Shown: one piece after another, positions 1 to 48,895 of the stretch
Position numbering within the stretch: position 1 is the first letter of the stretch
How the letters are laid out: the number at the start of each line of letters is the position of its first letter
Assembly (NCBI GenBank): GCA_035602295.1
Contig: DATNMN010000186.1
Span: 1 to 48,895, forward strand
Source of the DNA: Candidatus Dormiibacterota bacterium
GTDB taxonomy: Bacteria > Chloroflexota > Dormibacteria > CF-121
Direction: 5' to 3'
DNA length: 48,895 nucleotides
Notes under the pieces: generated by a model
Told to the model about the DNA's origin: nothing
Database searches by the model: none
What the model saw: only the letters and a program-made list of their open reading frames with translations
Program-made: the position numbers and the translations under genes

Positions 1-371
1 TCCAAAAGCAGTCGGTGCTTCGGTGTCAGGTTGGCGGCGTCGAGGTCTCCATTACGCAGCGCCGACGCAGCCTGCGAGTACTGCTCACCCTGCAACTGCA
101 GGAACCAGGCATGGCTGCTGAGTCAATAGTGGCAACGGTTGAGGGCCGAGACGTAGGACGCGATCATTTCGTGCTCCGCTCGGCTGAGCGCCCCGTCCGT
201 AAAGTGCAGGCGGCTCGCCTGGTCGATGGCACGCAGGAAGTCGGGTCGTAGGCTCATCGTCCGCAGGATGTCGGGAACGTTTCCCCTTGCCGACGTTTGC
301 TTCAGCTCACGGTAGAGGTCGGCGAGATCACCCGATGCGGCATCGTCCTCGATCCACGCGATCCGAGCCAT
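1..371 (-). CDS. AhpD-like / carboxymuconolactone-decarboxylase-family peroxidase-related protein. 3' end runs off the window. In-frame TGA at 123-125 sits at the second position of the CxxC redox motif (C-H-Y-U), so this is a candidate selenoprotein.
   Basis: The track ORF 123..371 ends ...SYVSALNRCHY-TGA. The same frame stays open from 122 to base 1 and reads LSSHAWFLQLQGEQYSQAASALRNGDLDAANLTPKHRLLL. The family core N-x-C-x-Y-C-x-x-S-H therefore continues straight through the TGA. Confidence 0.7.
89..102 (-). promoter_or_regulatory. SECIS-like hairpin downstream of the in-frame UGA
   Basis: The mRNA sense reads CCUGC-AGUU-GCAGG (5-bp stem, 4-nt loop containing G and U), starting 21 nt after the UGA. 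A possible outer stem is GCCUG (110-106) with CAGGC (74-70). Folding was done by eye only. Confidence 0.35.
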
Positions 372-401
372 GATGTCGCAACGCCGTTTTGACGAACCCG
401 G

Positions 402-890
402 TTACGGCTTGACCAGGCTCCAGCCGGTGTAGTTGCCCTTGGTGTCGCCTGCCGCGCTATCGCTGTGGAAGAAGTAGAGCGGCAGCCCTTTGTAGGTCAC
501 CTGCACAGAGCCGTCGCTACGGGTGATGGTCCCCAGCTGCCCGGTCACCCCGGGACCACCCGTCGGAGTCTGTCCACCCGTGATGGTCAGCGGCGGCCAG
601 GTCGTCGCGCATCCGCCGTTGCACTTGCTCGCGCCCGGCGTATCGCTGTCGAAGGTGTAGACGGTGTGGCTGTTGGAGGCGGCAACGAGGATCGTTCCCA
701 TGGTGCCGACGCTCTGCGCCAAAACGACCGCTGCCGCCGCCGGCGATGGGGACGGCGTTGGGCTTGGGGTTGCTGAGGGCGAGGGTGATGCGGTTGCCGC
801 GGGCCCGCTGGTCGAACCGCCGCACGCGGCGAGCAACACAGCCGAGCATGCCGCGACCGCGGCCATTCGCAACCAACGCACGAAAGCCAT
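402..890 (-). CDS. Secreted lipoprotein, COG4315 / PF03640 (Lipoprotein_15) repeat family
   Basis: Signal peptide with lipobox (MAFVRWLRMAAVAACSAVLLAAC-GG), then a Pro/Ser/Thr-rich linker. Two family-type repeats follow (TVYTFDSD...CNGGCATTWPPL and LPLYFFHSDS). The gene starts 12 nt after the Rieske gene stop. Confidence 0.8.
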   Translation of the reverse strand: MAFVRWLRMAAVAACSAVLLAACGGSTSGPAATASPSPSATPSPTPSPSPAAAAVVLAQSVGTMGTILVAASNSHTVYTFDSDTPGASKCNGGCATTWPPLTITGGQTPTGGPGVTGQLGTITRSDGSVQVTYKGLPLYFFHSDSAAGDTKGNYTGWSLVKP

Positions 891-902
891 TACGGCGAAC
901 CG

Positions 903-1568
903 TTACACCGTATAGACCTGGACCTGGCCCTTTTCGACCCGTACCTGCAGCGAAGGCAACGGCGAGAGTGGGCTCGAATAATTTGTGGGCTGGCCATCCT
1001 TCTCAAAGGTCGCCCCGTGGCAAGGGCACTCGAACCGATCGCGGAACTTGCTGTAGTTGAGGATGCAGGCCATGTGCGTGCAAACGCCGGAGAGACCCTT
1101 GACCTCCTGTCCTTGACGGATCAGGAACCCCTCGATGGCTCCAGACCGGAATGCGACCGGCGTCGCCTCCGGAAGGTCAGCCAGCGCTTTGATCGGTTTC
1201 CAGCTGCCGTTTTCGACGAGCTGCCGCGCGGTTTTTGGCGCCGCCTTGTCGACCTGCTGGATTCCGAGCACCGCCGCGATGCCGGCAGCGATACCCGCAG
1301 CACCCGTTAGCAGCAACGACCGGCGGCTGGGGCGCGAGGCCGGGTCCGGCTGCGCCGACCGCTCGCCGACCCAGTCGTGAATCGAGCCCTGCATGCGCTC
1401 CAGGAACTCCTTCGAGGGTAGCCCGGCTCCAGGCTTGGCCGCCCGCAGCATGGCGGCCGTCTGCCGCGCCCGTAGGGCGTCTTCGTCGGGCAACGGCGTC
1501 CGCTCAGGACGGCGGTCCTGCAACAGGTCCTCGACGTGCTTATCGAGTTGTTCGGGATCGTCGTTCAC
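903..1568 (-). CDS. Membrane-anchored Rieske [2Fe-2S] domain protein with a charged ~80-aa N-terminal extension; candidate anti-sigma factor
   Basis: Rieske motif CTH-x15-CPCH near the C-terminus. A single hydrophobic helix is preceded by the twin-arginine-like SRRSLLL. The start overlaps the ECF sigma stop by 4 nt (1565-1568). Confidence 0.8.
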   Translation of the reverse strand: MNDDPEQLDKHVEDLLQDRRPERTPLPDEDALRARQTAAMLRAAKPGAGLPSKEFLERMQGSIHDWVGERSAQPDPASRPSRRSLLLTGAAGIAAGIAAVLGIQQVDKAAPKTARQLVENGSWKPIKALADLPEATPVAFRSGAIEGFLIRQGQEVKGLSGVCTHMACILNYSKFRDRFECPCHGATFEKDGQPTNYSSPLSPLPSLQVRVEKGQVQVYTV

Positions 1569-2125
1569 GACGGCCTCCCGCGTTCCCGCCCGGCGCGGTT
1601 CAGCGCCCGGAACTGCAACACCTTGACGTTGGTCTCGCTGAGGTTGAGCTCCTGCGCGGTTTCCCGCACCGAATAGCCGCGCAGGAAGCGCAGCTCGAGC
1701 ACCCGTCGATAACTCTCGGGGAGCGTGGCGAGCAGCGCGTCCACCCGCTGGACGGCTTCGGGATTCTCACGGGGGGCGGGCTGCTGGGTCACATCGTCGT
1801 CGAGCTCGCCGGCGCCCTCCGCGTAATACTCGCGCCAGTGGTCGGCCAGGGTCGTCTGGGCGACCCGATACAGCCAGCTGCGCAGCTCGGGAACCGAGAC
1901 ATCGTTGCGCATGCCGTTGATCGCCTTCACGAACACCTGGGCGGTGAGATCCTCGGCGTCCGGGCGGTTACCGACTCGGCCGTAGATGTATTGATAAATG
2001 GCTGTCACATGCGTCTGGTAGGCCCATGTCAGGTGATCCTGGCCGTGGGGGGCGTCGACGTGAGGCAGCGGGACGATCTTCCCGGAGGAAGCGACGGCGG
2101 CGCCGGTTGTCTGGTCCTCACGCAT
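1565..2125 (-). CDS. ECF-type RNA polymerase sigma-70 family factor
   Basis: Region 2 (PDAEDLTAQVFVKA, WLYRVAQT) and region 4 HTH (YSVRETAQELNLSETNVKVLQFRALNRA) are present. At 186 aa the size is typical for ECF sigma factors. Confidence 0.9.
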   Translation of the reverse strand: MREDQTTGAAVASSGKIVPLPHVDAPHGQDHLTWAYQTHVTAIYQYIYGRVGNRPDAEDLTAQVFVKAINGMRNDVSVPELRSWLYRVAQTTLADHWREYYAEGAGELDDDVTQQPAPRENPEAVQRVDALLATLPESYRRVLELRFLRGYSVRETAQELNLSETNVKVLQFRALNRAGRERGRPS

Positions 2126-2242
2126 CCGCTTCCGCAGTTATATACCGCCCGGGGTTACGTGGTCGCAACCGCCCGTAATCCAGGCCCTGTTCAGCGGGGG
2201 GCCAATGTGGGAATACTGGAGTAGGGAAAGAGCTTAGATAAC

Positions 2243-3259
2243 ATGGGAGCTTCGCAACCGATGGAAAAAGATCGTCAGTACGACGTGGTCATCATCGGCG
2301 CCGGGCCAGCGGGCCTGACCGCCGCCTTGTACGCCGGCCGGGCGCGGGTCAAGACCGTGCTGCTGGAGCGGGGGGCGCCGGGTGGGCAGCTACTCAACAC
2401 CGACGCGATCGAGGACTACCCGGGATTCGACCACATCACCGGGCCGGAGCTGGCCCAGCGCATGGCCGACCAGGCCGTCAAGTTCGGCGTCGAGCTGGAG
2501 ACCGCCCGTGTGACCGCCATCCACCGTCGCGGCGACAAGCAGGTTGTCGAGACCGAAGACGGTGAGTACGTTGCGGACTACGTCATCCTGACCGCGGGCG
2601 GCGAGCCGCTGAAGCTCGGTATCCCCGGAGAGAACGAGTTCCAGGGGCGCGGTGTCTCCCAGTGCGCCGTCTGCGATGGCGCCTTCTTCAAGGAAGAGGA
2701 GGTGGCCGTGGTCGGCGGCGGCGATGCCGCGCTCGAGGAGGGCGTCTTCTTGACGCGCTTCGCAAAGAAGGTTTACATCATCCACAGGCGCGAGCAGTTC
2801 CGCGCCCAGGCCATCCTGGTCGAGGCGGCGCGCAAGCACCCCAAGGTCGAGCTGATCACCAACACGATCGTCACCGAGGTCAAGGGTGAGGACGGCCAGG
2901 TTAAGGAGATCACGTTGAAGGATGTCGCCAGCGGCCAGACCCGACCGCTGAAGGTCACCGGCGTTTTCATCTTCATAGGGTTCCAGCCGAACGTCCAGTT
3001 CTTCGACCACCGGGAACACGTCGAGCATGACCCGCTGGGATTCATCGTGACCGACTCGACGATGCAAACGAGCCTGCCGGGCGTCTACGCGGCCGGCGAC
3101 GTGCGGTCGCAGCTCACGCGGCAGATCACAACCGCCGTCGGGGACGCGACCACAGCCGCCATCGACGCGGTCAAGAAGCTCGAGGCGAAGAAGCACCAGC
3201 TCACGCCCGTGCCGGTCGACCTCTACGGCCCCACCCGGCCGGACCTCGTCGGCAGCTAA
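2243..3259 (+). CDS. trxB: Thioredoxin-disulfide reductase
   Basis: FAD-binding VVIIGAGPAG, redox-active CAVCDG, NADPH-binding VVGGGDAA, and C-terminal AAGDV. ATG at 2261, preceded by GGGAG at 2246-2250, is an alternative start. Confidence 0.9.
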   Translation: MGASQPMEKDRQYDVVIIGAGPAGLTAALYAGRARVKTVLLERGAPGGQLLNTDAIEDYPGFDHITGPELAQRMADQAVKFGVELETARVTAIHRRGDKQVVETEDGEYVADYVILTAGGEPLKLGIPGENEFQGRGVSQCAVCDGAFFKEEEVAVVGGGDAALEEGVFLTRFAKKVYIIHRREQFRAQAILVEAARKHPKVELITNTIVTEVKGEDGQVKEITLKDVASGQTRPLKVTGVFIFIGFQPNVQFFDHREHVEHDPLGFIVTDSTMQTSLPGVYAAGDVRSQLTRQITTAVGDATTAAIDAVKKLEAKKHQLTPVPVDLYGPTRPDLVGS

Positions 3260-3293
3260 CCCGGACCGGCCGCCCCGCATTGCCGCCGGCGCA

Positions 3294-4871
3294 GTGGCCG
3301 GATTGTTCATCGTCGCCGCCGCGCTGCGGCTCTGGGGGATCAACTTCGGGCTGCCGGCCTTCTACCGACCGGACGAAGACGTCACCGTAGGACGGGCCAT
3401 GGGCATCTTCCACGGCATCCTCGATCCGCATTTCGCCGACTGGCCACACCTCTACTTCTATGTGGCGGCGGCGTGGCTCACGCCCTTCCGCGTGATCGGG
3501 CTCGTCCAGGACCCGGCGTCGGGGTATCTGTGGATTCGGGTGCTCGACGCGCTGCTCGGCAGCCTGACCGTCTTACTCGTCTTCGAATTTGGCCGCCGCG
3601 CGTATGGCTGGCTGGCCGGATTCTTCGGAGCCTCAGCGCTGGCGGTCGCCTTCCTCCACGTCCGCGACAGCCACTTCGCGACGCTCGACATCCCGCTGAC
3701 CCTGGCCTGTGTGGCCACGCTCTACATCGCCTATCGCACCATCCAGTCCCGGGGCGCGCGGCCCCTGCTGCTCAACGGGATCAGCCTTGGCATCGCCGCC
3801 AGCCTGAAATACAACGGCGCCCTCGTATTCGCCGGGATCGCCGCCGCCCAAACCCTGCGGGCCCGCGCCGAGCGCACGCAGGTCTCGCGCATCCTGGCGC
3901 GGTTGGCGCTGATTGCCGGCATCGGCGTTGCAACCCTGGTGCTCACGTCGCCATTCCTGGTGCTCGACCCCGGCATGACGCAGCATGGCATCGGCTATAT
4001 CTTTCAGCACCTCGGCACGGCGTCCGCGCCGGCGATCGGCTGGGTGCAGTTGAGCCTCGCGCTGTGGTCGGGCATGGATCCCGTGCTGGTGCTGCTGGGC
4101 ATCGTTGGCGTGGCATATGCGGCCTGGCGCCGGCACCCGGCCGACGTCATCATCCTGACCTTCCTGGCCGTCTACATCCTGTTGATCGGCGCCGGCCGTT
4201 CAGTGTTCTTCCGCTACGCCGACCCGATGATCCCGCTCCTGCTCCTGCTCGGCGGTCGCGCCATGGCGGTACTGGTCGATCGGACGGCGCGCGGACAAAC
4301 TCGGCGGCTCGCGCTCGCCGCGGCCCTCGTGCTGATCGGGGTCGCACCGCTGGTCCACGACGTTCGCTACGACCTCCTGATCCAGCAGACGGACACGCGC
4401 ACGCTGGCCTTCGACTGGCTGGCGCAGCACGTGCCCGCCGGCATCCGGGCGGCCGTGCCGTACATGGCCGGGCCGGCCCACGACCAGGCGATGATCGATA
4501 GCGGAGAACACAGCCACGGTGCGACCGATCTCTACGTGGCGTCCTTCCTCGACAGCCGGCTCGAGACGCAGTACACCATCCACGAACTGACGCGCGACGA
4601 CCTCCGGCTGACCTCGCTCGACAGCCTGCGCAACGAAGGGATTACGTACGTGGTCGTCGGTTACGAAACGCCAGGCACCGGCTGCCGGGTGGACAGCCCG
4701 CTCGAGCGGATGCTGCGGGCGCAGGGACCGCCGCTGGCGAGCTTTTCGCCGACGACCGGCTGTCCGCAGAGCGTGTTCGACCCCATCGATACCTACTATG
4801 TCCCGCTCGCCGGCTACGGCGGCTGGGTCCGGCCCGGCCCGTACATCCGGATCTACCGCCTCGGCGGGTGA
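3294..4871 (+). CDS. GT39 / PMT_2 (ArnT-like) polytopic membrane glycosyltransferase
   Basis: Many hydrophobic segments. The N-terminal loop LRLWGINFGLPAFYRPDEDV is typical of this family. GTG start. Confidence 0.75.
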   Translation: MAGLFIVAAALRLWGINFGLPAFYRPDEDVTVGRAMGIFHGILDPHFADWPHLYFYVAAAWLTPFRVIGLVQDPASGYLWIRVLDALLGSLTVLLVFEFGRRAYGWLAGFFGASALAVAFLHVRDSHFATLDIPLTLACVATLYIAYRTIQSRGARPLLLNGISLGIAASLKYNGALVFAGIAAAQTLRARAERTQVSRILARLALIAGIGVATLVLTSPFLVLDPGMTQHGIGYIFQHLGTASAPAIGWVQLSLALWSGMDPVLVLLGIVGVAYAAWRRHPADVIILTFLAVYILLIGAGRSVFFRYADPMIPLLLLLGGRAMAVLVDRTARGQTRRLALAAALVLIGVAPLVHDVRYDLLIQQTDTRTLAFDWLAQHVPAGIRAAVPYMAGPAHDQAMIDSGEHSHGATDLYVASFLDSRLETQYTIHELTRDDLRLTSLDSLRNEGITYVVVGYETPGTGCRVDSPLERMLRAQGPPLASFSPTTGCPQSVFDPIDTYYVPLAGYGGWVRPGPYIRIYRLGG

Positions 4872-4924
4872 TCCCAGAATCGGCGGCTTGGCCCCCGCTC
4901 GATCGCCGTCTATAGTGAAAACCA

Positions 4925-5257
4925 GTGAACCTGATCGCGCTGATCAAGGAGCGGGCCAAGTACTACAAATGTCTCGCCTGCTCCCAGGCGCTCGCCGACT
5001 GCCAGGTGAAGCTGCTCAACGAGGCCGACGGCCATTGCACGGTTGAAGTCACCTGCGCCAACTGCGGCGTCAGCTTCGTGGCGGTGCTCCTGCTCAAGAA
5101 AGCTAAGCATCCGGACGGTTTGCCCAAGGCGGCCGAAGAAGGGCCAATCAGCAGCGACGAGATGCTCGACGTCCACGAATACATGAAGGCCTTCAACGGC
5201 CCGATCAGGGAGCTCGTCCGCTGGCGTCCGTATCGCCAGCAGTCACCGTCCTCCTGA
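4925..5257 (+). CDS. Hypothetical zinc-ribbon protein
   Basis: 110-codon ORF with two CxxC pairs (CLAC...CANC). No family recognised. It lies immediately upstream of the cysteine desulfurase gene. Confidence 0.5.
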   Translation: MNLIALIKERAKYYKCLACSQALADCQVKLLNEADGHCTVEVTCANCGVSFVAVLLLKKAKHPDGLPKAAEEGPISSDEMLDVHEYMKAFNGPIRELVRWRPYRQQSPSS

Positions 5258-5270
5258 CAGACTTCTAAGA

Positions 5271-6437
5271 TTGGTGCCGATGGTGTATCTCGACCACTCG
5301 GCAACGACGCCGCTCGACCCCGAGGTCCTGCAGGCGATGATGCCCTATCTCACCGAGGAGTTCGGTAACGCCTCCAGCGTCTACGGCCTGGGCCAGCGCG
5401 CGCGGCAGGCGATCGACCAGGCGCGGGATGAGGTGGCGGCCTTCTACGGGGTGGTCGCCAAGGAGGTGATCTTCACCTCGGGTGGTACCGAAGGCGACAA
5501 CTTCGCCTTTCGCGGGATCGCCGAGCGAAATGCAGATCGCGGCCGGCACGTCATCACCTCGACCATCGAGCACGATGCCGTGCTTCGCTCCGCCGAGGCA
5601 CTGGAGCGCGACGGTTTTGAGGTGACACGGCTGCGCGTCGACCGTTTCGGACTGGTCGATCCGAGTGCACTGAGCGAGGCGTTGCGGCCGGACACCATCC
5701 TGGTGAGCATCATGCATGCGAACAATGAGGTCGGGACAATCGAGCCAATCCGCGAACTCGTCGCCGTGACCCGCGAGCACAGTGACGCCTACTTCCACAC
5801 CGACGCCGTGCAGTCGACAGGAAAGATCCCAGTGCGCGTCGATGAGCTGGGCGTCGACCTCCTCTCGATGTCCGCCCACAAGCTCCATGGTCCGAAGGGC
5901 GTGGGCTGCCTGGTCGTGCGCTCCGGCGTTCGGCTGGAGCCGCAGCTGCACGGGGGCGGGCACGAGCGCAATCGTCGAGCCGGGACCGAGAACGTCGCGG
6001 GCATCGTCGGGCTCGCCAAAGCCATCGGCATTGCAAGCCGGGACCTGGCCAAGAACACGGCGCATCTCGTCGCTCTCCGCGATCGCTTGATCGAAGGCGT
6101 CCTCGACCGGATCCCCGGCGCAGAACTCACCGGGCATCCGCAACAGCGCCTACCGCACCACGCCAGCTTCTTGTTTGCGGGGGTGGAAGGCGAGTCGCTG
6201 CTGCTGCAGCTCGATATGGAAGGCATCGCCGCGTCATCGGGCTCGGCGTGCACCTCGGGCTCACTGGAAGCGAGCCATGTCATCCTGGCACTCGGCTACC
6301 CGCGGGAGCGCGCGCTCGGCAGCCTTCGCCTCTCAGTGGGAAAGGGCAACACCGATGCCGACATCGACCTCGTGCTGGACCGGCTGCCCGCCATGGTCGC
6401 CCGGCTACGCGCGATGGCTCCCATCTCCGCCGCCTGA
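5271..6437 (+). CDS. Cysteine desulfurase (NifS/IscS class V aminotransferase family)
   Basis: Motifs YLDHSATTP, SGGTEGDN, the PLP-lysine region SAHKLHGPKG, and the catalytic loop SSGSACTSG. The track start is TTG 5271. ATG 5280 (MVYLDHS...) is the more likely initiation codon. Confidence 0.9.
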   Translation: MVPMVYLDHSATTPLDPEVLQAMMPYLTEEFGNASSVYGLGQRARQAIDQARDEVAAFYGVVAKEVIFTSGGTEGDNFAFRGIAERNADRGRHVITSTIEHDAVLRSAEALERDGFEVTRLRVDRFGLVDPSALSEALRPDTILVSIMHANNEVGTIEPIRELVAVTREHSDAYFHTDAVQSTGKIPVRVDELGVDLLSMSAHKLHGPKGVGCLVVRSGVRLEPQLHGGGHERNRRAGTENVAGIVGLAKAIGIASRDLAKNTAHLVALRDRLIEGVLDRIPGAELTGHPQQRLPHHASFLFAGVEGESLLLQLDMEGIAASSGSACTSGSLEASHVILALGYPRERALGSLRLSVGKGNTDADIDLVLDRLPAMVARLRAMAPISAA

Positions 6438-6446
6438 GGTTCGGGC

Positions 6447-6821
6447 GTGCCGGAAAAGTTCTACAGCGTGGACGAGGCCAACGCGCTGATCCCCAAACTC
6501 AAGACCGTGCTCGAACGCATCCGGAAAACGCAGGAGGAGCTGGCGAAGGACAAGACGGTCGCCATGGTGCGTGAGAAGGCGGCCCAGAACGGCGGCGGTT
6601 TGCCGGGGCGCCATCTATCGGCCCTGACGAAAACGCTCGACTCGGACCTCCGGCAGCTCGAGGAGTGGGGCATTACGCTTCGCGATCCAAGCATCGGATT
6701 GATCGACTTCCTCCACAAGCGTGAGGGCGAGACCGTCTTCCTCTGCTGGAAGCTCGGCGAGTCCCGCGTCGAGTGGTGGCACCCACTCGAAACGGGGATC
6801 GCCGGCCGACAGCGACTCTAA
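6447..6821 (+). CDS. DUF2203 domain protein
   Basis: N-terminus KFYSVDEANALIPKLKTVLERI and C-terminus GLIDFLHKREGETVFLCWKLGE..WWH match the DUF2203 pattern as I recall it. Confidence 0.75.
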   Translation: MPEKFYSVDEANALIPKLKTVLERIRKTQEELAKDKTVAMVREKAAQNGGGLPGRHLSALTKTLDSDLRQLEEWGITLRDPSIGLIDFLHKREGETVFLCWKLGESRVEWWHPLETGIAGRQRL

Positions 6822-7891
6822 CCGCTCCGGAAGACGAACGCGATGAGGAACAGCACCAGCAGGATCGAAGAGATCGCCAGCCCGATGATGCCAAGCAGCC
6901 GGCCGGTCTTCGCCCGATCATCACCCTGATAGCGGCTCGGCGCCGAGCGAATTTCGCGAACCGCACCGTTGCCGAAGACGATCGCCAGGATCCCGGTTGG
7001 GATCGCGATCAGCGGCATCCAGAAAAAGAACAGGGTGGTCATGCCCCAGGTCATCGAACTGGAGGCGCCGTGATGCATTGGCCGATGGGGCGAGATCCCC
7101 TCACGCTCGGCAAGCCGATCGAGCGCGGCAAGCGGGCCGGCGGTGGCCACAAGCTCCGGCAGCGCCACTCGCAAGGCGGCTTCCGCGCTTTGCGCGAGCG
7201 CCTCGCGGCGCGCCACCGGAAGCGCCTCACGACGGGCGGCGTAGGCGACCACCAGCCGCCGGAGTCCGGGGTCCAGTGCCGGCAGCTCGCCAGTCGGCGC
7301 GGCGGATGTCGCCGGCGTGGCTGAAGGCGTTGCCCAAATCGATGGCGCAGCTTGCGGCTCCGCGACCGTATTGGCCGGCGCACTCGACAGGTCGTACAGG
7401 CTGACCCGCTCGCGATCACGCACCACCAGGGTGCCGGCCGCGAAGTCTCCCAGCCGCTTGCCGCGGCCGTTGATGAACAGCGTCAACATGCCGATGGCAT
7501 AGAAGATCGGAAGGAAGTCGACGATCCGCACCAGGTTGCGAATCGCAGCCTGCCCGAGAGTTAGCGGCTCGCCGTGATCGCCGACGACACGCAGCCGGGT
7601 CGCGCGCTTGCCGAGGGTTTGCCCGTTCCAGGCGGCCTCACTGACCAAGAAGTAGCCGGCCACCAGGATGAAGCCGAGGATGATCTCGATCAGGAGCGCC
7701 AGCTCACCAGAGCTGAAGACGCCGCCCAGCGAGGTGGCGAGGATGGTGATCGCGATCAGGACGACCGTGATGACAAGCGAATCGAGGATCTGCGCCAGGA
7801 AGCGGCTGCCAATCCCGGCAATCTCGTACTGGAACGCCACCCGCTCCGGCGTGGAGATGACGAGATCGTCTGACGCGTCGGGCGGGTGCAC
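6818..7891 (-). CDS. RDD family membrane protein with a C-terminal DUF4190-like two-helix tail
   Basis: RDD-type N-terminal domain (RFLAQILDSLV..., RATRLRVV). An Ala/Pro-rich linker follows, then a C-terminal pair of hydrophobic helices. GTG start. Confidence 0.8.
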   Translation of the reverse strand: MHPPDASDDLVISTPERVAFQYEIAGIGSRFLAQILDSLVITVVLIAITILATSLGGVFSSGELALLIEIILGFILVAGYFLVSEAAWNGQTLGKRATRLRVVGDHGEPLTLGQAAIRNLVRIVDFLPIFYAIGMLTLFINGRGKRLGDFAAGTLVVRDRERVSLYDLSSAPANTVAEPQAAPSIWATPSATPATSAAPTGELPALDPGLRRLVVAYAARREALPVARREALAQSAEAALRVALPELVATAGPLAALDRLAEREGISPHRPMHHGASSSMTWGMTTLFFFWMPLIAIPTGILAIVFGNGAVREIRSAPSRYQGDDRAKTGRLLGIIGLAISSILLVLFLIAFVFRSG

Positions 7892-8013
7892 GCTCTCACT
7901 CTACCCGCCGATTTTGGGAGGGGGCGTCGCAGTCCTGCGACAAGAACCCCACCCGGGCCCGCCCAGCAAAGGGGGGAGGGAGATTTCAGCGCGGCGTCCG
8001 TCATCATGAATAG

Positions 8014-8988
8014 GTGCGCGCGGATGAATTCGTCAGCCGACGGCGACCGGAGTGGGACCGCCTGGAAAAACTCCTGACGCGCGCGGGAACCAGCCGGGCG
8101 GGCGGGCTGCGCGCGACGGAAGTGCTGTCGCTGGCCGCCCTCTATCGCCGGGCCACCGCGGACTTCGCCCGCGCCAAGCGCGACTGGCCGACCGAGCCCG
8201 TGGCGAGCTACCTCAACGGCCTGGTCGCCCGGGGCCACGCCGCCGTCTACCGCCAGGGCGGCAACCTGGGCGAGCGCATCGCCATCTTCTACAAACGCAC
8301 GCTGCCACAGACCTATCGGGCGGCTGCTCCCTTCCTGATCGCCTCCGCACTGCTCCTCTTCGGACCGGCGCTGGTCGCTTTCGTCGCCATCACGCTCGAT
8401 CCGAAGCTGGCCTACGCCCTCGTGCCCGCCGAGCTGGTGCAACTGGTGCGTAGCCATCACCTCTGGACCACCATCCCAGTGGACAAGCGGCCGCTGATGT
8501 CGGGCGTGATCATGACGAACAACATCAACGTCTCGATCCTCGCCTTCGCCTTCGGCGCCCTGCTCGGCCTGCCCACCATCTACTTGCTGATGACAAACGG
8601 GATCCAGCTGGGCGGTCTGCTCGGCCTCACCAACGCCTATGGGATCGCGCCCGGCCTGCTCGATTTCGTCGTCGGCCACGGCGTGCTCGAGCTCTCGGTG
8701 GTGGTGGCGGCCGGCGCCTGTGGCCTGATGATGGGCTGGGCGGTCCTGCTACCCGGCGCCTACCGTCGTCGTGACGCGCTCGTCCTCGCGGCGGGCAAAG
8801 CCCTCGTCATTCTTGCCGGGCTGGCCCCGCTGCTGATCGTCGCCGGCATTATCGAAGGTAATTTGAGCCCCTCGGATGCGCCCACCGGCGTCAAGGTCGC
8901 GGTCGGCTTGACGACTGGAGTGCTGCTCTACTCGTACCTGCTGCTCACCGGCCGCCGCGCTCAGAAGGGCGAGTTGATCGCCGGGTAG
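8014..8988 (+). CDS. SpoIIM-like (PF01944/DUF95) integral membrane protein
   Basis: N-terminus [16 protein letters not shown] and core [29 protein letters not shown] are typical of the family. Divergent from the RDD gene. Confidence 0.75.
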
Positions 8989-10934
8989 AACACCTCGTTG
9001 ATCACCTGCGTCGCATGTCCCTGGGCGTCGACCAGCCAGAGCTGATCCACGTCGCCGCTTCCGGCATGAGTCCCCAGGGCAATCGCGATCTTCGGCCCGC
9101 TCGGCTGCGCCATCGCAAACACCCCTCCGCCGCTGTTGGCGCCGGAACTGGTTGCTTGGCGCCAGAGGGTCTTGCCTGTCTGCCATTCGATGAGCGCCAG
9201 ATCTTCGCCGGTCCCCGCGAAGAACGGCCCGGTGACCACCCGCATGTCGTCCCAGGAGAAGCGCAGGACGCGTTGCTTGCCAACTTGACCCACGACCTGA
9301 CCATCGACCGTTCGCCGGATCAGCGTCACCCCAACCACGGGCTGACCCTGCCCGTCGTAGTTCGTGGCTTGCTCCGCCAGGTACTTGCCGTCGTGTGAGC
9401 TGATCACGCTCGTGGATTGCGCCGGGTAAGCGCGTTGGTAGAGGACGCGGCCGCTCGAAATGGCGATGACGCGAACACTCGTCAGTCCCGTCATCCCGAG
9501 GTCGCCGAGGACCACTCGATCGTTCACGGGGCTGCACGCCAGGATCGCAATGCTCGAGCGACCGCCTATCACGCCGGCCTGCGCGACCCGACGCGCTAGG
9601 CCACCGGGGCGGCCGATGAAGACCCATTGTTCTCCCACGCTGGAGCCAGAGGGCCGGATCTCGCACAGGCTCCGATTGTCGTCTGCCAGGGCGGAGGTGT
9701 AGTACACCGTGGTTGATGCGGCCCTGAGCGTCGCCCCGGTGCGATCGAAGTACATGCCGTCCCGGTTGGCAAGGATCGTTCCGTCCGGCGACTGCAGAAC
9801 GGCGGGGGTCTGATACACGGTGCCGACCATCGTCCCGGTCCAGTCGATCGCTACGAGCCGCGCCTCAGAGGCCGCACCGCCATAAGGTGAAACCGCCGAG
9901 TACCAGATAACCGGCATCCCATCTGGAGGCGCCCCGGGCTCTGTGGTGAACGCCCATTGGCGCCTGATGTTGGCCGCACTCACGCCGTAGTCGACCACGG
10001 CGGTGACCTGGTAGCTCGTGAGCGGCTTGAGGCCCGCGTAGCCGACGGTCCAGGTGCTTCCGATCCATTGCCCCGGAAGCAGGGAGGCGTCAGCCGGCAC
10101 AATATGCACCTGGGGCTCGACGGCCGGACGATGGTTGAAGTCGATCGTCATTGCTCCGGTTCGCGTGACAACGGCCTGCCCATCGGTGGGCGCGAACTTG
10201 ACGAGGACCGGATACCCCTCGGCACTGAAACTCCAGCGCTTCACCAGATGACCTGTGTCTTTGAAGCGGCTGCGGTAGTCGGCCCCGAGGACGACCTGGT
10301 ATCGGGTCGCGAGGCGGAGGCCGGAATAGGCGACGACCAACGTGCTCCCCTCCCAGCGCGGCGACTCCAGCACGCCATCGGCCGGCTCGAGTCGCAACGT
10401 CGGTGTTCCAACCGGATGCCTGCCGAACGCGATCTTGAAGTCTCCCCTGAGCGGCACCTCTTTCGCTCCCGACGGCGGGTTCACGTCCGCTATGGTCGGC
10501 TGCGCGGCAGCAAGGGCATCGGCACGCACCCAGATAAAGGCAGCGAGCGCCCCGGCGAGGACGACACCGCCGAGGGTAAGGAGCACCGCACGACGCCGTC
10601 CGACCGGCTCGACCGCCTGTTCCTCCTCAAGGAGGTCGACGATTCGAGTGTGGAGGCTCGCGCTCACCACGACTGCTTGAGCGACGCGGTCATCACTTTG
10701 CACCAGCGAGCCCCGACCTCGAGAACCCAGTTGGCGGATGCGGCCATGCAACCGTTCCTTCAACTCCACGGTCTGGGGGGTGCTGCCGAGCGACGTGGCC
10801 ATGCCGGCGAATGCCTTGAGGAGAATCCGCTCCGCCTCGGCCGGTTCCGACGCAAGCGCGACAGCCCGTCGGTAGGCGTCCGTTTCGAGCTCGCGAACCA
10901 GCTGGTCGATTCGATTTCGTTCGAGAGTTTTCAC
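8961..10934 (-). CDS. Single-pass membrane protein with a cytoplasmic N-domain, 2x SbsA/Big_5-like Ig domains and a beta-propeller-like C-domain; anti-sigma-like paralogue 1
   Basis: TM helix [21 protein letters not shown]. Two repeats of the pattern 'P..GA..VPL...F.I.F...P......L.PAD........W.G.T......GL...T.Y'. By eye about half the residues match the neighbouring gene 10985..12805. Confidence 0.75.
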
Positions 10935-10984
10935 GCTGGCCTCGGTCAGAGAAACGGGCAGAGGCGCTATAAAGTTACATCACC

Positions 10985-12805
10985 CTAGAACCCAGAGAAC
11001 CCAGGGAAAATGGGGCCTTTCGCGACCGACGTCGCCGCGCCGTCGGCATGGACCAGCCAGAGCTGATCGACGGGCGCCTGTCCGGTCCCATCCGCGGCTA
11101 CCGCGACCATGAAGTCCGTGCCGCCGGGTCTGCCTATGGCAAGCACATAGGCCTGGTCTGGGGCGACGCCGGCCGGCTCGGCGAGGCGCCAGAGAATCTG
11201 CCCACGCTGCCAGTCGACGAGGCGCACTTCGCGGTTGCCGACAGCGCCGTGGGCGGGCATCGTAATCACTCGTGAGCCGTCCCAGGAGAACGCGACCACG
11301 GCCTGGCCGCCGGCGAGCCGCGCGACCACCGTGCCGTCTGAGGTGCGCCGAATGAGCGTATCGCCGTAAACCTGAAGGCCCTGGGCATCGGGCGACAGCG
11401 TCTGTTCCGCGAGGTATCGCCCATCGTGCGACGCCACGACCGAGGAGGCAACGGTGCTGCTGGGGTACTGGCGCTGATAGATCACCGTCCCGGTCGACAG
11501 CCGGATGACTCGAACCTCCGAAGTCCACATGATGACGTCCTCCACGACCACAGCGCGATCGTTCTGATAGCTGCAAGCAACGATTCGCGGGCCCGATTGC
11601 CCACCGACCTGGCCGACCTGGGCAACGCGATGCAGCGACCCGCCGATGGGTCCCGTAAAGAGCCAGCTCGGCTCCCCATCTCCCCCGAAATCGCCGCCGG
11701 TGGCATTACGCATAGCGCAGACGTGCCGGCTGTCGTCGGCAAACGAGCCCGGGCCACCCTTGAGGCCAAGCGCCGGGCCCAGGAGCGTTCCGGCCTGATC
11801 GGCATACTCGGTGCCGATAAAGAGACGCGTTCCATCGGGTGCCTGAAGGGCCCCACTCGTGTTGTAGAGGCTGCCAACCAGCGTCCCGTTCCAATCCAGG
11901 GCCAGCAGCCGGTACACCGGGTTGGGGTCTGGTGGACGGTTCGAGAGCGGGTTCGATGTCGCGTACCAGATCAGGGGAATGTTCTTCGGCGGCGCACCGG
12001 GTTCGGCGGTGAAGCTCCAGTCCTTATGGAAGTTGGCGGCGAGGTTGCCGAAGTCCAGGTCCAGCAGGAGTCGGTACGACCGTAGTGGTTGGAGTCCGGT
12101 GTAGTTGAGGGCCCAGGTGCTGTCGGTCCATTTCCCGGCCTGCAGGGTGCCGTCGGCCGGCTCGAAGCGAATCACCGGATCGACCGCCGGGCGGTGGGCG
12201 AACTGAATGCTCAGCTGGCCGTTGCGGGCGATGCCTGTCTCACCAGCCGCCGGTGTGGAGGCCGTAATCTGCGCGGGTCCCTCCGCCGTGAAGCTCCAGC
12301 GCTGTTCAAAGTGACCTTTGTCGCCCTGGTGACTGCGGTAGTCCGCGGAGAGGATCAATTGGTAGCGCGCGCTGGGATGCAGTCCAGCGTATTTCACGGT
12401 CATGGTCGTTCCGGACCATGCGAGAGGTTGGAGCGTGGCATCAGCCGGCTCGGCCCGCAACGCCGGGTCGATCGTCGGGCGGGTGGCGAAGTCGACGCGG
12501 AATTCGCCCTTCAGCGGCACATCGCGGGCACCATCCGCAGGAAAGACGGAGGTCACGTGGGGCGCCGACTTGGCGAGCTCGTTGGCGCGAAGTTTCAGCA
12601 CGACCCCCATCGCGCCAACGGCCACGAGCACGATAGCGGCCGCCGCGGCCAGCTGGACCATGAACCGATGCGAACGGACGGGCGCACGACCATCGAGCCG
12701 CCCGATGATGCGCGCATGCAGGTTCGGACTGACCCGTGCCTCATCCCGAAGGACGGATCCGTAGTGTTGGAGGCGCGTCTCGAGCTGGGGGTCTTCGGTG
12801 ATCAT
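10985..12805 (-). CDS. Anti-sigma-like single-pass membrane protein with 2x Big_5-like Ig domains and a beta-propeller-like C-domain; paralogue 2
   Basis: The start overlaps the upstream ECF sigma stop by 4 nt. The short N-domain has an anti-sigma-like 'LHARIIGRL', followed by a TM helix. The extracytoplasmic architecture is the same as 8961..10934. Confidence 0.75.
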   Translation of the reverse strand: MITEDPQLETRLQHYGSVLRDEARVSPNLHARIIGRLDGRAPVRSHRFMVQLAAAAAIVLVAVGAMGVVLKLRANELAKSAPHVTSVFPADGARDVPLKGEFRVDFATRPTIDPALRAEPADATLQPLAWSGTTMTVKYAGLHPSARYQLILSADYRSHQGDKGHFEQRWSFTAEGPAQITASTPAAGETGIARNGQLSIQFAHRPAVDPVIRFEPADGTLQAGKWTDSTWALNYTGLQPLRSYRLLLDLDFGNLAANFHKDWSFTAEPGAPPKNIPLIWYATSNPLSNRPPDPNPVYRLLALDWNGTLVGSLYNTSGALQAPDGTRLFIGTEYADQAGTLLGPALGLKGGPGSFADDSRHVCAMRNATGGDFGGDGEPSWLFTGPIGGSLHRVAQVGQVGGQSGPRIVACSYQNDRAVVVEDVIMWTSEVRVIRLSTGTVIYQRQYPSSTVASSVVASHDGRYLAEQTLSPDAQGLQVYGDTLIRRTSDGTVVARLAGGQAVVAFSWDGSRVITMPAHGAVGNREVRLVDWQRGQILWRLAEPAGVAPDQAYVLAIGRPGGTDFMVAVAADGTGQAPVDQLWLVHADGAATSVAKGPIFPGFSGF

Positions 12806-13350
12806 GCCTCCACTCCTCGCGCCGCGACGGCAGAGGCCATCCTGCGCCGCAGCTTGGCCAGCGACCGGTGAACGATCACCCTCGCATGGTTCTCGCTCAC
12901 GGCCAGGGTCGTTGCGGTTTCAGCGAACGAACGGTCTTCGAAGTAACGCAGGTGCACCGCCGCTCGCTCCCGCGGATCGAGCTGGCGCAGCGCGTCAACC
13001 AGGGCCGCATCATCGGCCCGGCGCTCCACCTCGTCGAACGGGTTCGGCGGCGGCGGCGCCCAGAAGCTGAGCAGCGACCAGCGCTTGCGATGCCGGGCCT
13101 GGTCGCGGGCGAGGTTCAAGATGGCCCGATAGAGCCAGCGTTTGAATTCGCTTCTCTCCTGGGGGGTGTTCTTCGCGGCCCAGACATTCGCAAAGGCCTG
13201 CTGCACGATCTCTTCCGCCTGCTCCCGGTCATGCACGAGCGTCATGGCGAAACCGAAGGCGTTGTCCTCCAGCTCCACTACGAGGGGTTCGAACCATGGC
13301 CGATCGTTCGATTTCAGAGCGTCCTCCCTTTTCGGAATCCCACGGCACAA
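12802..13350 (-). CDS. ECF-type sigma-70 family factor
   Basis: Region 2 (EQAEEIVQQAFANVW, WLYRAILNLARD) and region 4 (LDPRERAAVHLRYFEDRSFAETATTLAVSENHARVIVHRSLAKLR). A strong SD (AAGGGAGGA, 13322-13330) points to a CTG at 13317 rather than the TTG at 13350. Confidence 0.85.
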   Translation of the reverse strand: MCRGIPKREDALKSNDRPWFEPLVVELEDNAFGFAMTLVHDREQAEEIVQQAFANVWAAKNTPQERSEFKRWLYRAILNLARDQARHRKRWSLLSFWAPPPPNPFDEVERRADDAALVDALRQLDPRERAAVHLRYFEDRSFAETATTLAVSENHARVIVHRSLAKLRRRMASAVAARGVEA

Positions 13351-13380
13351 CGACCGAGTGGCCCTGGCGTTACAACCAAC

Positions 13381-14697
13381 TCAGAGGAGGGCGCGCTCCT
13401 TCAACTCCAGGTAGCGTTCGACCAGAGAAGGGCTGAGCTGGCCAGCCTCGACGTCGAGCCCCAGGACACCGCCCTGCCGAAGCTGCTCGAAGCTGGCTCG
13501 CCGGGCGGAGAGGAGCTCTTCGGCGGCCGCCCATTCGTAGGCGCGCGAGACCCGTTCGATCGGCGCGTTCCGGGCCGCCATCACCTCCGGGTCCGACATG
13601 GCGACCACCATCACGAGGTGGCGGTGACTCAGGCGGATGGCGTGGCCGACGAGGTCGCGCGAGGCCTCGGGATCGAGGACGTCGGTGAGTACGATTACCA
13701 GCGAGCGTCGGCTGACTCGAAGCGCGATGTGCGAGAAGGCTTCCGCAAAATCGGGCTCGGTGTATTCGGGCTTGACGTCGTATAGCACTCGGTTGAGTTG
13801 CGTGACCTGGGCCGGCCCGCGTTGCGGCGCCACGAAACGGCGCACGCCATCGCTGAAGGTCAGCATGCCAACCTTGTCGCCCTGGCTCTGCGCCACCCAG
13901 GCAAGCAGCAGGGCCGCGTTGACCGCATGGTCGAGCTTGCTCAACAGTCCCGCGGGCGCTGTCATCAGCCGGCCGCAATCGATGGCGATGATCGCCTGCT
14001 GGCCGCGCTCGGCCTCGACCTCCATCACCACCGGGCTATCGCGCCGCGCCGTCGCCTTCCAGTTGATGCGCCGCACCTCATCCCCCGGCAGGTAGTCGCG
14101 CAGCCCGGCAAACGCGGTGGTGGCGCCCGGAGGGCGAGCCCGACGAAGTCCGGCCATGATGCGCATCCCGCGACGCAGCATCAGCTCGTAACGCTTGATG
14201 GCGAGGACATCGGGATAGACCGCGGCCGCCTCGTCGGCCTTGATCCGCACCTGCCGCATGAGCCAGCCACCCGGCCGCCAGCAGCGGAGGTCGACCGGAC
14301 CGAAGCGGTAGGCGCCCCGATGGGGCGGTTCGACGGTGTACTCCACGTGCAGTAGACCCTCGCCGTCGAAAACCCCGGACAGCATCCGGCGATCGGGACG
14401 CAGGTCGGCGGGCGTGTGGTCGGCGACCTCAGCCGGCAGGCCCGCCGCACCGGCGTGCGCGACCAGGAGCTGCACGCTCTGCACCTCTCCCAGCGACAAG
14501 GGCTGGGGCAAAACGCGACTCGCCATGAAGCCGGACTTGCTCGGGAGGCGGCCCGCCTCCGCGATCAAGATGCCTGCCATCGCCGCGTAGTAGAGCAGCG
14601 GCGCGATGATGAACACCGGGCTCAGCAGGAGCAGCAGAAAGAGGATGGACCCGGCGAGCAACGTGACCAGCAGCCGCGGCTGCGGAAGCAGCGTCAT
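13381..14697 (-). CDS. DUF58 (vWA-like) domain protein
   Basis: Two N-terminal TM helices. The DUF58 signature is present (LRDYLPGDEVRRINWKATARRDSPVVMEVEAERGQ) with a vWA-like core (IIAIDCGRLM). It lies directly downstream of MoxR. Confidence 0.9.
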   Translation of the reverse strand: MTLLPQPRLLVTLLAGSILFLLLLLSPVFIIAPLLYYAAMAGILIAEAGRLPSKSGFMASRVLPQPLSLGEVQSVQLLVAHAGAAGLPAEVADHTPADLRPDRRMLSGVFDGEGLLHVEYTVEPPHRGAYRFGPVDLRCWRPGGWLMRQVRIKADEAAAVYPDVLAIKRYELMLRRGMRIMAGLRRARPPGATTAFAGLRDYLPGDEVRRINWKATARRDSPVVMEVEAERGQQAIIAIDCGRLMTAPAGLLSKLDHAVNAALLLAWVAQSQGDKVGMLTFSDGVRRFVAPQRGPAQVTQLNRVLYDVKPEYTEPDFAEAFSHIALRVSRRSLVIVLTDVLDPEASRDLVGHAIRLSHRHLVMVVAMSDPEVMAARNAPIERVSRAYEWAAAEELLSARRASFEQLRQGGVLGLDVEAGQLSPSLVERYLELKERALL

Positions 14698-14713
14698 GCG
14701 GCCAGCCCGCGCC

Positions 14714-15661
14714 CTATCGCGGCGGCGTGACGCGGGCGATCACCGCGTCGAGCAGGCTGTCGGCGGTCTGACCACCGACCTCGGCCTCGGGTCGCAGCAG
14801 CAGCCGGTGCCGAAACGTCGGCCGGAGCAACCCTTTCACGTCGTCGGGGGTGACGTAGTCGCGGCCCTCGAACGCAGCGGCCGCCTTCGACGCCAGCAGC
14901 AGGAGCACTTCGGCTCGCGGGCTCGCCCCCAGCACCAGCTCGGCTGCTTGTCGGGTGGCAACGGCGAGCTCGATGATGTAGCGGCGTAGACGCTCATCGA
15001 CCGTGACCTTTCGCGCTTCGGCCTGGCATTCCGCGATCGCTGCCGCCTCGACGATGGGCGTGACGCCGGCTCGCACCGGGTCTCGCAGCTCGATCCCGGC
15101 ATCCCAGCGCCGCAGCATCTCGAGCTCCTGCTCAGGTGTCGGGTAATTCATGAACGCCTTGAACAGGAAGCGGTCCTGCTGCGCTTCGGGCAATGGGTAG
15201 GTCCCTTCGTACTCGATCGGGTTCTGCGTGGCGAGCACCATGAAGGGATCGGGCAGCGGATTTTGCTGACCCTCGAGGCTGACACCGTGCTCCTCCATCG
15301 CTTCCAGCAGCGCGGCCTGCACTTTGGCCGGTGCGCGGTTGATCTCGTCGGCCAGCAGGATGTTGGTGAAGACTGGTCCCTTGCGGATGCGGAACGACCG
15401 CGACTGCAGGTCGTAGACCGACGTCCCGACGATGTCAGACGGCATCAAGTCGGGCGTGAACTGCACGCGACCATAGTCCAACGAGAGCAGGCGGGCGATC
15501 GTTTTGGCGAGCAGCGTTTTCCCCACGCCGGGCACACCCTCGAGCAGGACATGGCCCTGCGCGATCAGGGCAATGGCGCAGAGGCGCACCGCCTCGTCCT
15601 GGCCGACCACTGCCTTGGACGCTTCCGAGCGAAAACGCGCGTAAAAATCGGCGGCTTTCAT
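14714..15661 (-). CDS. MoxR-family AAA+ ATPase
   Basis: Walker A GVPGVGKT, the MoxR-typical RVQFTPDLMPSDIVG, Walker B ILLADEINRA, and LATQNPIEYEGTYPLPEAQQDRF. Confidence 0.93.
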   Translation of the reverse strand: MKAADFYARFRSEASKAVVGQDEAVRLCAIALIAQGHVLLEGVPGVGKTLLAKTIARLLSLDYGRVQFTPDLMPSDIVGTSVYDLQSRSFRIRKGPVFTNILLADEINRAPAKVQAALLEAMEEHGVSLEGQQNPLPDPFMVLATQNPIEYEGTYPLPEAQQDRFLFKAFMNYPTPEQELEMLRRWDAGIELRDPVRAGVTPIVEAAAIAECQAEARKVTVDERLRRYIIELAVATRQAAELVLGASPRAEVLLLLASKAAAAFEGRDYVTPDDVKGLLRPTFRHRLLLRPEAEVGGQTADSLLDAVIARVTPPR

Positions 15662-16782
15662 GCGGACTCCTTCATTGACGGATACGCGAGATCGTGCAAC
15701 CGGCGGGCCATCTTGAGGACCTCGACCTCGCTCGCGCTGGCACCGTCGAGCTCGCGCTCGGCGCGGGCCAGCTCGGCAGCCGCCGCCGGTGCGCGCTGTT
15801 CGATGGTGGCGTTGAGGCGATCACTGGGGACGTCGCCGCCGAGACCAACCCGCTGGGCGACGGCGTGGCGCGTGGCGGAGAGCAAGGCCTCCAATGTAAC
15901 GTGCCGGGCACCGGTGCGATGCAAGAGACTCCCAACCGCCACCGCGTACTCCGCCGTCGAACGATCCTCACGAGCGCGCAATGAGATGCGCGGCCCGAAC
16001 GCCCGACCGCGGAGGGCCAGGCCTACGAAGGCAATCAGCACCGTCACCACGAGGGCGATGCCCCACGGTGTCGTCATCCACGCTGTTTCGGGAGAACCGG
16101 TCGCGGCTGCTCCATGATGGAACTCGTCGAACCACACGCGGCCGCCGGCCGGCGTCATCGCCATCAGGTCGGCAGCAAAGCGACCGTTGTCGGGTTTGCC
16201 GATGTTCCCGTTGCAGAGGATGAGGGGGTCGGTGAGTGCCAGAAACTGGCCGCGGCCGACGTCCTGCCGCAGACCCAGGACGTCACCCGCATCATTGCGA
16301 AGCAGCGCCACCTGCGAGGCGGTCGGCCTGAAGGCGCGGGCGTCGCTTGCACCAGCGACCGCCCCGACCCCGCCGAGGATGGGCGCGGCGGCATGGGCCT
16401 TCGCCGACACGGAGCTTGCCGTGCGGCGCAATCCGAACTGGAGATCCACCTGCGGGTCGCCGTCCTCGGCCGCGTAGACGACCACTCCGCCGGATTGCAC
16501 CCAGCCGTTCAGCTGCTGGACCTCGGCGGCGCTGAAGCCACTGGTAGGCGTGAAGACAAAGAGGAGGCCTGATGACGATGACAGCGTGAAGTCGCCTTCC
16601 ACAGATCCACTCGAGTGGCCGAGGGCATCGGCGTAGGCGCGGAGCGCTGACGTCCCGTCGGCGGAATCACTGGTCGAGGCATGCTCGGGCGAGCGACCCT
16701 GGGTACCGGTGCCTCGCAGCAGCACCAGCACAAAGACCACCAGCGCCATCGCCCCCAGCGGGAACCAGCCACGACCCTTCAT
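15658..16782 (-). CDS. DUF4350 domain membrane protein
   Basis: N-terminal TM helix, a DUF4350-like segment (LLFVFTPTSGFSAAEVQQLNGWVQSGGVVVYAAED) and a second TM helix. It has 4-nt overlaps with both neighbours, in the canonical position after MoxR. Confidence 0.7.
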   Translation of the reverse strand: MKGRGWFPLGAMALVVFVLVLLRGTGTQGRSPEHASTSDSADGTSALRAYADALGHSSGSVEGDFTLSSSSGLLFVFTPTSGFSAAEVQQLNGWVQSGGVVVYAAEDGDPQVDLQFGLRRTASSVSAKAHAAAPILGGVGAVAGASDARAFRPTASQVALLRNDAGDVLGLRQDVGRGQFLALTDPLILCNGNIGKPDNGRFAADLMAMTPAGGRVWFDEFHHGAAATGSPETAWMTTPWGIALVVTVLIAFVGLALRGRAFGPRISLRAREDRSTAEYAVAVGSLLHRTGARHVTLEALLSATRHAVAQRVGLGGDVPSDRLNATIEQRAPAAAAELARAERELDGASASEVEVLKMARRLHDLAYPSMKESA

Positions 16783-17726
16783 GAGGCCGTCCTTCGATAG
16801 GAGGCCGCGGCGTCGGCGGCACGGCCATAGGTGTCGGCGTCGGGCGTCCGATGACCGTAGCTCGCTTCTTCGAAGGAGAGCAGCAGCGGTCGTAGTTCCT
16901 CAGCGCGCTCGGATTGCTGGAACAGCTCGCGCACGGTGAACGGACTGTGCTCCCAGGCATGTTCACCCCGGAGGTGGACGGCGACCCCGCCCGCGAGCGC
17001 CTTGATGGCTCCCACGTAGTCGTGGCTGGCGGCTAAGCGGTCGGCATCGCCGAAGAAGTCCACGCGCCCACGGGCGAGCGGTGCGGTGCCACGTAACCTC
17101 GCCTCGCGTCCACCCCGACTCAGTCCGCCGCGGATCGGCCAGGCGATGATGGCGATCACCGCCGCCACTCCGATCAGCAGCCAGATCCAGAGTGGGATGT
17201 TGAGGTGCAGGCCGCCGACCCCCAGCCATCGGATCAAATCGCCGACCCGAGCCACGATGAAGTCGAAGATCCGTTGAGGCAACGACGGACCGGTGCTCAA
17301 GCCCGAGTAGCGGGACTGCGACAGGATGGTCTGCAGCTGCCCTTGGGCCTGACTTGGGTTGGGCGTATCGACCCGGGCCTGCAGTGTCGCGTACAGCGCT
17401 TGCAAGCGCTGGTCGGCGTCGACAAGGTCGGGCGGGTTCCTTCGCAGGTCACGCAGGATCTCCGGCTGGCTATTCCCCGTGTCCCGGGTGAGGACGTCGA
17501 TCGCCTGCTGGATGGACGGAACATCCCCGCGCTCCGCGAACTGGACCAGCGCAAGCGCGCGATGGACGGCGTTGGTGTAATCGTCCGCCGTGCTGGCCGA
17601 GGCGGACGTGACGCCCGACCCCACCAGCATGCCGAGAAGGAGGAGCAGGATCCGCACCGACGCCCCCCGCTGCAACCGTTTAGGCCGGCGCGGTGCCAGG
17701 GGCGGCCTGGCGGGCAAGCTGGTCAA
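16779..17726 (-). CDS. DUF4129 domain membrane protein
   Basis: Signal/TM segment, a central TM helix, and a C-terminal DUF4129-like end (FTVRELF...LLLSFEEASYGHRTPD). The start may be further downstream, because 47 nt overlap the preceding gene. Confidence 0.7.
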   Translation of the reverse strand: MTSLPARPPLAPRRPKRLQRGASVRILLLLLGMLVGSGVTSASASTADDYTNAVHRALALVQFAERGDVPSIQQAIDVLTRDTGNSQPEILRDLRRNPPDLVDADQRLQALYATLQARVDTPNPSQAQGQLQTILSQSRYSGLSTGPSLPQRIFDFIVARVGDLIRWLGVGGLHLNIPLWIWLLIGVAAVIAIIAWPIRGGLSRGGREARLRGTAPLARGRVDFFGDADRLAASHDYVGAIKALAGGVAVHLRGEHAWEHSPFTVRELFQQSERAEELRPLLLSFEEASYGHRTPDADTYGRAADAAASYRRTAS

Positions 17727-18564
17727 GATCGAGACCTTCCTTGCGGACCCGCAGGTCGAGGTAGAGCAAGGTGATGGCGATCGGCTGGATCGCGCCGACC
17801 AGGGCGTCGATGAGCGTCGTCACCGTCGTGACGATGCCCGCCCGGATGTCGCCGTTGAGACCGGGTACCAACGCCGCAGCGCCACCGAAGAGCGTGGCCA
17901 GCGCGGTCTGGATGAGCGACACCATGATGGTGACGATGATCAGGATGCCGAGTGTGCGCCACCAGTTATCACGCACGAGATTCCAGCTTCTTCCCAGGGC
18001 CTTCACCGGTCCGACGCCTTCGGCAAAGAGCGCCGGGATCGCGACCGACCAGCGGATCAGGACCCAGAGCACCACCGGGATGGTGACGATGCCGATGCTG
18101 CCAATGGCGACGAGAGCCCCCAGGATCACGATTCCCCAAACCGCGAAGTAGCGCCGCGCGGTCCCCGCCAGCACCGAACCGAGGGTTTCCAGGTTGCCCG
18201 CCGCCAGCGAGGTGGCGGCGCGGTACAGGGCACCGACGCTGAATGGAATGAGCAGGGCCGCGATCGGAAAGCTGAGCAGGTAGAGCGGCGAACTCGTGTA
18301 CTGCGACTGCCGGGCCTGGACTGCCGCCAGCTGATCGGGGTTATTGATGTTCTGCAGGACGTCCTGCACGTACGTGAACGGGTTGGCGCGATAAGAGCCC
18401 GAAATCAAGCTCAGGATCAAGTTGGGGAGAATGATCACGATCGCGACGCCCGCAATCACCGTGAAATGGCGACGATAGAGCTTGAAGGTCTCGTCGAGCA
18501 GTTCGCCCATGGGCATAACCCGAAGGCGTACAGGCGTGCCGGCGGTCGCCACGGCGACAATCAT
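17680..18564 (-). CDS. Polytopic membrane protein (glycerophosphodiester-phosphodiesterase-membrane-domain-like / DUF975-like)
   Basis: MGELLDETFKLYRRHFTVIAGVAIV... followed by about 6 hydrophobic helices. This is family recognition by pattern only. Confidence 0.65.
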   Translation of the reverse strand: MIVAVATAGTPVRLRVMPMGELLDETFKLYRRHFTVIAGVAIVIILPNLILSLISGSYRANPFTYVQDVLQNINNPDQLAAVQARQSQYTSSPLYLLSFPIAALLIPFSVGALYRAATSLAAGNLETLGSVLAGTARRYFAVWGIVILGALVAIGSIGIVTIPVVLWVLIRWSVAIPALFAEGVGPVKALGRSWNLVRDNWWRTLGILIIVTIMVSLIQTALATLFGGAAALVPGLNGDIRAGIVTTVTTLIDALVGAIQPIAITLLYLDLRVRKEGLDLDQLARQAAPGTAPA

Positions 18565-18600
18565 GAGGGAAACGGCGAGGCCGTGTCTACAGCGGCGTTA

Positions 18601-18819
18601 TCAGTTCGAGCAGGAGCAGCTGCCGCCGCACGCGCACCCACCCGGGGTCGATGCACTCGAGGCCTGGCTGCTGCCAACCACCGCAAAGGTGGAGAACATC
18701 GCCTTGGTGTTCGTGCTCTCGCACTCGGGGCAGACCTGGCGCTCGTCGCGACTGGCGAAGCCGCCGAAGACGTCAAAGGTATGCCGGCAGCTCAGGCAGG
18801 AAAACTCGTAGATCGGCAT
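18601..18819 (-). CDS. FmdB-family zinc-ribbon regulatory protein
   Basis: Canonical N-terminus MPIYEFSCLSCRHTF...CPECES and a Cys/Gly-rich tail GGCACGGSCSCSN. I chose the ATG at 18819 rather than the track start at 18852. Confidence 0.85.
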   Translation of the reverse strand: MPIYEFSCLSCRHTFDVFGGFASRDERQVCPECESTNTKAMFSTFAVVGSSQASSASTPGGCACGGSCSCSN

Positions 18820-18836
18820 GGCCATATTGTAAGGAT

Positions 18837-19466
18837 GTGCGGGCGGAAACACAGCGCTACGCGGAGCTTCTCCTCGAGTGGAACCACAGCATCAACCTCA
18901 CAGGCGCGCGGACCATGGAGGAAGTCCTCGTACAGGTCGAAACCGGCAATGCTCTGCTGTCGGTCTCCTGGGTCTGCATCGGACGGGTGATTGACATCGG
19001 CAGCGGCGGCGGCCTGCCGGCGGTGCCCCTGGCACTCGCCATGCCGCAGGTGCACTTCACCCTATTGGAGGCGAATAGCCGCAAGGTTGCCTTCCTCGAG
19101 CACATGGCGGCCACTCTGAAGCTGGCGAACGTGGCCGTAGCCGCCGGGCGGGCTGAGGAGTTAGGCCACCTTCCGGCGCTTCGGGAGCAATTCGATCGGG
19201 CGATCTCGCGAGCGGCCGCGCCACCGGCGGTCCTGCTGGAGCTTGCCCTTCCCTTCGTTAGACCTGGTGGAGACCTCGTTGCCCAAGTCAGCCCCGTCGA
19301 TCCACAGCTGCTCGAGCCTGCGGCACGGCTTCTCGGCGGCGGGCCGCCGTGGCTGGAGCACCCAGGAGACGGTGCCGGCACGCTCCTTCACGTGCCCAAG
19401 CTGGGCCATACGCCTGCCGGTTTTCCGCGTCGAATCGGAGTTCCCAACCGCAAGCCGCTCGCGTAA
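18837..19466 (+). CDS. rsmG: 16S rRNA (guanine527-N7)-methyltransferase
   Basis: YAELLLEWNHSINLTG, SAM motif VIDIGSGGGLPAVPLA, RKVAFL. GTG 18837 was chosen as the start. The track's longer 5' extension (from 18651) would overlap the FmdB gene. Confidence 0.85.
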   Translation: MRAETQRYAELLLEWNHSINLTGARTMEEVLVQVETGNALLSVSWVCIGRVIDIGSGGGLPAVPLALAMPQVHFTLLEANSRKVAFLEHMAATLKLANVAVAAGRAEELGHLPALREQFDRAISRAAAPPAVLLELALPFVRPGGDLVAQVSPVDPQLLEPAARLLGGGPPWLEHPGDGAGTLLHVPKLGHTPAGFPRRIGVPNRKPLA

Positions 19467-19490
19467 CTGCGCTACCAGCTGGGGCGTTCC

Positions 19491-20363
19491 ATGGGCATGA
19501 GGTCGGCTCTCCGCCTAATTCCCCTGATGGTCATCGGCGCCGTTGCGGCCTTCCTGCTGGCTGGGCCGCTCACGTCTTTCTATAAGACCCACGCCGTGGC
19601 GAGCCGGCCTCAACCATCACCTCAGAGCACCGTCGATCCCCACGCGTCCCCAACCACCTGTCCCGCGTCGCTGCCAATGCCAAAGGCGTCGGCTACGGCC
19701 GCGCCCGTGACACCGTCTCTCCCGTTCCCGATCTGGGTCAACGATCCGCTCGGCGTCAATCTGCGCTCCGCCGCGAGCGCCTCGAGCACGCGGTTGGCCA
19801 CGCTGACCCAGGGGACGCAGGCCAACGCCGACGGTCGAGCGCCGGACGCCTCGGGCAACACCTGGTATCACGTCACGCTGGGCAGCCAGGCCGGATGGGT
19901 GCGCTCCGACTTTGTCGCCACGACGGCGCTGCATGCCGCGAGCGGCTCTGGCTGGAGCCTGATGTTGCCGCAGGGCTACCAGGTCGCCGCCTCGTCCAAT
20001 GCCTCACTGACCACCGTCTCAAAGAGTGGCGATGACATGCCATTCCTCGTCTTGCAGACGACAACGTCAGACACCCTGACCGTGCAGCTGCCGGGGCTGC
20101 TCCGCGCCGACATTGCGCCGGTCGCCGACCACACCGCCACCATCCAGGTCTGGAGTGTCAACCCCGTCACCGAGCAGGTCTCGAGGGTGGCCCTCGATAC
20201 GTGCAAGGTCGCCTCGGCCTGGGCCCGCCCCGATCAGGGCTGGCCGTTCATGGCGGCCGCGTACGTCCACACCAAGGGACGCAACTATGAGTTCTCGTTC
20301 TTCACCGCCGACCCCAACTCGACACTCGTCAAGCAAGTCCTGGATAGCGTCGCCTTAAGCTGA
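19491..20363 (+). CDS. Membrane-anchored or secreted protein with a bacterial SH3 domain
   Basis: N-terminal hydrophobic helix and a Pro-rich linker. The SH3b-like segment reads VNLRSAASASSTRLATLTQGTQ...WYHVTLGSQAGWVRSDFV. The C-terminal domain was not recognised. Confidence 0.6.
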   Translation: MGMRSALRLIPLMVIGAVAAFLLAGPLTSFYKTHAVASRPQPSPQSTVDPHASPTTCPASLPMPKASATAAPVTPSLPFPIWVNDPLGVNLRSAASASSTRLATLTQGTQANADGRAPDASGNTWYHVTLGSQAGWVRSDFVATTALHAASGSGWSLMLPQGYQVAASSNASLTTVSKSGDDMPFLVLQTTTSDTLTVQLPGLLRADIAPVADHTATIQVWSVNPVTEQVSRVALDTCKVASAWARPDQGWPFMAAAYVHTKGRNYEFSFFTADPNSTLVKQVLDSVALS

Positions 20364-20367
20364 TCGG

Positions 20368-21123
20368 GTGAGCGGCAGCGGCGGACGATGGGAGAAGGCC
20401 GCCGAGGCCTATGCCACCGGCGAGCACAAGGCGGGCCGTGAGCTCGAGCTGGTCGTTGAGTACGCGGCACCGACCCGCAAAGAGCGAGTGCTCGATATCG
20501 GCACCGGGGCCGGGCACACGGCCCTCGCGCTCGCACCCCACGTCGCCGACATCGTTCTCACCGACCCGGTCGACGCCATGCTGGCCACGGCCCGTCGCCT
20601 ATTCCAGACCGCTGGCCTGTGGAACGCGCAGTTCGTTCGGGCGGGTGCGGAGCAACTCCCCTTTCCCAGGGCGAGCTTCGACATCGTCACCACGCGGCTC
20701 GCGGCTCATCATTTCGACGACGTTGCCCTCGCGATGCGCGAGGTGGCACGCGTCCTCCGGCCCGGCGGGGTCTTCATCTTTATCGATACGACCGCCCCAG
20801 AGGACCCGGAGAGCGCCGCCTACCAGGACGAGGTCGAGTTACTGCGCGACCCGACCCATCGCCACATCTACACCGAGCGAGAGTGGGCCGCGTTTTGCGA
20901 ACAGGCCGGCCTGCACGTGGAGAAGCAGGAGGTGGTCCGCAAGGCCCACGACTTCGAGCCCTGGCTCGAGCGTGGCGGTGAGGATGCGGCGACGCAGCAA
21001 CGGGTCCGCGGCCGCTTTCTTGATGCTCCGGCGTCCGCGGTACGCGACCTCGCGATCGTGACTGCCAACGGAGAGGTGAAGTCGTTTACCGACCGCAAAT
21101 TGGTGCTCGCCGCGCGGCGCTGA
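20368..21123 (+). CDS. Class I SAM-dependent methyltransferase (Methyltransf_11 type)
   Basis: Motif I VLDIGTGAGHTA and the post-I/II/III pattern (FDIVTTRLAAHHF, LRPGGVFIFID). Confidence 0.85.
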   Translation: MSGSGGRWEKAAEAYATGEHKAGRELELVVEYAAPTRKERVLDIGTGAGHTALALAPHVADIVLTDPVDAMLATARRLFQTAGLWNAQFVRAGAEQLPFPRASFDIVTTRLAAHHFDDVALAMREVARVLRPGGVFIFIDTTAPEDPESAAYQDEVELLRDPTHRHIYTEREWAAFCEQAGLHVEKQEVVRKAHDFEPWLERGGEDAATQQRVRGRFLDAPASAVRDLAIVTANGEVKSFTDRKLVLAARR

Positions 21124-21213
21124 ATTGGTTCGACCCTCCCCTTGACAATGAGCAGGAGCCGCATAGGATGCGAATCAGGCTTCGGATCGCTCGTTTAAAG
21201 GGAGGAGACTGCG

Positions 21214-21621
21214 ATGGCTAAGCCGACCCAAGAGGACGCGAAGATCATTCTCGAGCTCGCCAAGATGGCAATGAAGCCGTAACTGGCAGACGCCTTTACC
21301 TGGCTCTTCGCCGAACCGCCACCGGCCGATTATGACCGCTTCAAGGAGAAGTATCCGCCAGGAACCCAGGAGCAGCGCTGGGCGGACCAGATTTGCGGTT
21401 TTTTCGAAACCGTGGGCGCGCTCTGGAAGCACGGGCTTATCAGCGAAGAGCTCCTCTTCGACTGGATCTGGGTTGGCGGACCCTGGGAGCGGATCAGGGG
21501 ATACGCGCTGGGATTGCGCGAGAAATTCGACAACCCGAGGCTCTATGAGCTCTTCGAGGCGCTCGCCGCAGCAGAGGCTCGTGCCGAGGCAAAGGTGCCG
21601 GCGGGCGCGAGTCAGCGCTAG
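21214..21621 (+). pseudogene. Hypothetical-protein gene interrupted by an in-frame TAA (21280-21282)
   Basis: Strong SD GGGAGGAG at 21200-21207, then ATG 21214 and 22 codons ending in TAA. The same frame then runs 113 more coding-looking codons (DYDRFKEKYPPGTQEQRWADQICGFFETVGALWKHGLISEELLFDWIWVGGPWERI...). No ATG/GTG/TTG occurs until 21412. Confidence 0.55.
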
Positions 21622-21801
21622 ATTCGGCCCTCTCTCAGCGAGCCGACCGCTTTCGCGACGGGTCGCTCACGGGTTTCCGGTGCCTTTGCGGCATCGATCG
21701 AGATCACGATCCGCTGCTTGTTGCTAGGCGACGACCGCTGCCGGCACCTCGATGCCGGTAGCGGTCTTGCCTGCGAGTTCGATGGCGGCGCGGAACGTCA
21801 C
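21618..21801 (-). pseudogene. Remnant of a DUF1905 + OmdA (YdeI-like) gene with an internal deletion and frame change
   Basis: GTG at 21801 overlaps the VOC stop (GTGA). The N-terminal frame reads VTFRAAIELAGKTATGIEVPAAVVA then TAG (21724-21726). A second frame reads SNKQRIVISIDAAKAPETRERPVAKAVGSLREGRI-stop (stop at 21618-21620). These look like the first ~25 and last ~35 residues of a ~150-aa family. Confidence 0.5.
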
Positions 21802-22244
21802 CGCTTGGCCGTGCTAGCACTCGCCGCTGTCGTCGGGACCTGAAGCGGCTGTGAAAAGCGGATGTGGTTGCCGAACGGATCACGCAAGCCGCAGTCGATG
21901 CCGTAGGGGCGCTCCGTTGGCTCCTCGGTGAATTCCACGCCTTTCGCCCGAAGCTCCTTGTAGGTCTTCCAGCAGTCGGCGGTCGTGAAGAACAGGTGCC
22001 CGCCAGTACCGCCTTTCGTCAGCAGCTCGCGGGCCTGCTCAGCGGTCTTTTCGTCGAGCCCCGGCGCGCCCGGTCTTTCCAGCAGGATCTGGCGGGTGTC
22101 GCCCGGCACGTTCACCGTCAGCCAGCGCATGAACCCAAGGTCCTGATCGGTATTGACCTCGAGTCCGAGTTTGCCGACATAGAAGTCGAGCGCTTTGTCC
22201 TGGTCAAGCACGTAGATCGATGAGATCAGAAGAGCGGTGAACAT
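21798..22244 (-). CDS. VOC (glyoxalase/bleomycin-resistance/dioxygenase) family protein
   Basis: IYVLDQDKALDFYVGKLGLEV ... ADCWKTYKELRAKGVEF..EPTERPYGIDCGLRDPFGNHIRF. Confidence 0.85.
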   Translation of the reverse strand: MFTALLISSIYVLDQDKALDFYVGKLGLEVNTDQDLGFMRWLTVNVPGDTRQILLERPGAPGLDEKTAEQARELLTKGGTGGHLFFTTADCWKTYKELRAKGVEFTEEPTERPYGIDCGLRDPFGNHIRFSQPLQVPTTAASASTAKR

Positions 22245-22286
22245 TTGTAGACCTCCGTGAAGGTGGGATTGATGTCGTGTCCCACG

Positions 22287-22709
22287 CTAGACGATGTCTC
22301 GCGCCCGGTCTTCTCCAAAACTGCTCGGTCGTGTCCAGGCCATCGCGAAACAGTTCGGCACGGCTTTGATGGGTCCGCGCGCTCGGTAGGCAGTCGGTGC
22401 CTCGCCGAGGATCTCCTGAAAGCTGCGGCTGAACGTTCCCAGACTGTTGAAGCCAACGTCGAGGCAGACATCCGTCACGCTGCGATCGGTGGCACGCAAC
22501 AGGAACATGGCCCGCTCGACCCGCCGGCGCTGCAGGTAACGGTGCGGAGTCTCGCCAAACGTGGCCCGAAAGGTTCGGATGAAGTGCGCCGCCGATACAT
22601 TCGCGATGTGTGCGAGGGTGGCAATGTCGAGGGGCTCCGCGTAGGCGCGGTCCATCGCATCCCGCGCGCGCAGCATCCGGCGGTTGGTCTCCTCCGCGGC
22701 GCGGCTCAC
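22287..22709 (-). CDS. AraC/XylS-family transcriptional regulator (HTH-only, 140 aa)
   Basis: Two HTH units: LDIATLAHIANVSAAHFIRTFRATFGETPHRYLQRRRVERA and SVTDVCLDVGFNSLGTFSRSFQEILGEAP. Confidence 0.85.
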   Translation of the reverse strand: MSRAAEETNRRMLRARDAMDRAYAEPLDIATLAHIANVSAAHFIRTFRATFGETPHRYLQRRRVERAMFLLRATDRSVTDVCLDVGFNSLGTFSRSFQEILGEAPTAYRARGPIKAVPNCFAMAWTRPSSFGEDRARDIV

Positions 22710-24202
22710 GCTGGCAGCCCCCTGATAGCGGCCTCAGCGGCGGCTCGTTCGTCCCACGGCTCCTTACCCCGACCGATGAGGATGCTGCGCTCGTGCCCCT
22801 TCCCCGCCAGCAGAATGGTGTCGCCCGGACTGGCCTTGCGAACCGCGTGAGCGATCCCCTGGCGCCGATCCTCGATCCGGGCGTACTGCTCGCCTTCCGT
22901 CCATCCCACCTCCTCGGCCCCGGCGGCGATCTCGCTGAGGATGGCCATCGCATCCTCTTCGCGCGGATCCTCGTTGGTGAAGACGGCGTAATCGCTCAGC
23001 CGGGCTGCAATCTCCCCCATCCAGGGCCGCTTCTCACGATCGCGATCACCGGCGCTGCCGAAGACCGCGATCAGCTTGCCCCGGGTGATCGGCCGCAGCT
23101 CGCGCAGCACCTTCTCCAGGCTCTGCGGCGTGTGGGCGTAATCGATGATGACGGCGAACGGCTGACCGAGGTCGACACGCTCCATGCGGCCGCTGACCCC
23201 CTCGTAGCTTTCGAGGCCTTGACGAATCTCATCGAGCGTCAGCCCGACGGCGACTCCCGCAGCCGCGGCGGCCAGCGCGTTGGCGGCGTTCCAGCGGCCG
23301 CTCAACTTCAACCGCAAGGCCAGCGGCCCGAGCGGCGTCGATGCCTCCACCCGCAGACCCTCGGGCGTGACCTCGACCCGATCGGCCTTGAGATCCGCGT
23401 CGAGCTGAATGCCATAGGTGATGCGCCGCGCAATCGGCCGGTTGACCAGGTAGGCGTAGCTCGGGTCGTCGCGGTTGAGCACCGCCGTCTTCTCCATGCC
23501 CTTGCCGGCGCTGGCGGCGGTCAAATCGATCAGCTGCGCTTTGGCCTCGCGGTAGGCCTCGATCGTTTTGTGGAAATCGAGGTGGTCATGCGCGATGTTG
23601 GTGAAAACGGCGACCTCGTAGTCCACGCCCACCACCCGCTGCAGAGCGAGGCCGTGCGAGCTGGTCTCGATGACCACATACTTCAGCCCGCCATCGCGCA
23701 TACGCGCCAGCTGCTCCTGGACCTCGAGCGCCTCGAGCGTGGTCTGGCGCGAGTCGTTCGGATCGACGGCGTCGCCGAAGCGGATGTCTACCGTGCTCAT
23801 CGAGCCGGCGCGCCGTCCGGCGCTCAGGAGCAGCTGGTGGATCATCGTCGTGGTGGTCGTCTTGCCATCGGTGCCGGTTACGCCGATCACGACCATGTCC
23901 CGGCTCGGATGGCCAAAGAAGGTGCTCGACATCAGGGCCAGGGCCCGGCGCGTGTCCGGCACGACGACCTGCGGCCAGGCGGTGCCCACCCGGCGCTGAA
24001 CCACCGCGGCAACGGCGCCGTCTCGCAACGCTGTCTCGACGTAGCGATGCCCATCGGTGTGGGTGCCCGGGATGGCAACGAAGCAGTCTCCCGCTTTGAG
24101 GCGGCGCGAGTCATAGCAAAGGCCGGTCACCTCGGGGTCCGTTGGCGGCGCTTCGAGCACGTCGACGCCCTCGAGGAGACGGCTCAGTTTGATGGCAGTC
24201 AC
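22706..24202 (-). CDS. murE: UDP-N-acetylmuramoyl-L-alanyl-D-glutamate--2,6-diaminopimelate ligase-type Mur ligase
   Basis: DSRRLKAGDCFVAIPGTHTDGHRYV, P-loop GVTGTDGKTTTT, DYAHTP, and a third-residue specificity segment TNEDPREE. It overlaps the AraC gene start by 4 nt. Confidence 0.9.
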   Translation of the reverse strand: MTAIKLSRLLEGVDVLEAPPTDPEVTGLCYDSRRLKAGDCFVAIPGTHTDGHRYVETALRDGAVAAVVQRRVGTAWPQVVVPDTRRALALMSSTFFGHPSRDMVVIGVTGTDGKTTTTTMIHQLLLSAGRRAGSMSTVDIRFGDAVDPNDSRQTTLEALEVQEQLARMRDGGLKYVVIETSSHGLALQRVVGVDYEVAVFTNIAHDHLDFHKTIEAYREAKAQLIDLTAASAGKGMEKTAVLNRDDPSYAYLVNRPIARRITYGIQLDADLKADRVEVTPEGLRVEASTPLGPLALRLKLSGRWNAANALAAAAAGVAVGLTLDEIRQGLESYEGVSGRMERVDLGQPFAVIIDYAHTPQSLEKVLRELRPITRGKLIAVFGSAGDRDREKRPWMGEIAARLSDYAVFTNEDPREEDAMAILSEIAAGAEEVGWTEGEQYARIEDRRQGIAHAVRKASPGDTILLAGKGHERSILIGRGKEPWDERAAAEAAIRGLPA

Positions 24203-24231
24203 CGAAACGACATGATGCTACGCTCAGGCCG

Positions 24232-25065
24232 ATGGCGGCCACGATGCGGGTCACACGCATCGGCGACCACGAATTCCACTGGGGTTCCCGCACCTACGTG
24301 ATGGGGATCGTCAACGTCACGCCAGATTCGTTCTCCGGTGACGGCGTGACCGACCTCGAAACGGCGGTCGCCCAGGCCCAGCAGATGGAGCGGGACGGCG
24401 CCGACCTGATCGATATCGGCGGTGAGTCCACCCGCCCAGAGACCTGGGCGGGACCGGGGCTCAGCCTCGAGGACGAGCTGGCGCGGGTGATCCCCGTGGT
24501 GACGCGGGTGGCGGCCACGGTCGCCGTGCCCGTCTCGATCGACACTTACAAAGCCGAGGTCGCTAAGCGAGCCATCGCGGCCGGCGCTGCGCTGGTCAAC
24601 GATGTCTGGGGGCTTCATCGTGATCCGCAGATGGCGGCGACGGTGGCGTCGGCCGGCGTACCGGTCGTGCTGATGCACAATAAACCGGGCGGTGGGTATC
24701 ACGACCTGATAAGGGAAATTTCAGAAAGCCTGCGCCAGAGCGTCGAGTTGGCACGGGCCGGGGGCATCGCGGACGATCGCATCATCGTGGACCCCGGCAT
24801 TGGTTTCGGGAAGACGCGCGAGGAGAACCTCGAGATCATCCGGCGCATGCCCGAGCTGGGCCGGCTCGGGTTTCCGATACTGATCGGCCCTTCCCGAAAG
24901 TCGTTCATCGGCAAGACCCTCGACCTCCCGGCCGGTGAGCGGCTCGAGGGCACAGCCGCTGCCGTCGCGCTCAGCATCGCGGGCGGCGCCGACATCGTTC
25001 GGGTCCATGACGTCAAGGCAATGGTTCGGGTGGCAAAAATGGCCGACGCTATCCGGCAGGCGTGA
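24232..25065 (+). CDS. folP: Dihydropteroate synthase
   Basis: GIVNVTPDSFSGDG, DIGGESTRP, VSIDT, NDVWG, DPGIGFGKT, SRKSFIG. Confidence 0.92.
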   Translation: MAATMRVTRIGDHEFHWGSRTYVMGIVNVTPDSFSGDGVTDLETAVAQAQQMERDGADLIDIGGESTRPETWAGPGLSLEDELARVIPVVTRVAATVAVPVSIDTYKAEVAKRAIAAGAALVNDVWGLHRDPQMAATVASAGVPVVLMHNKPGGGYHDLIREISESLRQSVELARAGGIADDRIIVDPGIGFGKTREENLEIIRRMPELGRLGFPILIGPSRKSFIGKTLDLPAGERLEGTAAAVALSIAGGADIVRVHDVKAMVRVAKMADAIRQA

Positions 25066-25463
25066 CCAGGGTGTGGCTCGCCTTGGGCAGCAACCTCGGT
25101 GACCGCACCGGATATCTCCAGGCCGCACGTGCGGCACTACCGGAAGCGAGCATTGCCGTAGTCCGCGCCTCGCGGGTGGCAGAGACAGAGCCGGTCGGCA
25201 TTCGTGACCAGCCGCAGTTCCTGAACCAGGTCCTCGAAGTCGAGACCTCGCTCGAACCGCGACCGTTGCTGGACGCTCTCAAACGGATCGAGCACGAGCT
25301 CGGCCGCACAGCGCGCGAACGTTGGGGCCCACGGGAGATCGACATCGACATCCTTCGCTACAGCGGCCGCATCGTCAACGAGCCTGGCCTGCACATCCCT
25401 CATGCCGAACTTCAGAACCGCCCCTTCTTGCTCGACCTTCTCGAGGAGATCGACGCCCGATGA
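25062..25463 (+). CDS. folK: 2-amino-4-hydroxy-6-hydroxymethyldihydropteridine diphosphokinase
   Basis: VWLALGSNLGDR, QPQFLNQV, RWGPREIDIDIL, PHAELQNRPFLL. The GTGA overlaps the folP stop. Confidence 0.9.
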   Translation: MTRVWLALGSNLGDRTGYLQAARAALPEASIAVVRASRVAETEPVGIRDQPQFLNQVLEVETSLEPRPLLDALKRIEHELGRTARERWGPREIDIDILRYSGRIVNEPGLHIPHAELQNRPFLLDLLEEIDAR

Positions 25464-26596
25464 ACGAGCCACTGCGGGTTGCATGGCTGGGTCACCAGAG
25501 CGGCCGCGCCGGCGACGGCCTGTTGACCTATTCGCGTGAAATCGTCGCCGGGCTTCGGGCGCGCGGCGTGAAGGTCTTCTTCGTGCACCACGGGGCCCTG
25601 CCCGCTATCACCGATGACACGCTAACATTGCGGTCGCTGACGGGCAGTCATCGGTACATCATCTCGTCGCCCAGGACGAAGCGCACCATCACTGACCTGC
25701 TCCGCCGCGAGCGCGTCGACCTGGTGCACGTCTCACTCAGCTTCTCGACCCTGATCGACTTTGGGCTCCCTGAACTCTGCCACGAGCTGGGCCTGCCGGT
25801 GGTCGCCACCTTCCATGTCCCTTACGACTCTCGCTTCGGATTCTGGCAGGGCATTAGCACCGCGGTCTATCGGCTGTATGCCCAGTCATTGGCCAGCTTT
25901 GACCGGGTCGTCATCTTTTCAGAGCAGCAGAAGACCCTGCTCGAGCACTACGGGGTGCCGCCGGAGAACGTGGCCGTGATACCGAACGGCGTCGACATCG
26001 ACAAGTACGCGCCCGGAGCGTCCGATTTCAAACAGAGCCTGGAGGCGAGCGCGCTCGTCGGCTACCTGGGCCGCGTCGACCCCGAGAAGAACGTCGATAT
26101 TCTTGTGCGCGCCTTCCAGGATGTCGATGCCCCGGAGGACGTTAAGCTGGTGGTCGTCGGCAGCGGCAGCGAGAAGCGCCGCCTCGATCGACGCTACGGG
26201 AACGCGCGCGTCGTCTTTACCGGGCAGGTGATGGATGAAGACAAGCGGATCGCGATGCTGCGCGCGATGGATATCTTTGTACTCCCCTCCATGGTCGAAG
26301 GGCTCTCCCTGTCATTGCTCGAAGCGATGGCCTGCGGCGTCGCGCCGGTGGCCACCGACGTCGGCTCGGACGGTGAAGCGCTGCGTGGCGCGGGCATCGT
26401 GGTCGACACCAAGGATCTCGACGGGCAGCTGCGCCTCGCGCTGCGCACGCTAATCGAATTTCCCGACTTCCGCGCCGAACTCGGCCGGCGGGCGCGGGCC
26501 CGCGCCGTGGAGCGCTACAGCCTGTCGGACAACCTCGATCGACTACTGGCCGTCTACCGGGAACTTCGACCCGCCGCCGGCGCCGCGGCGTCATGA
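25460..26596 (+). CDS. GT4-family glycosyltransferase
   Basis: ATG 25460 overlaps the folK stop (ATGA). GT-B fold with the E-x7-E region PSMVEGLSLSLLEAMACGVAPVATDVG. The track's longer ORF (from 25322) would overlap folK. Confidence 0.85.
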   Translation: MNEPLRVAWLGHQSGRAGDGLLTYSREIVAGLRARGVKVFFVHHGALPAITDDTLTLRSLTGSHRYIISSPRTKRTITDLLRRERVDLVHVSLSFSTLIDFGLPELCHELGLPVVATFHVPYDSRFGFWQGISTAVYRLYAQSLASFDRVVIFSEQQKTLLEHYGVPPENVAVIPNGVDIDKYAPGASDFKQSLEASALVGYLGRVDPEKNVDILVRAFQDVDAPEDVKLVVVGSGSEKRRLDRRYGNARVVFTGQVMDEDKRIAMLRAMDIFVLPSMVEGLSLSLLEAMACGVAPVATDVGSDGEALRGAGIVVDTKDLDGQLRLALRTLIEFPDFRAELGRRARARAVERYSLSDNLDRLLAVYRELRPAAGAAAS

Positions 26597-26643
26597 GCAG
26601 CCGATGGGCAACGGTCGTCTAGGTCAGGCGGCCATCCCAGCCT

Positions 26644-27135
26644 TCAGGCCCCCGGACCATGACGGATTAGGGTATCCGTCGAACTGTCCCGCCGGAACGA
26701 CAGCAGAGTCCCTGAGCGGAGCGTGCCGCGTAGATATGTTAGGAGAGGCGTCCGAACGAAATGCGATGACTGTCCTTGCAGCCGATCGAGAGCATCTGTG
26801 ACCGGCATGAATGCGGCCTCGAGGATGTCATCGTCTGGGTCGGCGGGCAAAAGGTCCCCAGACCAACGCAATACCTCGAACACGAAGGCGATGGCGCGGG
26901 GTTGAAGCAACTCCGCAGCGTAAGCAATCGGGCCCGCCTCGAGGACATTCAGTCCGGTCTCTTCGTGAATCTCCCGTGTGAGGGTCTCGAACAGAGCCTC
27001 TGCGCTTTCCGCAGCACCGCCCGGCAGGGCCCAGTTGGTGGTCCCATCCTTATCGCGCTGCCTGACCAGGAGGATTTCTCCGTTCCGGCGAACGATCGCA
27101 CAGGCGATCAGCGTCGTGGTCTGGTCTGCGTTCAT
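26644..27135 (-). CDS. NUDIX hydrolase
   Basis: Nudix box GGAAESAEALFETLTREIHEETGL. Confidence 0.85.
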   Translation of the reverse strand: MNADQTTTLIACAIVRRNGEILLVRQRDKDGTTNWALPGGAAESAEALFETLTREIHEETGLNVLEAGPIAYAAELLQPRAIAFVFEVLRWSGDLLPADPDDDILEAAFMPVTDALDRLQGQSSHFVRTPLLTYLRGTLRSGTLLSFRRDSSTDTLIRHGPGA

Positions 27136-27262
27136 CCAGCTGGGTCTGTTCTAAACTGATCGGCTCGATTCCGGCTGCTGGTTTCAAGCACGTCCACGAG
27201 GGGGTTGCGCGACGGATCCACTTCACATACACCCCTGAGCCCCGCCGAAATCGTGAGAGCGC

Positions 27263-27973
27263 CTAGCCGAGCTTGCCGGCGCTGGTGAAGCGGTACCCGA
27301 TCCCCGGCACGGCCAGGATGAAGAACGGGTGTGAGGGGTCCTGCTCGATCTTCCGCCGCAAGTTGCGGATGTGGACGTCGATGACGCGCGTCTCGATCGG
27401 GTACTCGTAGCCCCAGACGTGGTTCAGGATCTTTTCGCGCGACAGGACCTTACCCGCGTTGGAGGCGAGGAAGGCCAGCAGGTCGAACTCGGTGTGGGTC
27501 AGCAGCACTTCGGCCGAGTCGTGGAAAACGCGGCGTTCGTTGAGGTCGATGGCGAGGTCCTTGAACTCGAGCCGCCCCTGGTTGACAGCCTCTTCCTCCT
27601 GGCGAGCCTTGCGCAGGTGGGCGGCGATCCGCGCCAGGAGCTCGCGGGTGCGGAACGGCTTGGTGATGTAGTCGTCGGCGCCGATTTCCAGTCCGACGAC
27701 GACATCGATCTCTTCGGTTTTGGCGCTCAGGATGATGATCGGCACCCGCAGTCCTGCCTTACGGATATCGCGGCAGACATCGAAGCCCGAGACATCGGGC
27801 AGCATGATGTCGAGCAGGATCAGGTCGGGTTTGCTCAGCTCGATCCGACGGAGCGCCTCGCCGCCCGTCTCCGCCTCCACCACCTCATAGCCCTCCTTCT
27901 CCAGGGCGAGATGGATCGCCTTGCGGATCATGGCCTCGTCGTCGACGATCAGGATCTTCTTCGGGGGCGGCAT
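27263..27973 (-). CDS. OmpR/PhoB-family response regulator
   Basis: Receiver domain (ILIVDDE, DLILLDIMLPDVSG, SAKT) plus a winged-helix output (LTHTEFDLLAFLASNAGKVLSRE, VWGYEY, VIDVHIRNLRRKIE, GIGYRF). Confidence 0.93.
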   Translation of the reverse strand: MPPPKKILIVDDEAMIRKAIHLALEKEGYEVVEAETGGEALRRIELSKPDLILLDIMLPDVSGFDVCRDIRKAGLRVPIIILSAKTEEIDVVVGLEIGADDYITKPFRTRELLARIAAHLRKARQEEEAVNQGRLEFKDLAIDLNERRVFHDSAEVLLTHTEFDLLAFLASNAGKVLSREKILNHVWGYEYPIETRVIDVHIRNLRRKIEQDPSHPFFILAVPGIGYRFTSAGKLG

Positions 27974-29085
27974 CAGTGCGCCACGGCGGCCACCCGCGCT
28001 CGGGGCCGGGCGGCCGTTTCCGCGCGCGGCAGCGTGACGATGAAGACCGAACCCTTGCCGTGCCGGCTCCTCACGTGGACCTGGCCGCCCAGCATCGCGA
28101 CGAGACTTCGAACGATGTAGAGGCCGAGCCCGGTGCCGGAGGAGCGCCGGACGGCCGGGTCATCGGCACGGTAGAACTTCTCGAAGAGGCGTGGCATATG
28201 TTCCCTGCGGATTCCAACCCCCTGGTCTGAGACCTCGAATCTCACAGCTGCCTGCTCGCTATGCACGCTGAGGGTGATCTTGGTACCGGGGTCGGAATAT
28301 TTTATGGCATTGGTCAGCAAGTTCACCAGGATCTGGTGCAGCTTGCGCGCCTCCCCCAGCACCGCAGGCAAATGTTCCGGGACGCGGCACGTGAGGGTCC
28401 TTCCCTTGAGCATCGGCCGCACCTCTTCGCAAACGTGCTCAACAACGCCGGACACATCGACCCGCGAGATATCAACCGAGATCCGACCGGAGTCGATCCG
28501 GCTCACCGCGAGGATGTCCCCGATCAAACGCTCCATCCGGTCGGCCTGACCATGCAGGTCCTGTAACAGCTCGCGGCGCTGCGCCTCTGTCAGGTCGAAG
28601 TCGAGCAGCAGCTCACTCAAGCCCTTGAGCGTGGTCAGCGGCGTCTTCAGCTCGTGCGATGCCGCCAGCATCAGCGCGTCGCGGGCCTCGATCGTCTCCA
28701 GCTCGGGCGTCACGTCGTGGATGGCGATCACGGCGCCGTCCGGGGCTTTGCCTTTGAGGCGCAGTGGCGACACGGAGTAGGAGACGCGCACCGGGTCATC
28801 GCTGGTGCGCAACCGGAACAAGTAGGCGAAGTGGGTGTTGATGCGGGTGCCCAGGCGAAGGGCGCGCCGCAGCGCTCCGTTCGGCGCGCACAGGTTGACA
28901 CCCGTCTCGGTACGAACCTCGAGGATGTCGGCCGCCGGCCGGCCCGCCGCGTCTCGTTGCGCCCACCCGGTCAAGTGCTCGGCGACCGAGTTCAAGGAAA
29001 TGACGGCCGCTTCGCGATCGACGATGATCAGGGCCTGGGGGAACTGCGCGAAGGCCTGCTCGGAGAGCGTTCGCTCCCTCGCCAT
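27973..29085 (-). CDS. Soluble PAS-domain sensor histidine kinase
   Basis: No TM segment. N-terminal PAS-like domain, H-box SHELKTPLTTLKG, N box LLTNAIKYS, G boxes DQGVGI and GTGLGLYIV. The stop overlaps the response regulator start by 1 nt. Confidence 0.9.
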   Translation of the reverse strand: MARERTLSEQAFAQFPQALIIVDREAAVISLNSVAEHLTGWAQRDAAGRPAADILEVRTETGVNLCAPNGALRRALRLGTRINTHFAYLFRLRTSDDPVRVSYSVSPLRLKGKAPDGAVIAIHDVTPELETIEARDALMLAASHELKTPLTTLKGLSELLLDFDLTEAQRRELLQDLHGQADRMERLIGDILAVSRIDSGRISVDISRVDVSGVVEHVCEEVRPMLKGRTLTCRVPEHLPAVLGEARKLHQILVNLLTNAIKYSDPGTKITLSVHSEQAAVRFEVSDQGVGIRREHMPRLFEKFYRADDPAVRRSSGTGLGLYIVRSLVAMLGGQVHVRSRHGKGSVFIVTLPRAETAARPRARVAAVAH

Positions 29086-29086
29086 G

Positions 29087-30112
29087 TCACCGCAGTATAG
29101 GACCGCGCACTTTCGCCTTCAATTGCTGCAGGCGCCGCTCCAGTTTCAATGGGCCGGGGCGCAGCACGTGCTCGTAAAGGCCGGCGTAGCGGACCGTCTC
29201 GCCGCCGAAGCCGGTCTTGAACCGATAGAGCCCGAACCACGGGTGGTCCTGGGCCGGCTCTTCCGGGATCCCCCACCAGTCATAGGTATCGCAACCCATC
29301 GCGCGGAAATCGAGCATGGCCTGCCAGTGCAATAGGTAATTGGGCATCAGCTCCCGCTTGCGGTCGCTGGATCCGCCGAACAGGTAGTAGGCGGTTTTGC
29401 CGAAGCGAAAGACCATGACCCCGCCGAGAATGTCGCCCTCGTGGTCGGCGAGATACAGCCGAACCTCGTCCGACGGTCCGAAGATCTCGAGCGCCGCCTG
29501 GTAATAGGCGACCCCGGGGAGGTGAACCCCTTGCCGCTTGCCCGTCTCTAATGCCAGCCGGGCGAAGGTGGTGACGTCGCGGGAGCCCCGCACCTGAACG
29601 CCCTTCTTTTCCGCGAGGTTCAGGTTGTAGCGGGTCTTCGGCTTGAAGCCGGCTTTCAGCGGCTCCGGGTCGAGGTCGATGCGCAGCAGCTGGGTCGCCT
29701 CAGGCTGAACCGCCTTGCCCCTGACGAATCCGCGGCCCTCGAAAAAGGCCGGCCACTCGTCGCCGACACGGTCGTTCGGCTCCACGCGGAGCACCAGCCC
29801 GCCACCGGCGGCGGCTCGACGCTCCAGCGTGTCGAGCACGAGCAACCGCTCCCGCTCGGCGACCGCCGGTCCGCGCGGCACGTAATAGGTCGCCCCGCCG
29901 GGGAAGAGCGCGGCGGTGCGTTGCAGCGAGCACACGCCGGAGCGGCCGTCGTGGAATGCAAGGCGCTCAACGCTCCAACCGAAGCGCGATTGCAGCTCGC
30001 CCCACTTCCAGCTCTGGAGCAGGTTGCCCTCTGGCTGGGCGAGCAGATGCTTGTCCCAGACCTGCGCGCCGAGCTGCTCGCCCGGCGTGACCGCGATACC
30101 TGTCTCAGACAA
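29087..30112 (-). CDS. FemAB-family (FemX-like, aminoacyl-tRNA-dependent) peptidoglycan peptidyltransferase, copy 2
   Basis: LLQSWKWGELQSRFGWSVERL, YYVPRGP, TRYNLNLAEKKGV, YYLFGGSSD...MPNYLLHWQAMLDFRAMGCDTYDWWGIP, GLYRFKTGFGG. The stop lies 1 nt before the kinase ATG. Confidence 0.8.
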   Translation of the reverse strand: MSETGIAVTPGEQLGAQVWDKHLLAQPEGNLLQSWKWGELQSRFGWSVERLAFHDGRSGVCSLQRTAALFPGGATYYVPRGPAVAERERLLVLDTLERRAAAGGGLVLRVEPNDRVGDEWPAFFEGRGFVRGKAVQPEATQLLRIDLDPEPLKAGFKPKTRYNLNLAEKKGVQVRGSRDVTTFARLALETGKRQGVHLPGVAYYQAALEIFGPSDEVRLYLADHEGDILGGVMVFRFGKTAYYLFGGSSDRKRELMPNYLLHWQAMLDFRAMGCDTYDWWGIPEEPAQDHPWFGLYRFKTGFGGETVRYAGLYEHVLRPGPLKLERRLQQLKAKVRGPILR

Positions 30113-31166
30113 ACTCAGGCTGGCCGGCCCGCGCGAATCGCTCCGCCAGGCGGATCGTCAAGGCCGCCGCACGATTGACCGGCAGGTCGTAGAGGCCGAT
30201 GAACCGCACCATCTGCCCATTGAAGCGCGACTTGAAGACGTAGTATCCGTAGCCGCGCTGGCCCGGTTGCGGATCAAGCGGTACGCCCCACATGTCATAG
30301 GTCGTGCAGCCGCGCCGCTGCGCGTCCTCGATGGCCCGCCAGTGCAACAGGTAGCCGGGCTTGAGGTCCTTGGCGGCGGTTTTCGTGCCACCGTACAGGT
30401 AGACCAGCTTGGAGCCGAAGAACAACATGACCGCGCCGGCCACCAATCGCTCCTCGTGGCGGGCGAGGTAGACAGCGACCTGGCCGCGCTCGCGGAACAG
30501 GCTCAGCAGGTCCTGGTAGTAGGCGCGGCTGCGAACGGTGAACTGCTCGCGCGCGGCCGTTTCCTGGAGCAGCTCGTAGAAGCGGTCCAACGCAGCCGAC
30601 GCCTCCGAGGCCTCGACCGTGATCCCCTGCTTGATCCCGGTCCGGATGTTGCGGCGCGTCGACTCCTTGAGCCGCGCCATCGCCTCATCGCCTCCGCTGA
30701 TGTCGACCAGCCAGGTCGCCTGGTGCTGGATGGGGTGCCGGCTTGGCAGCGCGCCTGTCGCCACGAGCACCGCCCGCTGCGCATCGGTGGTCCACTCCGG
30801 GTCGATTTTGAGGACCGTGCCGCCTCCCTGGGCGAGGCGTTCGCGGAGCGCCTGCCAGAAGGCCGGCCATTGGTCGAGGTGGCCATCCAGGATGGGCCCG
30901 CGCGGCGCATAGTTCAGGGCTAGTCCACCGGGGAGGCTCCGCCGAAGTACCGCGGCGGCCGCCACCGGCTTGCCGTGGTCGGCCCAGAAGTAACGCTGAA
31001 CGCTCCACCCGTAGCGCGACTTGAGGCTGCCCCAGGCCCAGGCTTGCAGCACGGAGGCGTCTGCTGCCTGCGAGACGAACCCGTCCCAGGCGGACGCGTC
31101 CTCGCAGATCCTCAATTCGGGCATGCCTCCACAGCTTAGTCGCCGGCTCCCCGAGGGGCCCGCCAC
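30105..31166 (-). CDS. FemAB-family peptidoglycan peptidyltransferase, copy 1
   Basis: VLQAWAWGSLKSRYGWSVQRY, NYAPRGP, TRRNIRTGIKQGI, VYLYGGTKT...PGYLLHWRAIEDAQRRGCTTYDMWGVP, YYVFKSRFNG. It overlaps copy 2 by 8 nt. The ATG at 31124 (MPELRI...) is an alternative start. Confidence 0.8.
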   Translation of the reverse strand: MAGPSGSRRLSCGGMPELRICEDASAWDGFVSQAADASVLQAWAWGSLKSRYGWSVQRYFWADHGKPVAAAAVLRRSLPGGLALNYAPRGPILDGHLDQWPAFWQALRERLAQGGGTVLKIDPEWTTDAQRAVLVATGALPSRHPIQHQATWLVDISGGDEAMARLKESTRRNIRTGIKQGITVEASEASAALDRFYELLQETAAREQFTVRSRAYYQDLLSLFRERGQVAVYLARHEERLVAGAVMLFFGSKLVYLYGGTKTAAKDLKPGYLLHWRAIEDAQRRGCTTYDMWGVPLDPQPGQRGYGYYVFKSRFNGQMVRFIGLYDLPVNRAAALTIRLAERFARAGQPEFV

Positions 31167-31247
31167 CCCGCGTTGCTGACAGTTGGGGTATCGTATTTGG
31201 GCTGTGCTAGGATTGGAAACAAATCTCGGGGCGGTGGGAGGCTTTTG

Positions 31248-32747
31248 GTGAGTTCCATCGAGCAGGCGCCGAGACTGGTGGACTACAAGGGATCGTTAGA
31301 CTCGACCCCCCTGTTATCTCTCCTGCAGTCCATGCAAGCCCAGCGCGCCACAGGGACGCTTCAGGTTCGGAACGGCGGCGAGGCGTTCTCGCTGTTTTTT
31401 CTCTTCGGCCACCTCTTTCATGCCTATGGCAACGGGAGCCAGGGCGAAGAGGCGGTCTTCGAACCGCTGGCCTGGCGGCAAGGGGACTACACCTTTGATC
31501 CGAAGTCCAAGCTCCCGACCGAGGAGACCATTACCGCGCCAACCGCCGACATCCTCGCCGAAGCCAAGCGCCGAGGTGTGCCTGGGGCGTCGGACAACGG
31601 TGCCGTGGCCGCGGCCCGTCCGGCTGCAGCTACTGCTCCCGCTGCCGCTCCGGCCGCGCCGCCGGCAAGCCAGGTCAGTGAGCGGCCGGTCGTGAGCCAG
31701 CAGTCGCCGGCCGCGCAAGCTCAACCCGCGCCCGACGATGGACCACCAGCCACCGAGCTCTACCCGCTCCCCGTCGGCAAACTCGTCTACGAGTCGCTGA
31801 AGACGGCCTTTGTCGATTTCCCCAAACTGCTGCGCTCGCTGAGTTCTGATCACCTGACCGGCTATCTTCGGCTGACAGGGGCAGCCTCTCGCGGCATGAT
31901 CCTCTTCTACCAGGGCAGCCTGATCGAAAGCTTCTACGACGGTGGCGCGGTGGTTTCCACCGGCCGGACCGCCTTCTCCCTCTTCAAGAACGACGTCGAC
32001 CGCGGCGAAGGCAGCATGGACGTGATCGAGCTGTCGGCCGAGGTCGTGACCGCCATCTACCAACTTCTCACGGCGCCGACCATCCTCCAGGGTCTGCTGG
32101 CGCGCTTCGTCGACGTGCGGGCGCTGCTCCAGTACTTGCAGGAAGAGAAAATTCACGGAAGCCTGCTGGTTCGGGCGCCCGACGAGATGGGAATCGTCCT
32201 ACTGCGTGACGGCGCGCTGCTGGGAGCCTTCACCCGCGGGCAGCCGCAGCTGGTGCAGGATCCCGAAATCGTGACGCGCCTCTGTGCGGATCCCAAGACC
32301 CGGATCGAGGTCAAGGCCGTGGCCGACCTCGAGGAGCCGGAATCGGTGAGCCTGGAAGAGATGTTGGCGATGACGCCGTCGGTCCCGGCGACCACCTACC
32401 GACCTCCTGCGTCCCAACCGGCCGCCGCCTCCGCGCCGGCAGCCCCTGCCGCCCAGCGTGCGCAGAACTACCAGCCGGCGCCTACGCCGGCACCCGCCCA
32501 ACCCGCAAGCGACGAGTCCAACATCGATTGGCCCGCACTGATGAGCCAGCTGAACCAGATGGCGGACGCCGCGCTCGCGAACCGCTCGAAGAAGGTCAAG
32601 GAGATGCTCGCGTCAACCGAACACAGCGCCGACGGCCTGGACCGGACCATCGACCGGATCTCGCAGACCTCGATCATGTTCGTCGATCCGGCCCGCCTGA
32701 CCAACCTGGCAAACGAGATGCGCCAGCTGGTCGAGGAACAGCGCTAG
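31248..32747 (+). CDS. Hypothetical protein with three DUF4388-like modules separated by Pro/Ala-rich linkers
   Basis: GTG 31248 is preceded by GGGAGG (31236-31241), whereas the track ORF starts at 31173. The modules are ATGTLQVRNGGEAFSLFFLFGHLFHAY, LTGYLRLTGAASRGMILFYQGSLIESFY and IHGSLLVRAPDEMGIVLLRDGALLGAFT. Two low-complexity P/A tracts are present. Confidence 0.65.
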   Translation: MSSIEQAPRLVDYKGSLDSTPLLSLLQSMQAQRATGTLQVRNGGEAFSLFFLFGHLFHAYGNGSQGEEAVFEPLAWRQGDYTFDPKSKLPTEETITAPTADILAEAKRRGVPGASDNGAVAAARPAAATAPAAAPAAPPASQVSERPVVSQQSPAAQAQPAPDDGPPATELYPLPVGKLVYESLKTAFVDFPKLLRSLSSDHLTGYLRLTGAASRGMILFYQGSLIESFYDGGAVVSTGRTAFSLFKNDVDRGEGSMDVIELSAEVVTAIYQLLTAPTILQGLLARFVDVRALLQYLQEEKIHGSLLVRAPDEMGIVLLRDGALLGAFTRGQPQLVQDPEIVTRLCADPKTRIEVKAVADLEEPESVSLEEMLAMTPSVPATTYRPPASQPAAASAPAAPAAQRAQNYQPAPTPAPAQPASDESNIDWPALMSQLNQMADAALANRSKKVKEMLASTEHSADGLDRTIDRISQTSIMFVDPARLTNLANEMRQLVEEQR

Positions 32748-32779
32748 CCGCGTCCACCCTCGTTCGGCGACTCCTCCTC

Positions 32780-34447
32780 ATGGCCGTCCTGGCACCGGCG
32801 CTGGCCTCCTGCGCCCTGAACCCCCCGCGCATCGTCAGCATTTCGCCCGGCCGCGAGGTCACCGACGTGCCATCGAATCAGACGGTCAGCATCGGCTTCG
32901 ACCGGCCGATGAACCACGACTCCGTGGAGAAGCGGTTCGACCTCGCGCCGGCGCTTCCCGGCTGCAGCGGATCCAAGAATTGTCGCTTTGCCTGGACCGG
33001 CAACACGCTGATGTTCATCCACAGCCACGTCAACTTCGCCCTCTCCACCCAATACACGGTGTCGATGCGCCCCGGGTACGCGGACGCGAGCGGCCAGCAG
33101 AACACGCTCGACCATTCGTGGCGTTTCAAAACCGAGGGACCGCCGGTGCTGACCTCGGTCGACCCCTCCGACAACGCGTCAGCCATCGCTCCGGATCGCA
33201 ACATCGTCCTCACCTTCAGCCGGCCCATGCGAGCCGACTCGATGCGGGCCGCCATCCAACTGAACCCTGACGTCCCCTTCTTGCTGCGATCGAAGCCCGG
33301 GGGCGACGGCTCGCAGTTCGAAATCGTGCCGACCGCCCTGCTCCAGCCGAACCAGAGCTACACGGTGACAGTCGATCGACCGGTCGATGTTCACGACAAC
33401 GCGATCAACGGGCGGGTACAGACCCGCTTTCGAACCGGACCGCTGTCGATCTCCCGGAAGATCGGGTACCTGGTCGGCCAGCGAGGGCAACCCGCCTTCG
33501 CGGTGGGCATCGTCGACCCTCACCCCGACACGTTCCTGGGCCGCTCGACGCCCAAGATGATCTACCAGCTGAGCGCCCAAAGCCAGCTCCAGGACGCCCT
33601 CCTCTCCTTCGATTGGTCGCCCGATGGACAGCGCCTCGTCGTAGTCGCGGCGCCCCGCGGCGCCGACCACGGCCCAATCCAGATCGTGGACCTCGCCTCC
33701 GGGACGGTAATCCGTCCGGGAATCAGCGGTTCGGCGGTCTACTGGTCAGCGGACGGGGCCATCATCTACCTCACCAATGGGAGCCTGCGACGCTTCCATC
33801 CGACGACCCTCGAGGACGTGGCCCTGACCGATGCCGTGGACGGCCGCGTCATTGGTCCGGTCGCGCTCAGCCCGGATGCCAAATCCGTCGCCTACAGCAC
33901 GATGGACGCGCAGGGAAGCGCCCACCTGTGGATCATGAACCTGGACCTGCGGACTCGCTACCGGCCGATCGGCCTGGACGACCCGGCCGACCAGCCCGCT
34001 TGGTCACCGAACGGGACCAAGCTCGCCTTTCGGCGGCTTACCGCGTCGGGCCCCGCGCTCTGGATCTACGACCTGTCAGCCAGCGGCAGCAGCGCCTACC
34101 GGCGCGGCGGCGCCCTCGACATCACAGGTGCTGCGTGGCTGAACGACAACAGCACGCTCATTGCCGCCACCGGCGGCGGGAGCTCAGCGGTCCTCTACCG
34201 GGTCAATATCTTCTCCGCCAGTGAGGCCGGCGGCGTGGTCAAGGTCACCGGTGGCAAAGACGCGCCCAACGGATCGGCACCGAACGCGCCGGCCTACGAC
34301 CGCCGCGTCGGTTTCGTGGGCCTGGTGGACCAGCTGCCCCAGATTTACGTCATGAACGGCGATGGCTCTCGGCCGCAGCAGCTGACTGTCTGGGAGGCGG
34401 ACTATCCCTATACCGGCCAGGCGCCCAACTGGACACCGACCGGCTAA
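32780..34447 (+). CDS. Lipoprotein with 2x SbsA/Big_5-like Ig domains and a TolB/PD40-like beta-propeller
   Basis: Lipobox LAPALAS-C. The Ig-like repeats include SISPGREVTDVPSNQTVSIGFDRPM... and SVDPSDNASAIAPDRNIVLTFSRPM... PD40-like repeats include WSPDGQRLVV, LSPDAKSVAYS and WSPNGTKLAF. The start is uncertain. ATG 32780 gives a signal peptide with no charged N-region, and the track's TTG 32528 would overlap the upstream gene by 220 nt. Confidence 0.75.
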   Translation: MAVLAPALASCALNPPRIVSISPGREVTDVPSNQTVSIGFDRPMNHDSVEKRFDLAPALPGCSGSKNCRFAWTGNTLMFIHSHVNFALSTQYTVSMRPGYADASGQQNTLDHSWRFKTEGPPVLTSVDPSDNASAIAPDRNIVLTFSRPMRADSMRAAIQLNPDVPFLLRSKPGGDGSQFEIVPTALLQPNQSYTVTVDRPVDVHDNAINGRVQTRFRTGPLSISRKIGYLVGQRGQPAFAVGIVDPHPDTFLGRSTPKMIYQLSAQSQLQDALLSFDWSPDGQRLVVVAAPRGADHGPIQIVDLASGTVIRPGISGSAVYWSADGAIIYLTNGSLRRFHPTTLEDVALTDAVDGRVIGPVALSPDAKSVAYSTMDAQGSAHLWIMNLDLRTRYRPIGLDDPADQPAWSPNGTKLAFRRLTASGPALWIYDLSASGSSAYRRGGALDITGAAWLNDNSTLIAATGGGSSAVLYRVNIFSASEAGGVVKVTGGKDAPNGSAPNAPAYDRRVGFVGLVDQLPQIYVMNGDGSRPQQLTVWEADYPYTGQAPNWTPTG

Positions 34448-34833
34448 CGCCAGGTCCGGCGCAGCCCGCCCGCGGCGCCCATGATGGCTCCGCCGATCGC
34501 TCCAAGCGCCAGGCCGACCGCGATATTGAGAACCGACTTACCGAACAGGGCGTAGGCGACACCGCCGACGGCACCGCTGATCCCGCCGGCGACCGCGCCC
34601 GCGGCGGACGCGGCCGTCAGGCGTCCAGTCTGCGTTCGCACCCGATACCCGATCAACCCGTAGCCCAGCACGGGCGCGAGGATCGCGATCGTAACCAGCG
34701 GCACCTCCGGGATCCAGGAGAGCGATGGCGTGAGGCCGAGGACGGCAAGAATGACGACGACGACGCCAACTGTGAGCCCTCCCCATATCCCTTCCCGGAG
34801 CCAGGCTGGACGACTCTGCCGAGGGTCCCGCAT
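34444..34833 (-). CDS. Small glycine-zipper membrane protein (129 aa)
   Basis: Only the 3' third of track ORF 34444..35613 looks coding. It reads MRDPRQSRPAWLREG, then 3-4 hydrophobic Gly/Ala-rich helices (GAVAGGISGAVGGVAYALFG, GLALGAIGGAIMGAAGG). It starts 20 nt after the MFS stop. Confidence 0.55.
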   Translation of the reverse strand: MRDPRQSRPAWLREGIWGGLTVGVVVVILAVLGLTPSLSWIPEVPLVTIAILAPVLGYGLIGYRVRTQTGRLTAASAAGAVAGGISGAVGGVAYALFGKSVLNIAVGLALGAIGGAIMGAAGGLRRTWR

Positions 34834-34853
34834 CGCCCGCGATTCTAGGCGGC

Positions 34854-36119
34854 CTAAGCGGCCCGCGGGAGCGCGTCGTCGGGCACGACCTCGACTTGGG
34901 GCGGCTTCAGGTAGTTCGCGTGGAAATAGGCGCGCACCCAGACCGTGGCCAGCATGGCAATCGCCATCAGCAGGGCCGATGACCAGAAGGGAATCCACAC
35001 CTGCAGGCCGTACATCCAGCCGGCGAGCGGGTAGGCGACGATGACCACCGCGCCCGTGACCAGCGCGAAGAGCCCATAACCCTTGGCCATAGCGTAGTCC
35101 GGCAGTACCTCGCCGATCACGGCGGTCATGACCTGACGGAAGGACCAGAACGCTCCTCGCAGGAAGAAGGCGAACCCCAGGATCGGCAGGGCCATCGAGG
35201 AAAGGAGCAGGATCGCGGAGACGACGTAGGCCGCCTCGAAGCAGAGGACGATGGTGACGCTGCCGAGCGTGCGGCGGAGTCGCCCGAGGCTCAGACCCAT
35301 GATCACCGAGCCCAGGTAGAGGACGCTCATCAGGACCCCGATCCAGAAGTTGTCGACGTGGGCCGCCTCGTGGGCGTAGAGCGCGGTGAAGGTCCAGGGG
35401 ATAAAGATGATGCCGGTCACGACCGTAAACAGCGCGAGCATGACGCGATAGGCAGGGAAGCGCATCAGGTCTCGATAGCGGATCGCCGGCACCGTGAACG
35501 TTGGCGTCCGCTTGGCTGGGAGGAACGCAATGCAGACCGCCGCCAGGAAAAAGAAGGCGAACGACACCCAGAAGAGCGCGCTCAGCGGGATGACCTGGGC
35601 CAGCAGGCCGCACAGCACGCTCGAGGCGATTAGTCCAAGCGAGTACGCCGAGAAGACCGTGGTCATCACAGCAGCGATCCGGTCGCGGGGCACGCCGAGT
35701 GAAAGGTAGACGCTGATCGCCGGGGTGTTGAAGACGGAGACCTGCAGGAAGAGGATCCCGAGGGCGGTCCAGCCCCAGTGGGGCGCCAGGGCGTAGCAGA
35801 GGGGCGCCGGCACGGCGATCGCCCAGCCCGCGATCACCGTCTTGCGCAGGTCGCGGTGTTCGGCCAGGCGGGTTCCAGGCAGCATCACCACGGTGGCCAC
35901 CAGCATGCCGACCGCGGCCAGGAGGCCGATCTCAAACGCGCTGGCACCCAGCTGCCGCTGGTAGATGACACCGAAGGCGATGAAGGGCCCGGCGCCGAGG
36001 CCCGATAGCCCGTGGGCGAAGAAGAGCAGCCAGCCGCCACGGTCGATCCGAACGCGAACCTCGGGTTGGTGGCCGCCCCGCGCCGAAGACCGGAAGCGAT
36101 GGGCGCGAGCGGGCAGCAC
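34854..36119 (-). CDS. MFS transporter
   Basis: About 12 hydrophobic helices and an MFS-like loop (GTRLAEHRDLRKT). 421 aa. Confidence 0.85.
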   Translation of the reverse strand: MLPARAHRFRSSARGGHQPEVRVRIDRGGWLLFFAHGLSGLGAGPFIAFGVIYQRQLGASAFEIGLLAAVGMLVATVVMLPGTRLAEHRDLRKTVIAGWAIAVPAPLCYALAPHWGWTALGILFLQVSVFNTPAISVYLSLGVPRDRIAAVMTTVFSAYSLGLIASSVLCGLLAQVIPLSALFWVSFAFFFLAAVCIAFLPAKRTPTFTVPAIRYRDLMRFPAYRVMLALFTVVTGIIFIPWTFTALYAHEAAHVDNFWIGVLMSVLYLGSVIMGLSLGRLRRTLGSVTIVLCFEAAYVVSAILLLSSMALPILGFAFFLRGAFWSFRQVMTAVIGEVLPDYAMAKGYGLFALVTGAVVIVAYPLAGWMYGLQVWIPFWSSALLMAIAMLATVWVRAYFHANYLKPPQVEVVPDDALPRAA

Positions 36120-36200
36120 ACCCGTATATCGCGCCGCTCCGGTCGACCCATCGGGGTCGGCGGCGACGAACCGGTGAAGCCCGGTTGCGGGCCGACGGGA

Positions 36201-38429
36201 CTACGCGGCTTGCTGTTCGCCCAGGCTGATGCGCCGGTGCAGGCGCTTGAGGCCCCGCGGCGCCCACCAATTGGCCCGCCCGAGCAGCCGCATCACGGCG
36301 GGCACGATCAGCGCCCGCACGAGTGTGGCGTCGATGGCGACCGCGAGCGCCAGCCCGAGACCGATCGACTTGATCAGGACCACGTCGGCCAGGCCGAAGG
36401 CGAGGAAGACCGCCACCATGATGGCGGCGGCACCGGTGATCAGGCGACCACTCTTCTCCAGGCCCTGAGCCACGGCCTGGGTGGTGTCGCCCGTCTTTCG
36501 GTATTCCTCCTGGATCCGGCTGATCAGCAACACCTCGTAGTCCATGGAGAGCCCGAAGACGAGGCAGAAGAGCAGGACGGGCACGGAGGGATCGAGGGCG
36601 GCCGGGGTGAAGTTCAGCAAGGAGCTGAGGTGCCCTTGCTGGAAGACCCAGACCAGCGCGCCAAACGAGGCCCCGATCGACAGGATGTTCATGATGACCG
36701 CCTTGAGCGGGAGCACCACGGATCCGGTCAGGAGGAAGAGGACGAGATAGGTCACGATCATCACGTAGGCGACCGCCAGCGGAATCCGTTGCAGGATGAA
36801 GTCGGTGAAGTCGAGGGAGAAGGCATCGACCAGCACACTGCTGCCCGGCGGGACGGCGATGGTTCGCAGCGAATGCACGATGGCGCGGGAGGCATCACTC
36901 TCCTGTCCATACTTGGTGACAACGGAGAGCACCGCGATCTGCGAGCCGGTCGTCCCGTGGACGATTGACTGGACGCGGACTGTCTGCGCGGATGCCGGCT
37001 GGGTGAGGAGCGCCTGGTAGTCGGAGCGACTGAGCGAGGGGTCGAAGCTGACCATGCTCTCGACACCCTCGACGCCCGGGATCTGCTTGATCCGCTGCGC
37101 CAGGTCGTAGAGATCTCCCACACGGTCGCTCGTGAGTGGTCCGCCACTCGGATACTGAACCACCACGTTGAAGAAGGTCTGGCCCTGTCCGGGAAACTTC
37201 TGCAACTGGTCGTAGCCCCGCCGGGTCTCGGCGTTGGGCGGCAGCATCCCCACGTCGCCGTTCGCGATCCGGATCTGGAAGATCGGCGAGGCGACCAGGA
37301 CCAGTAGGAGGACGATCGGCACCAGCACCAGCAGCGGCCGGCGCATGACGCGAATCGCGACCGCGTGCCAGACGCCGCGGCCGGCTGGCCGTCGCGGCAA
37401 TGGCAGGCGGAGCTTGTTGACACGAGGACCGAGGATCGCCAGGAGCGATGCAAGAAAGGTGAGCGCGTAGAGCACCGCGATCGCGACCACGATGGCGCCG
37501 GCGAATCCCATCGAGGCCAGGAAGGTACCCTGGAAGAAAAGCATGGCGCTCAGCCCGATCGCCACCGTGATCCCCGAAAAGGTCACCGCGCGACCGGAGG
37601 TTCGCATGCAGGCGATCAGGGCTTGCTCAGCGGTCGCCCCGCCCGCCAACTCCTCCCGGAAACGGTTAACGATGAAGAGCGAGTAGTCGATCGCCACACC
37701 GAGGCCGATCAAGGTCACGATGTTGGTGGCGTAGGTCGAGACATCGGTGATGCGCGCGAGCAGGCCGACTCCCGCGAGACCGCCAAGGACCGCGAACCCG
37801 CCCACGCCGAGCGGCAGGACGGCGCTCACCACCGTTGCGAAGACGATCAAGAGCAAGGGCAGGATGACGAGCAACGAGACCACTTCCGCTCGCTGCAGGT
37901 CGGATTGCAAGTACTTGTCGAAATCGGAGCCGATGGCGACGGCGCCGGTACCCAGCACCTGGAGCTGGTCCGAGTGCACCTCGGTTCGCATTTGCTTGTA
38001 GAACTGGCGGGCCGTCGCATAGTCGTCCTTCAGGCTCACCTGCGCAAAGACATGGTGGCCGTCAGTCGACGTCATGGCCTTGGCCTGTTCAGCCGACACG
38101 TCGAATGGCGTGTCGATGCTCTTCACCCTCGGATCATCCTTGAGCGGCTGAAGGGCGGCGAGCACCGCCTGCTTGAACGCGGGGTCCTGCACGCCCATCG
38201 TCTGGCTGCCCAAGACCAGGACGAATGTGGACCCGGCTCCAGGCCCGCTTTGGGGCAGCTGATCGTGCATGAGGGCGATCGCGCGTCCGGACTCCGTGTT
38301 TTGGCCACCGCTGTTTTTCAAGGTGCCCCCGTTCACCAGGGCCAGGATCGACCCGGCCAGCAGGAGCAGGGACGCGCCGAGCACCAGCCAGCGGAATCGG
38401 TAGACGAAATGACCCCACCAAACAAACAT
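36201..38429 (-). CDS. MMPL-family (RND superfamily) membrane transporter
   Basis: 742 aa with a duplicated architecture of TM1, a large loop and a 5-TM bundle. MMPL motifs include GVAIDYSLFIVNRFREEL and GLSMDYEVLLISRIQEEY. Confidence 0.93.
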   Translation of the reverse strand: MFVWWGHFVYRFRWLVLGASLLLLAGSILALVNGGTLKNSGGQNTESGRAIALMHDQLPQSGPGAGSTFVLVLGSQTMGVQDPAFKQAVLAALQPLKDDPRVKSIDTPFDVSAEQAKAMTSTDGHHVFAQVSLKDDYATARQFYKQMRTEVHSDQLQVLGTGAVAIGSDFDKYLQSDLQRAEVVSLLVILPLLLIVFATVVSAVLPLGVGGFAVLGGLAGVGLLARITDVSTYATNIVTLIGLGVAIDYSLFIVNRFREELAGGATAEQALIACMRTSGRAVTFSGITVAIGLSAMLFFQGTFLASMGFAGAIVVAIAVLYALTFLASLLAILGPRVNKLRLPLPRRPAGRGVWHAVAIRVMRRPLLVLVPIVLLLVLVASPIFQIRIANGDVGMLPPNAETRRGYDQLQKFPGQGQTFFNVVVQYPSGGPLTSDRVGDLYDLAQRIKQIPGVEGVESMVSFDPSLSRSDYQALLTQPASAQTVRVQSIVHGTTGSQIAVLSVVTKYGQESDASRAIVHSLRTIAVPPGSSVLVDAFSLDFTDFILQRIPLAVAYVMIVTYLVLFLLTGSVVLPLKAVIMNILSIGASFGALVWVFQQGHLSSLLNFTPAALDPSVPVLLFCLVFGLSMDYEVLLISRIQEEYRKTGDTTQAVAQGLEKSGRLITGAAAIMVAVFLAFGLADVVLIKSIGLGLALAVAIDATLVRALIVPAVMRLLGRANWWAPRGLKRLHRRISLGEQQAA

Positions 38430-38431
38430 GT

Positions 38432-39058
38432 CTAGCCCTCCTCCCGGGATGTGTTACGGGGTCGCGTGGCAAAGGCGATCGTCATCTCGCTCAGCGCATC
38501 GATGGCCGCCTCGGCGTCGAACTCAGGATTCATCACCTTCTGCAGGTAGATGCCGTGGAGGCTGCCCCAGATGGCGGCTGCGATCGCGTCGGCCGAGGCG
38601 AGCGGCGGCGCGGCCATGCCGGCGATCACGGCCTTGGTGATGCGGGCGACGAAGGCCCGCCGTTCCTCGATGAAGGTGCGGACGGCGGTTGCGATCTTCG
38701 GGTTGTGCAGGCCGACCCCGAACATGTCGAAGGTCAGGAGAAACAGGCCGCCGTAGGTCTTCAGCTCCTCCTTGGCCAGTTCGAATCCCATTCGGGCGAA
38801 CATCATCGGGTCGGCGTCCTCCGGCATCGGCCCGCTGAGGCTGACGCCGGCCGCTTCCCAGGCTCGGATCAAGGGCTCGCACCCGTGCTCGATGGCCGCC
38901 ACCAGCAGGTCTTCCTTGGTCTCGAAGTAGTAGTGCGCGAGCCCCGGGGCAACGCCGGCTGCGGCCGCGATGTCTTTCATGCCGGTCTCGTGGTAGCCGC
39001 GCTTTACGAGCGTGCGGTAGGCGGCGTCGACGATCCGGTCCTTCGTCTGATCCGGCAT
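38432..39058 (-). CDS. TetR/AcrR-family transcriptional regulator
   Basis: N-terminal HTH RIVDAAYRTLVKRGYHETGMKDIAAAAGVAPGLAHYYFETKEDLL. The stop lies 2 nt before the mmpL start. Confidence 0.9.
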   Translation of the reverse strand: MPDQTKDRIVDAAYRTLVKRGYHETGMKDIAAAAGVAPGLAHYYFETKEDLLVAAIEHGCEPLIRAWEAAGVSLSGPMPEDADPMMFARMGFELAKEELKTYGGLFLLTFDMFGVGLHNPKIATAVRTFIEERRAFVARITKAVIAGMAAPPLASADAIAAAIWGSLHGIYLQKVMNPEFDAEAAIDALSEMTIAFATRPRNTSREEG

Positions 39059-39090
39059 TCAGCTGACTCCCACGGCCGTGTTTGAATGGG

Positions 39091-39109
39091 TGACCAAATT
39101 GTTTGGTCA
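39091..39109. promoter_or_regulatory. Perfect 8-3-8 inverted repeat TGACCAAA-TTG-TTTGGTCA; candidate TetR operator
   Basis: Read directly from the sequence. It lies 33-51 nt upstream of the tetR start codon (39058), in the only intergenic space available for the tetR-mmpL promoter. Confidence 0.45.
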
Positions 39110-39161
39110 TTCAATCAAAGACCGGCGCGGATGTCAAATCCGGTGGTGACCGAGGGTTTGT

Positions 39162-40469
39162 TTAGCCGGCGACCGCGGGTCGTAGCTCGGGCAGGCGGTG
39201 GGCGCGGTATTCAGCCACCAGTCGGTCGACCGTTTCCTTCCAGGTGAACTGGGTCGCAACCAGCCGGCTGCGACGGCTGAAGCAGCGGCGCAGCTCCTCG
39301 TCGGCGAGCAGGCGGCCGATCCGCTCCGCATACTGGGCCGGATCGTGGGAGACCAGGGTGAAGCCGGTCAGGCCGTCTTTGACGATGGTGGGGAGGCCAC
39401 CGACTCGGGCCGCGACCACCGGCGTCCCGCTGGCGGCCGCTTCCAGCGCCACCAGGCCGAAGGATTCACTGTATGAGGGGACGACGCAGACCGCCGCCAG
39501 GCTCAGGTAGCCGGCCAGCGCCGGCTGGTCGACCGGTCCCATGAAGCGGACCTGGCCGGCGATGCCGAGCGAGCCGGCCAGCGCTTCCAGCCGCGCCCGC
39601 TCACCGCCGCTCATCCGGCTCTCACTCGCGCCGTTATGGCTGTCGTCGCCGATGACGAGGAGCACCGGGGGCTCGGGCTGCGCCCCGTCGCGGGCTAGGA
39701 TCGCCATCGCCCGAATGACGGTTTCCACGCCCTTGAGCCGCTCAAGGCGTCCGGCAAAGACGACCACCTTCGCATCGCCCAGTCCGAGGCGCTTCCGAAG
39801 CGGGCCGGTCGGCGGTTCGTTGAAAACCTGGAGGTCTACGCCGGGCGCCACCACACTCAGCCGGGTCCGCGCGGCGCCGTAGAGGCGAACCAGGTCATCC
39901 GCCTCCTGCGCGCTCGAGGCGATCAACCGATCGCAATTCCGCACGATCGCCTGCTCGACGGCGATTCGATGCTCCGGCTCGACCACGGCGCCCTCGGCCG
40001 CCCGCTCGTTCTTGACGCGGGCGAGCGTGTGGAAGGTATGGAACCAGGGCAGGTTCCACTCATCGCGGAGGCGGGTGGCAACCCACCCTGATAGCCAGTA
40101 ATGGCTGTGGATCAGGCTGTAGTCCGCGCGGCGCCGGCGCTGCTCGCGCAGGACTGCCTCGCTGAAGTCCGGAAGCAAGTCGAAGAGCTGCGCCTTGTCG
40201 ATGTCGTCGGCGGGTCCGACGCTAAGGCGCGTGACCCAGCTCTTCTCGGCCAGCTGCACCCGGTCGAGGCCATCCGGGCTCGACCGCCGGGTGAAGACCT
40301 CGGTCGGGATGCCGCGGCGGCTGAGCTCTTCGCACACCGCCCGGATGTAGACGTTCATGCCGCCGTTCTCGCCAGCCCCGAGGGCAGCGACCGGCGATGC
40401 GTGCAGACTGACGATGGCGAGCGGTTTCAGCGCCGTGCCTCCTTGCAGCTGGATCGATTGACACCTCAT
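39162..40469 (-). CDS. GT4 glycosyltransferase, MshA-like (D-inositol-3-phosphate glycosyltransferase type)
   Basis: SLHASPVAALGAGENGGMNVYI, HYWLSGWVATRLRDEWNLPWFHTFHTLARVKN, and the E-x7-E region PSYSESFGLVALEAAASGTPVVA. These closely follow the MshA pattern as I recall it. The true substrate is unproven. Confidence 0.75.
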   Translation of the reverse strand: MRCQSIQLQGGTALKPLAIVSLHASPVAALGAGENGGMNVYIRAVCEELSRRGIPTEVFTRRSSPDGLDRVQLAEKSWVTRLSVGPADDIDKAQLFDLLPDFSEAVLREQRRRRADYSLIHSHYWLSGWVATRLRDEWNLPWFHTFHTLARVKNERAAEGAVVEPEHRIAVEQAIVRNCDRLIASSAQEADDLVRLYGAARTRLSVVAPGVDLQVFNEPPTGPLRKRLGLGDAKVVVFAGRLERLKGVETVIRAMAILARDGAQPEPPVLLVIGDDSHNGASESRMSGGERARLEALAGSLGIAGQVRFMGPVDQPALAGYLSLAAVCVVPSYSESFGLVALEAAASGTPVVAARVGGLPTIVKDGLTGFTLVSHDPAQYAERIGRLLADEELRRCFSRRSRLVATQFTWKETVDRLVAEYRAHRLPELRPAVAG

Positions 40470-40708
40470 CGTCGCCGTTTAGTCACCCCCCGGTCAACTT
40501 CAAATCAGTAGGAGACCGGATGCAAAGCTGCGTCGGGCGGTTAACGGTTGTCGGTGAGGGCGCCCTATGCTACCGTTGACCAGATTCTTAGCCACCCTGG
40601 CCTGAACCCAAACTAACGATCCAGCCACAGCCAGTCAACCCGCTGAAGCGCTTCCAGCTTCCCCTCCTGGTTCTCGCCCTCGTCTTCTGCTACGGCGTAG
40701 CCGGCTAC

Positions 40709-41623
40709 ATGCTGCTGCTGCATTGGAACTTCGTCGACTCACTGTTCATGGTCCTAACGACGGTGACGACCGTCGGCTATGAGGAGGTCCATCCGCTGGG
40801 CCAGGGCGGTCGCCTCTTCACGATGACGGTGATCGTCTTTGGCGTTGGCACCATGCTCTACACGCTCGGCATCTTCGCCGAGACATTGATCGAAGGACAC
40901 CTCGGCCGGTACGCTAGGATGCGCGGCATGGAACGCCGGATCGCCGGCCTCAACGATCATTTCATCGTTTGCGGGTACGGCCGGATGGGGACGCGAGTCG
41001 CCCAGGAATTTGCGCAGCTGGACACGCCCTTCGTCATCGTGGAGAGCAACCCTGAGCCGCTCGAGCGGCTGCGCACCACCGACCTGCTCTACCTGGAGGG
41101 TGATGCCGCCTCAGACGATACCTTGCTCAAGGCCGGCATCCTGCGGGCCAAGGGCCTGGTCACCGCCGTCGACTCCGACGAGCGCAACGTCTTCATCACC
41201 CTCACCGCGCGCTCCTTGAATCCGGCGCTGTTGATCGTCGCCCGCTCCTCCTACCAGGATTCCACGGAGAAGCTCCGCCGTGCGGGCGCCAACCAGGTCG
41301 TTTCGCCCTACCTGATGGGCGCCCATCGGATGGCGGCGCTAGCGACCCGGCCGGTGGCCGTCGACGTCCTCGACACCGTGCTCCATGGGGAGAACATCGA
41401 CCTCGTCGTCGAGGAGCTGCTGGTGCTTCCGAGTTCCAGGGTGCTCGGCCGGACGCTGGGTGACTCGGGAATCCGCGAGGCCGGCGCCAACGTGCTGGCG
41501 ATTCGCAAGCGCAGCGGTCAGCTGCGCATCAACCCACCCGAGGCCCAGGTGCTCGAAAGTGACGACTTGCTGGTCGCGATCGGAACGCGCCAGCAAATGA
41601 GCGCCGCCGAACGCCTGTTATGA
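40709..41623 (+). CDS. Two-TM pore-domain potassium-channel-like protein with RCK (TrkA-N + TrkA-C) domains; the real 5' end is probably upstream (open frame from 40592)
   Basis: Pore helix and filter FMVLTTVTTVGYEEVHP, then TM2. TrkA-N Rossmann HFIVCGYGRMG and a TrkA-C-like C-terminus. TM1 (LPLLVLALVFCYGVAGYMLLL) is encoded in frame upstream of the first ATG. Confidence 0.8.
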   Translation: MLLLHWNFVDSLFMVLTTVTTVGYEEVHPLGQGGRLFTMTVIVFGVGTMLYTLGIFAETLIEGHLGRYARMRGMERRIAGLNDHFIVCGYGRMGTRVAQEFAQLDTPFVIVESNPEPLERLRTTDLLYLEGDAASDDTLLKAGILRAKGLVTAVDSDERNVFITLTARSLNPALLIVARSSYQDSTEKLRRAGANQVVSPYLMGAHRMAALATRPVAVDVLDTVLHGENIDLVVEELLVLPSSRVLGRTLGDSGIREAGANVLAIRKRSGQLRINPPEAQVLESDDLLVAIGTRQQMSAAERLL

Positions 41624-41638
41624 CCCACGTTCGGGTCG

Positions 41639-42763
41639 GTGGTGTCCGTCCCTAAGCGCTTCGTCTTTCTTTTCTCCGACACGGGCGCCGGCCATCGCGC
41701 CGCCGCTGAGGCCGTAGCCGAGGCCATCCGCCGCCGCTATCCAAACCAGTTCACGGTGGACTTGAAGGACCCGATGGCGGACCGGCGCGTGATCGCCGGA
41801 CGCCTGACCGCGCTCTATGGACCGGTGACCCGGCGGCTCCCGTTTCTGTGGGGCGCCGCCTACCGGGTCACCAACATGCGCCCCACCGTCCGCCTCTTCC
41901 AGCACGCCATCGGCGGAGGGGTGAGGCGCCGGGTCGCGCGCGCCCTCGAACCGCGGCCGGCACTGGTGGCGAGCTTTCATCCACTGCTCAACCACGTCGC
42001 CGCAGAGACGGTCCCCTACGGCGTGCCCCGCGTTACGGTGATCACGGATTGGATCGATTTTCATCAGGCATGGACCGACCTGCAGGCCGACTGCATCATC
42101 TGTCCGTCGGATGCGGCGTATCAGTTGTGTCGCCGCCGCGGCGTGCCGGCCGATCGCCTGGTGACCGCCGGACTCCCGATCCACCCGCGCTTCCAGGATG
42201 CCATCCGCGGCTTCACCGACAAGCGGTCGATGCGGCTCAAGCTTCGCCTGCGCCCGCATGCGCCCACCGTGCTACTTGCCGGCGGCGGTGACGGCACCGA
42301 GCCGCTGCGCAAGTACGCGGCGGCCCTTGCGCGTTCGCCCCTCGACATCCAGGTGCTCGCCGTCTGTGGCCGCAACAAGGCGTTGGCGGCGAGCATCCGA
42401 GAAGACAACCATGCCGGCGTTCATGTCTTCGGCTTCGTCGACAACATGCCCGAGCTGTTGCTCGCCTCCGACCTGTTGGTGACGCGCGCCGGGCCCGGGA
42501 TGATCGCAGAAGGTCTCGCCTGCGGTTGTCCGCTGTTGTTGACGGGGTACTTGCCCGGGCAGGAACAAGGCAATGTGAAGGAGGTGGTGAGCCGCGACCT
42601 CGGCCGTTTTGTGCCGCGGCCCGACGACCTGGTCGAGGCGGTGGCCACCTGGTTTGCGAAACCGGAGTCTGAGCGCCTCGGCGACGTGAGCCGCGCTCGT
42701 GCGGCGGCCGACCCGGCCGCGGCCTTTCAGATTGCGGACGTGATGGTGAAGCTCAGCACCTGA
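41639..42763 (+). CDS. MGDG-synthase-like (GT28) diacylglycerol glycosyltransferase
   Basis: N-terminus FLFSDTGAGHRAAAEAVAEAI and C-terminal GT-B half (LLAGGGDG, LVTRAGPGMIAEGLACGCPLLL, PGQEQGN). Confidence 0.8.
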   Translation: MVSVPKRFVFLFSDTGAGHRAAAEAVAEAIRRRYPNQFTVDLKDPMADRRVIAGRLTALYGPVTRRLPFLWGAAYRVTNMRPTVRLFQHAIGGGVRRRVARALEPRPALVASFHPLLNHVAAETVPYGVPRVTVITDWIDFHQAWTDLQADCIICPSDAAYQLCRRRGVPADRLVTAGLPIHPRFQDAIRGFTDKRSMRLKLRLRPHAPTVLLAGGGDGTEPLRKYAAALARSPLDIQVLAVCGRNKALAASIREDNHAGVHVFGFVDNMPELLLASDLLVTRAGPGMIAEGLACGCPLLLTGYLPGQEQGNVKEVVSRDLGRFVPRPDDLVEAVATWFAKPESERLGDVSRARAAADPAAAFQIADVMVKLST

Positions 42764-45556
42764 CTAAACGGCTGCGCTGGGACAGAGAAGGCGAAAGTCG
42801 CAGCCCGAGCATTTCATGCGGTCGGGCCTGGCAGGGAAAAGCTCGGCGCGGATTCCCTCCGCCACCTTAAGGATGGTCTGGCGATCGTCGTCGAGCCGAT
42901 CCTGCGGTTTGTCGACGGTCACGCGCTCGCTGGTCTCGAGATAGTAGTACGAGAGGCTGAGCGGGTTGAAGTGAAAAACCTCACGGGCGGCCAGCGCGTA
43001 GACGCCGAGCTGCAGGTCGCGCTGGAGGTCCGCGGCCCGCTTGGCCGAGCCCGTCTTGTAATCGATAACCTCGTAACTACCGTTGGGGTGGCGGTCCACG
43101 CGGTCGATGCGACCGGTGAGCCGCAGCCCGTCGACGCGCAAGCTGAACGGCTGCTCCAACAACAGTGGCTTGCTCAGATCCCCGGCGTCGAACGCCCGCC
43201 GCAGGTAGGTCCGGCCGAGGTCCTGTAAGGAGGGGGCTTGCTCCGGTGCGCAGAAGCGCTCCCTGGCCCAGGCCGCCACGTACGCCGAATCCAGCATCGC
43301 CCAGGTCAGTGGTTTCTCGCGCTCGATACTGCCCAGCGCATCCTTGAGCGCCTCGTGGAGAATGCGCCCGAACTGCATCTGCGGCTTCGGGCGGGTCGGT
43401 AAGCGGAAGACGAACCGATACTGATACATCTGCGGGCAGCGCAGATAGGTATCGACCTGCGTATAGGAGAGCGCCGCGATCGGTGGGGCATCGTTGAGCG
43501 GCAGCTCGACCTGGCGGGCGACTTCGACGAGACCGGCCGGCGGCACCAGGAGGGACATCGCGGCCAGCTCGCGCGACTCCTCGCCGCGGATCGGCGTCAG
43601 GAACCGGGAGGGCCGCCAATCCTTGACGCCCTCGTAGCGGCCGGCGAGGGTGCAGATGAGCTCCTCGCGAGCCCGGGTGATGGCGACGTAGGCGAGGCGG
43701 CGCTCTTCGGCGAGGTGGAGTTCGGCGGCCGGCAGCTCTTCCTTCAAGAGCTCGTCGGGCAGCGTCAGCCCTTCGCTGCGGCGATTGGCGGGAAAGCGGC
43801 CCTCCACCAGGTGGGGGACGATGACGAGGCCGAACTCCAACCCCTTGGCCTGGTGGACAGTCATCAGGTGGACCGCGTTCACGGTCTCGTCGAGCGGCGC
43901 GATCTCCTCGTCCGCCTGCGCCGCTTCGGTGGCATCGAGGTGCTTGAGGTAGGCGGACAGGTGGTGGTCCGCATGCTCGTCGCAGTAAGCGGCGATCAGC
44001 TCGGCCAGCTTTTGCACGTTGGCGCTGACCTGCAGTCGTTCGATTGGTCCCTGGAACCGCTCCAGGTCGAGATAGCGCGTGTGTTCCATCACCTCGTAGA
44101 AGAGGTCGTCCACCCCGAGCCGCAGCGCTTGCGCGGCGAAGTGTCGCAGGTCCGCGCACAGTCGGCGGGCACCATCGTCCTCCGCCTCCAGCAGGAGGTC
44201 GAAGAACCGCCGCCCATCGTCCCTGGCACGCCGCGCCCACCGGCCCGCCTGCACCGCGTCGACGGCGTAACGTGGCAGGCTCAGAAGTCGCATCAGGCAG
44301 ACGGTGTCGTCCGGCCCGTCGATGGCGCGCAAATACGCCAGGCAATCCTTGATCTCCGGCTGCTGGTAGTAACCGCGGCCGCCGCTGACCTGGTACGCGA
44401 CACCGCTGCGCTGCAGCGCTCGCGCAAAATTGTGCAGGTGCGCGTTGGCTCGCAGCAGGACGGCGATGGCATTGGGCCGATGGCGTCCCTCATCGATCGC
44501 CCGCTTGACAAATGCGGCGACCGCATCCGCCTCATCGGTCACGCTGGTGGCGGTCAGCACGTTGACCGGTCTCCCCTCGCCCCTTGTCGGGGTGAGCCGT
44601 TTGGTAAGCCGGTCCGGGTCTTGCGCGATGAGGCGGGCGGCCGCGCGCAGAATCGGGCCGCGGCTCCGGTAGTTCTCCTCCAGGCGGACGACCTTTGCAT
44701 CGGGAAAAACGGTGCGGAAGCGGTCAAGGTTGGCGACCGAGGCTCCTCGGAACTTGTAAATGCTCTGGTCGTCGTCGCCGACCACACAGAGGTTGCGGTC
44801 CGCTCCGGCGAGTAGTTCGAGGAGCCGGCTCTGCGCGAAGTTCGTGTCCTGGAACTCGTCGACCATGACGTGGGCGAACCGCTGCGACTGGCGCGCGGCG
44901 ACCGAGGGCTCCGCCGCGAGAAGTTGCACGGTGAAAAAAATTGTGTCATCGAAGTCAAGGCGATCCTCGGCGAGCATCCGCTGCTGGTATTCCGCGTAGA
45001 CCGCCGCCGCCTCACCCTGGGCAGCGATCACGGGATCGTCGACCCCGGTGTTGGCCGCGGCCCAGGCTCCGAATTCCGCCGGTGTGATCAACTCCTGCTT
45101 GGCGCGTTCCACTAGTTTGAGGAGCTCACCGATCCGTTCGAAGGGCCGCTGGGCATGGAAGAGGTGTGCCGGTCGCTGCGTCAGCAGCACATCGCGCATC
45201 AGCTCCCACTTACGAACTTCGGAGACGATGCGAAATGCCCTCGGAATACCACAGAGCCAGCCGTCTTCCTGTAAGAACCGCTGGGCGAAGGCGTGGTAGG
45301 TGAGAATGAATCGCTCGCCGGCCGGGAGGTAGTCCTCCTGCTCGACCCGGTCGAGCACCTCGCGGGCCGCCTTTTCAGTAAAGGTCAGGAGCAGGATGCG
45401 CTCGGCGGGGACACCCTCCTGGCGAAGCCGCCGGTAGCGCTCGACCAGTACCCTCGTCTTTCCGGTGCCCGCACCGGCCACGATCAGCAACGGTCCTTTC
45501 GTGTGGTCGACCGCGGCGCGCTGGGCGTCGGTGAGGGCCGCGCGGGTGGCGATCAT
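42764..45556 (-). CDS. UvrD/PcrA-type SF1 helicase fused to a C-terminal PD-(D/E)XK (Cas4/AddB-like, 4-Cys) nuclease
   Basis: Helicase motifs AGAGTGKT, VMVDEFQDTN, VVGDDDQSIYKFRGA, LEENYRS, TVHQAKGLEF, AYVAITRAREEL. Nuclease motifs LRCPQMY, GRIDRVD..YEVIDYKTG, QLGVYALA and C-SG-C-DFRLL-C. ATG 45556 (MIATRAALTDAQ...) was chosen, and it overlaps the dciA stop. Confidence 0.85.
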   Translation of the reverse strand: MIATRAALTDAQRAAVDHTKGPLLIVAGAGTGKTRVLVERYRRLRQEGVPAERILLLTFTEKAAREVLDRVEQEDYLPAGERFILTYHAFAQRFLQEDGWLCGIPRAFRIVSEVRKWELMRDVLLTQRPAHLFHAQRPFERIGELLKLVERAKQELITPAEFGAWAAANTGVDDPVIAAQGEAAAVYAEYQQRMLAEDRLDFDDTIFFTVQLLAAEPSVAARQSQRFAHVMVDEFQDTNFAQSRLLELLAGADRNLCVVGDDDQSIYKFRGASVANLDRFRTVFPDAKVVRLEENYRSRGPILRAAARLIAQDPDRLTKRLTPTRGEGRPVNVLTATSVTDEADAVAAFVKRAIDEGRHRPNAIAVLLRANAHLHNFARALQRSGVAYQVSGGRGYYQQPEIKDCLAYLRAIDGPDDTVCLMRLLSLPRYAVDAVQAGRWARRARDDGRRFFDLLLEAEDDGARRLCADLRHFAAQALRLGVDDLFYEVMEHTRYLDLERFQGPIERLQVSANVQKLAELIAAYCDEHADHHLSAYLKHLDATEAAQADEEIAPLDETVNAVHLMTVHQAKGLEFGLVIVPHLVEGRFPANRRSEGLTLPDELLKEELPAAELHLAEERRLAYVAITRAREELICTLAGRYEGVKDWRPSRFLTPIRGEESRELAAMSLLVPPAGLVEVARQVELPLNDAPPIAALSYTQVDTYLRCPQMYQYRFVFRLPTRPKPQMQFGRILHEALKDALGSIEREKPLTWAMLDSAYVAAWARERFCAPEQAPSLQDLGRTYLRRAFDAGDLSKPLLLEQPFSLRVDGLRLTGRIDRVDRHPNGSYEVIDYKTGSAKRAADLQRDLQLGVYALAAREVFHFNPLSLSYYYLETSERVTVDKPQDRLDDDRQTILKVAEGIRAELFPARPDRMKCSGCDFRLLCPSAAV

Positions 45557-45876
45557 CGGAGGAATCGGGCCATGGACGCAGGGGGAGCCCCCGGCCCCTC
45601 CTGTCGGAATCGGATCTCCCGCACGGCGGGGGCGCCGATTCCATGGTTGAGGCGCTCGATCAACATGGTCCGCTCGAGATGGAGTTGATGCGCCAACGCC
45701 GGGCTGCTGGCGGTGACCAGCAGCGTGCCACCGGTCAGCTTGAGCGCACGGCTTTCGCCCGCCAGGTGGGGGCCAATCACCTGCGGCCACAACAAGAGCG
45801 CCTGCGCCTCGCGGGTCCGGCGGGAGATGCCGAGCGACTTGAGCGCGCGTGGCAGCGCCTCGCCAACGCTACGCAT
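45553..45876 (-). CDS. dciA: DUF721 / DciA-family protein (replicative helicase operator)
   Basis: LKSLGISRRTREAQALLLWPQVIGPHLAGESRALKLTGGTLLVTASSPALAHQLHLERTMLIERLN fits the DUF721 pattern. It holds the canonical position after recF. ATG 45876 overlaps the recF stop, and the track's ATG 45939 is the alternative start. Confidence 0.75.
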   Translation of the reverse strand: MRSVGEALPRALKSLGISRRTREAQALLLWPQVIGPHLAGESRALKLTGGTLLVTASSPALAHQLHLERTMLIERLNHGIGAPAVREIRFRQEGPGAPPASMARFLR

Positions 45877-46999
45877 GGATGGCTCCCTGCTCGACGTGGA
45901 AGACCGCGGCGCGCTCGAGGATGCTTTTCGGAAGGTCATTCAGGTCGGCAGCGGTGATCAGTGCCTGCGGCCCGGGCTCCAGCGCTGCCAGCAGGCGCTC
46001 GCGTCGGGCCGGGTCGAGCTCGGACATCACGTCATCGAGCAACAGGACCGGTTGCTCGCCGGTCACCTCCGCCAGGTAGTGCAGCTCGGCGAGCTTCAGG
46101 CTGAGCACCGCACTCCGCTGCTGGCCCTGGCTGGCGAAGAGCCGGGCCTCGTGTTCGTCGAGCCACACCTCGATATCGTCGCGCTGCGGGCCGACAGCTG
46201 TCTGTCCGCGCCCAATCTCTTCGTCGCGCGCCTCGCGCATGGCGACCTTGAGCTGCTCGCTGACGAGCTCTTGGGGCGCCTCGCCGATCCGCACCCCCGC
46301 CGGCCGGTAGCGCAGGTCGAGCCGCTCGCGGTCGTCGCTCAGCTCGCGGTGGAAGGCGGCGGCGATCGGCTGTAGCTCGAGTAAGCGGCGCTGCCGCTCG
46401 ACCATGATGGCCGCCCCGGACTCGGCCAGGGCGTTCGTCCAGTAGTCGAGCCCATCGATTGGCTGGCGGCCCTCGCGAATCGCGCGCAACAGGGCGTTGC
46501 GTTGTTCCAGCAGGTGACCGTAGCGAGTCAACTCCCGCGCATGAGTGGGATCGATCTGCGAGAGCAGGGTGTTGAGAAAGCGGCGACGGCCCTCGCCCGG
46601 TCCTTTGACCAGCTGGAGGTCGTCCGGCCAAAAGAGCACGACGCGCAACGAGCCCATCATGTCCGTCGAGCGCTTGGGCACGCCGTTGACCATGAACCGG
46701 CGGGAGGCTCGTGAGGCCGTGACCCCGGGAGTGACATTGATCCGCACCTCCAGCTCCTTGAGGCCGGCGTCGCTCTGGACGCCGCAGGTCACACGCGCGG
46801 CCGGCTGACCAAAGCGCACCAGTTCCGCCGCCTGCTGCGTGCGCGGCGATCGGGTCAGGGCCGAGAGCGCGACCGCCTCGAGGAGGTTGGTCTTGCCCTG
46901 CGCGTTGCCACCAAAAAAGACGGTGGCCGAACGTTCCAGCGCCAGCTCGAGCTCCGCATAGTTTCGAAAGTCGAAGAGTGAGACGTTAGCCAGGAACAC
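45869..46999 (-). CDS. recF: DNA replication/repair protein RecF
   Basis: FRNY, Walker A GGNAQGKTNLLEAV, signature SQGQQRS, Walker B LLLDDVMSELD. It holds the position after dnaN. Confidence 0.93.
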   Translation of the reverse strand: MFLANVSLFDFRNYAELELALERSATVFFGGNAQGKTNLLEAVALSALTRSPRTQQAAELVRFGQPAARVTCGVQSDAGLKELEVRINVTPGVTASRASRRFMVNGVPKRSTDMMGSLRVVLFWPDDLQLVKGPGEGRRRFLNTLLSQIDPTHARELTRYGHLLEQRNALLRAIREGRQPIDGLDYWTNALAESGAAIMVERQRRLLELQPIAAAFHRELSDDRERLDLRYRPAGVRIGEAPQELVSEQLKVAMREARDEEIGRGQTAVGPQRDDIEVWLDEHEARLFASQGQQRSAVLSLKLAELHYLAEVTGEQPVLLLDDVMSELDPARRERLLAALEPGPQALITAADLNDLPKSILERAAVFHVEQGAIHA

Positions 47000-47017
47000 G
47001 CCGTTTTGGACGACCGA

Positions 47018-48133
47018 TTACATCGCCACTCTGACCGGCATGATGATGTAGAGGTAGTTGTCCTTTCCCACCGGCTTGATCAGGCCGGGATTGAGGGGAC
47101 CGGTGAAGCCGAGCTGCACCTCCTCGCTGCCGATGATGGCGAGCACGTCGAGGAGATACTTGGAGTTGAAGGCAACCTGGAGATCCTGGCCTTCGATCTT
47201 GGCCTCGACCTCGGCGATGTTCTGTCCAACTTCGCTGGTGTTGGCGGTTAGCGTCAACTTGCCGCCCTCCGCCTTGAACTTGATGACGTTGGCGGCATCC
47301 TTGGAGAAGAGCGAGACCATCTTGGTTGTAAAGAGAAGGTCCTGGGTCTTCGCCGTGATGGTGGTCGTGCTTTGCGCCGGAATCACCTGCTGATAGTTGG
47401 GATAGGTGCCTTCGATCAGCCGGCTCATCAGCTCCACGTCCCGGGTTTTGAAGAAGACCTGGTTCTTTTGCGCGCCAACCGTCACTTCGATGCCGTCGTC
47501 ACCCCCCTTCAAGATACGGCTGAGCTCGCTCAGAGCTCGGGCCGGGATGACGATGGTGTCGCCCTCACCGGGATCGGCCTGGACCGCCAGGGTTTTGACC
47601 GCCAGCCGATGGCCGTCGGTCGCGGCGAAGGTCGCCTTGCCACCGTTCAGGTGGACATACACCCCGGTAAGCACCGGCCGTCCTTCATCGCTGGAGGCGG
47701 CGATCACGGTCTGCTCGATCGCATCCTTGAGCTCCGCCGAGTCGACTTTCACCTTGCGGCCTTCAAGGCCCGAGGGTACGGGCGGGAAATCGGCCGGGTC
47801 GATGCCGCGGATGCTGGCGTCGAATCGATTGCTCTTCAGCGCCAGGGACTGGGTCTTCTTGTCGAGCGTCATCGAGAGCGGCTCGTCCGGGTGGGAGGTC
47901 ACAAAGTCCGTCAGCAGTCGTGCCGGGACGGTGATCCCGCCTTCTTCCGCGACCTCGGCGGGGATGACCTGGCGAATCCCGATCTCGAGGTTGGTTGCAG
48001 TCAGCTGCAATCCGGTTTCGGTGGTTTGCAGCAGGACGTTGTTGAGAATCGGCAATGTGGTTCGGGAAGAGACCGCGCGTGAAACGACCTGCAACCCCTG
48101 ACCGAGATTTCCCGCGGTAACCGTGACCTTCAT
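47018..48133 (-). CDS. dnaN: DNA polymerase III beta sliding clamp
   Basis: 371 aa with the N-terminus MKVTV...L..GLQVVSRAVSSRTTLPILNNVLLQ and a three-domain repeat pattern. It lies between dnaA and recF. Confidence 0.95.
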   Translation of the reverse strand: MKVTVTAGNLGQGLQVVSRAVSSRTTLPILNNVLLQTTETGLQLTATNLEIGIRQVIPAEVAEEGGITVPARLLTDFVTSHPDEPLSMTLDKKTQSLALKSNRFDASIRGIDPADFPPVPSGLEGRKVKVDSAELKDAIEQTVIAASSDEGRPVLTGVYVHLNGGKATFAATDGHRLAVKTLAVQADPGEGDTIVIPARALSELSRILKGGDDGIEVTVGAQKNQVFFKTRDVELMSRLIEGTYPNYQQVIPAQSTTTITAKTQDLLFTTKMVSLFSKDAANVIKFKAEGGKLTLTANTSEVGQNIAEVEAKIEGQDLQVAFNSKYLLDVLAIIGSEEVQLGFTGPLNPGLIKPVGKDNYLYIIMPVRVAM

Positions 48134-48346
48134 GATGCTCCTTGTCTACACGACCCCGTTAATGAGAAGGCCTAATTGAAAGAAGAGCCGTAGTCGTAGG
48201 GCGGTGCACAACAGGGAAAAACCCCCTCCACACGTTCGAATCGGCCCAATTATAGGCTTCACAAACTGTGCGCTCCGCGCGACGGTATCCCCAGGTTGCG
48301 ACCATTCCAACAACATCCACGTCCCTTGCGGCAGTCATCCACAGGC
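48134..48346. other. dnaA-dnaN intergenic region; candidate (part of) oriC with degenerate DnaA boxes
   Basis: Visibly lower GC than the flanks (for example TTAATGAGAAGGCCTAATTGAAAGAAGAG). Same-orientation matches to TTATCCACA are TCATCCACA 48335-48343 (8/9), TTGTCTACA 48142-48150 (7/9), CCCTCCACA 48224-48232 (6/9) and ACATCCACG 48313-48321 (6/9). Confidence 0.4.
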
Positions 48347-48895
48347 TCAATGGGAATAAAGAAGCTCGCGGATTTTCCGCAGGTCCGACTGCAGCCGTTG
48401 GTCCTCGCGGGACTCGGTGTTGATTTTTTCGTAGGAGTGAAGCACTGTCGTATGGTCACGTCCTCCGAAGGCCTGGCCGATTGCCGGCAGCGAGGAGGCG
48501 GTTTCCTCACGAATCAAAAACATCGCCACCTGTCGCGGGAAGACGATGTGCTTGTCGCGACGCTTGCCCTTCATCTCCTCCAGGCTGATGTGATAAAAGT
48601 TGGCGACCGCGCGCGAGATCGCATCAATGGTGAGGGTCCGCGTGTCGGCGGACGGGATGACGTCCTGCAACAACTTCGCGGCCATGTCGACGTTGACCGC
48701 GCTGCGGTTCAGCGAGGCATGCGCGATCACCCGGATCAACGCTCCCTCCAACTCACGAATGTTCTTTTGAATCTTGTGGGCGATGAAGGAGAGCACGTCC
48801 TCCGGCACCAGCTTCGCATAGGGTCCAACCTTTGACTTGAGGATGGCGACCCGGGTCTCGAAGTCGGCCGCCTGGATATCAGCGATCAACCCCCA
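48347..48895 (-). CDS. dnaA: Chromosomal replication initiator DnaA, C-terminal part (5' end beyond the window)
   Basis: The end of domain III (DFETRVAILKSK, IRELEGAL) and domain IV (RRDKHIVFPRQVAMFLIREETASSLPAIGQAFGGRDHTTVLHSYEKI). The frame is open to the window edge. Confidence 0.93.
   Translation of the reverse strand, partial: WGLIADIQAADFETRVAILKSKVGPYAKLVPEDVLSFIAHKIQKNIRELEGALIRVIAHASLNRSAVNVDMAAKLLQDVIPSADTRTLTIDAISRAVANFYHISLEEMKGKRRDKHIVFPRQVAMFLIREETASSLPAIGQAFGGRDHTTVLHSYEKINTESREDQRLQSDLRKIRELLYSH

Follow-up and report, generated by a model that had tools for sequence, protein, structure and literature searches.

Gene content of the sigma–Rieske locus

The analyzed window is a 48,895-nt stretch of DNA from a Candidatus Dormiibacterota genome. 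At its left end, an ECF sigma factor gene is followed on the same strand by genes for a Rieske protein, a Lipoprotein_15 (COG4315) lipoprotein, and an AhpD/CMD-like candidate selenoprotein. The genes and features of this locus are summarized in Table 1. The GTG start codon of the Rieske gene and the TGA stop codon of the sigma gene share the tetranucleotide GTGA, which is the 4-nt overlap described in the initial annotation of this DNA; its other sequence observations were confirmed as well. The tight downstream array that had been described there was found as well, with intergenic gaps of 12 nt between the Rieske and Lipoprotein_15 genes and of 30 nt between the Lipoprotein_15 and AhpD-like genes, and so was the divergent thioredoxin reductase gene (trxR). 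The true start of the Lipoprotein_15 gene is probably a conserved GTG at 879–881. The AhpD-like gene runs off the contig end and contains an in-frame TGA at 123–125, within C-H-Y-U; both this TGA and the reading frame 3' of it were kept in all six relatives. This gene may be co-transcribed with the Lipoprotein_15 gene.

Table 1. Genes, protein segments, and motif copies at the sigma–Rieske locus (window coordinates)
Feature	Position	Strand	Details
AhpD/CMD-like candidate selenoprotein gene	1..371	−	Pfam CMD, TIGR01926, AhpD_rel_CFYUT model
Lipoprotein_15 (COG4315) lipoprotein gene	402..890	−	162 aa; Pfam PF03640, E 2.6e-25
Second motif copy, GTAACGGTTCGCCGTA	891..906	−	Shares nucleotides with the Rieske stop codon; immediately precedes the Lipoprotein_15 gene
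Rieske protein gene	903..1568	−	221 aa
Rieske [2Fe-2S] domain, residues 120–221	906..1211	−	Pfam PF00355, 48.6 bits (cut-off 20.3)
Twin-arginine motif S-R-R-S-L-L-L and Gly/Ala-rich hydrophobic stretch, residues 80–104	1257..1331	−	
N-terminal module, residues 1–72	1353..1568	−	AF2 models; helices 5–16, 29–44, 53–71; no Cys
ECF sigma factor gene	1565..2125	−	186 aa; Pfam and NCBIfam
Motif copy GTAACCCCGGGCGGTA, GTAAC-N7-GGTA	2143..2158	−	17 nt upstream of the sigma ATG
Thioredoxin reductase gene (trxR)	2243..3259	+	Divergent from sigma; TIGR01292, 371 bits (cut-off 343)

The sigma factor belongs to the ECF (group 4) sigma-70 factors. It matched Pfam Sigma70_r2 (E 1.4e-9) and Sigma70_r4_2 (E 2e-13) and reached 71.8 bits against TIGR02937 (cut-off 42.9). 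Sigma-2 was located at residues 36–99 and sigma-4 at residues 126–176, preceded by an N-terminal extension of ~35 amino acids. The nearest solved structure was that of sigma-BldN (6dxo_A, E 5e-14). The BldN family (TIGR02952; ECF121) was also the nearest NCBIfam model, although the score of 89.6 bits lies below its equivalog cut-off of 206.45 and thus outside the family.

The Rieske protein consists of a three-helix N-terminal module, a twin-arginine (RR) motif with a hydrophobic segment, and the Rieske domain, in this order. The AF2 confidence for the N-terminal module was moderate (pLDDT 65–80, pTM 0.32). Its conserved residues are R20, P21, A38, L41, P51, and F55, and it has a conserved P-G-x-x-x-P linker. 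The charged N-terminal segment ends, as annotated, in LPSKEFLERMQGSI. The first 78 residues of the protein contain no cysteine and therefore no zinc-binding HxxxCxxC motif, in agreement with the initial annotation, and Pfam scans returned no zf-HC2 match that would place the protein among the ZAS anti-sigma factors.

The arginine pair (R82, R83) was invariant in 31 sequences from several phyla, within the motif S-R-R-x-L-L. The hydrophobic segment that follows had low AF2 confidence and was not modeled as a helix. Together with TatC, which is encoded twice in the source genome, the motif and the hydrophobic stretch make up what a Tat signal-anchor calls for, and the segment is read as such an anchor or as a transmembrane segment. 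Export is thus predicted, and the Rieske domain is predicted to lie outside the cytoplasmic membrane.

The Rieske domain itself is complete, as annotated, and of the bc1/b6f type; the annotated motifs SRRSLLL and CTH-x15-CPCH are both present. The cluster ligands are C163, H165, C181, and H184 in the pattern C163-T-H165-x15-C181-P-C183-H184, and the disulfide pair C168/C183 was invariant. The domain was modeled by AF2 with a pLDDT >90, and the best Foldseek matches were the Rieske protein of the Chlorobaculum bc complex (8hn2, E 7e-9), Kuenenia kuste4569, AioB, and PetC/PetC3. The cluster is not required in every lineage, since some family members have lost ligands (CPCR, CTD, CPCD).

Conservation of the gene pair and of the N-terminal module

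The sigma and Rieske genes adjoined in all 24 loci from relatives, mostly with the 4-nt overlap. In 41 Dormibacteria genomes the pair was one-to-one: each of the 39 sigma matches at E < 1e-28 abutted a Rieske match, and genomes without this sigma factor were also devoid of the long Rieske form. Adjacency was likewise found for every full-length match in public genomes, namely from Dormibacterota, Chloroflexota/Limnocylindria, Actinomadura terrae, A. syzygii, Candidatus Acidoferrum, and Verrucomicrobiia. Beyond Dormibacteria, the pair is present in records of Chloroflexota, Actinomadura, Acidobacteriota, and Verrucomicrobiota, and its stop/start overlap was likewise conserved across phyla. Rieske matches without the N-terminal module had no sigma gene nearby in the public genomes. 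The adjacency of the two genes exceeds chance. The initial annotation had named conservation of the pair in relatives as a check on its proposal, and all full-length homologues examined had retained the adjacency.

Within the Rieske protein, conservation is highest in the N-terminal module. Identity over residues 1–80 compared to the whole protein was 98% vs 89% for homologue P0017 and 96% vs 86% for P0030. In 25 genomes, the module was confined to sigma-linked genes, next to this sigma clade. It was also encountered apart from the Rieske domain: in a paralogous clade it makes up a separate soluble ORF of 72 aa, located between the genes for sigma and Rieske proteins, and at one locus (L105) an unrelated C-terminal domain takes the place of the Rieske domain behind it. 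The L105 fusion gene and an ECF sigma gene share a 4-nt overlap; the product of this sigma gene is 40% identical to the present sigma factor. A Lipoprotein_15 gene follows the L105 fusion gene. Architectures of the L105 type surfaced in an exhaustive search of representatives; a word-based protein search with residues 1–80 gave only close relatives. The module is read here as a putative sigma-binding (anti-sigma) domain.

Searches for known relatives of the module yielded noise. Profiles built from 13-row and 27-row alignments (A1 and A4), run against the PDB at E ≤ 10, and scans of 13 single members against Pfam gave only matches of the kind of a retroviral capsid and TruB_C; the Pfam scans returned no anti-sigma family. 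A Foldseek search of the isolated AF2 module against the PDB gave nothing below E 9, which is a weak negative at the low pTM of this model. The module showed no likeness in sequence or fold to class I and class II anti-sigma domains (RseA, RsiW, RskA, CnrY, and NepR). A natural single-chain fusion of sigma and anti-sigma parts by read-through (stop-as-residue and/or CGGN quadruplets) was considered as well, as a surrogate for a complex, and rejected; candidates were found at two loci only, with five frameshifts each and both proteins garbled.

From the combined pattern of pairing and architecture, we consider it probable that the overlapping ECF sigma factor has its cognate, membrane-bound regulator in the 221-aa Rieske protein, which would most likely act as an anti-sigma factor. 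The initial annotation had assigned the Rieske protein to the anti-sigma position. The conserved, reciprocal pairing across phyla and the conserved, modular N-terminus bear this out; the protein looks like a sigma regulator.

A different explanation, which we regard as unlikely, is that the Rieske protein is no more than one of the targets of the sigma factor, co-transcribed with it and serving as an exported electron carrier alongside cupredoxins. Its N-terminal segment would then be a long n-region of the Tat signal or a chaperone-binding site, and the sigma factor would be controlled otherwise, for example by its own 35-aa extension. ECF operons often include target genes, and the module is without homology to any anti-sigma domain. 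Moreover, the Rieske domain is an ordinary electron-transfer module with no part missing, its closest matches are those of the bc complex, AioB, and PetC3, and cupredoxins, plausible redox partners, adjoin the pair or share its motif (see below). This explanation is at odds, however, with a module that is better conserved than any other part of the protein and was found only beside this sigma clade. The module also exists without the Rieske/Tat part, as the 72-aa soluble ORF and on the unrelated C-terminal domain encoded by a gene that overlaps an ECF sigma gene, and it therefore does not fit a Tat n-region. Ordinary Tat-Rieske paralogues, on the other hand, come without the module and without a sigma gene, and the sigma–Rieske loci contain no other anti-sigma candidate.

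The Rieske protein might also bind the sigma factor and activate it, as a 'pro-sigma' factor like FecR on FecI. The evidence shows association, and the direction of control is not readable from sequence. FecR-type regulators share the topology: their sigma-binding part lies at the cytoplasmic N-terminus, and a single transmembrane segment connects it to a sensor that faces outward. In Pfam searches, however, no likeness to the FecR N-terminal domain was found, and inhibitors prevail among the single-pass partners of ECF sigma factors. BldN, the nearest solved relative of the present sigma factor, is inhibited by a three-helix partner (PMC6101532). Activation is thus an improbable role, and inhibition by the Rieske protein is the reading preferred here.

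Regulon motif and putative targets

The motif copy upstream of the sigma gene (Table 1) is read as the putative autoregulated promoter of the sigma operon. In 23 genus-level loci both boxes of the motif were invariant and the spacer was variable. Upstream of the sigma gene in distant loci, the motif occurred on the sense strand in 31 of 46 distinct cases and never on the antisense strand (shuffle mean 0.09). An interpretation of GTAAC as a normal −35 box was rejected: nothing was conserved 16–17 bp downstream, and several start codons lie 9–20 nt after CGTA. A search for a hidden −35 box upstream of GTAAC gave no informative column from −42 to −13.

The second motif copy of the locus, upstream of the Lipoprotein_15 gene, was kept in all eight distinct genus-level loci, even where this gene had left the Rieske gene. 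Elsewhere in the genome, another Lipoprotein_15 gene (C76) bears the same motif. GTAAC-N7-(C/G)GTA also precedes two cupredoxin genes and other genes for exported proteins; cupredoxin genes were found either as neighbors of the pair or sharing its motif. The Lipoprotein_15 gene is therefore likely a direct, if putative, target of the sigma factor. Judged by the distribution of the motif, the sigma/Rieske pair appears to control exported copper proteins and not the neighboring thioredoxin reductase.

For trxR, the upstream regions of 16 distinct loci contained no GTAAC-N7-(C/G)GTA and had conserved blocks of their own instead. The adjacency of trxR was limited to this genus and its nearest relatives, and the gene was missing from every distant sigma–Rieske locus. 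It is probably outside the system. The AhpD-like gene was rejected as a direct target; its own motif copy, GTAAC-N6-CGTC, is weak and was present in only three of six distinct relatives. The selenoprotein is tied to the system by position only, through the 30-nt gap.

These results bear on a third explanation, a circuit of thiol/redox homeostasis like SigR-RsrA-TrxBA, the main output of which would be trxR and the AhpD-like peroxidase. In this genus trxR is indeed divergent from the sigma gene, and the AhpD-like selenoprotein is encoded in the same array. We nevertheless hold such a circuit to be very improbable in view of the separate promoter blocks of trxR, its absence from the distant loci, and the aberrant and non-conserved motif of the AhpD-like gene. 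The conserved partners are cupredoxins and Lipoprotein_15, and the module has no ZAS motif. Neither the SigR-RsrA-trxB logic nor the redox operon of the initial annotation is supported by these results: trxR neither shares the motif nor stays a neighbor beyond the genus and its nearest relatives, and the motif-defined targets are cupredoxins, Lipoprotein_15, and other exported proteins.

Proposed mechanism and comparison with known systems

If the Rieske protein is the anti-sigma factor, its N-terminal module would sit in the cytoplasm and hold the sigma factor, much as the three helices of RsbN hold sigma-BldN. The [2Fe-2S] cluster would be loaded in the cytoplasm before the Tat system inserts the protein, after which the Rieske domain would face outward and the RR segment would stay as an anchor. 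The signal would be a change in the outward cluster, that is its loss, its damage, or a shift of its redox state, and a failure of cluster loading or export would act likewise. Candidate signals are iron-sulfur supply, copper stress, an oxidant, and electron flow through cupredoxins. A change in the cluster or a failure of its loading or export would destabilize the Rieske protein, probably by proteolysis, and so free the sigma factor; M50 site-2 proteases are encoded in the source genome. The freed sigma factor would transcribe the operon that encodes it, together with a few genes for exported copper and redox proteins.

ECF sigma/anti-sigma pairs are a major bacterial route of envelope sensing, and the anti-sigma factors known so far sense through zinc-thiol sites, protease-sensitive domains, or ligand-binding domains. 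With an outward Rieske anti-sigma factor, an extracytoplasmic Fe-S centre would join this list as a new principle of sensing, and transcription would be tied to Fe-S assembly and to Tat export. Thousands of genes of soil Dormibacterota, Chloroflexota, and Actinomycetota that carry only the annotation 'Rieske (2Fe-2S) protein' or 'cytochrome b6-f iron-sulfur subunit' would also gain a function. If the short-spacer motif is a promoter, it would call into question the assumption that ECF promoters are recognized with a fixed geometry. As the pair is present in cultured Actinomadura, the proposal can be tested at the bench.

Taken jointly, these elements would describe the first anti-sigma family, spread over several phyla, that senses with an Fe-S cluster outside the cytoplasm. 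Entry into the membrane only after cluster loading and Tat export would make the amount of inhibitor report on Fe-S assembly and cluster integrity, and the response would consist in switching to exported copper proteins (cupredoxins, Lipoprotein_15). The sigma factor would recognize a compact promoter, in which only 6–7 bp separate the BldN/SigD-type words GTAAC and CGTA; this spacing is shorter by about one helical turn than that of any ECF promoter described. In this full form the reading is tentative and, on balance, doubtful. The initial annotation knew of no characterized Rieske-type anti-sigma factor; none was found in the literature, and the main text of the ECF re-classification paper makes no mention of Rieske.

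Among known systems, the closest comparison is with RsbN and sigma-BldN, as the present sigma factor is nearest to BldN by structure (6dxo_A) and by NCBIfam model. RsbN of Streptomyces venezuelae, a class III anti-sigma domain (PDB 6DXO), has three helices with flexible Pro-containing linkers followed by one transmembrane segment (PMC6101532). Three helices with linkers at a cytoplasmic N-terminus and a single-pass layout are also predicted for the Rieske protein, a resemblance of layout only. The first promoter word of BldN, CGTAAC (PMC2375139), is the same in both systems. In contrast, there is no sequence similarity to RsbN (6dxo_B was absent from the profile searches with the module at E ≤ 10), reports of RsbN homologues are confined to Streptomyces, and the extracytoplasmic part is different. 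The sigma factor also stays far below the BldN-family cut-off (89.6 bits vs 206), and the motif spacer is 6–7 bp here vs 16 for BldN.

With SigR and RsrA, the present pair would share an ECF sigma factor governed by a partner with a redox-active metal or thiol centre, and in this genus also a nearby thioredoxin reductase gene. RsrA, however, is soluble and cytoplasmic and senses via an HxxxCxxC zinc-thiolate inside the anti-sigma domain, whereas the sigma-facing module described here is Cys-free and the metal would be held in a [2Fe-2S] Rieske cluster predicted to lie across the membrane. Moreover, trxR is without the regulon motif here.

The Tat-inserted Rieske subunits of bc1/b6f complexes and stand-alone membrane Rieske proteins such as cyanobacterial PetC3 (5cxm) have the same fold, ligands, and disulfide pair, and, as predicted for the present protein, an uncleaved twin-arginine signal-anchor before the domain. 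The protein differs from respiratory Rieske subunits in score (40.6 bits against PetC with a cut-off of 250, and 23.5 against QcrA with a cut-off of 275) and in context, as no cytochrome b gene was found at the sigma–Rieske locus. In one relative (G022), the respiratory Rieske protein is a separate 171-aa paralogue next to cytochrome b. The extra conserved cytoplasmic module of ~75 amino acids and the coupling to a sigma gene further distinguish the present protein from bc1/b6f subunits.

IscR, NsrR, SoxR, FNR, and the sigma-A-binding WhiB-like proteins are soluble cytoplasmic proteins that bind DNA or a sigma factor and carry Cys-ligated clusters. In common with these, an Fe-S cluster would read the signal of a transcription switch. 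In the present protein, by contrast, the centre is of the His/Cys Rieske type, is predicted to be extracytoplasmic, and would be joined to the putative sigma-binding part through the membrane.

Gene array and conservation of the sigma-Rieske pair

The source genome (76% complete; the window is contig C186) is a metagenome-assembled Candidatus Dormibacterota. Four minus-strand genes form a head-to-tail array encoding the ECF sigma factor, a 221-aa Rieske protein, Lipoprotein_15 and an AhpD/CMD-like protein. The 221-aa protein consists of a Cys-free N-terminal segment (residues 1–72 are referred to as the N-terminal module), the sequence S-R-R-S-L-L-L with a Gly/Ala-rich hydrophobic stretch, and a Rieske domain of the pattern C163-T-H165-x15-C181-P-C183-H184. 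On re-examination, everything the initial annotation had stated about the sequence of this locus was found to be correct.

In the AhpD/CMD-like gene, the in-frame TGA and ~115 aa of the frame 3' of it are kept in six of six distinct relatives. About 25 nt past this codon lies the perfect palindrome CCTGCAGTTGCAGG, a candidate SECIS element; a search of the genome (76% complete) with aragorn detected no tRNA-Sec.

Coordinates of the features analyzed (window positions unless a locus or contig is named)
Feature	Position	Strand	Remarks
ECF sigma factor, 186 aa	1565-2125	-	Pfam Sigma70_r2 + r4_2; TIGR02937 score above cut-off
Rieske protein, 221 aa	903-1568	-	GTG start overlaps sigma TGA as GTGA
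Lipoprotein_15 (COG4315) lipoprotein	402-890	-	
AhpD/CMD-like gene	1-371	-	cut by contig end; in-frame TGA at 123-125 in C-H-Y-U motif
Thioredoxin reductase gene (trxR)	2243-3259	+	divergent from the four-gene array
Motif copy upstream of sigma gene	2143-2158	-	
Motif copy ahead of Lipoprotein_15	891-906	-	overlaps Rieske stop codon
Further motif copies, same genome	C14:13310, C31:912, C60:14264, C76:103, C6:7604, C178:1264		
Soluble module-only ORF, paralogous clade (example)	L017:4651-4977	-	G003:C60
P0221-type gene + ECF sigma	L105:1727-3612		4-nt overlap; sigma 40% identical to that of the window

Conservation of the pair in relatives, which the initial annotation had proposed to check, was confirmed: among 12 close and 12 distant loci drawn from 41 related genomes, a sigma homologue lies directly upstream of the Rieske gene in 24 of 24, with a 4-nt overlap in most. 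Conversely, the 41 genomes contain 39 sigma matches at E < 1e-28, each of which adjoins a Rieske match; the two weaker sigma matches have no such neighbour. Genomes of this set without the sigma factor encode only short Rieske proteins lacking the N-terminal module. The pairing is conserved in both directions. Across the 24 loci, the trxR, lipoprotein and AhpD neighbours do not extend beyond the genus and its closest relatives.

When 185,579 species genomes were scanned, ~47 loci with the pair were recovered, in taxa including Chloroflexota/Limnocylindria, Actinomadura terrae, A. syzygii, Candidatus Acidoferrum and one Verrucomicrobiia record. In the same scan, no sigma gene was found near Rieske matches that start at the RR motif and lack the N-terminal module.

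The N-terminal module

Among close relatives, no part of the Rieske protein is better conserved than the N-terminal module (e.g., 98% vs. 89% and 96% vs. 86% identity); its residues R20, P21, A38, L41, P51, and F55 are conserved between phyla. AF2 predicted three helices (5–16, 29–44, and 53–71) with moderate confidence and without confident packing, as is consistent with a domain that adopts its fold on binding a partner.

In 25 genomes, the module occurs only in genes adjoining this sigma clade. In a paralogous clade (L017, L023, L037, and L039), an additional ORF lies between the sigma gene and the Rieske gene; its soluble product of ~72 aa consists of the module alone. Where a genome holds both the main and the paralogous clade, the two systems may be insulated from each other. 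Of 628 matches to the module obtained by exhaustively searching 1.84 billion representative proteins with a profile, the majority are Rieske proteins. Another match, P0221, carries the module and a transmembrane segment followed by an unrelated ~110-aa C-terminal domain, for which Pfam gave no match. At L105, a locus with such a gene, a Lipoprotein_15 gene comes after the module gene and is preceded by GTAAC-N7-CCTA. A constant sigma-side module with exchanged outer domains is the construction plan of anti-sigma families, and this analogy is the strongest indirect argument for such a role. In these respects, the module behaves like a sigma-binding module.

The Rieske domain and its location

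The Rieske domain was modeled with pLDDT > 90, and its closest structures are the Chlorobaculum bc-complex Rieske protein, Kuenenia kuste4569, arsenite oxidase AioB, and PetC/PetC3. Both extra cysteines of the bc1/b6f-type Rieske disulfide are invariant, which is consistent with an extracytoplasmic domain. The RR pair, set in the context S/T-R-R-x-L-L, is invariant as well, and the genome encodes two TatC proteins and several M50 site-2 proteases.

That the 221-aa protein is a respiratory Rieske subunit was ruled out: it scores far under the PetC and QcrA cut-offs, and in the relative genome G022 a separate 171-aa Rieske gene adjoins cytochrome b.

In a few members (P0166, P0187, and P0200) a cluster ligand is lost; the changes are CPCH to CPCR, CTH to CTD, and CPCH to CPCD. 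Both the N-terminal module and the signature of the Rieske fold are still present in these proteins, which may be cluster-free sensor variants.

Putative regulon and comparison with known systems

A bipartite motif, GTAAC-N6/7-(C/G)GTA, was found upstream of the sigma operon and other genes. At the sigma gene it reads GTAAC-N7-GGTA, with two blocks invariant in the genus and the 7 bp between them variable. Among 46 distinct distant loci, the sigma gene is preceded by it in 31 (antisense 0; mean of shuffles 0.09); the paralogous clade has GTATC as first box where the main clade has GTAAC. The genome contains 12 exact N7 copies, which precede the sigma gene and genes encoding two Lipoprotein_15 proteins, two cupredoxins, a small lipoprotein, and a DUF6855 protein; the gene for a 374-aa secreted protein has an N6 copy ahead of it. 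The motif ahead of Lipoprotein_15 is kept in eight of eight distinct genus-level loci, and at least 17 distant loci have a cupredoxin gene no more than 4 kb away from the pair. One motif-bearing gene (C14:~11500-13230, minus strand) encodes a 574-aa secreted protein with an N-terminal cupredoxin domain and three ~150-aa repeats without Pfam match.

The bipartite motif is absent upstream of trxR, which has its own conserved blocks, and the AhpD gene has merely a non-conserved N6-CGTC copy. The region upstream of trxR (2160-2242) contains two blocks strongly conserved in the genus, TGGGAATACTG and, abutting the ATG, GCTTAGATAAC; GCTTAGATAAC resembles the block GGTATATAAC downstream of the sigma motif. 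Because the motif stands in front of exported-protein genes but not trxR, the targets of the sigma factor appear to be a group of exported copper and redox proteins rather than the thioredoxin system. In this respect the SigR-RsrA-trxB analogy drawn in the initial annotation fails, and its thioredoxin framing of the locus is unsupported.

GTAAC and CGTA serve as the -35 and -10 words in promoters read by the related sigma factors BldN (CGTAAC-N16-CGTTGA), ShbA (CGTAAC-N16-CGATGA), and SigD (GTAAC-N17-18-CGAT) (PMC2375139, PMC12019637), but the spacer of 6–7 bp is ~10 bp too short. As start codons follow CGTA by 9–20 nt in several motif-bearing genes, the normal 16–17 bp geometry is excluded at these sites. 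No conserved columns were found around the motif beyond its two boxes.

The zinc motif is absent from the N-terminal module, which has no sequence match among solved or Pfam anti-sigma domains and no structural match in Foldseek. Full-text literature searches found no paper describing a Rieske anti-sigma factor, nor does the term Rieske appear in the main text of the ECF re-classification paper. The nearest solved relative of the sigma factor is sigma-BldN (6dxo_A, E 5e-14), whose anti-sigma factor RsbN has three helices with flexible linkers followed by one transmembrane segment, and was without known structural relatives when its structure was solved (PMC6101532). RsbN and the N-terminal module are alike in layout; homology is not demonstrated. 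The Rieske protein is probably the anti-sigma factor of the overlapping ECF sigma factor, a reading well supported by the comparative evidence. Set against published systems, it would be an ECF anti-sigma factor combining an unclassified three-helix sigma-side module with an exported Rieske cluster as putative sensor.
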